From Methanobacteriota archaeon (GTDB taxonomy: Archaea > Thermoplasmatota > Poseidoniia > Poseidoniales > Poseidoniaceae): DNA of 64,000 nt. The DNA lies in assembly GCA_038104845.1 (NCBI GenBank), contig JAYOBJ010000004.1, positions 14,129 to 78,128 of the forward strand, given 5' to 3'. The notes below the pieces were generated by a model that searched no databases, was not told where the DNA came from, and worked only from the letters and a program-made list of their open reading frames with translations. Positions 1 to 64,000 of the stretch are shown in pieces. The position numbers and the translations under genes are program-made. The stretch's first letter is position 1. Every line of letters starts with the position of its first letter.

Positions 1-8
1 AAGGTCGC

Positions 9-776
9 TTGAGGATGGAGCGCGGTTTGGTTCGTTTCGAGACGGGTGATCTGGAAGGTGCTGAGGCCGATTTGACGTGGGCCGAAACCCGATTGAACTC
101 CGTGGCCAAAGCGAGCCGGGACCACGACCTGGCGCTGCTGAACAAAGCAGCCTACCACTTGGCGTGCGGTGAAGATTTGATGGCCTTGCAGGTCTACGGC
201 GACATCTCGCGCACCGCTGGCCATGCTCACGAAACGATTGCCATCTCCCGCCTTGGTGCATCCCGCATTCGCCATCGCCTCGGGCATGCCTTCGACGCTG
301 CACGGCACGCTTGGAACGCCCACAAACATGCCATGCTGGCAGGCCAAACGCAGATGGCCATCGAAGGTGGTTCGTTGTTCCTCGACCTGGCCATTCATGC
401 ACGCACCGAGGGTGCACCCCCCATGCAAGAACAGGTGGCTGCAGCACAACCTGTGGACTTGGACGGCGACCGTCCTCAACTGCGGGTCAACGGTGACGAC
501 CTTGATGCGGTGTTTGCCTGGTGCGTGGAACACCTTGCGTCGGGGTTTGGTGGTCCAGAACGGCCGGACTTGAGGGCGATGCTCACCATTGCCCATCAAA
601 TGGGCCGCATGGATGCCTTCGACGCGCTCATGCAGCAACCCGATGAAGTCGATGACCCGATGCTGGCGGCGGTGGCACAGGCATGCGCCGAGGACGCTGC
701 TTCGACCGAACGCTGGGGGAGGCGGTTGGCGCAATTGACCTTGCTCGAGCCACCCTCATCGGACGAACAGCCGTGA
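9..776 (+). CDS. hypothetical helical protein, possibly 5'-truncated by the window edge
   Basis: Long ORF with no in-frame stop upstream of position 9; no recognised motif. Convergent with the NUDIX gene, overlapping it by about 20 nt. Confidence 0.45.
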
Positions 777-1151
777 TACATCATCGAATTCAGAAGGGTC
801 CCACTCGATGGTGGGCGGTGTTTGTGTCCACCATTGGACAGCCTCCACCTTGTTGTCGGGGACGGTCCATGCTTGACGATCGGTCACGGTCACTTCGACA
901 TGGCCCACCCATCCCGTTGGGTAATAGTCGGTGTTCCAGGCCACCAATCGTCCGGTCAGCCCGGTTTCCTCTTTCAATTCCCGCATCAACGCCACCTCAG
1001 GGTCTTCTCCGGGTTCGACGTGGCCCCCTGGCAATTCCCAGCCTCGTGTTGGATGCCGGACGAACGCCACCCTCACCCCTTCGCCAATGGGCGTGATTCG
1101 TTCGCCCACCGGCGTGACCCAGGCAAGCACGAACACCGGCGCTGCAGTCAT
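756..1151 (-). CDS. NUDIX hydrolase
   Basis: Nudix box [24 protein letters not shown] (GX5EX7REUXEEXGU pattern). Confidence 0.75.
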
Positions 1152-1155
1152 GCAC

Positions 1156-2169
1156 TCACTCCAATGCGGTCTGGATGTCCTTAAGGTAGGCTTCAGCCCA
1201 AGCCTCGCCGCTCGCCACCAAACGCCGAGCGATGAAGAACGCCTTTTGCACGTCGCCTTGCTCGACCAGGGCCCTGAGTGCCGCTTCCTCGTTGTTTCCC
1301 GACGATCCGGTGGTGTCCTGTTCGTTGTCTTCGGGTTCCGGGGAAGTCGTCGTGCTCACGCGTTCGGTCAAGGCTTCCATGGACCTCAAGAAGGCTTCAC
1401 GACTCGCCACACTTGGGCCCGACCAGGGCACTTTTTCCTCACCGTCCATGTTGGCTTTGAGACGTTCCAAGAAACGGTCACGCTCCAACGTCTGTGGGCG
1501 GAGACGTTGCACATGGTCGTAACAAATCCACGCTTGGTCGGTTTCGGACCGCCGTTCGTGAAGGCGGCCCAACGCCATCCACAGTTCGTGGTTGGTCGGT
1601 CGGTGTGCCAACACGTGTTTGGCGAGGTCAAGGAACACATCGGTCTGGCCGTGCGATCGCAGGCGTTCCAACCGTCTTGAGAACACGATGTTGGCTCGCT
1701 GGTCACGGAAATCAAGCCGACGGCATCGCTGAGCAAACTGTTCAACCGTTTCCTGGGCGGGGGTGCCGTCGCCGTGGTGAACGGTGGACCACCATGCGTC
1801 TGGATCCAACGGGTCACGGACGAACGTGGCGTGAAGCAAGGATTGTCCGACCTCGGTCAAGTCCAACCCCGCCAATTGGTCGACCTGCTCAGGGTCCCGG
1901 CCAAGCACAGAAAAGACATCTTCGAGGAGGGCATGAAGGCCGGCTTCATCGTTGTTCAAGACCTTCAACTCTGCCAGCGCATGCCAGTTGCGCTCATCGG
2001 TGAAGTCATGGAGAATCGCTTGCCGTGCGTTTTGCTCCGCCCAAGCGAGGTTTTCCGAAGCCCGCTCGGGATCGGCTTTGGCCAACCGTGCAAATTTCAT
2101 TGCCGTGGTTCGGTAGCGATTCCCAAGGTTGCGCCGTGGATGCTGCAGCAATGAACGGCTGTCGTCCAT
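1156..2169 (-). CDS. hypothetical protein, alpha-helical and TPR-like
   Basis: 337-aa ORF in tandem with the NUDIX gene (5-nt spacing); no diagnostic motif recognised. Confidence 0.5.
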
Positions 2170-2178
2170 GGCAAGCCC

Positions 2179-3450
2179 TCACTGTACCGAAATGAATCCA
2201 GACGGGTCGGCATCGGCGTCGATGGTGGCATCGTATCCAATTTTGGACGTCTTTCCATCGCTGTACCTCGATGGGTCGAGGGAACTGCCGCGCTGATTGC
2301 TCAGGATGACGGTGTCTTTGTCGGGTTGCCAACGCGTCATCATGGCCCATTCAACACGGACGGGGTCGGCGATGTCGATGTCCTCGTCCACGACGGTGAC
2401 GATTTTCATGCTCTTGTGGCCGTTGAATGCCGCATGAATGGCTTTGATGCCGTCATCGGCGTTTTGTTTCTTGATCTTCAGCACCGCCCCAAGCCAACCG
2501 CAACCACCCTCGGTCATGTGGACGTCGGTGCAGTTGACGACTTTGTTGACCGCTTCTTTGATGGTGGGTGCTCGCGGCAACCCCATCAAGGTCTTGTGCT
2601 CGGCCTCACCTGGAATCAACGCGTGGAAGATTGGGTCCTTTCGGTGCACCAAGCCATCCACCTCGATCACAGGCTCCTGGCGCACATCATCAACGGTGCC
2701 CGTGATGTCGACGTACGGTCCCTCGTCGTCGTTCTCCAACGTGATGCGTCCCCACCATACATATTCCGCATCGGCAGGGGCGTGGACGCCGTTTGGCATT
2801 TCAACAAGGTGCAACGGCGTCCCGTAAAGGCGTTCGTGGAGGGCTGCTGCGATGGTCAGCTCGTCGATGTTCTCGTTGAACGACATCGCCGCTGCGAGCA
2901 ACACGACGGGGTCGGGAGCATTGACAACGGCGACGTTGACTTCCTCGCCCGCTGCCCGGGCCTCATCCACCATCGTTCGCAGGTGGCGCGGGACCAGGCG
3001 AACGACGAGGTGATTCCCATCTCGCAAAAACTGACGGTGGAACGACACGTTGCGAACACCGTTCCGTTCAGCGATGATGATGCTGGCCGAGGAATAACGG
3101 CCTCGGTCCTGGGGCCAATGGTGTGGGATGGGGACGGTCGTCAAATCCACCGACTCGGGTTGATGCTCGAAACATGCGGCTTCCGAACGTTCGACAAGGA
3201 CCGGCGTCGAGGGGTGTTTCATGGCCCACCCCAGGGTGTCGATGTAGGCCTCTGGTTCAATGCCGATGGCGGCGCACAAGCGGTCGCGGGTGAGCATGTT
3301 GATGGCGGAGGCGTGGCCAGGGCACTCCACGATGTTCTCGAAGACCAGCATGCCGTGGCCGCTTGCTTTGGAGCGTTCCATCATCTCGTGGATGAGGCTG
3401 GTCGGGTCCGCCACACGTGTCGCTGCGCCAAGGTGGTCTCGAAACGCCAT
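2179..3450 (-). CDS. UbiD-family (prFMN-dependent) decarboxylase
   Basis: Full-length similarity to the 3-octaprenyl-4-hydroxybenzoate carboxy-lyase family (N-terminal DHLG...GMLVFENIVECPG region, C-terminal WAMMTRWQPDKD). Start set at the internal ATG (MAFRDHL); the ORF extends to a TTG at 3537. Confidence 0.8.
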   Translation of the reverse strand: MAFRDHLGAATRVADPTSLIHEMMERSKASGHGMLVFENIVECPGHASAINMLTRDRLCAAIGIEPEAYIDTLGWAMKHPSTPVLVERSEAACFEHQPESVDLTTVPIPHHWPQDRGRYSSASIIIAERNGVRNVSFHRQFLRDGNHLVVRLVPRHLRTMVDEARAAGEEVNVAVVNAPDPVVLLAAAMSFNENIDELTIAAALHERLYGTPLHLVEMPNGVHAPADAEYVWWGRITLENDDEGPYVDITGTVDDVRQEPVIEVDGLVHRKDPIFHALIPGEAEHKTLMGLPRAPTIKEAVNKVVNCTDVHMTEGGCGWLGAVLKIKKQNADDGIKAIHAAFNGHKSMKIVTVVDEDIDIADPVRVEWAMMTRWQPDKDTVILSNQRGSSLDPSRYSDGKTSKIGYDATIDADADPSGFISVQ

Positions 3451-3561
3451 GTTGCATCGTGTCGGAACCGTCAATTGAATGTTGTTCAACCAACGCACAC
3501 GGGCAGTGCCAACGTTTCCGTCTTTTTCGCCTCGCAAAGGAGTGGACTGTGAGGGATTTGA

Positions 3562-3568
3562 TTAAATA
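3562..3568 (+). promoter_or_regulatory. putative TATA box (TTAAATA) for the rps12-rps7-aEF2 operon
   Basis: AT-rich TTAAATA about 35-40 nt upstream of the rps12 start, followed by a GAGGTG Shine-Dalgarno-like element. Confidence 0.35.
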
Positions 3569-3603
3569 GGGGGGGTCAGTCGGCAACCTGCTTCAATGAG
3601 GTG

Positions 3604-4038
3604 ATGATGATGGGACGAGGACTCTTCGCCGGCGCTAAAATGGCCAAAGACCGTCAAAAATTCCGATGGTCCGACCGCCGCTACAAGAAGCGGATGCTCA
3701 AGTCCCGTGCCAAGCACGACCCGCTTGCTGGTTCGACGCAAGCCAAGGGCATCGTTGTCGAGAAGGTCGGCATCGAGGCCAAGCAACCCAACTCGGGCAT
3801 TCGAAAGGCCGTCAAGATCTCGCTCATCAAGAACGGCAACAAGCTCACGGCCTTCGCCCCCGGTGACGGCGCCATCAACTTCATCGACGAACACGATGAG
3901 GTCATGGTCGAAGGTATCGGTGGCCGCATGGGACGTTCGTACGGTGACATTCCCGGTGTCCGCTACAAGGTGATTCAAGTCAACGGCGTGTCCCTTGACG
4001 AAATGGTTCGAGGCCGAAAGGAGAAGCCCGTCCGCTGA
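3604..4038 (+). CDS. rps12: 30S ribosomal protein S12 (uS12)
   Basis: [16 protein letters not shown]...[29 protein letters not shown] is the archaeal/eukaryotic S12/S23e signature. ATG run follows a GTG at 3601. Confidence 0.95.
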
Positions 4039-4048
4039 GGTGAACATC

Positions 4049-4663
4049 ATGAGCGACGCAGAGATCATCGAAGAAGAAACCGTGAAGCCCATCGCTGGCA
4101 TCGGCACCAAGGTGTTCGGCAAGTGGGACGCTTCCGAAGTCACCTGCGCCGACCCCGGCTTGGCGCCGTACATCAACCTCACCACGGTGGGTGTCCCACA
4201 CACCGGTGGGCGCCACGCGAACGCTTGGTTCGGCAAGGCCAAACTCTCCGTCGTGGAGCGCTACATCAACAAACTCATGCGCACCGGTTCCTACACCGGT
4301 AAGAAAATGGGTGCCATGAAAGCGTTCGAAGGGGCCCTCGACAACATTGCCGAACGCTCCGGCGAAAACCCCCTCCAGGTGTTCGTTGATGCCATTTGCA
4401 ACGCCGCCCCCATGGAAGAGATCACCCGAATCAAGTTCGGTGCCGTCTCTCAACCCAAGGCCGTTGACTCCTCGCCCTCTCGCCGTCTTGACGTGGCCCT
4501 GGCCAACCTGGCCAAGGGCGCACAGCAAGGCACTCACAAGTCCAAGCGGACGCTCCAAAGCTGCATCATCAACGAACTGAACAAAGCCAGTCAGGGTGAT
4601 GTGACTTCGTACGCCGTGAGCAAGAAGGAAGAACTGGAGCGCATCGCCGCCTCTGCCCGTTGA
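4049..4663 (+). CDS. rps7: 30S ribosomal protein S7 (uS7)
   Basis: Archaeal S7/S5e-type sequence (VERYINKLMRTGSYTGKK...). Start at the internal ATG (MSDAEII), 11 nt after the rps12 stop. Confidence 0.95.
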   Translation: MSDAEIIEEETVKPIAGIGTKVFGKWDASEVTCADPGLAPYINLTTVGVPHTGGRHANAWFGKAKLSVVERYINKLMRTGSYTGKKMGAMKAFEGALDNIAERSGENPLQVFVDAICNAAPMEEITRIKFGAVSQPKAVDSSPSRRLDVALANLAKGAQQGTHKSKRTLQSCIINELNKASQGDVTSYAVSKKEELERIAASAR

Positions 4664-4788
4664 AGTTCCTTCGAACGGGTGTTTGGACGCCGAGGCGTCC
4701 ATCGTTTTGCTTCAACCGCAATGCACTCTTTGCGAGTCACTTAAGAACCCCTTTCCGGTGGGCCCAAACACACTGAACGGTGGTTAAC

Positions 4789-6996
4789 ATGGGTCGCAAA
4801 GAAGACAACATCAAGAAAGCAACCGAAGTGATGCACGTCCTCCCACAAATTCGGAATTTGTGCATCGCCGCTCACATCGATCACGGGAAGACGACCTTGT
4901 CCGACAACCTCATCGCCGGTGCCGGCATGATGTCCAACGAATTGGCCGGTGCAGCCCGTGTCCTGGACTTTGACGAGCAGGAGTCGGCTCGTGGCATCAC
5001 CATCAACGCCGCCTCCGCTTCGATGGTTCACGCCGTGGAAGGCACGGACTACCTCATCAACCTCATCGATACCCCGGGTCACGTTGACTTCGGTGGCGAC
5101 GTGACACGCGCCATGCGTGCGGTTGACGGCTGTTTCATCTTGGCCTGTGCGGTCGAGGGCCCCATGCCACAAACCGAAACCGTGGTGCGTCAAGCCTTGA
5201 AGGAGAAGGTGAAGCCGGTCTTGTTCATCAACAAGGTCGACCGCCTCATCAACGAACTTCAGGTCACTCCAGAGGACATGATGGCCCGGTTCACCGAGAC
5301 CATCAAGAAGGTCAACAAACTCATCAAGCAGTTTGCTCCTGAAAACAAGAAGAAGGAATGGCAAGTCTCCGTTCAGGACGGCACGGTCGCCTTCGGCTCC
5401 GCTTACCACAACTGGGGAATCACCGTCCCCTACATGGCTAAATCCGGCATTTCCTTCAAGGAAATTTTCGAGTACTGCAACAACGAGGACCAGCGCACCC
5501 TCGCCCAAAAGGCGCCCGTGCACGAAGTCCTGCTGGACATGGCCGTGACCAAACTCCCCGGCCCCATCGAAGCCCAGAAGTACCGCATCCCCAACATTTG
5601 GACCGGTGACCTTGAGTCCGAGATTGGCCAAGCCATGATCAACTGCAATCCCGAGGCCGAACTCGCCATGATGGTCACGAAGATTTGGATGGACCCCCAC
5701 GCCGGTGAAGTGGCTGTGGGCCGAGTCTATTCCGGTGCCATCAACCAAGGTGAATCGGTGTACGCCATTGGTGCAGCCAAGCCTGAGCGCGTTCAACAGG
5801 TCGCCATGATGGTCGGCGGCGACCGCATCACCGTCCCCAAGGTCGTCGCAGGGAACATCGCCGCCGTGACGGGCATCCGCTCCGCCGCTGCCGGTGTGAC
5901 GCTGTCCCGTGCCAAGGACTTCACCCCCTTCGAAGCCATCCGCCACTACTCGGACCCTGTGGTTACGGTGGCTGTTGAGCCCAAGAGCATGAAGGACCTG
6001 CCCAAGTTCATCGACGCGCTTCGCTCTCTGGCCAAGGCCGATGCCTCCCTTCAGGTGACCACCAACCAGGAAACCGGTGAAGCGCTGCTCGCCGGTATGG
6101 GTGAACTCCACTTGGAAATCACCGTCTACCGCATCGAGGAAGAGCAGAACATCAAGGTCAAGGTCAGCCCGCCCATCGTCGTTTACCGTGAAGGTATCCA
6201 GGGCAGCAACCGTGGCAACGCCTTCGAAGGCAAGTCCCCCAACCGTCACAACCGTTTCTTCTTCGAGATTGAGGCCCTCCCCGCTGAAGTTGTCGCTGCG
6301 CTCCGTGCCGGTGAACTCGGTGACGGTCCTGTTCGCAACTCGGATGCCAAGGAAGTGGGCAACAAGTTCGGCGAGCACGGCATGGACAAGGACGTCATGC
6401 GCAAGATCTACGCCATCAACGGCACCAACGTGCTGGTCAACGACACCAAGGGTATCCAAAACCTCCACGAGACCCGTGAACTGATCATTGAAGCGTTCAA
6501 CGAAGTGTGCGTGAAGGGCCCCATCGCAGACGAACCCGTCCAGGGCATGTTTGTCCGCTTGGTGGACGCCAAGCTCCACGAAGACGCCATCCACCGCGGT
6601 CCAGCCCAAACCATTCCGGCTGTTCGCAACGGCATCAAGGGCGCCATGCTACGAGCCCGCACCGTGTTGCTCGAGCCCATGCAGAAGGCGTTCATTTCGG
6701 TCCCCAACGATTGGTTGGGTCAAGTCACCCGTGAAGTGACGACCCGCCGTGGCATCATCGAAGACATGCCCTCGGAAGGCAGCGTCACCACTGTGGTCGG
6801 TGTCATCCCCATCGCTGAAACCTTCGGGTTCTCCAACGACATTCGCGCTGCCTCCCAAGGTCGTGCTGTGTGGAACACGGAGAACCTCGGTTTCGAAATT
6901 TTGCCACCTCAACTCTTCGACAAAGTGGTTGGTGAAATCCGGACCCGCAAGGGCTTGAAGCCAGAACCCAACCCCGAATCCTACTATGCCGAGTGA
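4789..6996 (+). CDS. fusA: translation elongation factor 2 (aEF-2)
   Basis: GTPase motifs AHIDHGKTT, DTPGH and NKVDR; full-length archaeal EF-2 architecture. Start at MGRKEDN (GTG alternative at 4780). Confidence 0.95.
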   Translation: MGRKEDNIKKATEVMHVLPQIRNLCIAAHIDHGKTTLSDNLIAGAGMMSNELAGAARVLDFDEQESARGITINAASASMVHAVEGTDYLINLIDTPGHVDFGGDVTRAMRAVDGCFILACAVEGPMPQTETVVRQALKEKVKPVLFINKVDRLINELQVTPEDMMARFTETIKKVNKLIKQFAPENKKKEWQVSVQDGTVAFGSAYHNWGITVPYMAKSGISFKEIFEYCNNEDQRTLAQKAPVHEVLLDMAVTKLPGPIEAQKYRIPNIWTGDLESEIGQAMINCNPEAELAMMVTKIWMDPHAGEVAVGRVYSGAINQGESVYAIGAAKPERVQQVAMMVGGDRITVPKVVAGNIAAVTGIRSAAAGVTLSRAKDFTPFEAIRHYSDPVVTVAVEPKSMKDLPKFIDALRSLAKADASLQVTTNQETGEALLAGMGELHLEITVYRIEEEQNIKVKVSPPIVVYREGIQGSNRGNAFEGKSPNRHNRFFFEIEALPAEVVAALRAGELGDGPVRNSDAKEVGNKFGEHGMDKDVMRKIYAINGTNVLVNDTKGIQNLHETRELIIEAFNEVCVKGPIADEPVQGMFVRLVDAKLHEDAIHRGPAQTIPAVRNGIKGAMLRARTVLLEPMQKAFISVPNDWLGQVTREVTTRRGIIEDMPSEGSVTTVVGVIPIAETFGFSNDIRAASQGRAVWNTENLGFEILPPQLFDKVVGEIRTRKGLKPEPNPESYYAE

Positions 6997-7468
6997 TCCG
7001 TTCACCGGTGTCGTGGTCGGGCTGCACGTCAACCCCAACGGCGGGGTGCCCAAGCACCCCGTGGCAACCCTTCGGGTCCATTCCGAGGGTTGCGATGGAG
7101 ACCGCCAGAACGACCGCCGTCACCACGGTGGTCCCGACCGAGCGGTTTGCCTCATGGCGGAAGAAATCTTGACGGAATTGATCGCTGACGGTCATCCCAT
7201 TCATCCGGGGTCAACGGGTGAAAACGTGCTGATCTCCGGGATTGAACCCACGGCGTATGCACCGGGCGTCCACTTGAACTTTGAAAGCGGTGTGGTGCTG
7301 GAAATCACGACGGATGCCCCCCCTTGCGCCACCATTTCTGCATCGTTCATTGACGGCAGGTTCCACGCGCTGTCCCACAAACGGCAGGTGGCCGTCACCC
7401 GCTGGTACGCTCGGGTGGTCGAGGAAGGGAACCTGTCGTTGGGTCAGTCGGTCTTGCATTCTCAATGA
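6986..7468 (+). CDS. MOSC-domain protein (YiiM-like)
   Basis: MOSC-type beta-barrel motifs (GDRQNDRRHHGGPDRAVCL...GENVLISG). Overlaps the aEF-2 stop by 11 nt. Confidence 0.7.
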   Translation: MPSDPFTGVVVGLHVNPNGGVPKHPVATLRVHSEGCDGDRQNDRRHHGGPDRAVCLMAEEILTELIADGHPIHPGSTGENVLISGIEPTAYAPGVHLNFESGVVLEITTDAPPCATISASFIDGRFHALSHKRQVAVTRWYARVVEEGNLSLGQSVLHSQ

Positions 7469-9213
7469 AGACGGGCGAGTTGGAAATCCGTGAGTTCACG
7501 CAGAGCACGCAAGGCAGGGGTTTTGGGGAGCCGGTCCAGGCATTCATGGGCTTCTTGATGAAACGCTTCGGCACGTGAGCGAGCGTAGCCGATGGAACCG
7601 AGTTCATCCAAGGCCTGAAGGGCGGACTTGAGGACCTTGGGGTCAACGTTGTCACCGTGACCCAAGGCGGCGAGCAAGCGATCCTTCGCCGGCTGATCGG
7701 TTTGAGCAAGCGCATGAATGATCATCAACGTGCGCTTCCCTTGGGCCACATCGGAGCCTGCGGGTTTCCCCAAGGTGTCCGAATCCGAGAGCACATCGAT
7801 GAGGTCGTCCATCAGTTGGAAACACAAGCCAACAGCGAGCCCCCACTGAGCCATCAAGGCAATGACATCCTCGTCGGCCCCAGAGATGCGTGCGCCGATT
7901 TCAGCGCAGGTCAGGAACATCACGGCGGTTTTCCCTTCGATCATCTGAAGGTAGTCGGCTTCGTCCACGTCGAGCCGTTCTTCAAATTCGATGTCCATTT
8001 GCTGACCCTCACTGACCCTTCGAACCATCCACGCGATTCGGTTGACAAGTGGCGCCACGTCCTCTGGTTCGAGGTTCTCAGCCTGAACCAAGCGCTCAAA
8101 CGCAATCGCCAGCATGGCGTCGCCTGCATTGATGGCGGTCGGCATCCCGTACTCGATGTGGACGGCATTGCGCCCCCTTCGAAGTTCATCGTCGTCCATG
8201 ATATCGTCGTGGACCAGCGTAAAATTGTGCACGGTTTCAATGGCTGCACCGATGTCCAACAGCCCCGAATGGGTGTCACCGACGGCTTTGGCCACCAGCC
8301 ATGGTAAGGTCGCTCTCATGCGTTTTCCACCGCCTTCGATGAGGTGCATCATGGCTCGGCCAAGTCGCTCGTGTTGCGAGGCTTTGAGGCTGGATTCAAT
8401 CCGCCACTCGACCAAGGACTTGACCTCCCTGATGGACGTGAGAAGGTCGGCACCGACGGCGTCCGGGAGCATGTGGCTGACATCACCCATGTCGTGGATG
8501 AGGTCGTCCGACAACGCCTTGCTCGCTTCCACCTCCCCACAAGCATCCCACCATGCCTCGGTCATGATCCTCGCTGCAATGCAACGGAACCAAGGCGCGA
8601 CCACTTCACCGGGGGACGGTTCCGCCAACAGCATCGCTTCAAGTTCATCGTACGTGACCCATCGGGTGTCGGCCACCTCGTTGGGGTTTGGGTTCACCTG
8701 AAGGTCGGCTTTCATCACGAGAATGTGGTCCAGTTCACGTTCAATCCACGTTTCGTTCATCCGAGCAGCGTAACGCATTTTCGTCATGAACACCATGTCC
8801 TCCATCTTCAGGTGCTCCGGGTCGACGCCCAGTTCCTGTTCCATTTTTCGCACGGCGGCTCGCTTGACACCCATGGCGTTTTCCACATCAAGTTCCCCTT
8901 TGTCGTGGAGTGGATGGGAGCAACAGGTGTTGGCCCACACGCCTGGAAAGGTAACTTTGTCCTCCGACCGTTGTTGCAACAACAGTCGGTGTTGACTGTC
9001 AAAAACGAGCAAACTGAACGCCCGGTGAAATTGACCCTGTCCGCGGTGGGCTTCCACCTTGGATACCGGGCCCAAGACATTGTCCCATTCGTCAACGGCG
9101 ATCAGCGATTCCGCCATCAACGCTGCTTGATGCCGATCGTGGCCCTCGAGCTGCGAGCGTTCTTCATCGCTCAGCACGGTGTGCGGCACATCTTGGATTC
9201 CATAGCCTCCCAT
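7462..9213 (-). CDS. idi-ggps: bifunctional type-1 isopentenyl-diphosphate isomerase / geranylgeranyl-diphosphate synthase (fusion)
   Basis: N-terminal half is eukaryote-like type-1 IDI (HRAFSLLVFDSQHRLLLQQRSEDKVTFPGVWANTCCSHPL). C-terminal half is a trans-prenyltransferase with FARM LVHDDIMDDDELRRG (Phe at -5, short-chain type) and SARM FQLMDDLIDV. Start placed at internal ATG (MGGYGIQ); the ORF extends to 9318 and would then overlap IPK. Confidence 0.85.
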   Translation of the reverse strand: MGGYGIQDVPHTVLSDEERSQLEGHDRHQAALMAESLIAVDEWDNVLGPVSKVEAHRGQGQFHRAFSLLVFDSQHRLLLQQRSEDKVTFPGVWANTCCSHPLHDKGELDVENAMGVKRAAVRKMEQELGVDPEHLKMEDMVFMTKMRYAARMNETWIERELDHILVMKADLQVNPNPNEVADTRWVTYDELEAMLLAEPSPGEVVAPWFRCIAARIMTEAWWDACGEVEASKALSDDLIHDMGDVSHMLPDAVGADLLTSIREVKSLVEWRIESSLKASQHERLGRAMMHLIEGGGKRMRATLPWLVAKAVGDTHSGLLDIGAAIETVHNFTLVHDDIMDDDELRRGRNAVHIEYGMPTAINAGDAMLAIAFERLVQAENLEPEDVAPLVNRIAWMVRRVSEGQQMDIEFEERLDVDEADYLQMIEGKTAVMFLTCAEIGARISGADEDVIALMAQWGLAVGLCFQLMDDLIDVLSDSDTLGKPAGSDVAQGKRTLMIIHALAQTDQPAKDRLLAALGHGDNVDPKVLKSALQALDELGSIGYARSRAEAFHQEAHECLDRLPKTPALRALRELTDFQLARLH

Positions 9214-9271
9214 GGTCACGCCCCCTCCAAGGTCAGCGCGGCGGCTACATGAACAGTTCCACGGCGGTCGG

Positions 9272-10087
9272 TCAACGCTCGTCCGCCAGCAACGACGTTC
9301 CCACCACACTTTTGCCAAGGCAGGCGTCTGTAAGCCGGCCGCGAACCTCGCCGTTCACCAAGATGACCTCGCAACCGTCGCGAGCCGCCTCAAACCCTCG
9401 ATGCACCTTCAAACCAATGCCACCCGTGACGTCCATGTAGGCGGCGTGTTCCCCTTCAAACGCAGTGGATGGGGTCAGCACCTCGATCAGGTCTTGCTCA
9501 AATCCATCCACCGGTGGCGAGCGCAACACGCCATCAACCCCGCCCATGGCGAACACCACACGGGTCACGCGTTCCACCTCCTTGGCCAAGCGAGCCACGA
9601 GGTCATCCCCGGACAGGATGCCGAAGTCGCGGGGCGGTTCGCACGGCACAACATCGCCGTACGTCACCACGACGATGCCGTGGGGTGCCGTTCGAAAGAC
9701 CTCCAAATCGGCGCCGAAATTCAGCCCTGTTCCGTTGACCCAGCGGTGAGGAGACCACCGCACGGCGCTGACATCGTGTGCCGTGAGGGCGTCCATGACG
9801 CGATCGTTGAGTTCCAACATGTCCTGCTGAACGGCTTTGACCGCATCACCTTGCGTCATGTTGCCGTCGGTGAATCCATCGATGTGACCTTCTGCGAGCC
9901 GGTATTGTTTCGCTTTCAAATGACCAAACGAACCCGCTCCATGAACCAAGAGCACGTCGACGCCGTTGTTGATGACGGTCCGCAGTTCTTCAGCGAGGGC
10001 ATCAATGACCTGATCATTGACGGTTTTCATGGTGGATTTGTTGGTGATCAAACCCCCTCCCCATTTCACCACCACGCACGGTCGCAT
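9272..10087 (-). CDS. ipk: isopentenyl phosphate kinase (amino-acid-kinase fold)
   Basis: VVKWGGGLITNK glycine-rich loop, LVHGAGSFGH and the overall AAK fold typical of archaeal IPK. Confidence 0.85.
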   Translation of the reverse strand: MRPCVVVKWGGGLITNKSTMKTVNDQVIDALAEELRTVINNGVDVLLVHGAGSFGHLKAKQYRLAEGHIDGFTDGNMTQGDAVKAVQQDMLELNDRVMDALTAHDVSAVRWSPHRWVNGTGLNFGADLEVFRTAPHGIVVVTYGDVVPCEPPRDFGILSGDDLVARLAKEVERVTRVVFAMGGVDGVLRSPPVDGFEQDLIEVLTPSTAFEGEHAAYMDVTGGIGLKVHRGFEAARDGCEVILVNGEVRGRLTDACLGKSVVGTSLLADER

Positions 10088-10111
10088 GGCTTGAGCAACA
10101 GGACAACGGCC

Positions 10112-10510
10112 ATGAGCCTATCGCCGTGTGGTGGGGCAAGCATTGATGTGCTTGAGCAAGAACCGGCTGCCATGGATGAACAACCCACGGTGGAGGCCTT
10201 CATGCGTCACCTGCAGGTGTGCTTGGAGGAGGCGGCCACCATTGGGGATGCCCAAGAGCGAGAGCAGCGTTGCTGGCAAATCGAAGCGGCGCTTCAAGAG
10301 GCCATTCTCTACAAGAACCGTGTGGAGCAGTTGCTGCAGCACGGTGTTGACCCGATTCACTTGGTTCAACCCGCTCCCGATGGCACGCGAGCCCCCGCCC
10401 CCCGAAAAATTGAGGCGCTCAACGGGTCACATCGGCACTGCCAGAAATGCGGTGCTGGGCTTGAAAACGATCTCGACTTCTGCCCGGCATGTGGGCACGA
10501 GAATGCGTGA
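10112..10510 (+). CDS. small zinc-ribbon protein
   Basis: C-terminal CQKCG-x11-CPACG ribbon. In the frame of ORF 9212..10510 but starting at the internal ATG after the IPK gene. Divergent from IPK. Confidence 0.5.
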   Translation: MSLSPCGGASIDVLEQEPAAMDEQPTVEAFMRHLQVCLEEAATIGDAQEREQRCWQIEAALQEAILYKNRVEQLLQHGVDPIHLVQPAPDGTRAPAPRKIEALNGSHRHCQKCGAGLENDLDFCPACGHENA

Positions 10511-10516
10511 GGCCGG

Positions 10517-11230
10517 TCACTCTTCTTCTTCTTGACGGGTCCATTCGGCGACGATTTCCGTGATGATGGGGTCGTCGGCTTCGACTTGATACAGGTATTC
10601 GCCTGGAACTTCGTCGGTCAAGAAAACGGTCTTACCGGCCCGGTAAATGACATGTCCGTCGGCGATGGCACGTGTGGTGTCGACCTCGAGGATGGTCGGT
10701 CGATGGATGCGAACGTGGCCGGCTTCCATGGCGTTGGCAATGGTTCGCGACAAGTGGACGTTTTTCCGGTCGCCAGCGGTGATGCCGTACTCCATGTAGG
10801 TCTCCACTTCATCGGCTTGGCACGGGTAGAACAGCACTTCGGGGATGTCGTCGGTCGGTAGGTCGAGGTCAAGTTCAATCGAGTGGCCATACGTGGCTCG
10901 AATCATCCCGTTCTCAACTTGGTAGCGACCTTTCTCATCAGCGTTGGCGATGGCTTCGAAGTGCCAGCCGCGCAGCCAGTGGTAGTGGCGGCGTTGGTTG
11001 CCAATGGCGTCGGAAAGCTCCCGAGCGTTCACCCATCCGTTGATGTCCATGTCCACCCCGAACTTCTCGGGTGCGTGTCGGAGCACCAACGCCAGCATCC
11101 GTCCCAAACTGTTGGCTTCTCGGTCGCTCATGATGAATTTCCCTTCATCGTTGCAGACAGCGCAGTTGGTTCCTGAAAAGTGTCCGTGGGTCCTGCATTG
11201 GCGCAGCATGGAGTGAAGGCGAGGGTCCAC
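10517..11230 (-). CDS. kptA: RNA 2'-phosphotransferase (Tpt1/KptA family)
   Basis: LGRMLALVLRHAPEKFGVDMDINGWVNAREL matches the KptA core. The ORF starts with GTG at 11230 and carries a Cys/His-rich 33-aa N-terminal extension; the start could instead be the ATG at about 11131. Confidence 0.8.
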   Translation of the reverse strand: MDPRLHSMLRQCRTHGHFSGTNCAVCNDEGKFIMSDREANSLGRMLALVLRHAPEKFGVDMDINGWVNARELSDAIGNQRRHYHWLRGWHFEAIANADEKGRYQVENGMIRATYGHSIELDLDLPTDDIPEVLFYPCQADEVETYMEYGITAGDRKNVHLSRTIANAMEAGHVRIHRPTILEVDTTRAIADGHVIYRAGKTVFLTDEVPGEYLYQVEADDPIITEIVAEWTRQEEEE

Positions 11231-11317
11231 GCCTCATGAACCCTGCGGGATGGGTTGACGCAGAAACCACGCCCTGGCAAGCGAGGGTATCAAGGACCGA
11301 AGGGTGGTGGCAACGGC

Positions 11318-12490
11318 ATGGTGAACGTGGCGATGGTCGGCGCTGGCCAAACCAAGTACGGCAATCATCCACTGGGGCTCAAAGGGATGTGGGCCGAGGC
11401 TGCTGAACAGGCCTTCGCGTCGATTGACGGTGACGTTGAACCCCAACAGGTGGACGAGGCGTTCATCGGTAGCCTGGCCTTCGGCGGGGCCCAATTGGGC
11501 AACACCGCCGCGTTGTTGACCGAGCACTCCCGAATGAAGGGCGTTCCGGTTCGCCGGGTGGAAAATGCATGCGCCTCTTCGGGTTACGCCCTTCGAGATG
11601 CCTGGATGGCCATCAAATCCGGTCAAGCGGACATCGTGGTGGCCGGTGGCATCGAGAAAATGAACGACTTAACACCCGAGCGCAAGCGGTACTGGCTCGG
11701 GGTGTCCGGTGACACGGAATGGGAACGCCTCGCTGGGTTGACCTTTCCTGGTACCTACGCCTTGATGGCACGCCGACATTTTCACGAACACGGAAGCACA
11801 CACGACGACCTCGTTCACATCAGTGTCAAAAATCATCTCCACGGGTCGATGAATGCCAAAGCACACATTCAGAAAGCGGTGGATTTCGAGAAAGCCGCCT
11901 CAGGCTTCATGGTGGCTGACCCCCTTACGCTGTACGACTGTTGCCCCACCTCGGACGGTGCTTCGTGCGTTGTGCTGGCGGCCGACCACGTCGCACGGCG
12001 ATTGACCGACACACCGGTGTGGATCAACGGGTCCGGTGCGGCCTCGGACCATCTGGCTCTCCACGACCGGCCAAGCATCACGCGACTCGCTGCCACCCAG
12101 CAAGCCGCTCGGCGAGCCTATGCCCAGGCCGGCGTGTCAGCAGGCGACATTGACCTTGCTGAGGTTCACGATTGCTTCACCATCGCCGAGTTGCTGGCCA
12201 CCGAAGACCTCGGTTTCGCAGCCGCCGGTGAAGGGGGTGTGTTCGCCCGCAACGGGGAGGGCCGCCTCAACGAGGGCGACGTCACCATCAACGCCAGTGG
12301 TGGCCTCAAATCGAAAGGTCATCCACTCGGTGCCACCGGAACCGGTCAAGCGGTCGAGGTCTTTCAACAACTTCGGCACGAGGTGGGGAACCAACGGCAA
12401 GTGCGCGACGCAGAAGTGGCCCTCACGCACAACGTGGGTGGTTCGGGTGCCACGTGTGCGGTCCATGTGTTCGGTCGGGAGGTGGCCTGA
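11318..12490 (+). CDS. thiolase (acetyl-CoA C-acetyltransferase, archaeal SCP-x-like type)
   Basis: Thiolase-fold motifs: VENACASSGYAL active-site Cys region, and C-terminal NASGGLKSKGHPLGATG, HNVGGSGAT. Start at MVNVAMVGAG. Confidence 0.85.
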   Translation: MVNVAMVGAGQTKYGNHPLGLKGMWAEAAEQAFASIDGDVEPQQVDEAFIGSLAFGGAQLGNTAALLTEHSRMKGVPVRRVENACASSGYALRDAWMAIKSGQADIVVAGGIEKMNDLTPERKRYWLGVSGDTEWERLAGLTFPGTYALMARRHFHEHGSTHDDLVHISVKNHLHGSMNAKAHIQKAVDFEKAASGFMVADPLTLYDCCPTSDGASCVVLAADHVARRLTDTPVWINGSGAASDHLALHDRPSITRLAATQQAARRAYAQAGVSAGDIDLAEVHDCFTIAELLATEDLGFAAAGEGGVFARNGEGRLNEGDVTINASGGLKSKGHPLGATGTGQAVEVFQQLRHEVGNQRQVRDAEVALTHNVGGSGATCAVHVFGREVA

Positions 12491-13308
12491 TGGACGAACA
12501 CCTTGTCTGGCAAGGTTACCTGCTCAGTCACCACGATGCGTTCACCGTGGTGCAATCGCCGTTCACGCTGACCGGCGCCCGTGTCTTTGGTGCAGACAGC
12601 GACCCAACCACCCTTGCCGTCGCTGCGTTGCTCCACCGGATCGGAACGGAACGGGTGGACTCGGTGAGCGTCCCTGAGGGCATGGACGGCCCCACCTTGG
12701 CCGCAGCATGCGGTGTGAAAGTGGCCAGCGAGGACGACCTTGATGCCTGCTCGTGGGACCTGATGCTCAGCGATGAGGCCGTGGTGGTGTTGGCCAAGCG
12801 TGGAGCGGACTTGACCATCCCCCACCTCGATGTCGAAGTGCCGGTCGATGCTCAAGAACACGCTGCTATGGAGGAGGCTTGGTCGAAGGAACTCCATCCG
12901 CAGCACGTGAGTCAAGGTGCCTTTGTGTCGGAGGCAGCGTACGTTGAGGGTGCGGGTGCTCGACTGGCCATGGAAGGTCAGCGAACCCGAGGCACCGTGG
13001 TGTGGCCGCCCCGCTTCGGCGACCACGGTTCAGCCGAGTCCACCAACGTCCACCGCACTGGCGAGGTGTTGTCGTGGACAGCGCTGAGCGCTGCGGGAGC
13101 CCCCTCGGAATTTGCGTTGCGAGCGCCGTTGTTGGGTGGCTTGGCCACGGTGTTGTTGCACTTGGAGGACGGGCCCAACGGTGTGTTCCTCCTGGTGGAC
13201 GATGAAGATCACGACATCACCATGGGGGCATCGGTGGAATTGGTCCTGCGTCGCCTTTACGCCCAAGAGGGGTTCATGCGTTACGGGCTTAAAGGTCGGC
13301 TCGTTTGA
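12490..13308 (+). CDS. thiolase-associated protein with a C-terminal DUF35-like OB-fold domain
   Basis: ATG overlaps the thiolase stop (TGATG). C-terminal 90 aa resemble the DUF35 OB-fold (GEVLSWTAL...GGLATVLLHLEDGPNGVFLLVDDEDHDITMGASVELVLRRLYAQEGFMRYGLKG) but carry no 4-Cys zinc ribbon. N-terminal 180 aa are unassigned. Confidence 0.6.
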   Translation: MDEHLVWQGYLLSHHDAFTVVQSPFTLTGARVFGADSDPTTLAVAALLHRIGTERVDSVSVPEGMDGPTLAAACGVKVASEDDLDACSWDLMLSDEAVVVLAKRGADLTIPHLDVEVPVDAQEHAAMEEAWSKELHPQHVSQGAFVSEAAYVEGAGARLAMEGQRTRGTVVWPPRFGDHGSAESTNVHRTGEVLSWTALSAAGAPSEFALRAPLLGGLATVLLHLEDGPNGVFLLVDDEDHDITMGASVELVLRRLYAQEGFMRYGLKGRLV

Positions 13309-13354
13309 TGGCATCAAAGAGTTCATAGAAAACCGTGTCACCATCACCGTTATG

Positions 13355-14368
13355 GCTGGTTTTGGCGGCATGCGCAAAGGTCGAGAAGAAGCGAAGACCA
13401 ACCTTGGTTTCACCGAAGGTGGCGATTGCCCTCGCTGCGGTGGGAACGCACAGGATTCCAGCATGGCGGGTTACTTGCAGTGCGGCTCGTGCATGCACGA
13501 ATGGGCCGATCCAAATTACGTCGAAGAGCGTCGCCGTCCCGAGCCTCCCACACATCGCCGTGATGCCGAGTTGATTGAGCAATTCAAATCCGAAATGGCA
13601 TCGGGTGAATTGGCGAATGTCTTGGGCGTGAACAAGAATTTGACGGGCGCGCAGGAGCAATCCCTCAAGCGCCTTGAAGACAAGTGGATGAGCGGGATGC
13701 AAGGTCACTACAACGCCGCCTCGGAGGAGCGGAAGCCCTTGATGATCAGTTTTGATGACGACGACAACATCGTGTCCACCGAAGTCGCGGCCATCACCAT
13801 CGTGTCCAACGGGTTTGACGGTGGTGAGGAGATTCGACTGGAATACCCCGGCCGTGGGACCGAATTTTACGCCTACAACGAGCGCAGCCCCACCGGTTGG
13901 AAGCGTGGACGGGACGCCGAGGCCACCGCCCGTTCCATCGCGAACGTCATCAACCGGTCAAGCCGTTTGGTCTATGCCAACCTGCAAGGGCACCGCATCT
14001 CGTTTGAGCTTCGCGAACATGACCTCAAGCCAGAATCCTTTGTCATCTTCGTCGACGACCCGGGCGGCACCGACATCGTCGCCGAAAAGGGGGGTGTGGT
14101 GCTGGATCACCGCGACTTCTCAACCCTCCAGGACTACCGAACGGTGGTTGAAATGGTCCTCGAGGATGGCATCATTTCCCCAAGCGAAGACCAACTGCTT
14201 TGGGCCATGCGCCAACAACTCAACATCGACGATGCCTACCACGTTCAGATGGTCATCGACATCTGCGGCGAACACACGCTGAAGGAATGCACCTCGTGCA
14301 GCGGGATGGCCGAGTTGTATCCCGAGTACGCCGCTTGGTACTGCCATGCGTGCGAAGCGTGGTGCTGA
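13355..14368 (+). CDS. hypothetical protein with N- and C-terminal zinc ribbons and a TerB-like C-terminal motif
   Basis: CPRCGG-x11-CGSC at the N-terminus and CTSCSG-x13-CHAC at the C-terminus; DGIISPSEDQLLWAMRQQL resembles TerB-type helices. Start at the internal ATG (MAGFGG). Confidence 0.55.
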   Translation, partial: AGFGGMRKGREEAKTNLGFTEGGDCPRCGGNAQDSSMAGYLQCGSCMHEWADPNYVEERRRPEPPTHRRDAELIEQFKSEMASGELANVLGVNKNLTGAQEQSLKRLEDKWMSGMQGHYNAASEERKPLMISFDDDDNIVSTEVAAITIVSNGFDGGEEIRLEYPGRGTEFYAYNERSPTGWKRGRDAEATARSIANVINRSSRLVYANLQGHRISFELREHDLKPESFVIFVDDPGGTDIVAEKGGVVLDHRDFSTLQDYRTVVEMVLEDGIISPSEDQLLWAMRQQLNIDDAYHVQMVIDICGEHTLKECTSCSGMAELYPEYAAWYCHACEAWC

Positions 14369-14486
14369 ACGCACGCAAACGACCGTTCTATAGGACCGTC
14401 CATCGGTGTTCCACATCGCTCTCCTCGCAACGTGAACGTCGATGGGTCAAGGGACCTTTCATAAAGTGAAGGGACTACGCAACCCC

Positions 14487-15512
14487 ATGGCCAACGAAAC
14501 GCTGTACATTGGAATCGATTTGGGGACGTTCCGTTCCGTGATGGTGTCGTCCGACAGCCACGAAGTCGAAGAACTGACCGTCATCGGCACCCCCAAAGAC
14601 CCCATCGCGCGCAATTTCTTGAAGCGAGATGTGCTCTTCGGCCACGAGGCCCTGAAGAACCGCTTGGCACTCAACCTGTTCCGGCCGCTTGAACTCGGTG
14701 TCATCAAGGACACGCCAGAAGACCGCGAATTCATCGCCCACTTCATCACCCACCTCATCGGCTTGGCCGACCCCGAGGAATACGACCGTGTGGTCGCCGT
14801 CATCGGTGCACCGGCCGAAGCCAGCCACGTTGACAAGACGGCCATCTTTGACGCTGCAGCGGGTTCCGTGAACTCGGCCATGATCATTTCAGAACCGTTT
14901 GCTGTCGCCTACGCCTTGGACATGATCACCCACACCCTGGTCATCGACATCGGTGCCGGCACCACGGACTTGTGCCGTGTGTACGGGACCATCCCCGGCC
15001 CTGGCGACCAGATGCACACCGGTCACGCTGGCGACTTCGTTGACAACCAACTCATCAAGGAAATCACGGCCAAATACAACGGTGCACAGGTCACCAAGGA
15101 CATGGCTCGACGCTGGAAAGAACAGTACTCCTTCGTGTCCACCGCAACGCCTGACGAGCCCGTGCTTGTCGACTTCTCAATCGAAGGCAAGGCCATGACC
15201 CTCGACATCACCGATTGCATGCAGCGTGCCTGCGAATCGATCGTTGACCCCATCGTCGAGAACGTGAAGAAGCTCATCGCCGGTTCCAACCCCGAATACC
15301 ACGACGAGTTCCGCAAGAACATGGTCCTCGCCGGTGGCGGCTCGTCCATCAAGGGCCTTGGTGCCCTCATCGAACGGCGACTCTCCGACATGGGCGATGT
15401 GAACGTTCACGTTGTGGACGACCCCGTTCGCCTCGGTGCCATGGGTGGCCTTCGGTTGGCCATGGAAGTCCCCGAGGACATGTGGAAGAACCTCACCTTG
15501 GCATCTCGCTGA
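14487..15512 (+). CDS. actin-fold ATPase, MreB/archaeal-actin-like
   Basis: Phosphate-1 LYIGIDLGTFRS, connect-1 ISEPFAVAYALD, phosphate-2 LVIDIGAGTTD, adenosine motif VLAGGGSSIKGL, plus VDDPVRLGAMGG. Start at MANETLY. Confidence 0.75.
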   Translation: MANETLYIGIDLGTFRSVMVSSDSHEVEELTVIGTPKDPIARNFLKRDVLFGHEALKNRLALNLFRPLELGVIKDTPEDREFIAHFITHLIGLADPEEYDRVVAVIGAPAEASHVDKTAIFDAAAGSVNSAMIISEPFAVAYALDMITHTLVIDIGAGTTDLCRVYGTIPGPGDQMHTGHAGDFVDNQLIKEITAKYNGAQVTKDMARRWKEQYSFVSTATPDEPVLVDFSIEGKAMTLDITDCMQRACESIVDPIVENVKKLIAGSNPEYHDEFRKNMVLAGGGSSIKGLGALIERRLSDMGDVNVHVVDDPVRLGAMGGLRLAMEVPEDMWKNLTLASR

Positions 15513-15774
15513 GAACAGAGGATTTCGTCACACAGGAAGGTGACGGGCCGCACTGGCCAGGTTGGCTTGGACGTAACGTGCACCTCCGCATCTGATGCCG
15601 AGAGCCGTGGTTTCCTCGATTCCTGTGACTTACAATTCGTCTTGAATGGTCTCATGCGCAGTTGAATCAGCACCCCTCCATTGGAAACAGACGACACACT
15701 TTCGTGCGATTGTTTGCAAGGTCGGGGAACCGCTGTTCAAGCTCGGTCAACAGTTTCGTGATGGTTGGTGATGA

Positions 15775-16434
15775 TCAGGCGTTGCCGGCTGCTTCGACTT
15801 CGGCCCAGTCCTTCATGAACCCGTCAAGACCCTTGTCGGTCAGAGGATGGCTCATCAGCTGGCGGAAGGTCTTGGCGGGCATGGTTGCCGTGTGCGCACC
15901 CAATTGGATGCACTGGAGCACGTGCGTGGGGTGGCGGATGGACGCAGCGAGCACTTTGGTGTCGAGGTCATAATTGGCCCAGGTGTTCATGATTTCAGCG
16001 ATGAGTTCCATACCGTCATGGCCGGTGTCGTCGATGCGGCCAATGAAGGGTGAGACGTAGGTGGCGCCGGCCTTGGCAGCCATGAGTGCCTGCGAGGCGG
16101 AGAAGATCAGGGTCACGTTCGTGTCCACACCCTCCTCGCTCAGAATTTTGGTGGCGGCCAAGCCAGCAGGGGTGCACGGAATTTTGATGATCACGTTCTC
16201 TGGAAGTTCGGCCTTCAAGGCTCGACCCTGCTCCACCATGCCATCGGTGTCCAAGGCGGTCACTTCGGCCGAGATAGGGCCGCTGCAAATGCCAGCGATT
16301 TCCCGCACCACTTCCTTGAAATCGCGTCCGGATTTTTTGATGAGCGACGGGTTGGTGGTCACGCCGTCGAGAATCCCCCACGAGGCAATTTCACGAATTT
16401 CATCAACGTCAGCGGTGTCCAGGAAAAATTCCAT
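15775..16434 (-). CDS. tal: transaldolase (small archaeal/FSA-type)
   Basis: [11 protein letters not shown]...GVTTNPSL...IKIPCT motifs. Confidence 0.9.
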
Positions 16435-16482
16435 GCCCAACCGTCAACGAAGCGGTTCTATGAACCCTCCCCCAGCGCGGTG

Positions 16483-17424
16483 TCATGCTTTCCTTGCGAT
16501 CGCTTCGAGGGCAGCCTTGACCACATCAGCGGGTGTCAGCCCCATGATTTCCAGCATTTCATCGGATTGAGCCGACTCACCGAAGCGGTCCTTCACGCCT
16601 ACGCGAACCAAGGGGGTGGCGCCAGTCGCCGAGAGGTGTTCGGCCACAGCGCCCCCAAGTCCACCGATGATGGAATGGTCCTCGGCCGTTACGATGGCGC
16701 CGCAGCGTTGGGCGAGGGTGTCCACCAAATTGCCATCAAGCGGCTTGATCGTGTGCATGTCAACAACGGTGGCGTGGATGCCTTGCTCGGCCAACAGGAT
16801 TCGGGCTTCGAGCGCTTGGGCGACCATGACGCCACAGGCAACGATGGCGACGTCATCCCCGTCCTCCAACACAACTCCCTTACCGATTTGGATGGTTCCC
16901 TCAGGCGCATCGTCGTACAACACCGGTGTCTTGTTTCGTGCTGTTCGCATGTACGATGGGGTGGTGGTGGACGCAAGCTGAACGGTCAGCAGGCGGGTGG
17001 AGACGTCGTCGGCAGGGTGAAGCACTGTCACGTTGGGTAAGGTGCGGTACACGGCCAAATCTTCAATTGACTGGGCCGAAGAACCGTCCGTTCCGGTGTG
17101 GGTGCCGCCATGGGAGCCGCACAAATGGACCGCAAGGTTGGGGCGGGCCACACCGTTTCGCATCTGTTCGAACGCCCGTTCCGTGAAGATGGCGAAGGTG
17201 GAGGCGAAGGGAATGTAACCGCTGGCCGCCAAACCTGCACCAACCAGGAGCATGTTTTGCTCACCGATGCCGCAGGAAACGGTGCGTTCAGGGTGGGCTT
17301 TGCGAAAGTGAAGGGACTTGGTCGACTTGCCGAGGTCGGCTTCCAACACGACCACCTTTGGGTTGGCTGCCAAATCCAACAGGGCCTGCCCGTAGCCGTC
17401 TCGCGTGGCTGCCATGCGGGTCAC
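16483..17424 (-). CDS. tktB: transketolase, C-terminal subunit
   Basis: Pyrimidine-binding and C-terminal transketolase domains (FDVGIAEQ-like GIGEQNML, GSHGGTHTGTDG). Overlaps the N-terminal subunit gene by 4 nt. Confidence 0.9.
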   Translation of the reverse strand: MTRMAATRDGYGQALLDLAANPKVVVLEADLGKSTKSLHFRKAHPERTVSCGIGEQNMLLVGAGLAASGYIPFASTFAIFTERAFEQMRNGVARPNLAVHLCGSHGGTHTGTDGSSAQSIEDLAVYRTLPNVTVLHPADDVSTRLLTVQLASTTTPSYMRTARNKTPVLYDDAPEGTIQIGKGVVLEDGDDVAIVACGVMVAQALEARILLAEQGIHATVVDMHTIKPLDGNLVDTLAQRCGAIVTAEDHSIIGGLGGAVAEHLSATGATPLVRVGVKDRFGESAQSDEMLEIMGLTPADVVKAALEAIARKA

Positions 17425-18311
17425 GCTGTCACCCCCAATTCAGCCATGGCGATGGCATACTGCTCATCGTTGGGTGCTGCTCCGTGGAAAGCAGGGTTGT
17501 CCTCCATGTACGAGACACCTTTGCCCTTGACGGTGTTGGCGATGAGGATGGATGGGCCGTTGTTGTTTGAGGCCAAGAAATTCAATCCCTCAAGGATTGA
17601 CTCCATGTCGTGACCGTCGATTTCCATGACGTTCCACCCGAACGCTCGCCACTTGGCGGGGATGTCAAACATCCGCATTTGCGCCTCGCAAAAATCGTCA
17701 TTCTGGATGCGGTTGCGGTCGAGAATGACGTTGAGGTTGCCCAATTCATGGTGGGCTGCAGCCATGGCCGCCTCCCACACCGAACCTTCCTGGATCTCAC
17801 CGTCGCCAAGCATCACGTAGGCTTGACGTTCGCTCTTGTCCATGCGTGCGGCCAGAGCGGCGCCCATGCCGAAGGAAAGACCCATGCCGAGTGAGCCAGC
17901 GGAAAAATCGACGCCGGGGCACCATTTCATGTCGACGTGGCCTTGGCAAATCCCACCCTTGACTCGGTAGGACTTGAGATCCTCAACGCTGATGAAACCC
18001 ATTTCCGCTAAGATGGCGTACATTCCGGGTGAGGCGTGACCTTTGGACAGCACAAATCGATCTCGGTCGCCCCAGTCGGGGTCATCGGGTCGAACGCGCA
18101 ACTGTGTCTTGTACAAGGCCGTCAGCAGATCGATCTCTGAAAGTGACCCGCCAGGGTGACCGGCTTGTGCACGGTGAACCATGTTGACAATGTGAACGCG
18201 GCATCGTCGTGCTGTTTCTTGGAGTTCTTCAATCGTGGTCAAACTGTCACCACCAGTCGGTCGTGAAGGGTGGCCTTTCATCCTTGTGTCCACGACTTGA
18301 GCCGTCGCCAC
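17421..18311 (-). CDS. tktA: transketolase, N-terminal (TPP-binding) subunit
   Basis: GHPGGSLS and GDGEIQEGSVWEA TPP-binding motifs. GTG start at 18311; an ATG alternative lies 10 codons in. Confidence 0.9.
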   Translation of the reverse strand: MATAQVVDTRMKGHPSRPTGGDSLTTIEELQETARRCRVHIVNMVHRAQAGHPGGSLSEIDLLTALYKTQLRVRPDDPDWGDRDRFVLSKGHASPGMYAILAEMGFISVEDLKSYRVKGGICQGHVDMKWCPGVDFSAGSLGMGLSFGMGAALAARMDKSERQAYVMLGDGEIQEGSVWEAAMAAAHHELGNLNVILDRNRIQNDDFCEAQMRMFDIPAKWRAFGWNVMEIDGHDMESILEGLNFLASNNNGPSILIANTVKGKGVSYMEDNPAFHGAAPNDEQYAIAMAELGVTA

Positions 18312-20351
18312 TCAGCGTTGGCGCGGTTTCAGGGCGTCGATGAGGTTGCGCACCGCATCGGCCGTGACCATGACGGCGTCACCAGCAAGGGTCCCGCCCT
18401 TGGGCAGCGTCCGCGTGGCCAGCCAGATGAACACGGCCACAAACCATCCGAAAAACAACAGCGAGAGGGTGTTGTTGAGGGTGACGACACCGAAGATGTC
18501 GGGAAGGTCGACCTTCATCACGATCAGCACAGCGATGAGCACGCCCATGATGGACTCACCAGCGATGAATCCTGCCCCGATGAGCACACCGCGACTTTCC
18601 ACTTCTTTGGCTGCTGCTTGCGCCCGCTCACTGGGCACATCTCGCAGCACGCCATCGGTGCGAAGGTGAGCGCTGCGCAACAGCACGTGCGAGATGACAC
18701 CGCCTGCCATGATGGGGACGGAGAGCCCGAGCGGCAGGTAGATCCCAATAGCGACGCTCATCACGGGCATCTTGAGTCGAATCAAGGTCACAGCAATCAC
18801 AGCCCCAAGGACGACCATCTGCAGGTTGAGTTCGCCCCCAAAAGCACCTTGAACAATGGCGCCGATGAGTTCGGCTTGCGGTGCGAAAAGGGCTTTGGAA
18901 CAGGTTGGGTCGGCGTCGAGCGGGTTCATTTCACAAGCCGTGAGGGAAATTCGGAACGCGTTGTGCAGCAACGAGAGCACCGGGCCGATGACGATGGCAC
19001 CGGTGACAACACCGATGATTTCGGCCACCTGTTGTCGCTTCGGCGTGGCGCCCAGCATGTGGCCGGTTTTCAGGTCCTGCATCACATCGCCGGCAATTGC
19101 AGCACTGGACGCCACGATCGCGGCGATGAGCAGGGTGGCGTACATCAAATCGGTCATCGCCATGTCGAGCAGCAGGTCGCCGACCACCCACACCAACCCC
19201 ACCGTGAACAGCAGCGTGGCGATGGTCATGCCCGACACGGGGGAGTTGGAGGAGCCAACCACGCCTGCGATGTAACCGGCGACGGCCGCAAAAAAGAACG
19301 CGACAAAGGCGAGGAAGAGCGCTCCGGCGAGGGCCAGCACCAAGGATCCGGTTGCCCACCAATAAAAGAGGAATGTCAACAACACCAACACGCCGCACAC
19401 CGCAAACACGCCCCGCATGGGCAGGTCCTGTTCAGTTCGTGGCAGTTCATTCGCATCAGCGTCCGTACGGACAAGGGCTTTGGACAGCCCCTTGATGATC
19501 GTCGTTCGCATTGACCACAGCGTGTAAACACCGCCCACCACCATGGCGCCGACGCCGACGTACCTCACTTCTGCGGCCCAAATGCCGTAGAACCCATCCA
19601 CCATTGAGTCGGTGGCCGGCCAACCGTAGATGAGGCCGTACATGGGCACCAGCAGACCGAATCCGAGGACGCCGCCAAGGAAGATGAACGAAGCGATCCG
19701 GATGCCGACGATGTAGCCGACGGACAGGAGTGCAATGGACAGGTCCATGCCCGCATACAAACGGGTGGACATGAAATTCACGGCTCCTTCCACGGTGTGG
19801 TGCGTCACTTCGAACCCTTTCACCATCAAACCGTAGATGCCACCGATGGCCAGGGCATACAGGATGGCCATGGCTCCATCACCACCTTCCTCGCCAGCCA
19901 CCAACACTTCCCTGCACGCCACGCCTTCGGGGTAGGGCAGGGCTTCTTCGACGATGAACAACCGACGCAGGGCGATCGTGAACATGGTGCCGAGCAACCC
20001 CCCGAGCATGGCGATGATCAGGGTTTCCAACCATTGGATTTCGCCCCAAATGCCCATGACCAGCAACGCAGGGACCGTGAAGATCACACCAGCAGCGAGC
20101 GATTCACCGGCGGACGCCATGGTCTGGACGGCGTTGTTTTCGAGGATGGAGACGTCCTTAAACAGTGAGCGAAGGATGATCATGGACATGACCGCAGCCG
20201 GAATGCTGGCCGAAACCGTCATGCCAGCGTACAGGCCCAAGTATGCATTGGCCGCTGTCATCAGAACGCCGAGGACGATGCCAACGATGACCACACGCAA
20301 CGTCAATTCCATGGGCGATTCGCCTGCTGGAATGTACGGTTGGCCGTCCAT
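18312..20351 (-). CDS. OPT-family oligopeptide transporter
   Basis: About 680 aa, polytopic, with conserved OPT blocks. Start at ATG (MDGQPY); a TTG 7 codons upstream at 20372 is possible. Confidence 0.8.
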   Translation of the reverse strand: MDGQPYIPAGESPMELTLRVVIVGIVLGVLMTAANAYLGLYAGMTVSASIPAAVMSMIILRSLFKDVSILENNAVQTMASAGESLAAGVIFTVPALLVMGIWGEIQWLETLIIAMLGGLLGTMFTIALRRLFIVEEALPYPEGVACREVLVAGEEGGDGAMAILYALAIGGIYGLMVKGFEVTHHTVEGAVNFMSTRLYAGMDLSIALLSVGYIVGIRIASFIFLGGVLGFGLLVPMYGLIYGWPATDSMVDGFYGIWAAEVRYVGVGAMVVGGVYTLWSMRTTIIKGLSKALVRTDADANELPRTEQDLPMRGVFAVCGVLVLLTFLFYWWATGSLVLALAGALFLAFVAFFFAAVAGYIAGVVGSSNSPVSGMTIATLLFTVGLVWVVGDLLLDMAMTDLMYATLLIAAIVASSAAIAGDVMQDLKTGHMLGATPKRQQVAEIIGVVTGAIVIGPVLSLLHNAFRISLTACEMNPLDADPTCSKALFAPQAELIGAIVQGAFGGELNLQMVVLGAVIAVTLIRLKMPVMSVAIGIYLPLGLSVPIMAGGVISHVLLRSAHLRTDGVLRDVPSERAQAAAKEVESRGVLIGAGFIAGESIMGVLIAVLIVMKVDLPDIFGVVTLNNTLSLLFFGWFVAVFIWLATRTLPKGGTLAGDAVMVTADAVRNLIDALKPRQR

Positions 20352-20490
20352 GAATCGCCCCAAACGGTCCAAGTAGGTATAGCCACCGCCGTTCGCTGTT
20401 TGACCGTTGAATTGGATGGGGTTTTGTCCATCAATCTAATATGGAGAAAGAAATTCCGACAGGGAAAGACCTCTTGGTCTTCGTGGGTGA

Positions 20491-23376
20491 TTGACCGTGG
20501 CGAACCATTGGCACAGCATGACCGCCGACGAGTGCCTGAACACCCAGGGCACTTCACCGAACGGGTTGTCGCCCGATGAGGTCCTCCAACGACGAGCTCA
20601 ATTTGGTGAGAACAAACTTGCCGAACCTGAAAAAACACCGGCGTGGCTCCGGTTCATCTCACAGTACAACGATCCGCTGAATTTCCTCCTCATAGGTGCT
20701 GCCCTGGTGGCCCTGCTCATCAATCCGGACCATCCCGGTGATGCCATCTTCATTTTCATCGTGCTGACGGCCAACGCATTTTTTGGATTTTGGCAGGAAG
20801 GTCAAGCGGAAATTGCCATGGAATCGCTCAAAAAACTGTCCATTTCACAATGCGTCGTCATCCGAGGTGACTTTGAAAACGAAGTGCCCACGGTGGATCT
20901 TGTCCCCGGTGACATCGTACGACTCGAGACCGGCCTGAACATTCCTGCCGATGTACGCATCATCGGTGACCAACAACTCAGCATCGATGAATCGGCATTG
21001 ACCGGTGAATCGTTGACGGTGTCCAAATCGGTGGGGGAATGTTCCGACGAAACCCTGCTGGCCGACCGCTTCAACATGGCGTACATGGGAACGACCGTCG
21101 CCACGGGACGCGGTTTGGGATTGGTGGTCGACACCGGGATGTCAACCGAGCTCGGACGAATCGCCAAGGACATCGCCGACGCCGAGACACCCAAGACCCC
21201 CCTTGAACTGAAACTGGAAAGTTTGGGACGTTTCCTCGGATTCATTGCCCTGGTCGTTGCCGTGTTGCTCGTTTCGTTGCAGATGATCATCGCATACGGG
21301 ACGCCAGGTGCCAACCTGCGGGACGCTGCCATTGAGCAATTCATCATCGCCATCGCCATTTTTGTCGCCATTGTTCCTGAGGGGTTGCCCATCATTCTCG
21401 TCATCACGCTCTCGCTTGGCATGCGAAACATGGCTCGCCACCGTGCCATCATCCGTCGGATGAAGGCGGTGGAGACCCTCGGTTCAACCACAGTTATTTG
21501 CTCCGACAAAACCGGAACGCTGACCAAGAATCAGATGACTGTACGCTCGTTGATGACGCTGAACGACGAATTTGGTTTCTCTGGCGAGGGGTTCAAGCCT
21601 CAGGGAGAGTTGACCCGCAATGGCGAGGCACTGGGCGATGATGAGCTCAAAGAACAGCAACAAAACCTGCTCCACCGTCTCATTGGGGCCAATTTGGCGC
21701 TCTGTCACAACTCCACCATCGCAAAAGCTGACGGGCATTGGCAAGCCATCGGTGACCCAACCGATTCAGCATGCGCCGTTGCTGGTTGGAAAATCAACGG
21801 CGACGTGAAGAAATTCTCGCACCGACACCCTCGCCTCAATGAATTCTTCTTTGATTCCACCCGAAAACGGATGAGTGTTGTCCACGAGTACGAGGGAGAG
21901 CGATGGGTGTTTTCCAAAGGCAGCCTCGGTGGTTATGAGGGGTTGGCGACCAGCAAAATCATCGGCAACATTGTGGCCCCCCTCGAACCCAGCGATTGGG
22001 CCACCGTGCTTGAACAAAACAACACGATGGGTTCGCAAGCGATGCGCGTCATCGCCATCCTGGCCAAGAAATTGGAACCCAATGCCGACGAAACGGACAT
22101 CAAGGTGGTCGAAAGCGATCTCACGTTCCTTGGGCTGGTGGGCATCATGGACCCGCCCCGTCCTGAGGTCAAAGATGCCATCGAAACCTGTCAGCGGGCT
22201 GGCATCAAAGTCAAGATGATCACCGGCGACCAAGCCATGACCGCTGCCGCCATTGGGGCTGAACTCCACATCGAATCCGGTCAACAACCTGCCATCGATG
22301 GGAACATGTTGGCCACCATGGACAGCGATGCGCTCGAAGCGGTGGCCCAGGATGTGTCCATCTATGCCCGGGTGACACCCGATCAGAAAATGAACATCGT
22401 GGCTGCGCTTCAGGCGCGAGGTGAAATTGTGGCCATGACAGGTGACGGAGTCAACGATGCACCCGCGCTTTCCCGTGCGAACATTGGCATCGCCATGGGC
22501 ATTGCTGGCACCGATGTGGCGAAGGATGCCGCCGACATGGTGCTGCAGGATGACAACTTCGCCAACATCGTTCATGCGGTGGAAGAAGGGCGTAAAATTT
22601 ACCAAAACATACGCAACTTTGTTCGTTATCAGGTGTCGACCAACGTGGCGGCCGTGGCCTTGATCATTGTGTCGACGTTCGTGTTTGGTTGGTCCCTGCC
22701 GTTGACGGCCACGCAGATTTTGGTCATCAACATTCTGATGGACGGGCCACCTGCGGTCGCCCTTGGTGTGGAAAAAGAACACGGCAACGTGATGGAACGT
22801 CCACCGCGACCGGTTGAAGAAAACCTGCCCAACGGCAAAGACATCTCACTTATTTTCTACCTCGGTGCCGTCATGGTGACCGGCACGCTGGCGGTGTTTT
22901 TCCTCGCCGGTGGCGGATTGGCACAGTGCGACATTCTGCCAACGGAAACAACCACCACAGCCTTCGACGTAGAGGCATGCAAAGCCGGCGACGAAGCGGC
23001 GATTCAGGCTTGGCAGGCGTACGCTGACGGCCATTTCGAGCATGCACAAACCATGGCGTTTGCCGTGTTCATCGTGTTCCAATTGTTCAACGTGATCAAC
23101 TGCAGGTCCAACGATCAAAGTGTTTTCGAACTCGGGTTGTTCTCCAACAAGGCCATCAACTATGCGTTGTTGATTTCGTCTGGACTGCTGCTCTTCTTTG
23201 TCCAACTCGCCGAGTCGACGATCCCCTTGACCAGCATACAAATCGGTTCGTTGCTGTCCACGACCTCGATCACGCTGAGTGATTGGGCGATTGTTGTGCT
23301 CGTCGCATCGGGTGTGTTCATCATCGAGGAATTCCGAAAGCTGTTGGTGAAATCGAATTTGTTCAGCGTACGATGA
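20491..23376 (+). CDS. P-type ATPase, type II (SERCA/PMCA-like Ca2+ or cation pump)
   Basis: DKTGTLT phosphorylation site, PEGLP (TM4), TGD, GDGVNDAPAL, and an N-terminal GLSPDEVLQRRAQFGENKL actuator lead-in. TTG start; an ATG lies 9 codons in. Confidence 0.9.
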   Translation: MTVANHWHSMTADECLNTQGTSPNGLSPDEVLQRRAQFGENKLAEPEKTPAWLRFISQYNDPLNFLLIGAALVALLINPDHPGDAIFIFIVLTANAFFGFWQEGQAEIAMESLKKLSISQCVVIRGDFENEVPTVDLVPGDIVRLETGLNIPADVRIIGDQQLSIDESALTGESLTVSKSVGECSDETLLADRFNMAYMGTTVATGRGLGLVVDTGMSTELGRIAKDIADAETPKTPLELKLESLGRFLGFIALVVAVLLVSLQMIIAYGTPGANLRDAAIEQFIIAIAIFVAIVPEGLPIILVITLSLGMRNMARHRAIIRRMKAVETLGSTTVICSDKTGTLTKNQMTVRSLMTLNDEFGFSGEGFKPQGELTRNGEALGDDELKEQQQNLLHRLIGANLALCHNSTIAKADGHWQAIGDPTDSACAVAGWKINGDVKKFSHRHPRLNEFFFDSTRKRMSVVHEYEGERWVFSKGSLGGYEGLATSKIIGNIVAPLEPSDWATVLEQNNTMGSQAMRVIAILAKKLEPNADETDIKVVESDLTFLGLVGIMDPPRPEVKDAIETCQRAGIKVKMITGDQAMTAAAIGAELHIESGQQPAIDGNMLATMDSDALEAVAQDVSIYARVTPDQKMNIVAALQARGEIVAMTGDGVNDAPALSRANIGIAMGIAGTDVAKDAADMVLQDDNFANIVHAVEEGRKIYQNIRNFVRYQVSTNVAAVALIIVSTFVFGWSLPLTATQILVINILMDGPPAVALGVEKEHGNVMERPPRPVEENLPNGKDISLIFYLGAVMVTGTLAVFFLAGGGLAQCDILPTETTTTAFDVEACKAGDEAAIQAWQAYADGHFEHAQTMAFAVFIVFQLFNVINCRSNDQSVFELGLFSNKAINYALLISSGLLLFFVQLAESTIPLTSIQIGSLLSTTSITLSDWAIVVLVASGVFIIEEFRKLLVKSNLFSVR

Positions 23377-23382
23377 ACACGG

Positions 23383-24621
23383 ATGGAAGCACACCTTCTT
23401 GAAGCGAAAGCGGAACAGACAGACATGGTTGCGAACGCGTTGGCTGGGGCTCACCCAGAGTGGCCGGTTCGGCTCGCCACATCCCTCCGTCAAGAGTCAT
23501 GGTCCACCACTCTGCAACCGATCGTTGAAAAATTAAGCCAAAACATCCCGCTTTCCGTTGATGATGGTTTGTTGTTGTACCGCCACCCCGACCTTCATGA
23601 AGTGGGCCGCCTCGCCCACCATGCTCGGCGCGCTCGGTTTGGCTTGCGCACGTTCTTCAACGCGAACGTTCACATCAACCAAACGAACGTCTGTGTGCTG
23701 GCTTGCAAGTTCTGTGCGTTTCGTCGGGGTCCAAAAGCGAAGGACGCCTATGCCATGGAGGTTCAGGAGTACATCGATGATGTGAGCCAGTACGCCGCCC
23801 ACGTTGACGAAGTTCACTCCGTCGGTGGCTTGCACCCTGACTGGGATGTCGACCACTACGTGGCCATGTTTGAAGGGGTGCGGGCCCTTCACCCCCATTT
23901 GAGCCTCAAAGCGCTCACGGCGGTGGAGATCAAACACCTCGCTCAACAATCGGACCTTTCGACCAAAGATGTTCTTCAACGACTGAAAAACGCCGGCCTC
24001 ACCTCGTTGCCGGGCGGCGGTGCGGAGATTCTCGATGACGATGTGCGTGCCCACATCTGCAACGGCAAGGAAAGCTCAGAGGAATACCTCCGAATTCATC
24101 AGGAGGCCCATGAAATCGGTCTTCCATCGAACTGCACGATGTTGTTTGGCACGGTGGAATCGCTTGAGCAGCGGTTGCATCACATGATGGCCCTGCGAGC
24201 GTTGCAATCACGTACCGGTGGGTTCCAATGTTTCGTTCCCTATCCATTCCTACCCGATGCCTCCCGTCTCCCCGAAGCACAATTGGCCACCGCCGCTGAA
24301 GTGGTTCGCACCATCGCCGTGTCCAGGCTGATGCTGAACAACATCCCCCACATCAAAGCCTACCGAATGAACATCGGTGACCATTTGGCAGAACTGGCGC
24401 TGCAATACGGCGCCGACGACATCGACGGGACGGTCCAAAAAGAATCCATCATGCACCTTGCCGGTTCAACAACGCCCTTGGATCACGACCGAAACAACCT
24501 GGCACGGTTGATTCGAGACGCCGGAGGTGAACCCATTCAACGCAACACGGTCTACACCCGTTTCGCTCCCTACGTGCCCGTGGAGGTGCCGCCACGAACA
24601 TCGTTGCCCATGGCGTCTTGA
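23383..24621 (+). CDS. mqnC/E: radical-SAM menaquinone (futalosine pathway) enzyme, MqnC/MqnE family
   Basis: CVLACKFCAF radical-SAM cluster motif in the MqnC/MqnE-type TIM-barrel context. MqnC and MqnE cannot be told apart by eye. Confidence 0.8.
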   Translation: MEAHLLEAKAEQTDMVANALAGAHPEWPVRLATSLRQESWSTTLQPIVEKLSQNIPLSVDDGLLLYRHPDLHEVGRLAHHARRARFGLRTFFNANVHINQTNVCVLACKFCAFRRGPKAKDAYAMEVQEYIDDVSQYAAHVDEVHSVGGLHPDWDVDHYVAMFEGVRALHPHLSLKALTAVEIKHLAQQSDLSTKDVLQRLKNAGLTSLPGGGAEILDDDVRAHICNGKESSEEYLRIHQEAHEIGLPSNCTMLFGTVESLEQRLHHMMALRALQSRTGGFQCFVPYPFLPDASRLPEAQLATAAEVVRTIAVSRLMLNNIPHIKAYRMNIGDHLAELALQYGADDIDGTVQKESIMHLAGSTTPLDHDRNNLARLIRDAGGEPIQRNTVYTRFAPYVPVEVPPRTSLPMAS

Positions 24622-24633
24622 GGTGAACCGTTC

Positions 24634-25425
24634 ATGTCGACTTGGTCAACGACTCTGGGCCGTGTGGCCTTCATCAACTGCGATCCTTTGTTCCACGATT
24701 TGGACGCCTCATGGAACGTCCTCGCCGCGCCACCGGCATGGTTGACCGGCCATGTGTTGCGCAGGGATTGCATCATCGCACCCGTTCCTGCCGCCGACTA
24801 CGCCAAGCATCAGGATGAATTGGTGCTCCTCCCTGACATTGGCATCGGATCGGAAGGTGAGGTGGGCAGCGTGCTGTTGTTTGGTGCCCAGCCCATCGAA
24901 TCGATGAACACCATTGCGCTGCCTTCGGACTCCGCATCGTCGGTGGCCTTGCTCAAGCACCTCTTGAAAACCCAAGGCCTTCCCATGAACTACATCACCA
25001 CCGGCCCCGATTACGAACTCATGCTGGGCCGTGCTGATGGCGCGCTGCTCATCGGTGATCGGGCGCTGGAGGTCGCCAAAGCGTTCCCCGATATGGTCCG
25101 TATGGACTTGGGTCAGGCGTGGTTGGACCGGCACGACCTGCCCATGATTTTTGGCGTCTTCGTGGCTCGAAAGGACACGCCGTTGCACCTCGTTCAAGCC
25201 GCCCATCAAGCCCTTTTGACCAACCTTGAGGGGTTTGAGTCGGATTCGGCAAAGCGTCATGCGGTGATTGAGTGGTCAATGACGCGGTCGGACCTCGCCT
25301 ACGACCGACTTGACCAGTATTACGGCGAGGTGTTCAATCGGTTGAATTCTCACCACGTGAAGGGACTCAAAACCTTCCTGCGTGAGGCGTGTGGTTTGAA
25401 GGACGAACCCGAGTTTGCATGGTGA
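24634..25425 (+). CDS. mqnA: chorismate dehydratase MqnA
   Basis: VAFINCDPLFHDL (YLN..PL-type) and periplasmic-binding-protein-like fold typical of MqnA. Confidence 0.8.
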   Translation: MSTWSTTLGRVAFINCDPLFHDLDASWNVLAAPPAWLTGHVLRRDCIIAPVPAADYAKHQDELVLLPDIGIGSEGEVGSVLLFGAQPIESMNTIALPSDSASSVALLKHLLKTQGLPMNYITTGPDYELMLGRADGALLIGDRALEVAKAFPDMVRMDLGQAWLDRHDLPMIFGVFVARKDTPLHLVQAAHQALLTNLEGFESDSAKRHAVIEWSMTRSDLAYDRLDQYYGEVFNRLNSHHVKGLKTFLREACGLKDEPEFAW

Positions 25426-25434
25426 TGGAAACGG

Positions 25435-26346
25435 TTGGTTCATGAAGGTCGGTTCGGTGGACAAATTATGGTCGTGGAACTCCCATTGGATAAGGCTGGA
25501 AACAAAATTGTTCGGATCGGTCACAGCCCAGACCCGGACGATGCGTTCATGTTTCATGCCATGACGACGGGTGCCTTCCCAACACCGGGCTACACCTTTG
25601 TTCACGAACTTCAAGACATTGAGACCTTGAACCACCGTGCCATGAATCAAGATCTCGAGGTGTCGGCCGTGTCCATTCACGCCTACCCCGACATTGCCGA
25701 ACACTATGCGCTCATGAACTGCGGCGCCTCCATGGGAGAGGGTTATGGCCCCATGATCGTGTGCAAACAGGGCGTCACGGAAACCGAAGCCCGTGCAGGC
25801 ACCATCGCCGTTCCCGGGCTCAAAACCAGTGCCTACCTCGGTTTGCGCCTGGCTTGGGGCGACTGCACGGTTGAGGTGGTGCCGTTTGACGAGATCATTC
25901 CACGCATCCTTGACGACACCTACCTTTCGGGTTTGATCATTCACGAAGGTCAACTGACGTATGTGGATCACGACTTGGATGTTCTCATTGACCTTGGGAA
26001 GTGGTGGAACAATTCGACCGACAACTGGCCCATGCCATTGGGCGGCAACGTGGTTCGCCGGGACCTTGGCGATGAAGTGATGGAAGACATCACACGTTAC
26101 ACCAAAATGAGCATCGAACACGCCATCCAATCTCCCGACAAAGCGCTTGAATTTGCCAAAGCCTGGGGGCGTGGCATCGACGACAACACCAACCGTGAAT
26201 TCGTCGGTATGTATGTGAACGACCGCACCATCGACTACCGTGATGAAGGCCGCGCTTCCATTCGAAAGTTCATCAACGACGGCCAAGCCATCGGCATGAT
26301 TCGCCCCGATTTCGATGTTCAAACCATTGACTTCATCGGCGCATGA
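25435..26346 (+). CDS. mqnD: 1,4-dihydroxy-6-naphthoate synthase MqnD
   Basis: IGHSPDPDDAFMFHAM hallmark of the MqnA/MqnD fold; length and C-terminal half fit MqnD. The true start may be the internal ATG (MVVELPL, about 25468). Confidence 0.8.
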   Translation: MVHEGRFGGQIMVVELPLDKAGNKIVRIGHSPDPDDAFMFHAMTTGAFPTPGYTFVHELQDIETLNHRAMNQDLEVSAVSIHAYPDIAEHYALMNCGASMGEGYGPMIVCKQGVTETEARAGTIAVPGLKTSAYLGLRLAWGDCTVEVVPFDEIIPRILDDTYLSGLIIHEGQLTYVDHDLDVLIDLGKWWNNSTDNWPMPLGGNVVRRDLGDEVMEDITRYTKMSIEHAIQSPDKALEFAKAWGRGIDDNTNREFVGMYVNDRTIDYRDEGRASIRKFINDGQAIGMIRPDFDVQTIDFIGA

Positions 26347-26355
26347 GGTGACGAC

Positions 26356-26841
26356 ATGGCCAACACACCGATGCCACAAGTGAGCCAATACGGATCGGTG
26401 GACCCCGCTCCACCCCAGCCGAATGGCGACGTGCAAGCTTGGCGTACTGCGCTGCTCGACGAATCCTCACCCATGTTTCAGCGCATGCGAGCGGTGTTCT
26501 CCCTGCGAAACCAGCGTACGGATGAAGCATGTCTGGCCTTGTGCGACGGATTTGTGGCATCCAGCGCCCTGCTTCGACATGAAATTGCGTACGTCCTCGG
26601 TCAAATGCAAAACAACGTTGCCCTGCCCTCCCTCATCGAGCGGCTTGAGGATGCGGACGAACACGTGATGGTGCGCCATGAAGCAGCTGAAGCCATGGGT
26701 GCCATCGGTGATGTTTCCATCGTTCCTGTGTTGAAAAAGCACGCTCAAGACCCGTTGCCCGAAGTCTCGGAATCGTGCGATGTTGCTCTTGATTTGTTGA
26801 AGTGGGTTGCCAGTGCAGAATTTGAAAACACCGATTGGTGA
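26356..26841 (+). CDS. half-size deoxyhypusine-hydroxylase-like HEAT-repeat protein (two HE motifs)
   Basis: SVDPAPP...ALLDESSPMFQRMRAVFSLRN...ALLRHEIAYVLGQMQ...HVMVRHEAAEAMGAIGD...ESCDVALDLL tracks, from memory, the C-terminal half of eukaryotic DOHH, including both His-Glu iron-ligand motifs. Confidence 0.7.
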   Translation: MANTPMPQVSQYGSVDPAPPQPNGDVQAWRTALLDESSPMFQRMRAVFSLRNQRTDEACLALCDGFVASSALLRHEIAYVLGQMQNNVALPSLIERLEDADEHVMVRHEAAEAMGAIGDVSIVPVLKKHAQDPLPEVSESCDVALDLLKWVASAEFENTDW

Positions 26842-26901
26842 AGAAACACCTCCCTCAAGTTCAAAGACTCAGGCCAGCACGGAAAAACAGGAAGGGTTTG
26901 C

Positions 26902-27111
26902 ATGCCGCACGAACACGTCCAACTCGCTCAAGCCCCCAACGGTGAACTCGGCCCTCGTTGCCACACCTGCGGCACCCGACTCACGTTTGGAAACGCCATG
27001 GTGGTGGACAAGCACTACATGTGTTGGGACCACTACGTGGAAGCCACCGGTGCCGATACGGTCACCAAGGTGTCGACCGCAGATGAACGCTTTTGGATGA
27101 AGCAGGACTAA
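26902..27111 (+). CDS. small Cys/His zinc-finger protein
   Basis: 69-aa ORF with CHTCG...CWDH. Coding status uncertain. Confidence 0.35.
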   Translation: MPHEHVQLAQAPNGELGPRCHTCGTRLTFGNAMVVDKHYMCWDHYVEATGADTVTKVSTADERFWMKQD

Positions 27112-27161
27112 TCGGACGGTTCATGTAGCCTCGTCGGACCTTTCCCGATGAGGCGGCCACA

Positions 27162-28364
27162 TTGTCGACAGGTTGGGCGAGGTTTGCGCACCGGTTCAGC
27201 CAGTACTACCGCCATGCAGACTTGTGGTCACCGCCCAGGGTTCGAACGCGAGAATGGATGTTCATCCCGTTCGGAGGTGCTCCCCCTTTGCGACACAAGG
27301 CGTTTTCGAGCGTCAACGATGTTCGCACCTTCCTCAGTGAGCGTGCCATGCACTCGTGCTTCTATTCAACAGCGTATTGGAAACGCCCCTATGAGATGAA
27401 GATGGCCGACAAAGGTTGGCAAGGTGCTGACTTAATCTTTGATCTGGACGGTGACCACCTTCCTGGTGTCACCGATCGTGATTTCCCGGCCATGCTTGAG
27501 GTGATTCAAGAACAGGCGTGGACGCTTTGGAACGATTTCCTCCAACCCGAATTTGGTTTTGATGAGCGTCACCTCCAAGTCACGTTTTCGGGTCATCGTG
27601 GGTTCCACCTTCATTACCGCGATCCCAAGTTTTTCCACCTCGATTCAGAAGCCCGCCGTGAATTGGTGGCTCACATCCGTGGCGAAGGTGTGGATGTCCA
27701 AGGGGGGCTTGCACGATTCAAGGACGCCGACGCGCAGGGCTGGACCCGTCGGCTTCGGTCAGGCATGGAAGACATGGTGGCGACCTTGACCAACATCAAC
27801 CGCGGGGTAGATGGAGCATCCACTGAACTGAGGCGTTTGGAAGCGTCGCTGAAGGAACTCCAGGAGCGGGAGGGCAAGACCTCGCAGACCACCGCAGATT
27901 CCATTCGGAAATTGGCAGCTTTGATCGACCACCCTGACCGAACCAAGCGGTTGATGGAGGGTCGGTTCGATCTGTTGTCCAATTACCAAGCGTTGTTCTT
28001 GAATTTGCTCAAATCCGATGCATCGGTGGTGCTTGGTTCTGCTGGTGAAACCGACGAAGTCGTGACCATTGACGTGCGACGTCAAATTCGTTGGCCCACC
28101 TCGCTGCATGGAAAATCAGGGATGCGAGTGACGGAGTTTCCCCTTGAACGTTTGGATCCCGACAAAACCACGGCGTTCAACCCGTTGAAAGAAGCGTTTG
28201 TTCTGGGGCTTGACGAAGAGGTGGAAGTGGAGTTCACCGTTGACGATGCCGTAGCGCAATTCGGTGACCGTCGCATTGAAACCAAAGCCGGCGACCGCAT
28301 CCGTACGCATGAATCGGGTGCCACGTTTTTGGTGATGAAAGGTTGGGCCAACATCGTGTCCTGA
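27162..28364 (+). CDS. priS: DNA primase small (catalytic) subunit PriS
   Basis: FSQYY, HSCFYSTAYW, catalytic DLIFDLDGDH and SGHRGFHLH motifs of archaeo-eukaryotic primase. TTG start is the first in-frame start after a stop. Confidence 0.8.
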   Translation: MSTGWARFAHRFSQYYRHADLWSPPRVRTREWMFIPFGGAPPLRHKAFSSVNDVRTFLSERAMHSCFYSTAYWKRPYEMKMADKGWQGADLIFDLDGDHLPGVTDRDFPAMLEVIQEQAWTLWNDFLQPEFGFDERHLQVTFSGHRGFHLHYRDPKFFHLDSEARRELVAHIRGEGVDVQGGLARFKDADAQGWTRRLRSGMEDMVATLTNINRGVDGASTELRRLEASLKELQEREGKTSQTTADSIRKLAALIDHPDRTKRLMEGRFDLLSNYQALFLNLLKSDASVVLGSAGETDEVVTIDVRRQIRWPTSLHGKSGMRVTEFPLERLDPDKTTAFNPLKEAFVLGLDEEVEVEFTVDDAVAQFGDRRIETKAGDRIRTHESGATFLVMKGWANIVS

Positions 28365-28450
28365 CATTAGACACTGAAACGACGGACCGTGACCTCGGAT
28401 GAGGGAAGGTTCAAGGCTGGCTTGCCCTCCCTCCAAACGAGGTGCGTGAG

Positions 28451-29419
28451 ATGGGGCTCCGTCGTGGCAAGAAATCCAAGAGCGCTGGGAACGACCAACC
28501 GTTGCCACCTGCGCCTCTGCCGATGCCCGGTCAGCTTCCCCCAATGCCCCTTCCTGGAGAAATGCCCGCGCCGTTGCCAGCTGCGCCAGCCCCACCCGCA
28601 GTGACCGCACCGAGTGAACCCCTTCCTCTGCCTGTGGCTCCAATGCCTGAGGCAGCACCATCCTCCCTGTCCGACAAGGTGGAATCATCGGAATACGGGG
28701 CGCTCTGGGCCAAACGCTCTGAAAAGCCGCTGCAGCAGATCTACGGCCACATTGACCGCATCAGCAATCAAGAAGCAGGCTCCCTCCTCGACCGGTACGC
28801 TGACAGGTTTGGTCATTCACTGGACCGTGAAATCATCGTGATGCGTAAGGCATCGCTTGAGGAAAAGCAGGCCGAACTTCGGGAAGCGCCAACGGTTGAA
28901 TTGATCGGCGAAGACGAACCAACAGCCGAACTCACGCCCGCTGAGGAATTGAAGGCCGTGGAGGCCGAACTTCGTCAACTCAAACCGTTGTACCAAGCAG
29001 CCAAAGCCAGCGGGGATGCCGCATCCCTGGCCGAACTCAAGCCTGTTCTTCAGGAATTGATGAATCGGCGAAAGGAGCTGAAGGGTGGTCAAGCAGCCAG
29101 TGCTCCGACCGTTGCTGAAGCCGTCCCCGAAGATGAGATGGGCGCGTTGTTCGAGCGCTTCGTTCACCTCGCCAACGATTTGCTGGGCGATCACCTCCCC
29201 GAAGCCATCGTGAACGAATTCATGAACAGCCCAGGGTTTGAACTGCTGAAGACCGTCCATGCCGCACCGACTGAAACCTCCGACAGTGTGCGTTCCGAAT
29301 TTTACGCCATGGTGGATGACCTGCTCGGGAACATGTCCGAGGCATCCATCAACGCCTTCGTGGCATCGCCAGATTTCGACATCTACCGACAAGTCGGTGA
29401 AGCATACAAAGGAGCGTGA
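28451..29419 (+). CDS. proline-rich / coiled-coil hypothetical protein
   Basis: N-terminal MGLRRGKKSK, a PxxP-rich segment (LPPAPLPMPGQLPPMPLPGEMPAPLP), then a helical region. GTG alternative at 28442. Stop overlaps the next gene. Confidence 0.5.
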   Translation: MGLRRGKKSKSAGNDQPLPPAPLPMPGQLPPMPLPGEMPAPLPAAPAPPAVTAPSEPLPLPVAPMPEAAPSSLSDKVESSEYGALWAKRSEKPLQQIYGHIDRISNQEAGSLLDRYADRFGHSLDREIIVMRKASLEEKQAELREAPTVELIGEDEPTAELTPAEELKAVEAELRQLKPLYQAAKASGDAASLAELKPVLQELMNRRKELKGGQAASAPTVAEAVPEDEMGALFERFVHLANDLLGDHLPEAIVNEFMNSPGFELLKTVHAAPTETSDSVRSEFYAMVDDLLGNMSEASINAFVASPDFDIYRQVGEAYKGA

Positions 29420-30276
29420 AAGACATGGGATTGCTCGATAAAGCAGCGGCAGCAGGTGGAAACGAAACGGCCGCGGCCAAGCCAAAGCCCGTTGAAGTGA
29501 CGACGCCCAAAACAGTTGCCAAGGCTGCGGCCAAGGCCAAACCCGTCGCTAAGGCTGCCAAGGCGGCGAAGGTCAAGGCCCCTCGGGCACGACCTGCCGG
29601 TCTTTCCGAAGACTACGAACTCGCCTCAAACATGAATCGACGCATTTCATGGTTGGTCAATTTCATCGTGAATTTCGGTGTGCTCTTTGCTGCTATTTTC
29701 ATTGCGGCGGGGGACACCGGTGTCGTCACGACCATCTTGTTCGCTGTGAGCGGTGGCATCATCATCATCAACGTGATCTTCATTCCAATGAAGTTCAGCC
29801 GAAACATTGGGCAATTTGTCTCGCGCACCAAATTTGTTCGAGGTGACGGTAAAAACCCCCTCTTTCTTCACGGAATCCTCGTGAACTCAACCGGTCTTGC
29901 CGCTCTGATCGGCGTCATCATGATTGCAACGCAATTCCAGAAATTGTCCGAAGAGGACAACACAACGGCGATCATTCTCTTCTCACTGGGTGCTGTGTTC
30001 CTCATTCTGTGGTTCATCGACCGGTTCTTGCGCAACGGCAGTGAGATGAGTCAGGGCCTCTATGACCTGCTGTTTGGTGCTTATTTGGTGAAGTACGTGC
30101 CCTCCGAAGAGGAACGCGCCACCGGCATCTGGGCCCGTCTCGAAAACATGGGGAACTTTGGTGACCAACTCCTTGAGCGCCAAGAAAAGCGCGCGGCCAA
30201 AGCAGCCGAAAAGGCCGCCAAGGCTGAAGAAAAAGCGGTTGAGAACGAAGCCTCAAGTGAAGAACCAACCGAGTGA
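29416..30276 (+). CDS. RDD-family membrane protein with Lys/Ala-rich termini
   Basis: Three TM segments and a C-terminal GLYDLLFGAYLV motif typical of the RDD family; AKAAK repeats at both ends. Confidence 0.6.
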   Translation: MKDMGLLDKAAAAGGNETAAAKPKPVEVTTPKTVAKAAAKAKPVAKAAKAAKVKAPRARPAGLSEDYELASNMNRRISWLVNFIVNFGVLFAAIFIAAGDTGVVTTILFAVSGGIIIINVIFIPMKFSRNIGQFVSRTKFVRGDGKNPLFLHGILVNSTGLAALIGVIMIATQFQKLSEEDNTTAIILFSLGAVFLILWFIDRFLRNGSEMSQGLYDLLFGAYLVKYVPSEEERATGIWARLENMGNFGDQLLERQEKRAAKAAEKAAKAEEKAVENEASSEEPTE

Positions 30277-31262
30277 ACCGCATGAGCGGAACGCCCATTC
30301 CCCCACACGGGTGTGAAATCGGTCTCTTCGCCATCCTCGGCGTGCCCCTGTCGCTTGTTTTTGGGGTAGGTGCTTTGCTTGGGGTGCTGGTCCTCTACGT
30401 TCTCTGGTTGTTGTACATCACAACCATGGCTCGCCTGTCCTTTCGTGCCCCTTCGAAGCGAAAACCGCCGATTAAAGATGCTTTCTGGCAAGCAGTGGAT
30501 GTGTCAACCCGGCTTGGTGAAATCCGCTTCTATCGGTCACCCACCCGGCCCAACGCCGACACAGCGATTCTGGTTCATGGATGGAGTTCGGGAGCAACGC
30601 GCATGACAGGCCGGGCGAAAGCGTTCAACGATGCTGGCCTCAACACCATTTTGGTGGACTTGCCGAGCCATGGGGCCTCGGCCTCGCTTCGGTATTGGTC
30701 CGCCGAAGGGTCCGTGTCCATGCTGATCGAAGGGTTGAATCGACTCAACCAACAGTCACCCGAGCATTTCGGGCAGCGATTGTTCTATTTCGGACACAGC
30801 ATGGGTGGATTCGTCGGTCTTCGTTTGAGCAAACGGCGTGGCGAATTGGACCTCGACGGGGTTTGGTCAGGATGGGTCATGGAATCCCCCATGACAGGTT
30901 ACAGCGAAATCTTTGATGAAACATGCCGCTTGCTTCGACTCCCACAGCTGTTTCGATGGTCGCTCGAAACTCGGGTGTTGAGAAAATTCCGCGCCCTCAA
31001 CCCTCAGAGCGATGTGCGGTGCTTGAGGGATGCCGACATGCCCGTTTGGGGGACCTTGACTGAACCAACGTTGTTGGTGCAAGCCGCCAACGATGAGCGG
31101 TTGGGAAATACGCATCACGAACGCCTGGTGGGCGAAATGATACGCTCCTCCTCGGTTCCGTTTGAGGCCCACATGCTCGATACATTGACCCATTCCGGGG
31201 CGCACGACCATGTTGAGCGTCACGCTCTGGTGGCATCTTGGTTGACCGCTCAAACCTCGTGA
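30273..31262 (+). CDS. membrane-anchored alpha/beta-hydrolase
   Basis: N-terminal TM helix, oxyanion region ILVHGW, and nucleophile elbow GHSMGG. Confidence 0.75.
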   Translation: MNRMSGTPIPPHGCEIGLFAILGVPLSLVFGVGALLGVLVLYVLWLLYITTMARLSFRAPSKRKPPIKDAFWQAVDVSTRLGEIRFYRSPTRPNADTAILVHGWSSGATRMTGRAKAFNDAGLNTILVDLPSHGASASLRYWSAEGSVSMLIEGLNRLNQQSPEHFGQRLFYFGHSMGGFVGLRLSKRRGELDLDGVWSGWVMESPMTGYSEIFDETCRLLRLPQLFRWSLETRVLRKFRALNPQSDVRCLRDADMPVWGTLTEPTLLVQAANDERLGNTHHERLVGEMIRSSSVPFEAHMLDTLTHSGAHDHVERHALVASWLTAQTS

Positions 31263-32341
31263 TGTTGGCCCGATGCTTGCTGCTTGGCCAGTTCCCTCAT
31301 GTCCTCAACTTCATCAAGTTCGTCAACGATTTCTTTGCCCAGCAAGGTTTCCATCACGTCTTCCATGGTAAGGATGCCTGACGTTCCTCCAAACTGGTCC
31401 TGGACCAGAGCGAATTGCTGTCGGTTCACCAAGAACACATCCAAGGCTTCTTCAATCGTGGTGCCCAAGTTGATGGTCAGGATGGGTTTCATCATGGATT
31501 TGAGGGTGGTGTCCCACTCGTCACGACTGGCTGCCATGAGGATGTCAGAACGGATGACAAGCCCCAGTACGTTGTCGATGTGATCATCGAAAACAGGGAT
31601 TCTGGAGAACCGTAGGATGGAATGTTCGTCAAGAACTTGCTTGACGGTGGCTTCTGCGTCATAGGCGCTGACCACGACACGTGGCGTCATCTCCTCATCG
31701 ACGAGGATGTCTCGAAGGCGCAACAAGTTGTGAATCACAGTTTCTTCAGATTCCTCCAGCGCCCCCTCAATCTCACCAAGGTCCGCCATCAAGGCCACAT
31801 CATCACGGGTCACCATGTTGACGTCGCCCTTGGGGAGCACCGATTTGAGCACCTGAATGGGGCCGATGAGCCAAAACAAGAACTTGGTCATGAAGGACAG
31901 GACGTAAGCGGCGGGCGTGGACAAACGCTTCCAATATGCCGTGCCAAGGGTTTTGGGGATGATTTCGGACAAGAACAGGACGGCGATGGTGAGGATGAAT
32001 GAGGCAATGGTTAACCATTCAGACCCCCAAATGTTCTGCACCTCACTCCCAACCCCTGCTGCCCCCATGGTGTGGGCGATCGTGTTGAGCGTCAAAATCG
32101 CCGTGAGTGGACGCACCGAGTCATCGTCTTTGAGATGGGCCCACATCGATGCTGTCTTCCGACCGTCCGCCTCCAGCATGGCGACGTGGGTCTGCGGCAT
32201 GGAGAGCACAATGGCTTCCAAAATTGAGCACAGAAACGACACGCCGAGGGCCAAGGAGAGGTAAAAAATGAGGAGGGTCAAATCACCGCTTCCGGTGGAT
32301 TCGCCTGCAGGTAATGTCGCAGCCATGGCGTTGTTGAGCAT
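31250..32341 (-). CDS. CNNM/CorC-family transporter (DUF21 + CBS pair + CorC_HlyC)
   Basis: DUF21 TM domain (EIIPKTLG), CBS pair, and C-terminal transporter-associated domain. Start chosen at the internal ATG; the ORF extends to 32383. Confidence 0.8.
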   Translation of the reverse strand: MLNNAMAATLPAGESTGSGDLTLLIFYLSLALGVSFLCSILEAIVLSMPQTHVAMLEADGRKTASMWAHLKDDDSVRPLTAILTLNTIAHTMGAAGVGSEVQNIWGSEWLTIASFILTIAVLFLSEIIPKTLGTAYWKRLSTPAAYVLSFMTKFLFWLIGPIQVLKSVLPKGDVNMVTRDDVALMADLGEIEGALEESEETVIHNLLRLRDILVDEEMTPRVVVSAYDAEATVKQVLDEHSILRFSRIPVFDDHIDNVLGLVIRSDILMAASRDEWDTTLKSMMKPILTINLGTTIEEALDVFLVNRQQFALVQDQFGGTSGILTMEDVMETLLGKEIVDELDEVEDMRELAKQQASGQHHEV

Positions 32342-32487
32342 AGCGTGAGCAGAACCCCTGTCCAGTTGGAACAACCACACCAAGCGATTGGGGTTCTTGA
32401 AAATGACGCTGCCGAGAACCGTGAAGAGCGTTGTTGAAATTGTGGGTGAACCTCAAGAAGGGCGTGCAGTTGGAAGGGTCGTTGAAC

Positions 32488-34740
32488 ATGCCCGATGAGC
32501 ACGTGTTGATTTGCGTGGCTTGGCCGTACGCCAACGGTCCGCTGCACTTGGGTCACGTGGCGGGGTGCTACTTGCCCCCTGACATTCATTATCGGTTTGA
32601 AGTGGCCCGAGGCAACCGTGTGTTGATGGTGTCGGGTTCGGACGAGCACGGTACGCCCATCACCGTCACGGCCGAACAGAACGGTGAATCCCCGCAGGAT
32701 GTTGTCGATCGGTTCCATGCCATCAATCGACAGGCCTTGCTTGATTTGGGCTGCGGATGGGCCAATCAAGCCGATCATCGAGGTGTGGCCTTCGGTGGTG
32801 CCCTGTTCAACCGGACCAGCGACCAGCGCCATTGCGCAAGGGTGCAGGACAATTTCAAACGCTTGTACGATGCTGGATTTTTTGAGCAGCGTTCGATGGA
32901 ACAATACTACGAACACCATCCCGACGGTGGCGGTCGTTTTCTTCCAGACCGCTACATCGAGGGCGTATGTCCGGCCTGCGACACCGACGGTGCCCGTGGT
33001 GACCAATGCGATGCGTGCGGAGCCACGTACGAAGCCGTGGAGCTGAAATCCCCGACCTCCAAAATGAACCCGTCGTACCGGGTGTCGATCCAAGAAACGG
33101 AGCATCTCTTTTACCGGTTGGATGCCTTCCAAGACCTGCTGCAATCGCATGCCGCTCAACAACATCGCCAATGGAAACCCAACGTTCGAGCGATGACCAA
33201 ACAGTGGCTCGACATGGGTTTGCGTCCACGAGCGGTGACGCGTGACCTCGCATGGGGCATTGGCGTGCCGCTTGAAGGTGAGGATTGGGCCAACAAGTGC
33301 ATTTACGTCTGGTTCGAGGCGGTTCAAGGCTACCTCACGTGTGCTCAAATTTGGGCTGAGGACCATGCCGGTGCCCACCCCGACGGTGCTGAGGCATGGC
33401 GGCGGTGGTGGTGCGTCGACGACCAAGGCAACGTGCCACGGCATCTTTACTTCCTCGGAAAGGACAACATTCCCTTCCACACCGTGATTTGGCCATCGCT
33501 GTTGCTTGGATTGAACGCCGCAGCGGGTGGGAAAACCGCCGATGATGCGCTTGCGTTGCCCGGACCCGGTGACCTGGCGCTCGAGCACAACGTGCCCGCC
33601 ATGGAATACCTCATGTTGGCCGGGGGCCAATTTTCGAAATCAAGGAAACATGCTGTGTGGCTCCCATCGTTTTTGGAGCGGTATGACCCCGATACGCTCA
33701 GGTATTACCTGAGCATCAACATGCCCGAACAGCACGACACCGATTTCAATTGGCCAGAGTTTGTTGAACGGGTGAACAGCGAACTCATCGCAGCCTACGG
33801 CAATTTTGTTCACCGCGTGCTGACCCTTGGTGCCCGACTGCCGGTGGTTGGATCCTCACCGTTCACACCGTACGACAGCCATGAAGGTATGACGGCCCAT
33901 CAAGAACACGTGGAGGGTTTGTACAACCAAGCCACGGCTTCACTCGAGGCGCACCGTTACAAGGAATCCTTGCGTCATTTGATGAGCATCGCTCAGTACG
34001 GCAATCAAATCCTGCAGGCAGCAGCACCATGGAAGCACCTGAAGGAACGCGGCCAAGGGCACGAGGTCAGCCTCGGCACCTTGGCGTTTTGCTGGCGCTT
34101 GGCTCGCACCCTTGCCATCGGCTTGCAACCCTTCCTTCCATCCAGTTCACAACGCCTCTGGTCGATGATGGGCCTTGACGGCCAGGTTGAACACCGGGGT
34201 TGGGACGAGGCCACCGATTGGTCTGCGCCACTGAACTGGTCCAGTGAACCTCCACGCCCGTTGTTTGAACGGCTTGACTTGGAGGCCATCTTGGCGGTCG
34301 AAACGGGACTGATTGAAGATGAACCACAACACGATTCGCCCGCCGTTCACGGCGTGAAAGGTGGAAAAAAATCCGGAGGAAAACACGTGAAAGAAGTTGA
34401 GGAGGGTGTGGTCCACCTGAATTTTGAAGATTTTGTCAAGGTGAAGTTGAAGGTGGGTCGAATTGCCTCGGTTGAAGACCATCCAAACGCCGACAAGCTC
34501 TACGTTGTTCGGCTGGACGACGGAACGGCTGATGGCCGAACCATCTGCGCCGGGCTGAAAGCGCACTATTCCATGGATGAATTGGCCGGAAAGTCCGTGG
34601 TGTTCGTCGCCAACCTCGCACCCCGAAAACTTCGGGGCGTGATGTCCGAGGGCATGATGCTCGCCGCTGACGATGGTGAGGGCAGCGTACGGTTGATCAC
34701 CGTGGACGGTGAGATCGCCTCGGGTTCGGACGTTCGCTGA
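32488..34740 (+). CDS. metG: methionyl-tRNA synthetase with a C-terminal EMAPII-like tRNA-binding domain
   Basis: HIGH motif as PLHLGHVAG, KMSKS variant GQFSKSRKHAVW, a Cys-rich zinc knuckle (CPACD...CDACG), and a C-terminal OB-fold (KLKVGRIASVEDHPNADKLYVV). Confidence 0.9.
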   Translation: MPDEHVLICVAWPYANGPLHLGHVAGCYLPPDIHYRFEVARGNRVLMVSGSDEHGTPITVTAEQNGESPQDVVDRFHAINRQALLDLGCGWANQADHRGVAFGGALFNRTSDQRHCARVQDNFKRLYDAGFFEQRSMEQYYEHHPDGGGRFLPDRYIEGVCPACDTDGARGDQCDACGATYEAVELKSPTSKMNPSYRVSIQETEHLFYRLDAFQDLLQSHAAQQHRQWKPNVRAMTKQWLDMGLRPRAVTRDLAWGIGVPLEGEDWANKCIYVWFEAVQGYLTCAQIWAEDHAGAHPDGAEAWRRWWCVDDQGNVPRHLYFLGKDNIPFHTVIWPSLLLGLNAAAGGKTADDALALPGPGDLALEHNVPAMEYLMLAGGQFSKSRKHAVWLPSFLERYDPDTLRYYLSINMPEQHDTDFNWPEFVERVNSELIAAYGNFVHRVLTLGARLPVVGSSPFTPYDSHEGMTAHQEHVEGLYNQATASLEAHRYKESLRHLMSIAQYGNQILQAAAPWKHLKERGQGHEVSLGTLAFCWRLARTLAIGLQPFLPSSSQRLWSMMGLDGQVEHRGWDEATDWSAPLNWSSEPPRPLFERLDLEAILAVETGLIEDEPQHDSPAVHGVKGGKKSGGKHVKEVEEGVVHLNFEDFVKVKLKVGRIASVEDHPNADKLYVVRLDDGTADGRTICAGLKAHYSMDELAGKSVVFVANLAPRKLRGVMSEGMMLAADDGEGSVRLITVDGEIASGSDVR

Positions 34741-34743
34741 CCA

Positions 34744-35373
34744 TCAAGCGCCCAGCCGCTCACGGACGGCATCCATCACCTGTCGCCCATCGGTTCGCAC
34801 CTGTTCTCGAATGCCGTCCAGTTGGTCACGCATGCTGGTGCCCATGTCGTCGGGCAAGCTGGCCAAGTTGATGTCAACGTTGAACAAAGCGCCTTTGGCG
34901 GCGGCACTGGCCAGCAATCCTGCCACCCCGACATCCGATGCGGCGTTTCCGTTGCCTTTGAGGGCAAGTTCTGGAAGCAGCCTCAGCAAGTCGGCGGCTT
35001 TTTGTGCTGTTTCGAAGGGAATCTCTGCAGCGTGCAACGTGGCCGCTCGAATCGCTGTTCGACGTGCAGCCACCTCAGTTTCATTGTTTTTTGGAAGTTT
35101 GAACGCGGCCATCACCTGGTCAAAGGCTTCACTGTCCTGTTGAGCCAAATCGCCCGAGACACGCATCAATGGAATAGCTGCGGTTTGAACACGCTCTGCG
35201 ATGGACCAGCCATCCGACCATTTCTCATTGTTGAGGGTTAAATCGGCCACCATAATGCTCAGTGCAGAGGCTTGACCGAGGGCGACCGCAGCGGCGGTAC
35301 CGCCGCCGGGCGTGGGTGAGGAAGAAGCCAGCGCAGCCAAAAAATCCCGTTGGGTCATCTCCATCCAGTTCAT
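34744..35373 (-). CDS. formimino-/methenyl-tetrahydrofolate cyclodeaminase (FtcD C-domain-like / FchA)
   Basis: FLAALASSSPTPGGGTAAAVALGQASALSIMV is the classic cyclodeaminase/cyclohydrolase signature. The start sits within a few codons of the upstream gene stop. Confidence 0.8.
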   Translation of the reverse strand: MNWMEMTQRDFLAALASSSPTPGGGTAAAVALGQASALSIMVADLTLNNEKWSDGWSIAERVQTAAIPLMRVSGDLAQQDSEAFDQVMAAFKLPKNNETEVAARRTAIRAATLHAAEIPFETAQKAADLLRLLPELALKGNGNAASDVGVAGLLASAAAKGALFNVDINLASLPDDMGTSMRDQLDGIREQVRTDGRQVMDAVRERLGA

Positions 35374-36422
35374 GCGTTCAACCCCTGAATGGCCCACTCA
35401 ATGATGCTTTCCTCGGGTTCAAACCGGTGGTGATGACGCAATCCAAGCCCGTTGATGGCCGCATTGACCAACTCGCGTTCATCGGCCGATTCGGGGAGGT
35501 AGTATCTGCCAGCAGCCAGCATGGCGTTCAGTGGAACCAGCCCAACGATTTCACTACCGGGTGTCTGCACTCCGTGGTCGCCGATGACGCTTTTCACCGT
35601 CTCATAGGCATAATGAAGCGGGCACGCTTCAACATCCAGGAGATTCATGGAAACTTGAGCGATGCCCAATTCCTCCAACGCCACCCCCATGCCCTGGACG
35701 CTCGGCAAGAGCCCTTGGGTCCTCATCCGTATTCCGGTGGGTGATTTGAGCAAACGTCCACTGGACCGCACCAGCGAACCGACTTTCTTCGCCACGGCGG
35801 CATCGCGTTCATCGACGTTGACGTTGTACGCAACAAGAATGGGCCGTGCCCCCACCGTGATGCCGCCCGAACGTGCCACCGTCTCGGACCAAGCCATGGC
35901 ACCCACATCGGGCATCATGGTGGTCGCTCCGTGGCGTTCGTTGCTCCCGTCGAACCGAGATGACAATTCCTCGTACTCGCCCTTGCGGAGGTTCGAGAGC
36001 ACCGTACGGTCCGGATGTGATGCTGCCGCACCGTACAAAAAGAGCGGGACCTCCACGGCCTCGGCAACCTGCGCCACCGTTTGACGAGCCAGTTCTGCAC
36101 ATGCCTCCATGGTGATGCCACGAAGCGGAACAAAGGGGCAGACATCAACCGCACCCAACCGAGGATGTTCGCCTTGGTGGCCCCTCATGTCGATCTCATC
36201 CACCGCAGCAAGAATCAGTGCCACCGCACCGCGTTGAACCGGTCCCGGCTCGCCTGCGAGGGTGATGACGGTTCGGTGGTAATCTCGGTCTGGTTCCACC
36301 CCAAGCACATGGCAGCCTTCAATGCCTCGTGCGGCTGAAACGATACGCCCGATCTTCTCGTCGTCTCTGCCCTCCGATATGTTGGGGACGCATTCAACCA
36401 AAACTCCTGAGTTCATGGCCAC
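35370..36422 (-). CDS. glutamate formiminotransferase (FtcD N-domain-like)
   Basis: VECVPNISEGRD N-terminal signature and formiminotransferase N-/C-subdomains. Confidence 0.85.
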   Translation of the reverse strand: MAMNSGVLVECVPNISEGRDDEKIGRIVSAARGIEGCHVLGVEPDRDYHRTVITLAGEPGPVQRGAVALILAAVDEIDMRGHQGEHPRLGAVDVCPFVPLRGITMEACAELARQTVAQVAEAVEVPLFLYGAAASHPDRTVLSNLRKGEYEELSSRFDGSNERHGATTMMPDVGAMAWSETVARSGGITVGARPILVAYNVNVDERDAAVAKKVGSLVRSSGRLLKSPTGIRMRTQGLLPSVQGMGVALEELGIAQVSMNLLDVEACPLHYAYETVKSVIGDHGVQTPGSEIVGLVPLNAMLAAGRYYLPESADERELVNAAINGLGLRHHHRFEPEESIIEWAIQGLNA

Positions 36423-36460
36423 GTGCCGGCGGCTTCAGTCAATGAACGTTGTTCAACGGT

Positions 36461-37681
36461 TCAGGAGTAAAGGCGCTCTGGACTGGTGGATGCGGTGGTT
36501 TGGGACCGCTTTTTCTCAAGGGTTGCCACGGCATCCATCATGTCCTGTTGGGTGATGGCGGACCGGCCGTCCCGAATGGCGGTCATGCCGGCCTCGACGC
36601 AGGTTGCCTTGAGTTCGGCACCAGAATACCCTCTTGTTTTCTCAACGACGCGCTGGAGGTTCAACCGCTTCGTGCTCATGGACTTCAAATGCACTTCCAG
36701 GATGGATTTCCGTGACCCATCTTCCGGGATCGGGATTTCAATCACGCGATCGAAGCGTCCGGGCCGAAGCAATGCATCGTCCAAGATGTCCGGTCGGTTG
36801 GTGGCTGCAATGATTTTGACATCCTTGAGAGCATCAAATCCATCAAGTTCAGCGAGGAGTTGCATCAACGTGCGCTGGACTTCCCGGTCACCGCTCGTGG
36901 ATCCGTCCAATCGCTTGGCACCAATGGCATCGATTTCATCGAGGAAAATGATGCTGGGCGCCTTCTCCTTGGCCAGGGAAAACAGCTCGCGGACCAGGCG
37001 CCCACCTTCCCCGATGTATTTCTGAGCCAACTCACTGCCCACCATTCGAATGAAGGTCGCATCGGTCTGGTTGGCAACGGCCTTGGCCAACAGGGTCTTG
37101 CCGCAACCGGGAGGGCCGACGAGCAGCACGCCTTTTGGCGGGGTGATGCCCACCTTTTGAAAGAGCTCAGGCTTCACAAGCGGCAATTCAATGGCTTCAC
37201 GAACAAGGGATACCTCGGTGTCCAGGCCGGCGATGTCGGCGTATGTTGTTGTGGGCTTACCAACCATTTCCGCTCCGCTCACCATGGGGTCCCATGCTTC
37301 GTGAAGGACCTCGATGACTGAGAGGCTGTCCTGATTGAGGGCGACACGAGTCCCCGGTTGGAGTTTTTCGGGATCCAAACGTTGGTTCAACGACACCTGG
37401 AACACCGTTCCGTTGGATGAGCGAACGATGGCTCGCTCATGGTCCAACACGTCTTGCAGGTGGCCGATGATGAGCGGTGGCATTTTCATGATGTTGACGT
37501 TTTCTTCGAGGCGGTCGACTTTCTTACGCAGACCTCGGATTTCTGTTTCCAACGCATTGCGTTCCGTGATCAATTGCTGCGATTCTTCCCGGAGGTCGAG
37601 CAATGAGGCTTCAAGTTGCTTGAGATCGTCCTCGGGGAGCGGGCTGACGCCAGCATCGGTCCGCTCAACATCCGTGCCCAT
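36461..37681 (-). CDS. pan: proteasome-activating nucleotidase PAN (AAA+ ATPase)
   Basis: N-terminal coiled coil, OB domain, Walker A GPPGCGKT, Walker B IIFLDEID. Start at MGTDVER; the ORF extends 32 codons upstream. Confidence 0.9.
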   Translation of the reverse strand: MGTDVERTDAGVSPLPEDDLKQLEASLLDLREESQQLITERNALETEIRGLRKKVDRLEENVNIMKMPPLIIGHLQDVLDHERAIVRSSNGTVFQVSLNQRLDPEKLQPGTRVALNQDSLSVIEVLHEAWDPMVSGAEMVGKPTTTYADIAGLDTEVSLVREAIELPLVKPELFQKVGITPPKGVLLVGPPGCGKTLLAKAVANQTDATFIRMVGSELAQKYIGEGGRLVRELFSLAKEKAPSIIFLDEIDAIGAKRLDGSTSGDREVQRTLMQLLAELDGFDALKDVKIIAATNRPDILDDALLRPGRFDRVIEIPIPEDGSRKSILEVHLKSMSTKRLNLQRVVEKTRGYSGAELKATCVEAGMTAIRDGRSAITQQDMMDAVATLEKKRSQTTASTSPERLYS

Positions 37682-37775
37682 GACCGAACCTGCCGGCGAG
37701 CATCTAAAAGAATTGACATCGCCATCGTGGTGCAGCGTCAAAGAGTTCAAAGACGGTCGTTGATGAAAATTCCCC

Positions 37776-38255
37776 ATGGGCGAATGTGAATTGTGCGGTG
37801 CCGTGAAGGTTGGAGTGCGTCAGGTGCCCATGGGGAAAACAACCGTGAGCGCTTGTTCGCGTTGCGTTGAAAAAATGAACCTTGGGCCGAAAAAGGAAGC
37901 GCCGGGGCTTGCACGAGCAAGAAACATGCGTGCAGCACCTCGTCGAGCCTCATCCACCGCCTTGATGGCTTCCGGGCCAAAGGAATTGGCCGAGGATTTC
38001 CACAAGCGAATCGCCAGCGCTCGAACGGCCCAGAACCTCTCTCAGCAGCAACTCGCCAAAAAAATGGCCGAAACCGTGAACGTGGTCAAATCGGCTGAAG
38101 CGGGCAAGCGACCGACCGACGCTGTCGTTCGCAAGTTCGAACGAATCCTGTCCATCGAACTGATGGTGGCACGCTCAGCCGAGGAAACTCGGCATGTCAC
38201 ATCCGGCCCTCAGCGCGGGATGACCTTCGGCGATTACCTCAACAATTTGGAGTGA
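37776..38255 (+). CDS. mbf1: archaeal multiprotein bridging factor 1 (zinc ribbon + HTH)
   Basis: N-terminal CELCG...CSRC ribbon and a C-terminal Cro/C1-type HTH (LSQQQLAKKMAETVNVVKSAE). Confidence 0.8.
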   Translation: MGECELCGAVKVGVRQVPMGKTTVSACSRCVEKMNLGPKKEAPGLARARNMRAAPRRASSTALMASGPKELAEDFHKRIASARTAQNLSQQQLAKKMAETVNVVKSAEAGKRPTDAVVRKFERILSIELMVARSAEETRHVTSGPQRGMTFGDYLNNLE

Positions 38256-38812
38256 AGGGTTTGGCGGTTCGTGTCCATGCCGTTTGGCTGGCGCAGGATG
38301 ACCCGAAAAAGAACACCGCCGTCCTTGCTTCAAAGCGTGGAAATCTGACCTTGCACAAGTCCCTTCGTGATGTGCCGCGTAAGGGGATCATCCTCGAACC
38401 GTTGTGCGGGAAAGTCTTCGGTCCGGAAGACCACGCGTTGCTTCTTGAACAACGGGGTTCCTTGGTCGGATTGGATTGCAGTTGGGCGCACATTGAATCC
38501 AGCGTGGACAAGGTGATGCGTCGAACACGACTCAAGCCACGCATGCTGCCCATGCTGTTGGCAGCCAACCCGGTAAATTGGGGGAAACCGGGACGTTTGA
38601 CCACAGCTGAGGCATTGGCGGCCTGCTTATACATGATGGGCGAGGATGATCAAGCACGCGAGGTGTTGGGAGCGTTCCGATGGGGTCCACGGTTCTTTGA
38701 ATTGAACCAAGAGCCCTTGGACGCCTACGCCAAAGCCACCTCCAGTGAGGAATTGGTGAACCTTCAATTCGATTTTTTTGACCTGGACCGGTCAGCATTG
38801 GAGGGTTCATGA
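38252..38812 (+). CDS. tsr3: Tsr3 (SSU rRNA aminocarboxypropyltransferase, DUF367)
   Basis: DPKKNTA...LEPLCG...GKPGRLTTAEALAACLYMMG family motifs. GTG start overlaps the mbf1 stop. Confidence 0.8.
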   Translation: MKGLAVRVHAVWLAQDDPKKNTAVLASKRGNLTLHKSLRDVPRKGIILEPLCGKVFGPEDHALLLEQRGSLVGLDCSWAHIESSVDKVMRRTRLKPRMLPMLLAANPVNWGKPGRLTTAEALAACLYMMGEDDQAREVLGAFRWGPRFFELNQEPLDAYAKATSSEELVNLQFDFFDLDRSALEGS

Positions 38813-39600
38813 TGCTTCATGAAAACCGGCCCGTTCATCGGCTGCGGGGAGGCAATCGTCGTTTGGAACACGACGCACTGGCCGATGAAACCTTGGTCAG
38901 CATCCTTCAAGCCGACCGCGTTCTGACGCGGTTGCTGGCCTCAGCCGATGACTTGCTTGCCTTGGTCGTTGGCCACATGGACTTGGAACACGGATGTCGA
39001 TTGGATCGGGATGACTTGGCATTGTTGCCACAACCCGATGGTTCGGTGAGCATTGCCATCGATGAAACCATCAACATCCCTTCCAGCGTTGCACGTGCGG
39101 ACATCGTGACCTCCTCTTGCGGTGCGTGCCACCACCCGTCCTTGGCAACGATGGTTGCGGGTCCGACGGCTGCCCTCGAGCCGGCTGAATACGCTAACAT
39201 GGACGATGTTGCCGATGCGTTTGCCATGATGGAGCACCAACAACCCGGTTTTGATGCGACAGGTGGACTTCACGCTGCAATGTTGTGGGCGCCGGATGGC
39301 ACGCACGTGGTGATGGAGGACATTGGGCGGCACAACGCCGTTGACAAAGTGTGGGGTGCATGGCGGCACAAACACGGCGATCGACGGCCGTGCATGCTGC
39401 TGTTGTCGGGCCGCCTCGGGTGGGACATCACGTCCAAAGCGGCTCAAATGGGCGTTTCAACCGTCGCCTGCCGTGGTGCCGCCTCCACGCTCGCGGCAGA
39501 TGTGGCCCGTGCACATGGGCTTCGATTGGTGACCTTTTGGAAAGCCAGCGGGGCCGTGGTGATTGGCCCGTTTGATGGGCCTATTGACGCAAAGGATTGA
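38809..39600 (+). CDS. fdhD: FdhD sulfurtransferase (formate dehydrogenase accessory protein)
   Basis: GRHNAVDKV motif and the catalytic-Cys context SSCGAC. ATGA overlap with the tsr3 stop. Confidence 0.85.
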   Translation: MMLHENRPVHRLRGGNRRLEHDALADETLVSILQADRVLTRLLASADDLLALVVGHMDLEHGCRLDRDDLALLPQPDGSVSIAIDETINIPSSVARADIVTSSCGACHHPSLATMVAGPTAALEPAEYANMDDVADAFAMMEHQQPGFDATGGLHAAMLWAPDGTHVVMEDIGRHNAVDKVWGAWRHKHGDRRPCMLLLSGRLGWDITSKAAQMGVSTVACRGAASTLAADVARAHGLRLVTFWKASGAVVIGPFDGPIDAKD

Positions 39601-41930
39601 GAACGGTTGCGCCGACCCATCGTCAGGATGGACCCATGACGCGCAACGTGAACCCAACAACCCCCCCCGACAACCATCGGCTCCGCCTCGGTGCACCCAA
39701 AGCGAAAGCTGCCGGTGTTGCCGCTGCCGTTTCATCGATGTACCACGGCATCACCAAAATGGGGGTCAACAAAACGGTCAAAACGCTGCTCACGGTGAAC
39801 CAGCATCAAGGCTTTGATTGCCCCGGGTGCGCTTGGCCTGACCCAGACCATCGGACGTCGTTCGAATTTTGCGAAAACGGTGCAAAGGCGGTCGCCGATG
39901 AATCGATGGCTGCACGGGTCGATGCTGCCTTTTTTTCCCGCTATTCTGTTCATGACTTGGCAACATGGTCGGACCATCGCCTGAACCGGGCTGGTCGGTT
40001 GGCACAGCCCATGCATCTCGCCCCGGGTTCCAATCATTATACGCCGATCGGTTGGGACGATGCCCTGGATTTAATCGCCGACCGTTTGACCTCCGTGGCT
40101 GCGTCCGAACGCGCCGTCTTCTACACCTCGGGTCGCACCAGCAACGAGGCGGCGTTTCTGTACCAAGCGATGGTGCGCGGGCTTGGAACCAACAACTTGC
40201 CCGATTGTTCAAACATGTGTCACGAGTCAAGCGGGAAGGGCTTGGGTCAAACCATTGGGATTGGGAAGGGAACGGTCAGCCTTGACGACTTCAATCACGC
40301 AGACCTGATCATGGTGATAGGACAAAACCCGGGTACGAACCACCCTCGAATGTTGACGGCCTTGAGGGATGCCAAGCATCGCGGTGCTCGGATTCTCCAT
40401 GTCAATCCACTCCCCGAAGCCGGTCTGATGGCGTTCAAGCATCCTCAGGACTACATGAAAGCTAAGTTTGCATCCACCACGCTCGCCGATCTGCACCTTC
40501 CGGTACGCATTGGCGGTGACGCTGCCCTCCTCAAGGGACTGATGAAGATCATGCTGCGCGACGGTTCACTCGATACGGGCTTCATTGAATCCATGACCAC
40601 AGGGTTTGAGGCGCTGGCCGATTCGTTGGTGAATGAAGACTGGACTGTTTTGGAGCGTGAGTCCGGTCTTTCCCGTCAGCAAATGGAAGATGCCGGCCGT
40701 TTGGTCGTGGAATCCAAAGCCACCATCGCCTGTTGGGCGATGGGCCTGACTCAACACCGCAACGGGGTCGCCGTCATTCAAGAAGTGGTGAATTTGCTGC
40801 TGATGGGTGGACATGTGGGTCGACCAGGGGCAGGATTTTGTCCTGTTCGTGGCCATTCAAACGTCCAAGGCGACCGCACGGTCGGCATCTGGGAAGCGCC
40901 TTCAGAAGCGTTCCTCCAACGTATGGAAGAGGGGCTTGGATTTACCATGCCCACCGCCCACGGGTACGACGTCGTGGGCTCAATCGAAGCGATGCTCAAC
41001 AACGATGTCGACGTGTTCGTGTGCATGGGAGGAAACTTCCTTTCGGCCACACCCGACACGAAACTCACTGCCACGGGACTTCAAAGGGTGGGCCTCACGG
41101 TTCAAATCTCCACCAAATTGAACCGGTCCCATCTGGTGACAGGCCAAGAAGCGTTGATCCTTCCTTGTTTGGGACGGACCGAGTTGGATGTGCAATCCCA
41201 AGGCGAGCAGTTTGTGACCGTGGAGAACTCCATGGGCATCGTTCACACCTCTGTGGGCGGTCTACGGCCTGCCTCCCCCCACCTCAAAAGCGAGCCGTGG
41301 ATCGTGGCCCAAATCGCTCACCGCTGCCTTCCCGAATCCCCTCTTCCATGGCTGGAGCTTGTGGGCAATTACGACCGGATACGCGATTTGATGTCCGTGA
41401 GCTTGGTTGGTTTTGACCAATACAACGAGCGGGTTCGTTTGCCCAACGGCTTTGCACTCCCCAACACCCCGCGTGACCAACGGCGTTTTGACACACCCGA
41501 TGGGAAGGCACGCTTCACGGTTCACCCACGCCCCGACCTCGAGGTTGGTGATGGCCGATACGTCTTGATGACCCTGCGAAGCCACGACCAGTACAACACC
41601 ACCATATACGGTCTGCACGATCGTTATCGAGGCATTCATGGTCACCGTCGTGTGCTCATGATGAACGCCAAGGACATGGTTGAGAGGGGTTGGAAAGCAC
41701 GAACCACCGTGAACATCACCAGTCATTTTCAGGGCGAAGAGCGTCACTCGCACGCATGGTTGCTTGTCCCGTACGAGATCCCTCGCGGCAACCTTGCAGC
41801 GTACTTCCCGGAAGCCAATGAATTGGTGCCGCTTCGATCCACGGCAGCCCTCTCCAACACGCCCACGTCCAAATGGGTGGTTGTTTCTTTGGAAGCAGCC
41901 GGTGGCGCAGCCCACGGAGAAGAAGAATGA
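39597..41930 (+). CDS. molybdopterin oxidoreductase, formate-dehydrogenase-alpha-like (YdeP/TIGR01701-type)
   Basis: N-terminal FDCPGCAWPDP Fe-S/Mo-bisPGD motif, MopB catalytic domains, and C-terminal MopB_CT. GTG start; alternative MTRNVNP at about 39636. Confidence 0.85.
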   Translation: MRTVAPTHRQDGPMTRNVNPTTPPDNHRLRLGAPKAKAAGVAAAVSSMYHGITKMGVNKTVKTLLTVNQHQGFDCPGCAWPDPDHRTSFEFCENGAKAVADESMAARVDAAFFSRYSVHDLATWSDHRLNRAGRLAQPMHLAPGSNHYTPIGWDDALDLIADRLTSVAASERAVFYTSGRTSNEAAFLYQAMVRGLGTNNLPDCSNMCHESSGKGLGQTIGIGKGTVSLDDFNHADLIMVIGQNPGTNHPRMLTALRDAKHRGARILHVNPLPEAGLMAFKHPQDYMKAKFASTTLADLHLPVRIGGDAALLKGLMKIMLRDGSLDTGFIESMTTGFEALADSLVNEDWTVLERESGLSRQQMEDAGRLVVESKATIACWAMGLTQHRNGVAVIQEVVNLLLMGGHVGRPGAGFCPVRGHSNVQGDRTVGIWEAPSEAFLQRMEEGLGFTMPTAHGYDVVGSIEAMLNNDVDVFVCMGGNFLSATPDTKLTATGLQRVGLTVQISTKLNRSHLVTGQEALILPCLGRTELDVQSQGEQFVTVENSMGIVHTSVGGLRPASPHLKSEPWIVAQIAHRCLPESPLPWLELVGNYDRIRDLMSVSLVGFDQYNERVRLPNGFALPNTPRDQRRFDTPDGKARFTVHPRPDLEVGDGRYVLMTLRSHDQYNTTIYGLHDRYRGIHGHRRVLMMNAKDMVERGWKARTTVNITSHFQGEERHSHAWLLVPYEIPRGNLAAYFPEANELVPLRSTAALSNTPTSKWVVVSLEAAGGAAHGEEE

Positions 41931-43180
41931 CGCAAACTTCCTACGTTTCGCTCGTCAGAAACAATGCGTCGTTTCGCAGGCTGTGGCTTGCTGCGGTCGT
42001 CTCCATGCTCGGCGAGTGGTTCAACACCATCGCCCTGTTTTTGCTCATCCTCACCTACACAGAGAGTGAATGGTTGCTGGGTGTGCTGTTCACGGTTCGA
42101 ATGGCTGGTTTTGCTTTGCTCCAGCCCTTCATTGGCATGATGGCTGACCGGTATTCGAGAAAGATGCTGATGGTCGCATCGAACCTCGCACAAGCGGTGC
42201 TCGCTCTGTGCTTCCTCTGGGTGAACGGACCTGAAGACATCGTTTGGATGATCGGCTTGTCAGGCGTGATGATGATTCTGCACGGCGTGTACATGACCGC
42301 TGAGCGCGCTTCCATTCCCAACGTGGTCAGCGAAGCGGATTTGGCAACAGCCAATGCGTTGGATGCAGCATCGTGGTCAACGGCCTTGTGCATTGGAGCC
42401 ATGCTTGGTGGCTTGGTGGTCTCGGCTTGGGGCACCGATGCAGCCTTCATCATCGATTCGATCACCTTCGTGTTCGGTACCGTCCTGCTCGTGAACTTGA
42501 GACTCCCGCAAACCGTGGAAGATGCACCCGAATCGGGTTGGGTCAAAACGGCCTTTGGCAACATCAAGCGTGGGTTTCAACGCATTCGTTCTGAACCGAG
42601 ACTGTACCGCATTGTTTTTGCCAAAGCATCCTGGAACATCGCAGGTGGAGGCCTTGCTGGCGTGTATCTTGTCTTGCTTGGGAACGATGTCGATGGATAC
42701 GGTGCAGCGTTTGGCTTTGGTTTGTTTTTCTTTGCGAGGGGGATCGGCACCGGTATTGGCCCCATCATCGCACGAAATCTGTTCACCGACCAAAGCCGTT
42801 GGCCCACGTTGATTGGGCAACTGATCGTGTGTTCTGGTTTGCTGTACTTCTTGGTTGGATGGTCCGTGGGCGGAGCGCTTTGGGTCACGGTGCTGCTGGT
42901 CATCCTCGCCCACAGCGCCAGCGGTGCCAATTGGGTCCTCTCCACCATCATGGTGCAGCAATGGGTGGAGGACGAAGTTCGCGGTCGGGTCTTTTCTGCA
43001 GACATGTTGGTGCTTTCCGTGGCGTTTTCCATCTCATCGAGTCTTGCTGGGTACTTGATGGAATCCGACACACTGAATGTGCAACAGGGGATCATGGTGT
43101 ATGCGGCCGTGATGATTGTATCCGGTGCTTTGTTCACCTTGTGGCGGCCGGATGTGCGCCGTCATTCCGTTGATGCTTGA
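41927..43180 (+). CDS. MFS transporter
   Basis: 12 predicted TM helices and an MFS loop motif (MADRYSRK). ATG overlaps the oxidoreductase stop. Confidence 0.8.
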   Translation: MTQTSYVSLVRNNASFRRLWLAAVVSMLGEWFNTIALFLLILTYTESEWLLGVLFTVRMAGFALLQPFIGMMADRYSRKMLMVASNLAQAVLALCFLWVNGPEDIVWMIGLSGVMMILHGVYMTAERASIPNVVSEADLATANALDAASWSTALCIGAMLGGLVVSAWGTDAAFIIDSITFVFGTVLLVNLRLPQTVEDAPESGWVKTAFGNIKRGFQRIRSEPRLYRIVFAKASWNIAGGGLAGVYLVLLGNDVDGYGAAFGFGLFFFARGIGTGIGPIIARNLFTDQSRWPTLIGQLIVCSGLLYFLVGWSVGGALWVTVLLVILAHSASGANWVLSTIMVQQWVEDEVRGRVFSADMLVLSVAFSISSSLAGYLMESDTLNVQQGIMVYAAVMIVSGALFTLWRPDVRRHSVDA

Positions 43181-45048
43181 AGGCAACGTTCGTGCGTGCA
43201 CGCAGGCGGCGTGAAGTAACGACGCTCGGCGGGATCAAAGGTGTCGAGTTGGAGGGTTGATGTTGATCCTTCCTGCACGGTGACGATGGCAGAGGTGCTG
43301 GCTGGAAGATAGTCTTCGCCGGTGGAGGCCAGCGACAGGCGGAGCGAGTGCCCCTCCGGGATTTCAGCGTCCAGCGGTAGGAATTCCATTTTGGCGTTGA
43401 TGGTCGCCAACAGGGGCAACCACGTTTGGATGGTGTCCCCTCCACCGTGGTATCTTAAATCCATGATGGCATGTCCAATGTGGATGCAATTGTCGCTTGG
43501 ACTGCAGTCCTCCAGCAGGGCATACAGTTGCCCTCCCACGGCGCTCGTGGTGACGTCAACGTGCAAGCGCGGTACACCGGCCAAATGCATCGTGGATGTG
43601 AGCGGTTCGGATTGCCATGTGGGTCCTGAGGATGCGTCGGGGAGAACGGTCAGCGAACCGTCCACGAGGGTCAATTCACGACCGAGTTCCAACGTTGTCA
43701 CCGATACATCGGCCGGTGGGTAGCGTTCCTCGAGGCGCCAGCTTCCTTGGTTGGATTGAATTTCAATCCATTGTCCAGGTTGCGGTCCAATGTTTTTCAA
43801 ATAATAATCAAACCATTCGAGCAAATCCTGCATCCAGTCAAATCGGACCATTTCAGGGAAGGCTTCACCGCCTCGGCCACCGAGGTCGGAACGGTCGTCC
43901 AGTTGCACCGGTCGGTCCGGATAATCGTGGTCCCATTGTCCAAACAGCCCTTTGGCCTCAATGCCCGCGTCGATGAGAGCGTTCATCGTGGGAACGGCCA
44001 TGTGCGGATCAACGTTCCAGTCGTGCATCCCTTGAATCAGGTAGACGCTGCCTGTGTAATGCTCCAAGACCCTGTCGAGGAAATAACGCTCTTCCCAATA
44101 GGTTCCGGCGACTTCCGAACCAAAGACATAGGCGGACACGCCGGTTCCGGGGCCGAGGATGTAATCCGGGCAGAGGTTTTGATAGTCTTCTTCATCACCG
44201 TCCAACCCGTAACTCCCGTACACGCCGTTGTGCATGATGGGTGCTCGAGCCTCGGCCGAGCCATTGCGCCACATCAACTCCTTCACGCCAATGAGGCCGG
44301 AGATGGGAACGATGGTTTTGAGATGGTCGTGCTCAGAGCCAAACATGGCCGCTTGCCACGGGGTGCTGCCGTCGTACGATTTTCCGATCAAGGCCACCGC
44401 ACCGTTGGACCATGGTTGTTCACCAAGCCAGCGTACGGCTGCATCGTTGCCGAGTTGTTCGGCCGTGCCCATCAGGTCCATGCAATGGTTCGAACGACCC
44501 GTTCCTGCCACCGATACCTGGGCGAATGCATAGCCGTGAGGGAGGAGTTGGTCGATGATCATTTGTCCCAACCAACTGCCGGGGACCTCAATGGTGGGCG
44601 TTTGCACGCTGGGTTCTTGAAAGTAGGGTCCGAATTCAGCGATGACGGGCACGGTGACGCCCTCGGGTACGTTGGGCCGCCAGACGGCAAGGCTGATGAG
44701 ACCGTTCGGAGCAGCACCGCCCTCCTCGATGGGCAACACGTATTCAACGAAGGTGTGTGTTGAATTCCATTCGTTCTCGGTCGGCAGGATGGTGTAGGGC
44801 CCGACTTCCAACGCAACGCCAAATTCTCCAGAGGTCTGGTAAGGCATGTCAGCACGCTCCCAAACGGGAACACGCACACCCCGTGCCTCATCATCGTCGT
44901 CGATCACCGTCAACACGGCGTTGTTGAGGACGGCCGAGGCGAACAAAAAAGCCAGTGCAACCGCCACCGTAGCACCAAGAATGGCATTGAATTCGGTTGA
45001 TGCTTGGCGAAGCGTTGAGCCAGCCGCCCCCTCTTCCACACGGTCCAT
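43162..45048 (-). CDS. S15-family peptidase (Xaa-Pro dipeptidyl-peptidase / CocE-NonD hydrolase) with an N-terminal TM anchor
   Basis: GKSYDG nucleophile motif, alpha/beta-hydrolase domain, and C-terminal beta-sandwich domain. Start at MDRVEEG; the ORF extends to 45114. Confidence 0.75.
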   Translation of the reverse strand: MDRVEEGAAGSTLRQASTEFNAILGATVAVALAFLFASAVLNNAVLTVIDDDDEARGVRVPVWERADMPYQTSGEFGVALEVGPYTILPTENEWNSTHTFVEYVLPIEEGGAAPNGLISLAVWRPNVPEGVTVPVIAEFGPYFQEPSVQTPTIEVPGSWLGQMIIDQLLPHGYAFAQVSVAGTGRSNHCMDLMGTAEQLGNDAAVRWLGEQPWSNGAVALIGKSYDGSTPWQAAMFGSEHDHLKTIVPISGLIGVKELMWRNGSAEARAPIMHNGVYGSYGLDGDEEDYQNLCPDYILGPGTGVSAYVFGSEVAGTYWEERYFLDRVLEHYTGSVYLIQGMHDWNVDPHMAVPTMNALIDAGIEAKGLFGQWDHDYPDRPVQLDDRSDLGGRGGEAFPEMVRFDWMQDLLEWFDYYLKNIGPQPGQWIEIQSNQGSWRLEERYPPADVSVTTLELGRELTLVDGSLTVLPDASSGPTWQSEPLTSTMHLAGVPRLHVDVTTSAVGGQLYALLEDCSPSDNCIHIGHAIMDLRYHGGGDTIQTWLPLLATINAKMEFLPLDAEIPEGHSLRLSLASTGEDYLPASTSAIVTVQEGSTSTLQLDTFDPAERRYFTPPACTHERCLQASTE

Positions 45049-45146
45049 CTGTGCACGCCTAGCGTTCCCGATTTTTGATGTTGTGGACAGAAGGCTCGTG
45101 GGCGGTTGCAACAAGCCTCAAAGGCAACCGTCGTTGAGAAGTGGCC

Positions 45147-47180
45147 ATGGCGGAGGATTGGGGGCCGCTTCGTCAAACCATTCTCGAGGGCATCCCTGAT
45201 TCCCTGCCCCCACGGCAACCTTTGGACCCAAATGTCGACCATGCCCCCGCTCGAAAACAAGTCCTCACGGCCGAAGAAAAACACCTTGCCGTGTGCAATG
45301 CATTGCGTTACTTTCCTCCGGTTCATCATCAACCGTTGTACCCCGAATTCATGGAGGAATTGGAATCCTTCGGGCGCATCTTGATGCGACGTCTTCGGCC
45401 CACAGCGCACCCCATGCGGGCCCATCCCATCGAGGCCTATCCTGCAAAGACCCAGCAAGCTGCTTCCATCATGCTGATGATTCAAAACAACCTTGACCCC
45501 GATGTTGCTCAATTCCCGCATGAATTGATCACGTACGGTGGAAACGGTTCGGTGTTTCAAAATTGGGCGCAGTACCGACTGGCCATGAAATACCTCAGTG
45601 AGATGGGTGAGGACCAAACGTTGGTGATGTATTCAGGTCACCCAATGGGCCTCTTTCCATCGTCACCTGACGCTCCGAGGGTGGTTGTCACCAACGGCAT
45701 GGTGATTCCGAACCACTCATCCCCTGCCGACTACGAACGGATGAACGCACTCGGTGTGACGCAATACGGTCAAATGACAGCAGGGTCCTACATGTACATC
45801 GGACCTCAAGGCATTGTCCATGGCACCACCATTACCCTGTTGAATGCGGCACGCATGCACCTCGGTCTTGACGACGATTCCACCTTGGCCGGCGTGACCT
45901 TCGTCACGAGCGGTTTGGGCGGGATGTCCGGCGCACAAGCCAAAGCTGCAACCATCGCTGGCGCAGCATGCATCATCGCCGAAGCCAACGCCCATGCGGC
46001 TCACAAGCGACATGAACAGGGTTGGTTGACGGATGTCACGGACGATGTTGATGAGGCGATCGATCTCATGATTGAGGCGGCGAGCACCGGTTCAACGATC
46101 TCCATCGGGTACATCGGCAACATCGTTCGACTGTGGGAGCGGTTGGTCGACCGCGAAGTCAAGGTTGACCTCGGAAGCGATCAAACCAGTCTGCACAACC
46201 CGTTTCAAGGCGGCTATTTCCCTGTGGACCGTTCGTTCGAAGAGGCGTCGGTGATGATGTCCTCCGACCCTGAGGGGTTTGAGGATGCCGTGCGAGCCAC
46301 GCTGCGAAGGCACGCAGATGCCATCAACACCATGGTTGAGCAAGGGATGTACTTCTGGGATTACGGCAACGCCTTCCTGCTTGAAGCATCACGCGCAGGT
46401 GCCGATGTGATGGCATCGGACGGCTCGTTCCGATATCCAAGCTACGTTGAAGACATCATGGGGCCGTTGTGCTTTGACTATGGGTTCGGACCCTACCGTT
46501 GGATCTGCACCAGCGGCCTCGCGTCGGATTTGGAAGAAACCGATCGCATTGCCGAATCCATCCTGGTCCAGATGCTCGCTGAAGCACCCAACGAGATTCG
46601 ACGTCAAATTCAAGACAATCTGATTTGGATTCGCCAAGCTGGGCACAATGCACTGGTGGTCGGTAGCCAGGCCCGCATTCTCTACGCCGATGACGAGGGC
46701 CGGCGACGCATCGCACAAGCCATGAACCAAGCCGTTCGGGACGGTCGGCTCCAAGGTCCGGTCGTCTTGGGCCGGGACCATCACGATGTGTCCGGTACAG
46801 ACAGCCCCTATCGAGAAACAGCCAACATTCGTGATGGGTCGATGTACACCGCCGACATGGCCGTGCAAAACGCAATTGGTGATGCGTTTCGGGGTGCCAC
46901 CTGGGTCAGTCTTCACAACGGCGGCGGGGTTGGATGGGGAGAAGTGATCAACGGTGGCTTCGGTTTACTCTTGGACGGCTCCGACGATGCATCTCGGAAA
47001 TTAAACAACATGTTGCACTGGGACGTCAACAACGGCGTGGCCCGTCGCGCCTGGGCTCGCAACCCGGGTGCGGCGTTTGCCATTCGAAGGGCCATGGAGG
47101 CCAACGACCGATTGAAGGTCACCGTGCCCCATCTCGTTGATGAGGGTGTTCTGAACGGTCCGGGGGGGCGTCCGTCGTGA
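45147..47180 (+). CDS. hutU: urocanate hydratase (long, eukaryote-like form)
   Basis: VCNALRYFP...YPEF, NAD-binding GLGGMSGAQ, and overall 676-aa architecture. Confidence 0.9.
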   Translation: MAEDWGPLRQTILEGIPDSLPPRQPLDPNVDHAPARKQVLTAEEKHLAVCNALRYFPPVHHQPLYPEFMEELESFGRILMRRLRPTAHPMRAHPIEAYPAKTQQAASIMLMIQNNLDPDVAQFPHELITYGGNGSVFQNWAQYRLAMKYLSEMGEDQTLVMYSGHPMGLFPSSPDAPRVVVTNGMVIPNHSSPADYERMNALGVTQYGQMTAGSYMYIGPQGIVHGTTITLLNAARMHLGLDDDSTLAGVTFVTSGLGGMSGAQAKAATIAGAACIIAEANAHAAHKRHEQGWLTDVTDDVDEAIDLMIEAASTGSTISIGYIGNIVRLWERLVDREVKVDLGSDQTSLHNPFQGGYFPVDRSFEEASVMMSSDPEGFEDAVRATLRRHADAINTMVEQGMYFWDYGNAFLLEASRAGADVMASDGSFRYPSYVEDIMGPLCFDYGFGPYRWICTSGLASDLEETDRIAESILVQMLAEAPNEIRRQIQDNLIWIRQAGHNALVVGSQARILYADDEGRRRIAQAMNQAVRDGRLQGPVVLGRDHHDVSGTDSPYRETANIRDGSMYTADMAVQNAIGDAFRGATWVSLHNGGGVGWGEVINGGFGLLLDGSDDASRKLNNMLHWDVNNGVARRAWARNPGAAFAIRRAMEANDRLKVTVPHLVDEGVLNGPGGRPS

Positions 47181-48730
47181 CCAACAACACGGTGCACGTC
47201 GACGGTGCAACACTGACCGTGACGGATGTGATGATGGTTGCCCATCGCCGGTCCACCGTTGCCGTTTCTGAAGATGCGTGGCCGAACATCCATGCCGCTC
47301 GGGCCGTCGTCGACCGAATTGTCGCCAACAACGAAACGGTCTACGGCATCAACACTGGCTTTGGAGCGCTGGTGCATCAGCGCATTTCTCCAGACGATCT
47401 TGCCCAACTTCAGATCAACCTGATCCGTTCGCACGCCACCGCCATTGGGCCGGCAATGTCCGTTTCCGAGGTTCGAGCGATGATGTTGATCCGTTTGAAT
47501 TCACTTTGCAAAGGGCATTCGGGTGTCAACCCGAACGCCATCCGGCAATTGGTTTTGTTCCTGAACGAGGGGCTTCACCCAGAAGTTCCACGCATCGGTA
47601 GCCTTGGTGCAAGCGGTGACCTCGCCCCCTTGTCGCATCTCGCGCTGGCGCTGATCGGTGAGGGGCGATTGCTCGGTGATGATGGCGTCACGCGCCCAAC
47701 CAAGGATGTGCTGTTTGAACGCGGCGTCTTGCCGTTGGACTTGACGGCCAAGGACGGCTTGTCCCTCATCAACGGGACCTCACAAATGTCCGCTTACATG
47801 GCAACGTCCGTCGCCCGACTCTCGGAATTGTTGTTGCTGGCCGATGTGGTGTTGGCCATGTCCATGGAGGCACGTCAGTGCAGTCTTGCGCCGTTTCGAG
47901 CGGACGTGCACGACGTCCGCCCCCATCAAGGGCAACAGAAGGTCGCCCAGCGTGTCCGGTTCATGCTTCAGGATTCGCCCATCATGGCCGATCATGCGGA
48001 TTGCGACCGCGTGCAGGACCCGTACTCCTTCCGTTGTGCCCCTCAAGTTCACGGCGCCGTCTACGAATCGTTCCTTGATTTGCAACGAACCATTGACGTG
48101 GAGTTGAACAGCACCACGGACAACCCACTGATTTTCCCGTCACCCGATCGACCTGGTTCACACGAAGTGGTGAGCCAAGGCAATTTCCACGGTGAACTTC
48201 TCGCCACACGCGCTGATCAGATGGCCTTGGCGCTGTTTGAGTTGGCATCCATCAGTGAACGCCGCATGGATCAGATGCTGGATCGTTCCCGAAGCAACCT
48301 CCCTGCTTTTTTGGCCAAGAATTCTGGATTGGAATCTGGATTGATGATCGTTCAGTACGTCGCTGGAGCATCGCTGGCGGAATTGCGCGGTCACGCCTCC
48401 CCACGTTCAGCGTTTTCCACTTCAACCTCTGCGGGTCAGGAAGACCACGTCAGTTTGGGCGCAACGGCGAACCACAACTTACTGGTGGCGACCGAGCGGT
48501 TGGCTGAAGTGTTGGCATGCGAGGCACGCATCGCATCGGAAGCGCTGACCCACCAACCCATTCAACCGGTGGGCCATGTTGCAGGATTGCTCGACTTGGT
48601 GCGTGCACGCGCCCCCCCACTGGACGGCGACCGCAGCACTTCGGACGAACTCATCGCCATCGCTCAATCCATGATGGATGGTGGATGGCTTGCTCGCCTC
48701 GAAGCTGAGCACGGCCGCCTAGCTCGATGA
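47177..48730 (+). CDS. hutH: histidine ammonia-lyase
   Basis: MIO-forming GSLGASGDLAPLSH motif. GTG start overlaps the hutU stop. Confidence 0.9.
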   Translation: MTNNTVHVDGATLTVTDVMMVAHRRSTVAVSEDAWPNIHAARAVVDRIVANNETVYGINTGFGALVHQRISPDDLAQLQINLIRSHATAIGPAMSVSEVRAMMLIRLNSLCKGHSGVNPNAIRQLVLFLNEGLHPEVPRIGSLGASGDLAPLSHLALALIGEGRLLGDDGVTRPTKDVLFERGVLPLDLTAKDGLSLINGTSQMSAYMATSVARLSELLLLADVVLAMSMEARQCSLAPFRADVHDVRPHQGQQKVAQRVRFMLQDSPIMADHADCDRVQDPYSFRCAPQVHGAVYESFLDLQRTIDVELNSTTDNPLIFPSPDRPGSHEVVSQGNFHGELLATRADQMALALFELASISERRMDQMLDRSRSNLPAFLAKNSGLESGLMIVQYVAGASLAELRGHASPRSAFSTSTSAGQEDHVSLGATANHNLLVATERLAEVLACEARIASEALTHQPIQPVGHVAGLLDLVRARAPPLDGDRSTSDELIAIAQSMMDGGWLARLEAEHGRLAR

Positions 48731-49591
48731 CGTTCGGGCAAGGACGATGGACGACGTCGCTTCCACATCGACGAGGTTGAACAACCGGTACGACCACCGT
48801 TCCAATTCCGCCACGGAAAACAAATCTGTCGAGCCGTGCATTTGAAGCAACGCTTCGGTGGCCACCCGAATGCGTTGCTCAACCGTGCTGTACAATGCAT
48901 AGGCGTCGCCGTCATTGCTCATGTTCAAGGCCGGTTCAAGTTCACTCAAATCAAACCCCATACGACGCCATTGCAACATGCGCTTGGACAACAAATTACG
49001 GTGGAAACCAACGCTCGGAAGGGACACGAGTTGAGCCAAGACCGGGGGCTGCGGTTCGGCCGAGGGGGCGTCCGTATTCTCGCTCGGCGGGGTGACTGTG
49101 TTGGCGTTGGTGCCGTCATCCGGCACGGCATCATCCGTTGCCGCTGAGGCCAGCAGCGGTGAGAGGCGCATCCAAACATTGGAGGGGAAGGTCAACGGAT
49201 CAAGCACCATGTGAACGGACAGCTGGTGTTCGTGGCTGAGGTCGGTGAGCCAGGCCAGCAGTGCAAACACCGGAACTGGACCCGCCTCGTCGAAGACAGC
49301 ATCCAATCCCTCGATGATGACCACACCCCCTGGGTGTTCGGCCGCCCATGACCCAACCGCAGTTTGGATCGCATCCACGGACGGCCGAATTGAGTCGTTG
49401 GTGTCCATGTAGGCCATCCACCGGAAGGTGGTCTTGTGTGGACTCAAATGCCGCAACAGTCTCCGAGCGGGTGAACGGCTGACGATCAACCGTGAGCGGC
49501 CGTCTTCAACGGACAAGCTGTCGTAGGTCAACATCAAGTCGTCAAAGGGGGTGATGTGAAGGGCGTGCAACGTACCTGCCCCCACCACCAT
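48719..49591 (-). CDS. DUF835-like domain protein
   Basis: DGRSRLIVSRSPARRL...FRWMAY...GGVVIIEGLDAVF...MVLDP resembles DUF835; followed by a Thr/Pro/Asp-rich linker and a C-terminal helical domain. Confidence 0.5.
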   Translation of the reverse strand: MVVGAGTLHALHITPFDDLMLTYDSLSVEDGRSRLIVSRSPARRLLRHLSPHKTTFRWMAYMDTNDSIRPSVDAIQTAVGSWAAEHPGGVVIIEGLDAVFDEAGPVPVFALLAWLTDLSHEHQLSVHMVLDPLTFPSNVWMRLSPLLASAATDDAVPDDGTNANTVTPPSENTDAPSAEPQPPVLAQLVSLPSVGFHRNLLSKRMLQWRRMGFDLSELEPALNMSNDGDAYALYSTVEQRIRVATEALLQMHGSTDLFSVAELERWSYRLFNLVDVEATSSIVLARTSSS

Positions 49592-49691
49592 GGTTCCCGT
49601 TGGACTCCACCGTCTAAAGAAATACCTCCAACAATACCACGCCCGTCAAGAATTATATCCGAAGTGGTCCTCCTCACCATTGGGTGGTCCA

Positions 49692-51506
49692 ATGGCTGGC
49701 GAAGATGACAACAAAGTGGGCATGGCCGAATGCGGTTCGTGCCGTGCCGTGATTCCCATTGATTCCAAAGCATGTCCGGAATGCAACACGTCGTTTCAGG
49801 GCGTGTCGGATGAAGCCCTGGGCGAGTGCGGTGCTTGCAAGAGTTTGGTCCCTCTCGACTCAACCCGTTGCCCAGAATGCAGTGTGCTGTTCGTGGCCGA
49901 CGATGTTGTGGATGTGTTGCGCCAGTGGGTGGCGAACACCGGCATTGACTTGAGGAAACTTTTCGACAAATTTGATGAGAATGGCGACGGTATGATCGAT
50001 TCCTCTGAGTTGCGAGAAGGACTGCTCAGCCTCAACCTTGCCGACCTCCCCCCAAGTCAGGTGGAACGTTTGGTGCAAGAAATTGACGAGGACGACAACG
50101 GCGTGATCGACCTTGATGAGTTCATTGATATCCTTTCATCGGAAGTGGATGGCACCGAAACCCAAGAAACCGAGGTTGATGTTTCCACGGACGAGGACGC
50201 CGTCGACGCAGATATAGCCAATGAAGAAACGAACGCTGGAGCCGACGAGGTTGACGATGACCCCGAAACGGACGATGATGTTGACCACGAGGATTCAGAT
50301 GACAACGCCGACGGGTTGGACGATAACCGCCAAGTGGAAGAAGACGGCTCTGCCGTGTCCGTGGACGACGACCGTGACCACGATGACGATGTTTCGGCCC
50401 ACAAAGACGTTGTTTCGCTCAAGAATCCCCTCCTTGAACTGGCCAACATGATGGATGAACTGGGCATATCGGCTCAGCGCGTGTTCAATGATCTCGACCG
50501 CGACGGCAACGGTTCCATCTCCAAGGACGAGCTCATGAAACTCCTCGGGACCGACTACGGTGAATCCATGGACATGGACACACTCGAGATGCTGATGGAG
50601 CAACTCGATGAAGACGGTGACGGTTCGGTTGACCTCGCTGAATTTTACGATTCGCTTGAAAACCTTGACGACCACGAGGAGACGGTTGAGGAAACTGAGG
50701 AGGAGGAGGATTACTTCCCAACGCCCATGCAAAAGCGCATGATGTCGAAGGTATGGAACGACTCAGTCTGGCCAATTCTTCACACCGGATTCGCTCTGAT
50801 GCTGATTTTGGTGTTGGTCAACGCCCTCGTGGGTCCAGTTGACGGCAGCGGGGGTGCTGTTGTTTACGAACCCATGCAAGGCGGTCTTTTGCCCAACGAT
50901 GTGAACCCAGGCGATGTGTTCCCCTGCGATGAAAAGTATCAGGAGGGAGGTTGTTCCAACTCGCTGACACCGTTCAGTGGGAAGGACGGAGCGTCCTCCA
51001 TGCCAAAAGGGTTCTATCTTGATGGCATTGTCTTCATGATCCTGAGCCTCATGGGGTTGACGGCGTCACTGTTCATGCACTTGGTTCGTGTGCCTGCATG
51101 GCGTGCTCGCGCACGGGCCATGCGTGAGTTTGAGGGGGACAAGGCCGATGCTGCACAAGGCGCTGAAGGCGAGAGGGAAACCGTCGATGAGGCTGAAGTG
51201 GAACCATCAGAAGAAACTGAAGAAACTTTGGATGACGACGAGGAGGTCGACGACGATGACGAAATCAATAACGACGCCCGTGACTTGGATGAAGATGTTG
51301 AGGAATTGGACGATGAAAGCGATGATGCTGAGGAAGGATCCGACGACGAAATTGATATCGGTTCCCACATTGGCTTGGTCTTCGACGATGAGGAAGTGTT
51401 CGGAACCATCGTTGAATTCGACGATGAGGAAGGGACCGTGACCATCGAAGAGGATGGCACCGGTGACTTGGTCACCGGATACCAAGATGATATGTTTCTT
51501 GAGTGA
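49692..51506 (+). CDS. acidic membrane protein with two N-terminal zinc ribbons and four EF-hand Ca2+-binding loops
   Basis: CGSC-x12-CPEC and CGAC-x12-CPEC ribbons. EF-hand loops DENGDGMIDSSE, DEDDNGVIDLDE, DRDGNGSISKDE, DEDGDGSVDLAE. Two TM helices flank a Cys-containing loop; poly-D/E tails. Confidence 0.7.
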   Translation: MAGEDDNKVGMAECGSCRAVIPIDSKACPECNTSFQGVSDEALGECGACKSLVPLDSTRCPECSVLFVADDVVDVLRQWVANTGIDLRKLFDKFDENGDGMIDSSELREGLLSLNLADLPPSQVERLVQEIDEDDNGVIDLDEFIDILSSEVDGTETQETEVDVSTDEDAVDADIANEETNAGADEVDDDPETDDDVDHEDSDDNADGLDDNRQVEEDGSAVSVDDDRDHDDDVSAHKDVVSLKNPLLELANMMDELGISAQRVFNDLDRDGNGSISKDELMKLLGTDYGESMDMDTLEMLMEQLDEDGDGSVDLAEFYDSLENLDDHEETVEETEEEEDYFPTPMQKRMMSKVWNDSVWPILHTGFALMLILVLVNALVGPVDGSGGAVVYEPMQGGLLPNDVNPGDVFPCDEKYQEGGCSNSLTPFSGKDGASSMPKGFYLDGIVFMILSLMGLTASLFMHLVRVPAWRARARAMREFEGDKADAAQGAEGERETVDEAEVEPSEETEETLDDDEEVDDDDEINNDARDLDEDVEELDDESDDAEEGSDDEIDIGSHIGLVFDDEEVFGTIVEFDDEEGTVTIEEDGTGDLVTGYQDDMFLE

Positions 51507-51886
51507 ACATGAGCCATGAAGAACGCGACCCGCTTGACGCCTTCCACGGCGTCGCATCGTGTACTGTCTGCGGTTGTTTTGCCACGAAAGGCACACTCCG
51601 TTGCCCTGAATGTGGAACGTTTCATTCCGGAGCCGTGATGGTGGAACGTGCGGCCCCCTCGGCGGAAGAACGCGTTGCTGCTCAACCATCTGCGCCCGAC
51701 CCCAGCATGTATTCCCTCGGACCTTCTTCTTCGATCGTTGAAGAAGCGTTCGAAGAATCCGATGAGGTCAAAGCCTGGACCGGTGGCAGCACTGATTTTT
51801 CATTTGAAGAGGACGATGATCCGGTGCCGCAACCCATCACCATGACGGTGGTCGAACCCGAAATCGTCGCCTCCAATGATGATTGA
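51503..51886 (+). CDS. small zinc-ribbon protein with an acidic C-terminal tail
   Basis: CTVCG-x10-CPECG ribbon; start overlaps the stop of the EF-hand gene. Confidence 0.5.
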   Translation: MNMSHEERDPLDAFHGVASCTVCGCFATKGTLRCPECGTFHSGAVMVERAAPSAEERVAAQPSAPDPSMYSLGPSSSIVEEAFEESDEVKAWTGGSTDFSFEEDDDPVPQPITMTVVEPEIVASNDD

Positions 51887-51971
51887 TTAAATGAATTTCA
51901 TTTGGCAATAATTACAGTCATTGAATTTTAGGCACTCATCTGAAAGTCAAATCAGACCGGTCTTCTGAAGA

Positions 51972-52047
51972 TGGTGGGCTCGGCCAGAATTGAACTGGCG
52001 ATCTTTGCCATGTCAAGGCAACGTCATAACCCCTAGACCACGAGCCC
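51972..52047 (-). tRNA. tRNA-Val: tRNA-Val (anticodon GAC), CCA encoded
   Basis: Reverse complement GGGCTCGTGGTCTAGGGGTTATGACGTTGCCTTGACATGGCAAAGATCGCCAGTTCAATTCTGGCCGAGCCCACCA folds into a canonical cloverleaf: 7-bp acceptor stem, anticodon loop TTGACAT (U33, GAC, A37), T-arm GCCAG/TTCAATT/CTGGC. Confidence 0.9.
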
Positions 52048-52073
52048 TAGGTAGTTGCCCCACCTGACCGTTC

Positions 52074-52080
52074 TCTTTAA
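52074..52080 (-). promoter_or_regulatory. putative TATA box (TTAAAGA on minus strand) for tRNA-Val
   Basis: Centred about 30 nt upstream of the mature tRNA 5' end, preceded by a GAATTCG BRE-like segment. Confidence 0.35.
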
Positions 52081-52104
52081 CGAATTCGGTGGCGGTCTTC
52101 CCCA

Positions 52105-52257
52105 TCAACGGATGATCTTGGAAATTTTACCAGTGCAGGACCCATTTGAGCACAATCCGGCGTAGCGCGTTCGTCCGTTCGCCATTGCGAGTTCCTTTCC
52201 TTCTCGGATTGGGCCATATGTTTTGCACTTCATGCAGTAACCCTCGATGTCCGTCAT
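52105..52257 (-). CDS. DUF5679-like small zinc-ribbon protein
   Basis: EGYCMKCKT-x22-CSNGSC matches the short CxxC...CxxC DUF5679 pattern. Start at the internal ATG (MTDIEG). Confidence 0.55.
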   Translation of the reverse strand: MTDIEGYCMKCKTYGPIREGKELAMANGRTRYAGLCSNGSCTGKISKIIR

Positions 52258-52467
52258 GATGCTCAATTTACATTCGGTTCGGTGGACGATTTGAATCCTT
52301 TGTTCATGGTTCAAATAAATCAGATGTTTTGGCCTCCGAGGGTATACGTGGGGCAGTAAAATCAGAAAAATACATGATTATTGGATTTGCACTTCAGTTC
52401 AAACGGGGGGCTGCGAGGCAGCTGATGCAACATTTCGGAAAGGGATGGATGCCCAATATCAGCAATT

Positions 52468-52491
52468 GTCGCATAACTCACATTATGCGAC
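52468..52491. repeat. perfect 9-bp inverted repeat with 6-nt spacer (GTCGCATAA-CTCACA-TTATGCGAC)
   Basis: Read directly from the sequence; lies 15 nt past the stop of the minus-strand ABM gene. Confidence 0.6.
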
Positions 52492-52505
52492 GCCACAGCC
52501 ACTGC

Positions 52506-52829
52506 CTACTGGGGCATTCTGGCGTCAAAGTCATCTTCGTCGATTTCAAACACACCAACCAACGGTGGACCGAGCATTTGCGCTTCCAAACCACCGTCCT
52601 TCACATCGATCGTCCGTTGGATTTCTTCAGCAACCCGTTGCCAAGCTTCTCTGGTCTCGAACACCGATTGGACCAGGTGCATGCTCGCTTCGCCTGGCGC
52701 TGACGCCACCCATGCAGCGATGCACCCGTCCGAACGTCGTTTCAATGCTTGGCGCGCCTTCAACATGCGGAGCATGCGTGCGTGGCATCCGTCTTTGGAA
52801 GAACACACCACCGTCTCGATCCAATACAT
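52506..52829 (-). CDS. ABM-like (antibiotic-biosynthesis-monooxygenase fold) small protein
   Basis: About 107 aa with DGC...WETREAW-type pattern typical of ferredoxin-like ABM domains. The antisense ORF 52329..52703 is judged spurious. Confidence 0.5.
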   Translation of the reverse strand: MYWIETVVCSSKDGCHARMLRMLKARQALKRRSDGCIAAWVASAPGEASMHLVQSVFETREAWQRVAEEIQRTIDVKDGGLEAQMLGPPLVGVFEIDEDDFDARMPQ

Positions 52830-52898
52830 GAATTACACCTAATGCCGTTTCAGTTAAAGATTAATGTAAAAATTCATTTATTCGTGCATGGAATCGAT

Positions 52899-54059
52899 TC
52901 AATCGATGGTGTGTTCAATCAGGTTGCCCTCCAACATGGTCGACCATACGGGGGTGTGGCTTGGCTGAAGTGCCCACGATTCCCAATGCGGACTTGCAAG
53001 GATGTTGAGGTTCGCTACGGCGCCTTCTCGGAGGACACCGTGGTCCATTCCGCTGGGATGGGGTGAGGTGGAGGCGGCCCTGCACGTGACGGCCATGAGC
53101 GCTTCCATCGGGTGCAAGCCTGCTCGCTGCACCATCAACGATCCGATGAAGGGCAAACTCAAGGTTTGGCAATTGGGGTTGAAATCGGTGGCCAATGTGA
53201 AATGGACGCCGTGCTGGATGACTTCTCGCATGTCCGGAAACGGGTCGCCCATGGCATAGGGCGTTCCGGGTAAATAGCCGGTGTTGACACCGGCCTCGGT
53301 CATGGCCATGCGCGTATCAATCGGTGTGTGGTACGCATGGTCAGCGGTTTGGACCTTGTGCTCAATCGCAAGATCGCCACCGCCACCGTCCGCGAACTCA
53401 TCAATGTGCAACCGCAAGGCGAGGCCGTGTTTTTTTCCAGCCACCAAGAGGTCAGATGTTTGATCGACCGAAAACCAGCCGGGTTCGCAAAACACGTCCA
53501 TGGAACGGGCGATTCCTTGGTCCACGACAGATGGAAGTTGCTCGCTGAGTAACGATTCGGTGTAGTCATTGATGGAAATCCCAGGAGGGGCATCGTGTGC
53601 GCCCATCCACGTGATGTCGAGGGATGGCAGTCTTTGAAGCCTGGAAAGCTCATTCATCATTTGGAGCAAGTTCAATTCAGATTCGGTCGACAATCCGTAT
53701 CCGCTTTTGGCTTCCATGTGCGTGGTGCCTGTGCGAAGGGCTTGCCGCATTCGGTTCACCCCGCGAGCCATCATTGAATCGGGCGGGGCACTCCTGGTGG
53801 CTGAAACGGTCGAGCCAATACCGCCACCAAGATGTGCAATGTCAATGTAGGATTTCCCTTCGTGCCGCCATGCCACTTCTCTTGACCGGTCGCCTGCCCA
53901 AAGCAGGTGGGTGTGGGTGTCGATGAATCCGGGCACAACCGCCCGTCCTTGGGCATCCACCATTGTATGGTCGTCGCTGCCCTCCCGGCCGTATTCATCG
54001 ATGGCTTCTGATGAAGAATAAATTCGTTCGATTACATTATTGTTTGTAACAATTGCCAT
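52899..54059 (-). CDS. hutI: imidazolonepropionase
   Basis: Amidohydrolase motifs PGFIDTHTHL, HLGGG, and DAHxH-like HIDEF. Start at the internal ATG (MAIVTNN). Confidence 0.85.
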   Translation of the reverse strand: MAIVTNNNVIERIYSSSEAIDEYGREGSDDHTMVDAQGRAVVPGFIDTHTHLLWAGDRSREVAWRHEGKSYIDIAHLGGGIGSTVSATRSAPPDSMMARGVNRMRQALRTGTTHMEAKSGYGLSTESELNLLQMMNELSRLQRLPSLDITWMGAHDAPPGISINDYTESLLSEQLPSVVDQGIARSMDVFCEPGWFSVDQTSDLLVAGKKHGLALRLHIDEFADGGGGDLAIEHKVQTADHAYHTPIDTRMAMTEAGVNTGYLPGTPYAMGDPFPDMREVIQHGVHFTLATDFNPNCQTLSLPFIGSLMVQRAGLHPMEALMAVTCRAASTSPHPSGMDHGVLREGAVANLNILASPHWESWALQPSHTPVWSTMLEGNLIEHTID

Positions 54060-54191
54060 CTCCGTGGAGTATAATTCGTCTTCATTGAGGCCTTCGTCAA
54101 GGTGAACCAACACTCCAATGTTGTGAACGATGGTGGCCACAAGGCATGACCGTTGAAGAGGGTTGAAGAACAATGGGTTGGTCCAAACACC

Positions 54192-55199
54192 ATGTCAGGA
54201 TGGACCCTTGGCATTGAAACAACTGCTCACACTCTGTCGTTTGGGTTGGTCAACGCCAACGGAGAACCGTTTCCAGCAGCTTCGGACACCCTCCGGCCCG
54301 ATGAAGGTGGCATTCACCCACGGGAAGCCGCCGACCATCACAAAGACGTCGCCGCAGAGTTGTTCGCCAACGTGTTGGACATGCACAACCTTCAGCTGGA
54401 GGACATCGGTGCCGTTGCGTATTCACAAGGGCCCGGTCTTGGACCATGTTTGCGTGTGGGTGCATCCATTGCACGCGGGATCGCCACCCGCCTCGACGTC
54501 CCGCTCATCGGCGTCAATCACTGTGTCGCACACATTGAGATTGGTCGTCAACAGTGTGGGTGCGATGACCCCGTCCTCCTGTATGTGTCGGGTGGCAACA
54601 CGCAGGTGATTGCACGCCTCAATGGACGGTACCGCGTTCTCGGCGAGACCCTCGACATCGGTATTGGTAACATGCTCGACAAATTTGCCCGGCAACAAGG
54701 CATTCCCTTCCCGGGAGGGCCAAAAATTGAGTCACTGGCCAACGCCTATCTCGAACGTTGCCCTCAACCCAGTATGGAAGGATTGGAACTGCCTTATGCC
54801 GTTCGCGGCATGGACCTGGCCTTCTCTGGATTGTTGACGGCTGCTCAGCGATTGGTGGACAACGGCCAACCGCTTGATGCAGTGTGCTGGTCTTTGCAAG
54901 AGCATGCGTTTGCCTCCTGTGTTGAGGTCGCTGAGCGGGCCATGGCTCACACTGGAAAGCATGAATTGCTCCTGGGAGGAGGGGTGGCTTGCAACGAACG
55001 AATGCGTGCCATGTCCACCATGATGGCCGAAGATCGGAACGGGTCCTCGCATGCACCGCCGAAGATGTACTGCATTGACAACGGGACCATGATCGCCATG
55101 TTGGGTGCACTTGAATTGGACAACCGAACGACCTCACTCGAGGGCAGCGCCATCGACCAATACTTGCGAACCGACCAAACACCCATCCAGTGGGCGTGA
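54192..55199 (+). CDS. kae1: Kae1 (tRNA t6A threonylcarbamoyl-adenosine transferase, KEOPS catalytic subunit)
   Basis: LGIETTAHTLSFGLV N-terminal, metal-binding HCVAHIE, YVSGGNTQ, LLLGGGVACN. Confidence 0.9.
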   Translation: MSGWTLGIETTAHTLSFGLVNANGEPFPAASDTLRPDEGGIHPREAADHHKDVAAELFANVLDMHNLQLEDIGAVAYSQGPGLGPCLRVGASIARGIATRLDVPLIGVNHCVAHIEIGRQQCGCDDPVLLYVSGGNTQVIARLNGRYRVLGETLDIGIGNMLDKFARQQGIPFPGGPKIESLANAYLERCPQPSMEGLELPYAVRGMDLAFSGLLTAAQRLVDNGQPLDAVCWSLQEHAFASCVEVAERAMAHTGKHELLLGGGVACNERMRAMSTMMAEDRNGSSHAPPKMYCIDNGTMIAMLGALELDNRTTSLEGSAIDQYLRTDQTPIQWA

Positions 55200-55236
55200 A
55201 GTGGACCCCATACCGTTTTAACAGGTCAACATACCG

Positions 55237-56124
55237 TTGCAATCGGGGGATTCATCCATCGACCGACGCAGGCCACCACGAAAGCAAGAGTTCAATCCGT
55301 TTGCAAAAGACGCTCAGCAACAGGCACGGCGTCGACGGGACGAACGCGATCGTCAGGCCGGCAGGAGGCCACCCGCCCCAACCGAGGTCCCAGAAACACC
55401 AAAGCAAGACGTGCAAGCTGACTTTTTGAGAAAGCAGGCGGAAGCAAGAGAAAAATTGGTTCAGAAGGGCGATGTCTCGGCACCTGCCGTTCAGCCCGCT
55501 GCTGTCAATCACACCGTTCGGGCAGAACAAAAACCGTCGGGCAACGACGTTGTACGGAAGCAGTCACGCGAGGATCGCCTTGCTGAACTCCGCCGCAAGT
55601 CCGAAGAACTGAAGAAAAACGCCGCTGAAACCGTCGAGGTCCACGCCGAAGCGGACACGGTCGCAGCCACCGTGGAGGCAGTGGAGAGCACCGTTTCGGT
55701 CGACCCCAAGCCGGCCGAAGAGTTGACCGACGAACCAGCGGTTCTTTCCTTGGAAGTCGGCACCGTGATGACGCCACAAAACGTGTTCAAAAAGATCGAG
55801 ACCAAGGTGAAACCCAAGGACCATCGCGGTCGGAAACGGCGGCGCTTTGACAAAACCGGTGGTGGGCGTCAAAAGGCAGAAAAACTGCTGAACCGTCAAA
55901 AATACCTTGAATACAAGTACGCCGCTAAGGACATCTTGAACAATCCCGATGTAGCAGAAGAACACCGCTCGAACGTTCTCGGCCAAATATGGGCAAAGGG
56001 TGAACGCATCGGCGTTGATGAGTCCCACGCTTTCATTGAACAAAAAGTGGAGGAATTGATCCTCACTGAAACCGTCGCAAACGAACTGCGCCAACTCGTC
56101 AACCGAATGACAACCAGGAGATGA
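55237..56124 (+). CDS. hypothetical Lys/Arg-rich protein
   Basis: Highly charged, likely nucleic-acid-binding; occupies the slot after kae1 where bud32 is often found, but shows no kinase motifs. Confidence 0.5.
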   Translation: MQSGDSSIDRRRPPRKQEFNPFAKDAQQQARRRRDERDRQAGRRPPAPTEVPETPKQDVQADFLRKQAEAREKLVQKGDVSAPAVQPAAVNHTVRAEQKPSGNDVVRKQSREDRLAELRRKSEELKKNAAETVEVHAEADTVAATVEAVESTVSVDPKPAEELTDEPAVLSLEVGTVMTPQNVFKKIETKVKPKDHRGRKRRRFDKTGGGRQKAEKLLNRQKYLEYKYAAKDILNNPDVAEEHRSNVLGQIWAKGERIGVDESHAFIEQKVEELILTETVANELRQLVNRMTTRR

Positions 56125-56128
56125 AACC

Positions 56129-56635
56129 ATGAGCAACACCATGAAAATTGAAGCCAACACCGTCGCAAGCGTCCATTACACGGGCACACTCCCTGAATCC
56201 GGGGAAGTTTTTGACTCCAGTGAGGGTCGTGATCCCTTGACCTTCCTTGTCGGGCACAACCAAATGATTCCGGGCTTCGAAGCCAATCTAATGGGCTGCT
56301 CGGTGGGCGATCGAATGGAATTCACCCTGACGGCCGACGAGGCGTACGGTCAACGCGACGATGAAGCCGTGATGCAGATCGAGCGGTCCAACTTCGCACA
56401 ACTTGAACAAGAAGCGGCCCTTGAAGTTGGAATGCAACTTGTGGCACAAATGCCCCACGGCCCTGCCCCATTCACGGTGACGACGTTGACCGATGACACG
56501 GTGACGGCCGACTTCAATCACGCGCTGGCAGGCGAGTCGCTGATGTTTGCCGTCGAAGTTGTCGACGTCCGTGAAGCCAGCGAGGAAGAACTCGCCCACG
56601 GCCACGCCCACGGACCCGGTGGTCATCATCACTGA
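56129..56635 (+). CDS. slyD: FKBP-type peptidyl-prolyl isomerase (SlyD-like) with a His-rich tail
   Basis: FKBP core (VHYTGTL...GEVFDSS) with an IF-domain insertion and C-terminal HGHAHGPGGHHH. Confidence 0.85.
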   Translation: MSNTMKIEANTVASVHYTGTLPESGEVFDSSEGRDPLTFLVGHNQMIPGFEANLMGCSVGDRMEFTLTADEAYGQRDDEAVMQIERSNFAQLEQEAALEVGMQLVAQMPHGPAPFTVTTLTDDTVTADFNHALAGESLMFAVEVVDVREASEEELAHGHAHGPGGHHH

Positions 56636-56679
56636 AGACCAACCGAGTGTTCATACACGGCCATGGTTTCAGTCGTAAC

Positions 56680-58263
56680 ATGGTCAAGGAACGGAAAGAC
56701 CGTTGGGCCACCTTGAGCGGCGTCGAACTTCCCTCGTCGGATGCTCCGGACGGTGCTGCCTGGCCCCGGTCGCCTGCGGGGACCGCCCCCTACACCCGTG
56801 GCGTCCACGCCAGCATGTACCGCAGCCGGTACTGGACCATGCGCCAATATGCAGGATTTTCGAGCGCCCGTGAGACCAACGAGCGGTTCAAACTCCTCTT
56901 GGAGCGCGGCCAAATGGGCCTCTCTGTCGCCTTTGACCTCCCCACTCAACTCGGCATGGATGCCGATGATGAACTCGCTTACGGCGAGGTGGGTAAGGTC
57001 GGAGTCTCCATATGCAGTGTTGAGGACATGAAAGTTCTCTTCGACGGCATTCCACTCGACAAGGTCAGCACCTCCATGACCATCAACGCACCCGCCATGG
57101 TGCTTCTCGCCATGTACATCGTCGCCGCTGAAGAGCAAGGTGCAGCACCATCGGCCCTTCGCGGGACCATCCAAAACGACATCCTGAAGGAGTACATCGC
57201 CCGTGGGACCTACGTGTTTCCACCGGGGCCCTCCATGCGACTGATCACCGATACATTCGCCCATTGTGCCAAGGAAGTCCCCCAGTGGAACACCATTTCA
57301 ATCTCCGGTTATCACATCCGCGAAGCAGGGTCAACCGCCGTGCAGGAATTGGGATTCACCCTTGCCAACGCCTTAGCGTATGTTGATGCAGCGATTGAAT
57401 CGGGGCTCGCCATCGATGAATTTGCGCCAAGGCTGTCCTTCTTTTTCAATTGCCACAACGATTTCTTTGAGGAAATTTCGAAATTCCGAGCCGCACGGAC
57501 GCTTTGGCATGACCTGTTGGTGGAGCGCTACGCTCCGTCCAACGAAAAAGCGCTCAAATTGAGGTTCCACACGCAGGTGGCCGGGGTGAGTTTAACGGCC
57601 CAGCAACCGCTGAACAATGTCACTCGGGTCACCATTCAAGCGCTTGCAGCTGTGCTGGGTGGGACGCAAAGCCTCCACACCAACGCCTATGACGAGGCCT
57701 TGGGTCTGCCGACGGAGGCCTCGGCGACCGTGGCGTTGCGAACTCAGCAAATCATTGCCGAAGAGTCCGGTGCAGCCGATGTCGTGGATCCCCTTGGCGG
57801 TTCGTGGTTCGTTGAGCGCCTCACCGACGAGATGTACAACCAAGTACGGACGTTGATTGAGGAGGTTGAGCAACGCGGCGGAGCACTGGCGGCCATCGAA
57901 CAAGGCTGGCCGCAGCAGCAAATTCACGCTTCGGCATACCAATATCTCAACGAAATTGAACACAACCAACGGCGGATCGTTGGCGTCAACCACGGCGTGA
58001 TGGATGAACACCAAACCATCCCTGTGATGAAAGTGGACCCTTCGCTTGGCGAGCGTCAAACGGAACGCCTTGCAGCATTGCGTGCCGCCCGCGATGCAGC
58101 ACGCGTGGCGGAGGCATTGGATGCGGTGCGCACCGCTGCTGGTTCGGACACAAACCTGTTTCCACCCGTGATCCAAGCCGTTCGTGCCCGAGCCACCCTC
58201 GGTGAAATCATCGGTGTGATGAAGGATGAATTTGGCACGTACATGGCACCAAGTGGGTTTTGA
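56680..58263 (+). CDS. mcmA: methylmalonyl-CoA mutase, large (catalytic, N-terminal) subunit
   Basis: PYTRGVHASMYRSRYWTMRQYAGF, the substrate-binding TIM barrel, and no B12-binding domain in this ORF. Confidence 0.85.
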   Translation: MVKERKDRWATLSGVELPSSDAPDGAAWPRSPAGTAPYTRGVHASMYRSRYWTMRQYAGFSSARETNERFKLLLERGQMGLSVAFDLPTQLGMDADDELAYGEVGKVGVSICSVEDMKVLFDGIPLDKVSTSMTINAPAMVLLAMYIVAAEEQGAAPSALRGTIQNDILKEYIARGTYVFPPGPSMRLITDTFAHCAKEVPQWNTISISGYHIREAGSTAVQELGFTLANALAYVDAAIESGLAIDEFAPRLSFFFNCHNDFFEEISKFRAARTLWHDLLVERYAPSNEKALKLRFHTQVAGVSLTAQQPLNNVTRVTIQALAAVLGGTQSLHTNAYDEALGLPTEASATVALRTQQIIAEESGAADVVDPLGGSWFVERLTDEMYNQVRTLIEEVEQRGGALAAIEQGWPQQQIHASAYQYLNEIEHNQRRIVGVNHGVMDEHQTIPVMKVDPSLGERQTERLAALRAARDAARVAEALDAVRTAAGSDTNLFPPVIQAVRARATLGEIIGVMKDEFGTYMAPSGF

Positions 58264-58272
58264 GGTGACAAC

Positions 58273-58698
58273 ATGACGTTTGGACCCATTCACATTGACC
58301 ACATTGGCATTGCATGCAACAACCTCGATGATGCCAGTGTGTTTTGGCACCTCATCGGTCTCACTCAGGGCGACCATGACGAAACCGTCCGTGAACAAGG
58401 CGTGACGACGCGTTTCTTCTCAACATCAAGCCCCTTCGAGGGCCGACCATCAAAAGTGGAATTGCTTGAACCGACGGGGCCCGAGACGCCGATTGGTCGA
58501 TTTCTTGAGAAGCGGGGCCCGGGTGTTCAGCAGGTGTGTTTCCGAGTGGGTGACCTCGTCGGATTGTTGGCGCACCTCAAGGCCAACGGGGTCCGCCTCA
58601 TCGATGAGGTCCCACGTACTGGGGCCGGCGGCATGCAAATCGCCTTCGTGCACCCTTCATCCACAGGCGGCGTCCTGGTGGAATTGGCCCAAGGTTAA
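58273..58698 (+). CDS. mce: methylmalonyl-CoA epimerase (VOC/glyoxalase fold)
   Basis: IDHIGIAC...GVQQVCF...HIAF metal-ligand pattern of MCE. Confidence 0.85.
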   Translation: MTFGPIHIDHIGIACNNLDDASVFWHLIGLTQGDHDETVREQGVTTRFFSTSSPFEGRPSKVELLEPTGPETPIGRFLEKRGPGVQQVCFRVGDLVGLLAHLKANGVRLIDEVPRTGAGGMQIAFVHPSSTGGVLVELAQG

Positions 58699-58737
58699 GT
58701 CGCAACGTACATAGGCGGTCAATTCAACTTCATCCCA

Positions 58738-59043
58738 ATGAGGACCTGCATCGATGAATTGCTTGCCTTGCCCCACCTCAACGGACCTCGGCTCAAGCAA
58801 GAGGTGGCGTATCTCGCCCATCGACTTGAGGAACTTCGGCTGAATCGCCACATCACCAACGATGCTTACCTCGATGCAGGTGCGGTTCAAGGGGCGATTG
58901 ATCTGGCGGCCAACATGGTTGACATGGGCGTCCCGCAACACGAGGTTCAACAAACCCTGCGTTCCACCCTGTCGCGTGCAAAGCGACTTGAAACCAAGCA
59001 CCCTGGGCTCAACTGGGCGGTTGAATCCGGCCGTGCGAGTTGA
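58738..59043 (+). CDS. hypothetical small protein
   Basis: 101-aa ORF ending 5 nt before the ABC ATPase gene; no recognised domain. Confidence 0.35.
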   Translation: MRTCIDELLALPHLNGPRLKQEVAYLAHRLEELRLNRHITNDAYLDAGAVQGAIDLAANMVDMGVPQHEVQQTLRSTLSRAKRLETKHPGLNWAVESGRAS

Positions 59044-59047
59044 CCCC

Positions 59048-59878
59048 ATGGACCACCCAATGCTTGTAGCGAACGGCGTTTCCAAGTCGTTCGGTGATGT
59101 ACAGGCCTTGATCAATGTTACATTAAGCATCGGTGAAGGAGAAATCGTTGGCTTGGTGGGTTCCAACGGCGCTGGCAAAACCACGTTGCTGCGTTTGCTC
59201 GCAGGCGTGTATCGGCCTTCCGAAGGGACGCTGGCACTCGGCGATGGGACGGATGTGGCCAAAGGTCGTCGGCGACTCGGTGTTGTCCCTGAGTCAACCG
59301 GGTTATACAGCCGGCTCACGGCTTGGGAAAACATTCGCTACCACGCCCGCTTGCACGGTGTTCCGGATGACGTGGCCTGGACCCGAACCCAGCATTATGC
59401 TCGCCTCCTGGACATGTTGCCTCATCTTGGGCGACACACGAAAGGGTTCTCCCGTGGCATGCGTCAAAAAACCGCATTGCTGCGTGCGTTGGCGCATCAC
59501 CCCAGCATGTTGTTGCTCGATGAGCCAACGGCCGGGCTGGATGTCACCAGCGCTCGAACCGTGAAGCAACTGGTGCGGTCGTTGGGTGATGAAGGAAAAA
59601 CCGTCATTTATTCCACGCACCAACTTGCGGAAGCAGAACAAGTTTGCACGCGCATCATCATCATTCACAACGGTGAGGTTCGGGCCGACGGCACACCCCA
59701 GCAGTTGCTTCAATTCACGGAAACGACGAACCTTGAGGAAGCGTATGTCGCCCTTTCCAGCGACCGCGCTCGCAGTGTGGACCAATCCGAAAAGCCGTTG
59801 TCGAGTTGGAGTCGACGATGGCGTGGTTTGTTCACGCCACGAACACCGCTGTCACCAGGGGTGAGTGAAGATGAGTGA
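59048..59878 (+). CDS. ABC transporter ATP-binding protein (ABC-2 exporter type)
   Basis: Walker A GSNGAGKTT, signature FSRGMRQK, Walker B LLLDEPTAGLD. Confidence 0.85.
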   Translation: MDHPMLVANGVSKSFGDVQALINVTLSIGEGEIVGLVGSNGAGKTTLLRLLAGVYRPSEGTLALGDGTDVAKGRRRLGVVPESTGLYSRLTAWENIRYHARLHGVPDDVAWTRTQHYARLLDMLPHLGRHTKGFSRGMRQKTALLRALAHHPSMLLLDEPTAGLDVTSARTVKQLVRSLGDEGKTVIYSTHQLAEAEQVCTRIIIIHNGEVRADGTPQQLLQFTETTNLEEAYVALSSDRARSVDQSEKPLSSWSRRWRGLFTPRTPLSPGVSEDE

Positions 59879-61088
59879 GGGCCGTCGCAGGGTGGCGACC
59901 GTTGCCAAGAAAGAACTGGTCGAATTCGTCCGGGATTGGCGCACCATTGTCGCCATTCTCGTGATTCCCGTTCTCATGTTCCCCGTGCTGTTCATCTTGT
60001 TCCCTTTGTTGCTTGAGGCGGAAGCGCAAGAGCTTGATGCCCTCGTTGTTCGGGTTGAACTCCAAGCCGACGACCCTCCCCTCATGCTTCTGGATGCGCT
60101 CGATCAAACCGGCATTGACCTGGCTGTGGTTGACCTCCCGCTGCTGCAGAATCTGACCGACGCCAACCTCGATGTTGAACGATTGCGGCAAGGTCAGTTG
60201 GACGCACTGTTGCGGGTACGTGCCAACAACAGCACATGGGAATATGCCACCCTGCACCTCTCGACATCTGAGCAAAGCAACGAAGCGAGAGCTCGTGTGA
60301 TGTCGGCGGTGGCTGAGTGGGAACGAAACGAAACAACGTTCAGGATTGAGGCCGCTGGTCTGGATGCCAACAACACCCTCAACCCGGTGGTCTGGAACGG
60401 GTCCATTGCGGACGCTGATGCTGCCAGCCGAGGTGAACAAGCGGGGCTTGCGCTTTCCCTGTTCATCCCGCTGGTTTTGGCCGTGTGGACGTTTTCATCT
60501 GCCATTCAACCGTCCATTGACATGACGGCAGGGGAACGTGAGCGTGGGACGCTCGAGGCCCTATTGGGGCTGCCGTGCACGCGGTTGGAATTGCTGCTGG
60601 GGAAATGGTTGGCCGTGGCGACCATCACCGCTGCTGGTGTGTTGCTTCAGATCGCGGGCCTGATGTTTGCCATCGGTTACCTCGCCACGTCCGACATCAT
60701 TGCCGTTCCGTCCCTCTCCTTCTCGGTCATTGGATTGCTGTGCATCGCAGTGTTGCTGTTTGCTATCACGGTTGTGGCGATTGAATTGGCACTGGCCATG
60801 CGTTCGCACAGTGTCAAAGAAGCGGGTTCTGTGCTGGGTCCTGCCGTGCTCCTGATCCTCTTCCCTGCCTTGTTCACCCAGGTCATCAACTTGGATAACA
60901 TCGAGATGTTTTGGTTTGCCATCCCTGTGGTGAACATCTTGTTGGCGCTACGGGAATTGTTGCTCAATCGCGTGGTTCTGAGCCACATCACCGTTTGGTT
61001 CCTCAGTTCTGCGGTGTACGCTATATTGGCAGCCCTCTATGCTGCACGTCAATTCAAACGCGAAGACATCGTCACGACGTTGTCTTGA
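59865..61088 (+). CDS. ABC-2-family transporter permease
   Basis: Six or more TM segments with a large first extracytoplasmic loop; 14-nt overlap with the ATPase gene. Confidence 0.7.
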   Translation: MKMSEGRRRVATVAKKELVEFVRDWRTIVAILVIPVLMFPVLFILFPLLLEAEAQELDALVVRVELQADDPPLMLLDALDQTGIDLAVVDLPLLQNLTDANLDVERLRQGQLDALLRVRANNSTWEYATLHLSTSEQSNEARARVMSAVAEWERNETTFRIEAAGLDANNTLNPVVWNGSIADADAASRGEQAGLALSLFIPLVLAVWTFSSAIQPSIDMTAGERERGTLEALLGLPCTRLELLLGKWLAVATITAAGVLLQIAGLMFAIGYLATSDIIAVPSLSFSVIGLLCIAVLLFAITVVAIELALAMRSHSVKEAGSVLGPAVLLILFPALFTQVINLDNIEMFWFAIPVVNILLALRELLLNRVVLSHITVWFLSSAVYAILAALYAARQFKREDIVTTLS

Positions 61089-62574
61089 CCAAAAATGAAT
61101 CAATGGCTTCCTTGATGATGCCAATCAGTAAATCGATCTCCTCCGATGTGATGTTGAAATGAGGTGTGAACCGAAGGGCGTTGACACCGCCGTGGATGAC
61201 GCCCAAGCCGCGTCGACGGCACCATGGTTCAACGGCATCCATCCCCACCACCGGGAAACGTGTGGGTTCCAGTTCAGCGCTGCACAGCAATCCGGTGCCT
61301 TGGACTTTGGTGATGACCTCGGGGTATTCGGCTTGCAGTGTCTTCAATTTCTCAACAAACTCTTCGCCGCGAGCCTTGATGTTGTGGCGGAGTTCCGGCG
61401 TCATCCTCTCGAGCACGGCCACAGCGGTCTCCAACGCACGAGGGTTGGTGGTCATGGTGTTTCCATAGATGCCCGTCACGTAAAGTGACGCAGCCCGTTC
61501 GTTCATACCAAGGACGGACAGTGGGTATTGCCCAGCGTTGAGCGCTTTGGACCAGGTTTCCAAATCGGGAACCACGCAATCTTCGAATCCATCGTAATCG
61601 ATCACCGACAGTGTGCCTTGTCCACGAATGCCTGCTTGAATGGAATCGACCAAAAGCAACGATCCGTGTTCCATGGTGATGGCCCGTGCTGCATCGTAAA
61701 ACTCCCGGGTAACGCACTGGCCGGGGTTGCCTTCACCCTGGACAGGTTCGATGGCCAAGAGTTCAATGAACACATTGTCACGATCGGCTTGTTCATAGGC
61801 TGCGTGGAGGGCGTTAACGTCGTTGGCTGGAATCAAAATCAGGTTGTCGCGAGATTGGAAACTGGCCAAATGCTGATCGTACTTGCTCTTGCACGAGTGC
61901 GACATCTGGGCGGGTCGATCGGTTCGTCCATGGAAGCCTTGTTCAATGGCCATGATTTTGATGTTCTTGCCTTCATGCGGACCACCGGGGCCGGTCATGC
62001 GTTGTGCGTTGACGTCGGCAATGCGCATGCTGACGGTGACGGATTCGGATCCGCTGTTCATGCAGATGAATTTCGTGAAGGGGCAATGGCCACGCGTGTG
62101 GCCCAGTTCAGTACGGAGCCGTTCTTCCAAACGTTTTTGTGAAAAGGAAGGTGTCATCACGTTGGCCATCACCCAGTTGTTCGACATGGCATGAATGATG
62201 TCGTGAGGCCCGTGTCCTGCCCCGAGCATGCCGTAGCCCCCGTTGTCGTGGACAACCGCTCCGTGAGAGGTCACCACCCAAGGGCCTCGAGCAGCGATGG
62301 CAACGTACGGATTGACGGTGGCGGGGTTGTAGAAATTCACATAGCCGGACTGCAACGATTCGATGAGTTCCATCTCGGCGCGGAACAAGGTGTCGCCGAA
62401 TTCGGATTGCAGACGTTCGAACACCTCACTGGCTTCAGAAATGGCTTGTTCAAGGAGTGGATCCAAATCCAGGAACCGTTGAATCTCTTCATCGGTCAAA
62501 CCCAACGTGGAGGCGTTGCCCGTGTTATCTCGGATTCGATGGAGTTGGCCGATGGACGGAGACAGCGTCATCAT
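61072..62574 (-). CDS. class-III PLP-dependent aminotransferase (ornithine/acetylornithine/omega-aminotransferase family)
   Basis: Fold-type-I AT-III blocks (GSES..., LLLVDSIQAGIRGQG with the PLP-binding region). Start chosen at ATGATG (MMTLSP); alternatives at 62670 and 62970 fall in an AT-rich promoter-like stretch. Confidence 0.8.
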   Translation of the reverse strand: MMTLSPSIGQLHRIRDNTGNASTLGLTDEEIQRFLDLDPLLEQAISEASEVFERLQSEFGDTLFRAEMELIESLQSGYVNFYNPATVNPYVAIAARGPWVVTSHGAVVHDNGGYGMLGAGHGPHDIIHAMSNNWVMANVMTPSFSQKRLEERLRTELGHTRGHCPFTKFICMNSGSESVTVSMRIADVNAQRMTGPGGPHEGKNIKIMAIEQGFHGRTDRPAQMSHSCKSKYDQHLASFQSRDNLILIPANDVNALHAAYEQADRDNVFIELLAIEPVQGEGNPGQCVTREFYDAARAITMEHGSLLLVDSIQAGIRGQGTLSVIDYDGFEDCVVPDLETWSKALNAGQYPLSVLGMNERAASLYVTGIYGNTMTTNPRALETAVAVLERMTPELRHNIKARGEEFVEKLKTLQAEYPEVITKVQGTGLLCSAELEPTRFPVVGMDAVEPWCRRRGLGVIHGGVNALRFTPHFNITSEEIDLLIGIIKEAIDSFLVKTTS

Positions 62575-62703
62575 GTTACACGGTCTCACGAGGCCTTCTT
62601 TGAACATTGGGACAAACGGTGCCACCTGGGTGCGTTTGCGCGAATCAAAATATTCTCTTGATATTAGCATGGTATTATGTAGGTCGTGGTGTGAGGACGC
62701 TGT

Positions 62704-62877
62704 ATGCCCAAGGTCTCGTTGGACATGCCAACCGAGCTGTTGGACGATCTGCGGATGCACGTCGGGGACAACAAAAAATTCGTGAGTTTTGCTGACGCCG
62801 TTCGAACAGCGTGCAGAAAAATGTTGGACCACCTCGATGAAGTGGATCGAAGGCACGGTCGAGGTGAGGATGCATGA
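62704..62877 (+). CDS. ribbon-helix-helix (CopG-like) small DNA-binding protein, below the ORF-track size cut-off
   Basis: 57-aa frame read by hand: MPKVSLDMPTELLDDLRMHVGDNKKFVSFADAVRTACRKMLDHLDEVDRRHGRGEDA, with an N-terminal beta-strand (KVSLDMP) followed by two helices. Its TGA overlaps the folE ATG (ATGA). Confidence 0.5.
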   Translation: MPKVSLDMPTELLDDLRMHVGDNKKFVSFADAVRTACRKMLDHLDEVDRRHGRGEDA

Positions 62878-63449
62878 CGACCAAAGATGAAGCCATGGCG
62901 GCCGTTCGGGTACTGCTGAACTACCTTGAGGGTGATGAGCACGCCACCCGCGAAGGACTGGAGGCGACACCGCGTCGGGTCATTGAATCGTGGGATGAGG
63001 TGTTTGCCGGGTATGGCCAATCGGCCAGTGCCTTGCTCGACGCCACCTTCAACGGTGAAGGCTACGATGGCATCGTGCTGTTGCGCAACATCGAGTTTCA
63101 TTCCACCTGCGAGCACCATCTACAGCCCTTCCGTGGCCGCGCCCATGTCGCCTACATACCGGTTGAGCGGATTGTGGGCATCAGTAAACTCGCTCGTCTT
63201 GTCGACATGCACGCACGTCGACTGCAAAATCAAGAGCGAATCACGAAATCCGTTGCTGATGACCTCGAGAAGCACTTGAAACCGCTTGGTGCTGCCGTGA
63301 TTTTGGAAGCCTCCCACGGTTGCATGCAGTGCAGGGGTGTGGCCAAACAGGAAGCCATCATGACCACTTCGTCCATGCGCGGCGTCTTTTTTGACAAGCG
63401 TGAGGCACGATCCGAACTGATGCAGTTGATTCAACAACCCGTCCTTTGA
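62874..63449 (+). CDS. folE: GTP cyclohydrolase I (FolE type)
   Basis: Zinc-ligand motifs CEHH and HGCMQCRG, plus the T-fold. Confidence 0.9.
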   Translation: MTTKDEAMAAVRVLLNYLEGDEHATREGLEATPRRVIESWDEVFAGYGQSASALLDATFNGEGYDGIVLLRNIEFHSTCEHHLQPFRGRAHVAYIPVERIVGISKLARLVDMHARRLQNQERITKSVADDLEKHLKPLGAAVILEASHGCMQCRGVAKQEAIMTTSSMRGVFFDKREARSELMQLIQQPVL

Positions 63450-63458
63450 GGTGAACCT

Positions 63459-64000
63459 GTGGAACCTTGCATCAGAGCCGGCGGACCGTTGGGCGACGAT
63501 CCAGCCGATTTGGCCGTTGAATACAACATCGTGGAGATTTTTCACAGCGTTCAAGGTGAAGGGTTCCACTCCGGAATCCCCCATGTGTTCGTTCGGTTCG
63601 GTCGATGCAACCTCGCCTGCGAATGGTGTGACACCGATTTTGACACCTATGAAACCATGACGGCACTTGACGTGCTCGGCGAGGTGCTCAAGTTTCCATG
63701 CCAACGGGTGATTTTTACCGGTGGAGAGCCGATGTTGAACGATCTCTGGCCTTTGCAACGGTTGCTGAAAGCCAGAGGGTACACCCTCTCGGTGGAAACG
63801 AACGGGACGGTTGCCATTCCAGATGGCCTCCTGGACTGGGTGTGCGTGTCGCCTAAGGACCAAGTCTACCCAAACTTGACCCTTCGTCAGCGGACGGGCA
63901 ACGAACTCAAATGTGTTTATGTTGGCCAACCGCTTTCCATGTACGATACGTTGGTGGATGGATTCGACCACCGTTTTCTCCAACCGTTGTACGATGAATC
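63459..64000 (+). CDS. queE: 7-carboxy-7-deazaguanine synthase QueE (radical SAM), 3'-truncated by the window edge
   Basis: Read in the same frame as folE just after its stop: VEIFHSVQGEGFHSG...FVRFGRCNLACEWCDT cluster motif, ...VIFTGGEP. GTG or TTG start. Confidence 0.85.
   Translation, partial: MEPCIRAGGPLGDDPADLAVEYNIVEIFHSVQGEGFHSGIPHVFVRFGRCNLACEWCDTDFDTYETMTALDVLGEVLKFPCQRVIFTGGEPMLNDLWPLQRLLKARGYTLSVETNGTVAIPDGLLDWVCVSPKDQVYPNLTLRQRTGNELKCVYVGQPLSMYDTLVDGFDHRFLQPLYDE

What the first reader, a model, noticed from the sequence alone, without database searches (positions are those of the whole stretch)
26356..26841. Half-size deoxyhypusine-hydroxylase-like HEAT protein in an archaeon
The 161-aa product matches, from memory, the C-terminal half of eukaryotic DOHH almost block by block (SVDPAPP, ALLDESxPxFxRxRAxFxLRN, LxRHExxYVLGQxQ, MVRHEAxEAxGAIG, ESCxVALD). 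It has exactly two of the four His-Glu di-iron ligand motifs, so an active site would need a homodimer mirroring the eukaryotic pseudo-dimer. The enzyme that hydroxylates deoxyhypusine on aIF5A in archaea is, to my knowledge, unassigned.
Basis: partly seen in the sequence, partly recalled or inferred. Interest (0 to 1): 0.78.

Follow-up and report, generated by a model that had tools for sequence, protein, structure and literature searches.

The report
Half-size deoxyhypusine hydroxylase in marine archaea
Marine Group II archaea carry a conserved gene for exactly one half of the eukaryotic enzyme that completes the hypusine modification of translation factor 5A, so two copies probably pair up to form the iron site; the hypusine literature still says archaea have no such enzyme.

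Summary
Window 26356-26841 (+) encodes a 161-aa protein of four HEAT hairpins. Its best match by far is human deoxyhypusine hydroxylase (DOHH, PDB 4D4Z): 138 bits to the C-terminal half, 102 bits to the N-terminal half, about 50% identity, and model TM 0.88 at rmsd 1.3 A. Generic HEAT/PBS-lyase proteins score far lower. The two His-Glu pairs (H75-E76, H108-E109) align with human H207-E208/H240-E241 and are invariant in 124 cluster representatives. So are the substrate-contact Glu and Gly and the 'SVDPAPP' linker, which here forms an N-terminal tail. The host is a Poseidoniales (Marine Group II) archaeon. The ~160-aa form is found across the order and is under strong purifying selection. Published MGII tables list deoxyhypusine synthase and aIF5A in the same genomes. 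My best reading is a homodimeric di-iron aIF5A deoxyhypusine hydroxylase; the dimer and the activity are inferred, because my only dimer model was inconclusive. One rival needs testing: the gene is translationally coupled to mqnD throughout the order. KEGG-based pipelines already label it DOHH, but no paper found discusses it. It does not explain hypusine in Crenarchaeota. I rate it a new variant of a known kind.

The parts
26356..26841 (+). Half-size DOHH-like gene: 161 aa, four HEAT hairpins (helices 26-34, 40-53, 56-67, 71-84, 87-98, 104-117, 120-129, 135-152).
   Evidence: ORF listing. AF2 model pLDDT 90.6, pTM 0.85. Human DOHH 4D4Z is the best sequence and fold match. dN/dS 0.03 against L001.
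26374..26415 (+). N-terminal non-helical tail, residues 7-20 (PQVSQYGSVDPAPP). It is homologous to the inter-domain linker of full-length DOHH and is inferred to act as an arm that packs on the partner subunit.
   Evidence: It aligns with human chain residues 144-157. P7, S10, S14 and D16-P19 are invariant. The 'PAP' states occur in 90-100% of eukaryotic C-half linkers and are absent from N-halves. Its role is inferred only.
26578..26583 (+). First His-Glu motif, H75-E76. It is equivalent to human H207-E208 in the C-half alignment and H56-E57 in the N-half alignment.
   Evidence: Ungapped alignment offsets, with residue numbering from the review. Conserved 100% in 124 sequences.
26599..26601 (+). 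G82, equivalent to human G214, a residue implicated in binding the deoxyhypusine side chain.
   Evidence: Invariant. Role in the human enzyme as stated in PMC9117371.
26677..26682 (+). Second His-Glu motif, H108-E109, within MVRHEAAEA. It is equivalent to human H240-E241 and H89-E90.
26347..26351 (+). GGTGA Shine-Dalgarno-like motif in the 9-nt spacer between the mqnD stop (TGA, 26344-26346) and the ATG at 26356.
   Evidence: Read directly from the sequence. The mqnD-to-DOHH-like gap is -17 to +13 nt in 92 loci. Function as a ribosome-binding site is inferred.
25435..26346 (+). mqnD (1,4-dihydroxy-6-naphthoate synthase family), the co-transcribed upstream partner. It is context for the rival explanation, not shown to be functionally linked.
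   Evidence: Pfam VitK2_biosynth, E=8e-62. The adjacency is kept in all 80 genome loci and survives an inversion of the gene pair in type-2 loci.

Best explanation
The gene encodes a half-size homologue of deoxyhypusine hydroxylase. Each 161-aa chain is one four-HEAT-hairpin arm. It carries one iron-binding set (H75, H108, E109) plus the substrate-contact residues E76 and G82. Two chains are proposed to associate head-to-head, as the N- and C-terminal arms of eukaryotic DOHH do. That would build a symmetric non-haem di-iron centre that activates O2 and hydroxylates the deoxyhypusine made on aIF5A by deoxyhypusine synthase, giving hypusine. The conserved N-terminal tail, homologous to the eukaryotic inter-arm linker, is proposed to clasp the partner subunit. 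What is shown: the homology, the fold, motif conservation, purifying selection, order-wide distribution, and co-occurrence with DHS and aIF5A. What is inferred: dimerisation, iron binding, the substrate and the activity.
For: Sequence: human DOHH is the top PDB hit, at 138 bits to the C-half and 102 bits to the N-half in ungapped alignments of 144 and 128 residues. An exhaustive phmmer search gives 403 hits at E<1e-30, and the top 150 are almost all ~300-aa proteins with two matched stretches at 42-53% identity. The nearest ones that carry names are eukaryotic DOHH. Fold: the AF2 model has pLDDT 90.6, and Foldseek gives 4D4Z at TM 0.88, rmsd 1.2-1.3 A, 50-51% identity, against <=0.68 for other HEAT proteins. 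Active site: both HE pairs are invariant in 124 cluster representatives. E76, G82, E109 and the MVRHEAAEA block are invariant. These map onto the human residues that anchor the di-iron centre and bind the deoxyhypusine side chain. In the eukaryotic enzyme each arm of the dyad supplies one Fe site, so a two-HE protein needs two chains. Real gene: dN/dS is 0.03, and protein lengths are 153-177 aa (mode 162) in 120 clusters. Pathway: DHS is in 97-99% and this gene in 75-78% of MGIIa/MGIIb genomes. One MAG has DHS, aIF5A and this gene, with transcripts detected for all three. Oxygen: cytochrome c oxidase genes are MGII core functions. Single copy: there is no second copy in the window, one pangenome cluster carries the DOHH label, and only one HEAT/COG1413 gene appears in the stored part of the MAG annotation.
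Against: No dimer evidence was obtained. The head-to-tail tandem model had pLDDT 62 and matched 4D4Z only at TM 0.44-0.47, rmsd 11.6 A. No measurement shows that MGII aIF5A carries hypusine rather than deoxyhypusine. aIF5A is absent from Tully's MGII core table, although other initiation factors are listed. The gene is translationally coupled to mqnD, not to a translation gene, in all 92 loci examined, and the pair stays together through an inversion. Archaea in which hypusine was measured (Sulfolobus and others) are reported to lack any DOHH orthologue, so hydroxylation in archaea does not generally need this protein.
Confidence: 0.62

Rival explanations
1. It is a DOHH-derived di-iron oxygenase that acts on a different substrate connected with menaquinone (futalosine pathway) metabolism, for example by hydroxylating a naphthoquinone intermediate or a pathway protein. 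This would be analogous to the di-iron hydroxylase Coq7 in ubiquinone synthesis.
For: The gene follows mqnC-mqnA-mqnD on the same strand. The mqnD stop and this gene's start are -17 to +13 nt apart in 92 loci, often as TAAATG or overlapping. In type-2 loci the mqnD/DOHH-like pair is inverted as a unit, while its adjacencies to mqnA and to orf69/PriS are broken.
Against: The whole 12-kb region is collinear across the family, so much of the synteny is simply genome conservation. One inversion with two intergenic breakpoints is enough to explain the type-2 arrangement. No step of the futalosine pathway is known to need an oxygenase (established pathway knowledge). The only cultured-archaeon match on record (the eggNOG seed, Nitrosopumilus Nmar_1251) is a weak 65 bits, though I did not check which cultured archaea use the futalosine pathway. 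The residues that bind the deoxyhypusine side chain in human DOHH are invariant here, and overall identity to the eukaryotic enzyme is about 50%. That would be unexpected after a change of substrate.
Confidence: 0.12
2. It is a true deoxyhypusine hydroxylase subunit, but it works as a heterodimer with a second, divergent HEAT protein encoded elsewhere, or as a higher oligomer, rather than as a symmetric homodimer.
For: The homodimer was not demonstrated. A paralogue at 30-40% identity would fall below the listed rows of my protein searches. The protein carries a mosaic of N-half-like and C-half-like states.
Against: There is no second copy in the 64-kb window. All 80 genome loci are the same syntenic locus. 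Only one pangenome cluster carries the DOHH label. Only one HEAT/COG1413 gene appears in the stored part of a MAG annotation.
Confidence: 0.1
3. It is a non-catalytic HEAT/PBS-lyase-type scaffold protein whose resemblance to DOHH reflects shared repeat consensus only.
For: Pfam and NCBIfam recognise only generic HEAT_PBS/HEAT_2 repeats and weak CpcE/NblB similarity. NCBI and Prokka name it a HEAT repeat protein.
Against: DOHH outscores every generic HEAT protein by a wide margin per domain. The HE pairs replace the usual 'xA' of the repeat consensus, as seen in the alphaRep alignments, and they are invariant. The non-repeat linker motif SVDPAPP is shared with DOHH. An archaeon without phycobilisomes has no use for a bilin lyase (inference).
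Confidence: 0.04
4. It is an artefact: a eukaryotic DOHH fragment mis-assembled or mis-binned into archaeal contigs, or a decaying pseudogene.
For: Its closest non-MGII relatives are eukaryotic. Two related loci sit in MAGs labelled as bacteria.
Against: The same gene sits in the same archaeal gene order in 80 genome loci, including a 2.06-Mb MG-II chromosome, and in 27 independent metagenome contigs. It is an intact ORF of constant length with dN/dS 0.03. The 'bacterial' loci carry the same archaeal synteny, so it is those contigs that are mis-binned.
Confidence: 0.01

Closest known systems
Eukaryotic deoxyhypusine hydroxylase (human DOHH, yeast Lia1; EC 1.14.99.29; KEGG K06072; PDB 4D4Z)
   Same: Same HEAT-hairpin fold (TM 0.88, rmsd 1.3 A) at about 50% identity. 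The same His-Glu motifs at the same 33-residue spacing. The same substrate-contact Glu and Gly. The same MVRHEAAEA and ESCxVALD blocks. The same SVDPAPP segment. It co-occurs with DHS and IF5A.
   Different: It has one arm of four HEAT repeats (161 aa) instead of a 4+4 dyad in one ~300-aa chain, and two HE motifs per chain instead of four. The linker is a free N-terminal tail. The host is archaeal, and the gene is co-transcribed with mqnD. Activity, iron content and oligomeric state are untested.
PBS-lyase HEAT-like repeat proteins (Pfam PF03130: CpcE/CpcF, NblB; also MTH187 and YibA) and the designed alphaRep proteins derived from their consensus
   Same: The same repeat type (HEAT_PBS 50 bits, HEAT_2 48 bits) and a similar size to some archaeal members. 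Structural TM is 0.61-0.68 for the full-length matches.
   Different: These proteins have no His-Glu metal ligands and no SVDPAPP segment. Scores to the curated lyase models are far below cut-off (22.6 against 330; 19.7 against 300). Their PDB E-values are 1e-5 to 0.1, against 1e-70 for DOHH.
Di-iron hydroxylases of quinone biosynthesis (for example Coq7), relevant only to the rival reading
   Same: They carry out O2-dependent di-iron hydroxylation, and the genes can sit with quinone-biosynthesis genes. This comparison rests on established knowledge, not on a test here.
   Different: The fold is unrelated (a ferritin-like four-helix bundle, not HEAT repeats). No sequence similarity was seen in any search here.

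Membership tests
Deoxyhypusine hydroxylase (DOHH/Lia1, K06072) | All-alpha HEAT-hairpin fold that superposes on DOHH | tested here: met
   AF2 pLDDT 90.6 with 8 helices. Foldseek 4d4z_B: TM 0.88, rmsd 1.3 A over 148 columns.
Deoxyhypusine hydroxylase (DOHH/Lia1, K06072) | Eight HEAT repeats in one chain, arranged as a symmetrical 4+4 dyad | tested here: not met
   The protein is 161 aa with four hairpins only. Lengths are 153-177 aa in 120 clusters. mqnD ends 9 nt upstream, so no missing half is adjacent.
Deoxyhypusine hydroxylase (DOHH/Lia1, K06072) | [quoted passage not shown] | tested here: not met
   There are two per chain (H75-E76, H108-E109), both invariant and aligned with the human motifs. 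Four would be present only in a dimer, which is inferred, not shown.
Deoxyhypusine hydroxylase (DOHH/Lia1, K06072) | Sequence similarity that is specific to DOHH rather than to HEAT repeats in general | tested here: met
   138 and 102 bits per half to 4D4Z, against <=27 bits per domain in the designed-HEAT alignments printed. The top 150 of 1.84 billion representatives are almost all DOHH-sized proteins with two matched stretches.
Deoxyhypusine hydroxylase (DOHH/Lia1, K06072) | Residues that bind the deoxyhypusine side chain (E57/E208, E90/E241, and the Gly seven residues after the first His) | tested here: met
   E76, E109 and G82 are invariant. Their roles in the human enzyme are as given in PMC9117371.
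Deoxyhypusine hydroxylase (DOHH/Lia1, K06072) | Substrate pathway in the same organism (deoxyhypusine synthase and IF5A) | tested here: met
   This comes from published annotation tables, not my own search. DHS is in 153/158 and 91/92 MGII genomes. DHS, aIF5A and this gene are in MAG SIMO Bin 19-2. My own probes for MGII aIF5A failed.
Deoxyhypusine hydroxylase (DOHH/Lia1, K06072) | Fe(II)- and O2-dependent conversion of eIF5A/aIF5A deoxyhypusine to hypusine | not testable with these tools
   This needs recombinant protein and mass spectrometry.
PBS-lyase HEAT-like proteins (CpcE/CpcF/NblB) | Match to the curated lyase or NblB models at their cut-offs | tested here: not met
   CpcE 22.6 bits (cut-off 330), NblB 19.7 bits (cut-off 300), CpeY 14.1 bits (cut-off 600).
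PBS-lyase HEAT-like proteins (CpcE/CpcF/NblB) | HEAT_PBS repeat units | tested here: met
   PF03130 at 50.2 bits (cut-off 20.9). This is the repeat type shared with DOHH, so it does not discriminate between the families.
Futalosine-pathway (Mqn) enzymes | Homology to a known Mqn enzyme | tested here: not met
   Only HEAT families match. The link to the Mqn genes is positional only.

The most novel reading that the evidence does not exclude
The MGII protein is a living example of the pre-fusion architecture of DOHH: a homodimeric four-HEAT di-iron hydroxylase. On this reading the eukaryotic eight-HEAT enzyme arose from such a form by tandem duplication and fusion, with the N-terminal arm of the second copy becoming the inter-domain linker. 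Hypusine hydroxylation would then not be a purely eukaryotic invention. The data are compatible with this. MGII is closer to both halves than the halves are to each other (1.04 and 0.96 against 1.22). It has the shortest branch to the N/C node. It carries both N-only and C-only states. It is nested inside the C-halves in only 26% of bootstrap replicates. An ancient transfer of a C-half from a stem eukaryote is not excluded.
Probability: 0.25. Interest if true: 0.8.

Novelty: new variant of a known kind. Interest (0 to 1): 0.66.

Why it matters
Papers and reviews on hypusine from 2016 to 2021 state that archaea have deoxyhypusine synthase but no DOHH orthologue. That leaves the last step of archaeal hypusination unexplained. 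This family is a clear DOHH homologue in one of the most abundant archaeal groups of the surface ocean. It is labelled DOHH by KEGG-based pipelines, yet none of the papers I could search mentions it. Its half-size form matters for three reasons:
- It gives a simple experimental system, a 161-aa protein, for asking how a di-iron oxygenase site assembles between two HEAT arms.
- It bears on how an oxygenase emerged from a non-enzymatic repeat scaffold, a case discussed for DOHH in PMC9040561.
- It predicts that aerobic MGII archaea make true hypusine, which can be checked in existing marine metaproteomes.

It does not solve the older puzzle of hypusine in Sulfolobus and other Crenarchaeota.

Tried and rejected
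1. Homodimer proxy. A head-to-tail tandem of two copies, folded without an alignment, gave pLDDT 62 and pTM 0.55. It superposed on 4D4Z only at TM 0.44-0.47, rmsd 11.6 A. The model is too weak to count for or against the dimer.
2. Direct search for MGII aIF5A and DHS. A motif scan of the window found nothing. A tblastn search with M. jannaschii aIF5A found nothing significant in the window or loci (one chance-level match, E 0.96). A database search with that protein returned only Methanococcales, Bathyarchaeota and similar lineages in the top 120. The question was settled instead from published tables.
3. 'Tandem half-size genes' in other organisms. About 18 metagenome loci had an N-like and a C-like match 50-95 nt apart, often in different frames. 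The junctions I read carry GTAYGY...CTAAY...YAG intron signals, so these are fungal full-length DOHH genes. I rejected the idea.
4. 'Prokaryotic full-length DOHH'. The two long-contig, single-ORF hits I checked have eukaryotic neighbours (TIM21, Sec8, DWNN), so I rejected this too.
5. A second copy in the window: none.
6. Relatives on viral contigs: none.
7. AFDB50 fold search, for organism-labelled relatives: the library was unavailable.
8. The primary DOHH papers (PMC1324997, PMC1868894) are not held. Residue roles were taken from the 2021 review.
9. The first tree script timed out.
10. Fixed N-versus-C differences are too few to polarise the tree. Frequency-based states and a larger NJ analysis left the placement unresolved.
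11. A half-size relative outside MGII could not be ruled out. Ranked searches list only the top 120-150 rows, and those are filled by MGII and by two-domain eukaryotic proteins.

Full report
**Observation.** Window 26356-26841 (+) is an ATG-initiated ORF of 161 aa. There are exactly two His-Glu dipeptides: H75-E76 (nt 26578-26583) and H108-E109 (nt 26677-26682). The gene starts 9 nt after the stop codon of the upstream gene, and a GGTGA motif lies in that spacer.

**Is it DOHH-like or just a HEAT protein?** Pfam and NCBIfam see only generic repeats. HEAT_PBS scores 50 bits and HEAT_2 48 bits, while CpcE scores 22.6 bits against a cut-off of 330. Against all PDB sequences the picture is very different:
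- Human deoxyhypusine hydroxylase (4D4Z) scores E=1.3e-70.
- The query aligns without gaps to the C-terminal half (138 bits, starting in the inter-domain linker) and to the N-terminal half (102 bits).
- The next hits are designed alphaRep proteins, which reach at most 27 bits per domain.

The alignment offsets put H75-E76 on human H207-E208 (or H56-E57) and H108-E109 on H240-E241 (or H89-E90). G82 falls on G214. These are the residues that anchor the di-iron centre and bind the deoxyhypusine side chain in the human enzyme.

An exhaustive phmmer scan of 1.84 billion cluster representatives gave 403 hits at E<1e-30. The best 150 are nearly all ~300-aa proteins with two matched stretches at 42-53% identity. 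The ones that carry names are eukaryotic DOHH.

An AlphaFold2 model built on 52 family members is confident (pLDDT 90.6) and shows eight helices, i.e. four hairpins. Foldseek places 4D4Z first at TM 0.88, rmsd 1.2-1.3 A and 50-51% identity. Other HEAT proteins score TM 0.68 or lower.

**Whose gene is it, and is it really half-size?**
- The 120 best database relatives are 153-177 aa (mode 162). Where named, they come from Poseidonia/Poseidoniales, the Marine Group II archaea. JGI calls several of them 'deoxyhypusine monooxygenase', and NCBI calls them 'HEAT repeat domain-containing protein'.
- Eighty related loci from GTDB species genomes are all Poseidoniales MAGs, including the 2.06-Mb MG-II chromosome CM001443. 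Two of the contigs sit in MAGs labelled bacterial.
- Both HE pairs are invariant in 124 cluster representatives. Sixty-three positions are invariant in a 52-sequence alignment, including E76, G82, E109, the MVRHEAAEA block and the tail residues P7, S10, S14 and D16-P19.
- Against the closest locus, dN/dS is 0.03. In the more distant pairs shown, synonymous sites are saturated.
- There is no second copy in the window.

**Surroundings.** Upstream on the same strand lie a P-type ATPase, a radical-SAM MqnC/MqnE-type gene, mqnA and mqnD. Downstream lie a conserved 69-aa Cys/His protein with no recognisable family and the primase small subunit PriS. The whole block is collinear in the 80 genome loci, so synteny alone says little about function.

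A metagenome scan for the codons of HEAAEALG added 120 loci. Twenty-seven of them carry closed half-size ORFs, and all 27 sit next to MGII-type neighbour genes (mqnD in 26, orf69/PriS in the other). They fall into two arrangements:
- Type 1 (60-69% identity) is collinear with the window.
- Type 2 (51-57% identity, mostly lower GC) has the mqnD/DOHH-like pair inverted as a unit relative to orf69/PriS on one side and mqnA/mqnC on the other.

The mqnD stop and the DOHH-like start are -17 to +13 nt apart in all 92 loci measured. In type 2 the junction is often TAAATG. So the two genes are almost certainly co-transcribed across the order. This is the main support for a rival, quinone-related reading.

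**Pathway context.** Papers from 2016, 2018 and 2021 say that archaea have DHS but no DOHH orthologue. No searchable paper links deoxyhypusine with MGII or reports an archaeal DOHH. The annotation does, however, exist in supplementary tables:
- Tully 2019 lists 'DOHH; deoxyhypusine monooxygenase' as an MGII core function (119/158 and 72/92 genomes). It lists DHS in 153/158 and 91/92 genomes, and cytochrome c oxidase as core. The main text mentions none of the hypusine genes.
- Damashek 2021 annotates one MAG with DHS, a 129-aa aIF5A, and a 160-aa HEAT gene labelled K06072 next to mqnD. Low transcript coverage was detected for all three.
- aIF5A is missing from Tully's core table. I attribute this to MAG incompleteness or thresholds, but I did not resolve it.

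**Mechanism.** In eukaryotic DOHH each arm of the 4+4 dyad supplies one iron site, and the two arms together form the binuclear centre. A protein with one arm and one ligand set therefore needs two chains. A homodimer is the simplest solution:
- Only one pangenome cluster carries the DOHH label.
- Only one HEAT/COG1413 gene appears in the stored part of the MAG annotation.
- All related genome loci are the same locus.

The conserved but non-helical N-terminal tail matches the eukaryotic linker (Y-x-S-V/I-D-P-A-P-P). I infer that it packs on the partner subunit. My one attempt to model the dimer was inconclusive. The dimer, the iron binding and the substrate therefore remain inferences.

**Origin.** The query scores higher with the C-half in 91 of 104 full-length proteins. 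Only the C-half alignment includes the linker. The protein is nevertheless a mosaic. Of 78 MGII-conserved columns:
- 32 are shared with both halves;
- 14 are C-like, three of them in the linker;
- 7 are N-like, including two states found in 0 of 60 C-halves;
- 6 are MGII-specific.

Mean corrected distances on 128 core columns are 1.04 (MGII to N), 0.96 (MGII to C) and 1.22 (N to C). That gives MGII the shortest branch to the N/C node. The best NJ tree puts MGII as sister to 102 of 103 C-halves. Bootstrap replicates scatter: nested in C 26%, with all N 27%, with all C 11%, nested in N 9%.

A recent truncation of a crown-eukaryote gene is therefore unlikely. The data do not separate an ancient transfer from a stem eukaryote from a surviving pre-fusion form.

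In the metagenome sample every other DOHH-like gene I examined closely was eukaryotic: fungal genes with an intron in the linker, or intron-poor genes with eukaryotic neighbours. No viral relatives were found. Half-size relatives outside MGII cannot be excluded, because the ranked searches are saturated by MGII and by eukaryotes.

**Verdict.** This is a half-size DOHH homologue conserved across Marine Group II archaea. It is most likely a homodimeric di-iron aIF5A deoxyhypusine hydroxylase (confidence about 0.6). A quinone-linked oxygenase is the main alternative (about 0.12). It is a new variant of a known enzyme. Automated annotation already labels it, but none of the papers I could search mentions it, and the prediction is directly testable.

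Noticed in passing
window 26902-27111 (+): A 69-aa ORF between the DOHH-like gene and PriS is conserved in 78 of 80 related loci, with near-invariant MPH, LAQAPNGELGPRC, CG and MCW..HY segments (a CxxCG...CxxH pattern). It matches no Pfam, NCBIfam or PDB family. A small metal-binding protein next to a di-iron oxygenase could be an electron donor, but in type-2 loci it is separated from the DOHH-like gene by the inversion.
   Followed up: partly
L085, L129, L147, L163, L178, L185, L186, L190 and others: In the more divergent, mostly lower-GC MGII lineage, the mqnD/DOHH-like pair is inverted as a unit relative to orf69/PriS and mqnA/mqnC. The pair is joined by 0 nt or by overlapping stop/start codons (TAAATG, TAATG).
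   Followed up: yes
L040, L044, L045, L049, L051-L056, L059-L061, L063-L066, L069, L072, L073, L076: About 2.3 kb of extra DNA lies between mqnA and mqnD in a subset of Poseidoniales genomes (mqnA at about -4000 rather than -1750 relative to the DOHH-like start). I did not examine its content.
   Followed up: no
L058 (NZEQ01000006.1) and L080 (CAXRAI010000015.1): Contigs assigned to a 'Verrucomicrobiales bacterium' MAG and a 'Salinimicrobium sp.' MAG carry the full archaeal OPT...PriS...hydrolase gene order. They look like mis-binned Poseidoniales contigs.
   Followed up: partly
L096, L143, L140, L153, L093, L198, L176, L144, L188: Fungal-type DOHH genes in soil metagenomes share an intron placed in the inter-domain linker, just upstream of the SDF(A/T)S(I/V)DPAPP segment. 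That is the boundary between the two duplicated halves.
   Followed up: partly
Tully 2019 Supplementary Data 10: The MGII core-function table lists EIF1, EIF1A, EIF2S1-3, EIF5B and EIF6 but not EIF5A, although DHS is in 97-99% of the genomes and a MAG in another study has aIF5A. Spermidine synthase is also not listed by name.
   Followed up: partly
Damashek 2021 supplementary file 4, gene 936 of SIMO Bin 19-2: The eggNOG seed orthologue for the MAG's DOHH-like gene is Nitrosopumilus Nmar_1251 (65 bits), whereas neighbouring genes hit the MG2 reference proteome. Yet the MG-II chromosome CM001443 encodes the gene (L044, 70% identity). The gene may be uncalled in that reference annotation.
   Followed up: no
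P0125, P0179, P0180, P0184, P0200, P0218, P0259: Very long proteins (1413-6021 aa) with 14-22 matched HEAT stretches score as high as true DOHH by summation. They are a trap for score-based annotation of this family.
   Followed up: no
window 28442-29419 (+): A 325-aa ORF with a Pro/Ala-rich N-terminal third matches no family (Pfam none; NCBIfam only chance-level). It is conserved in position in 65 of 80 loci.
   Followed up: no
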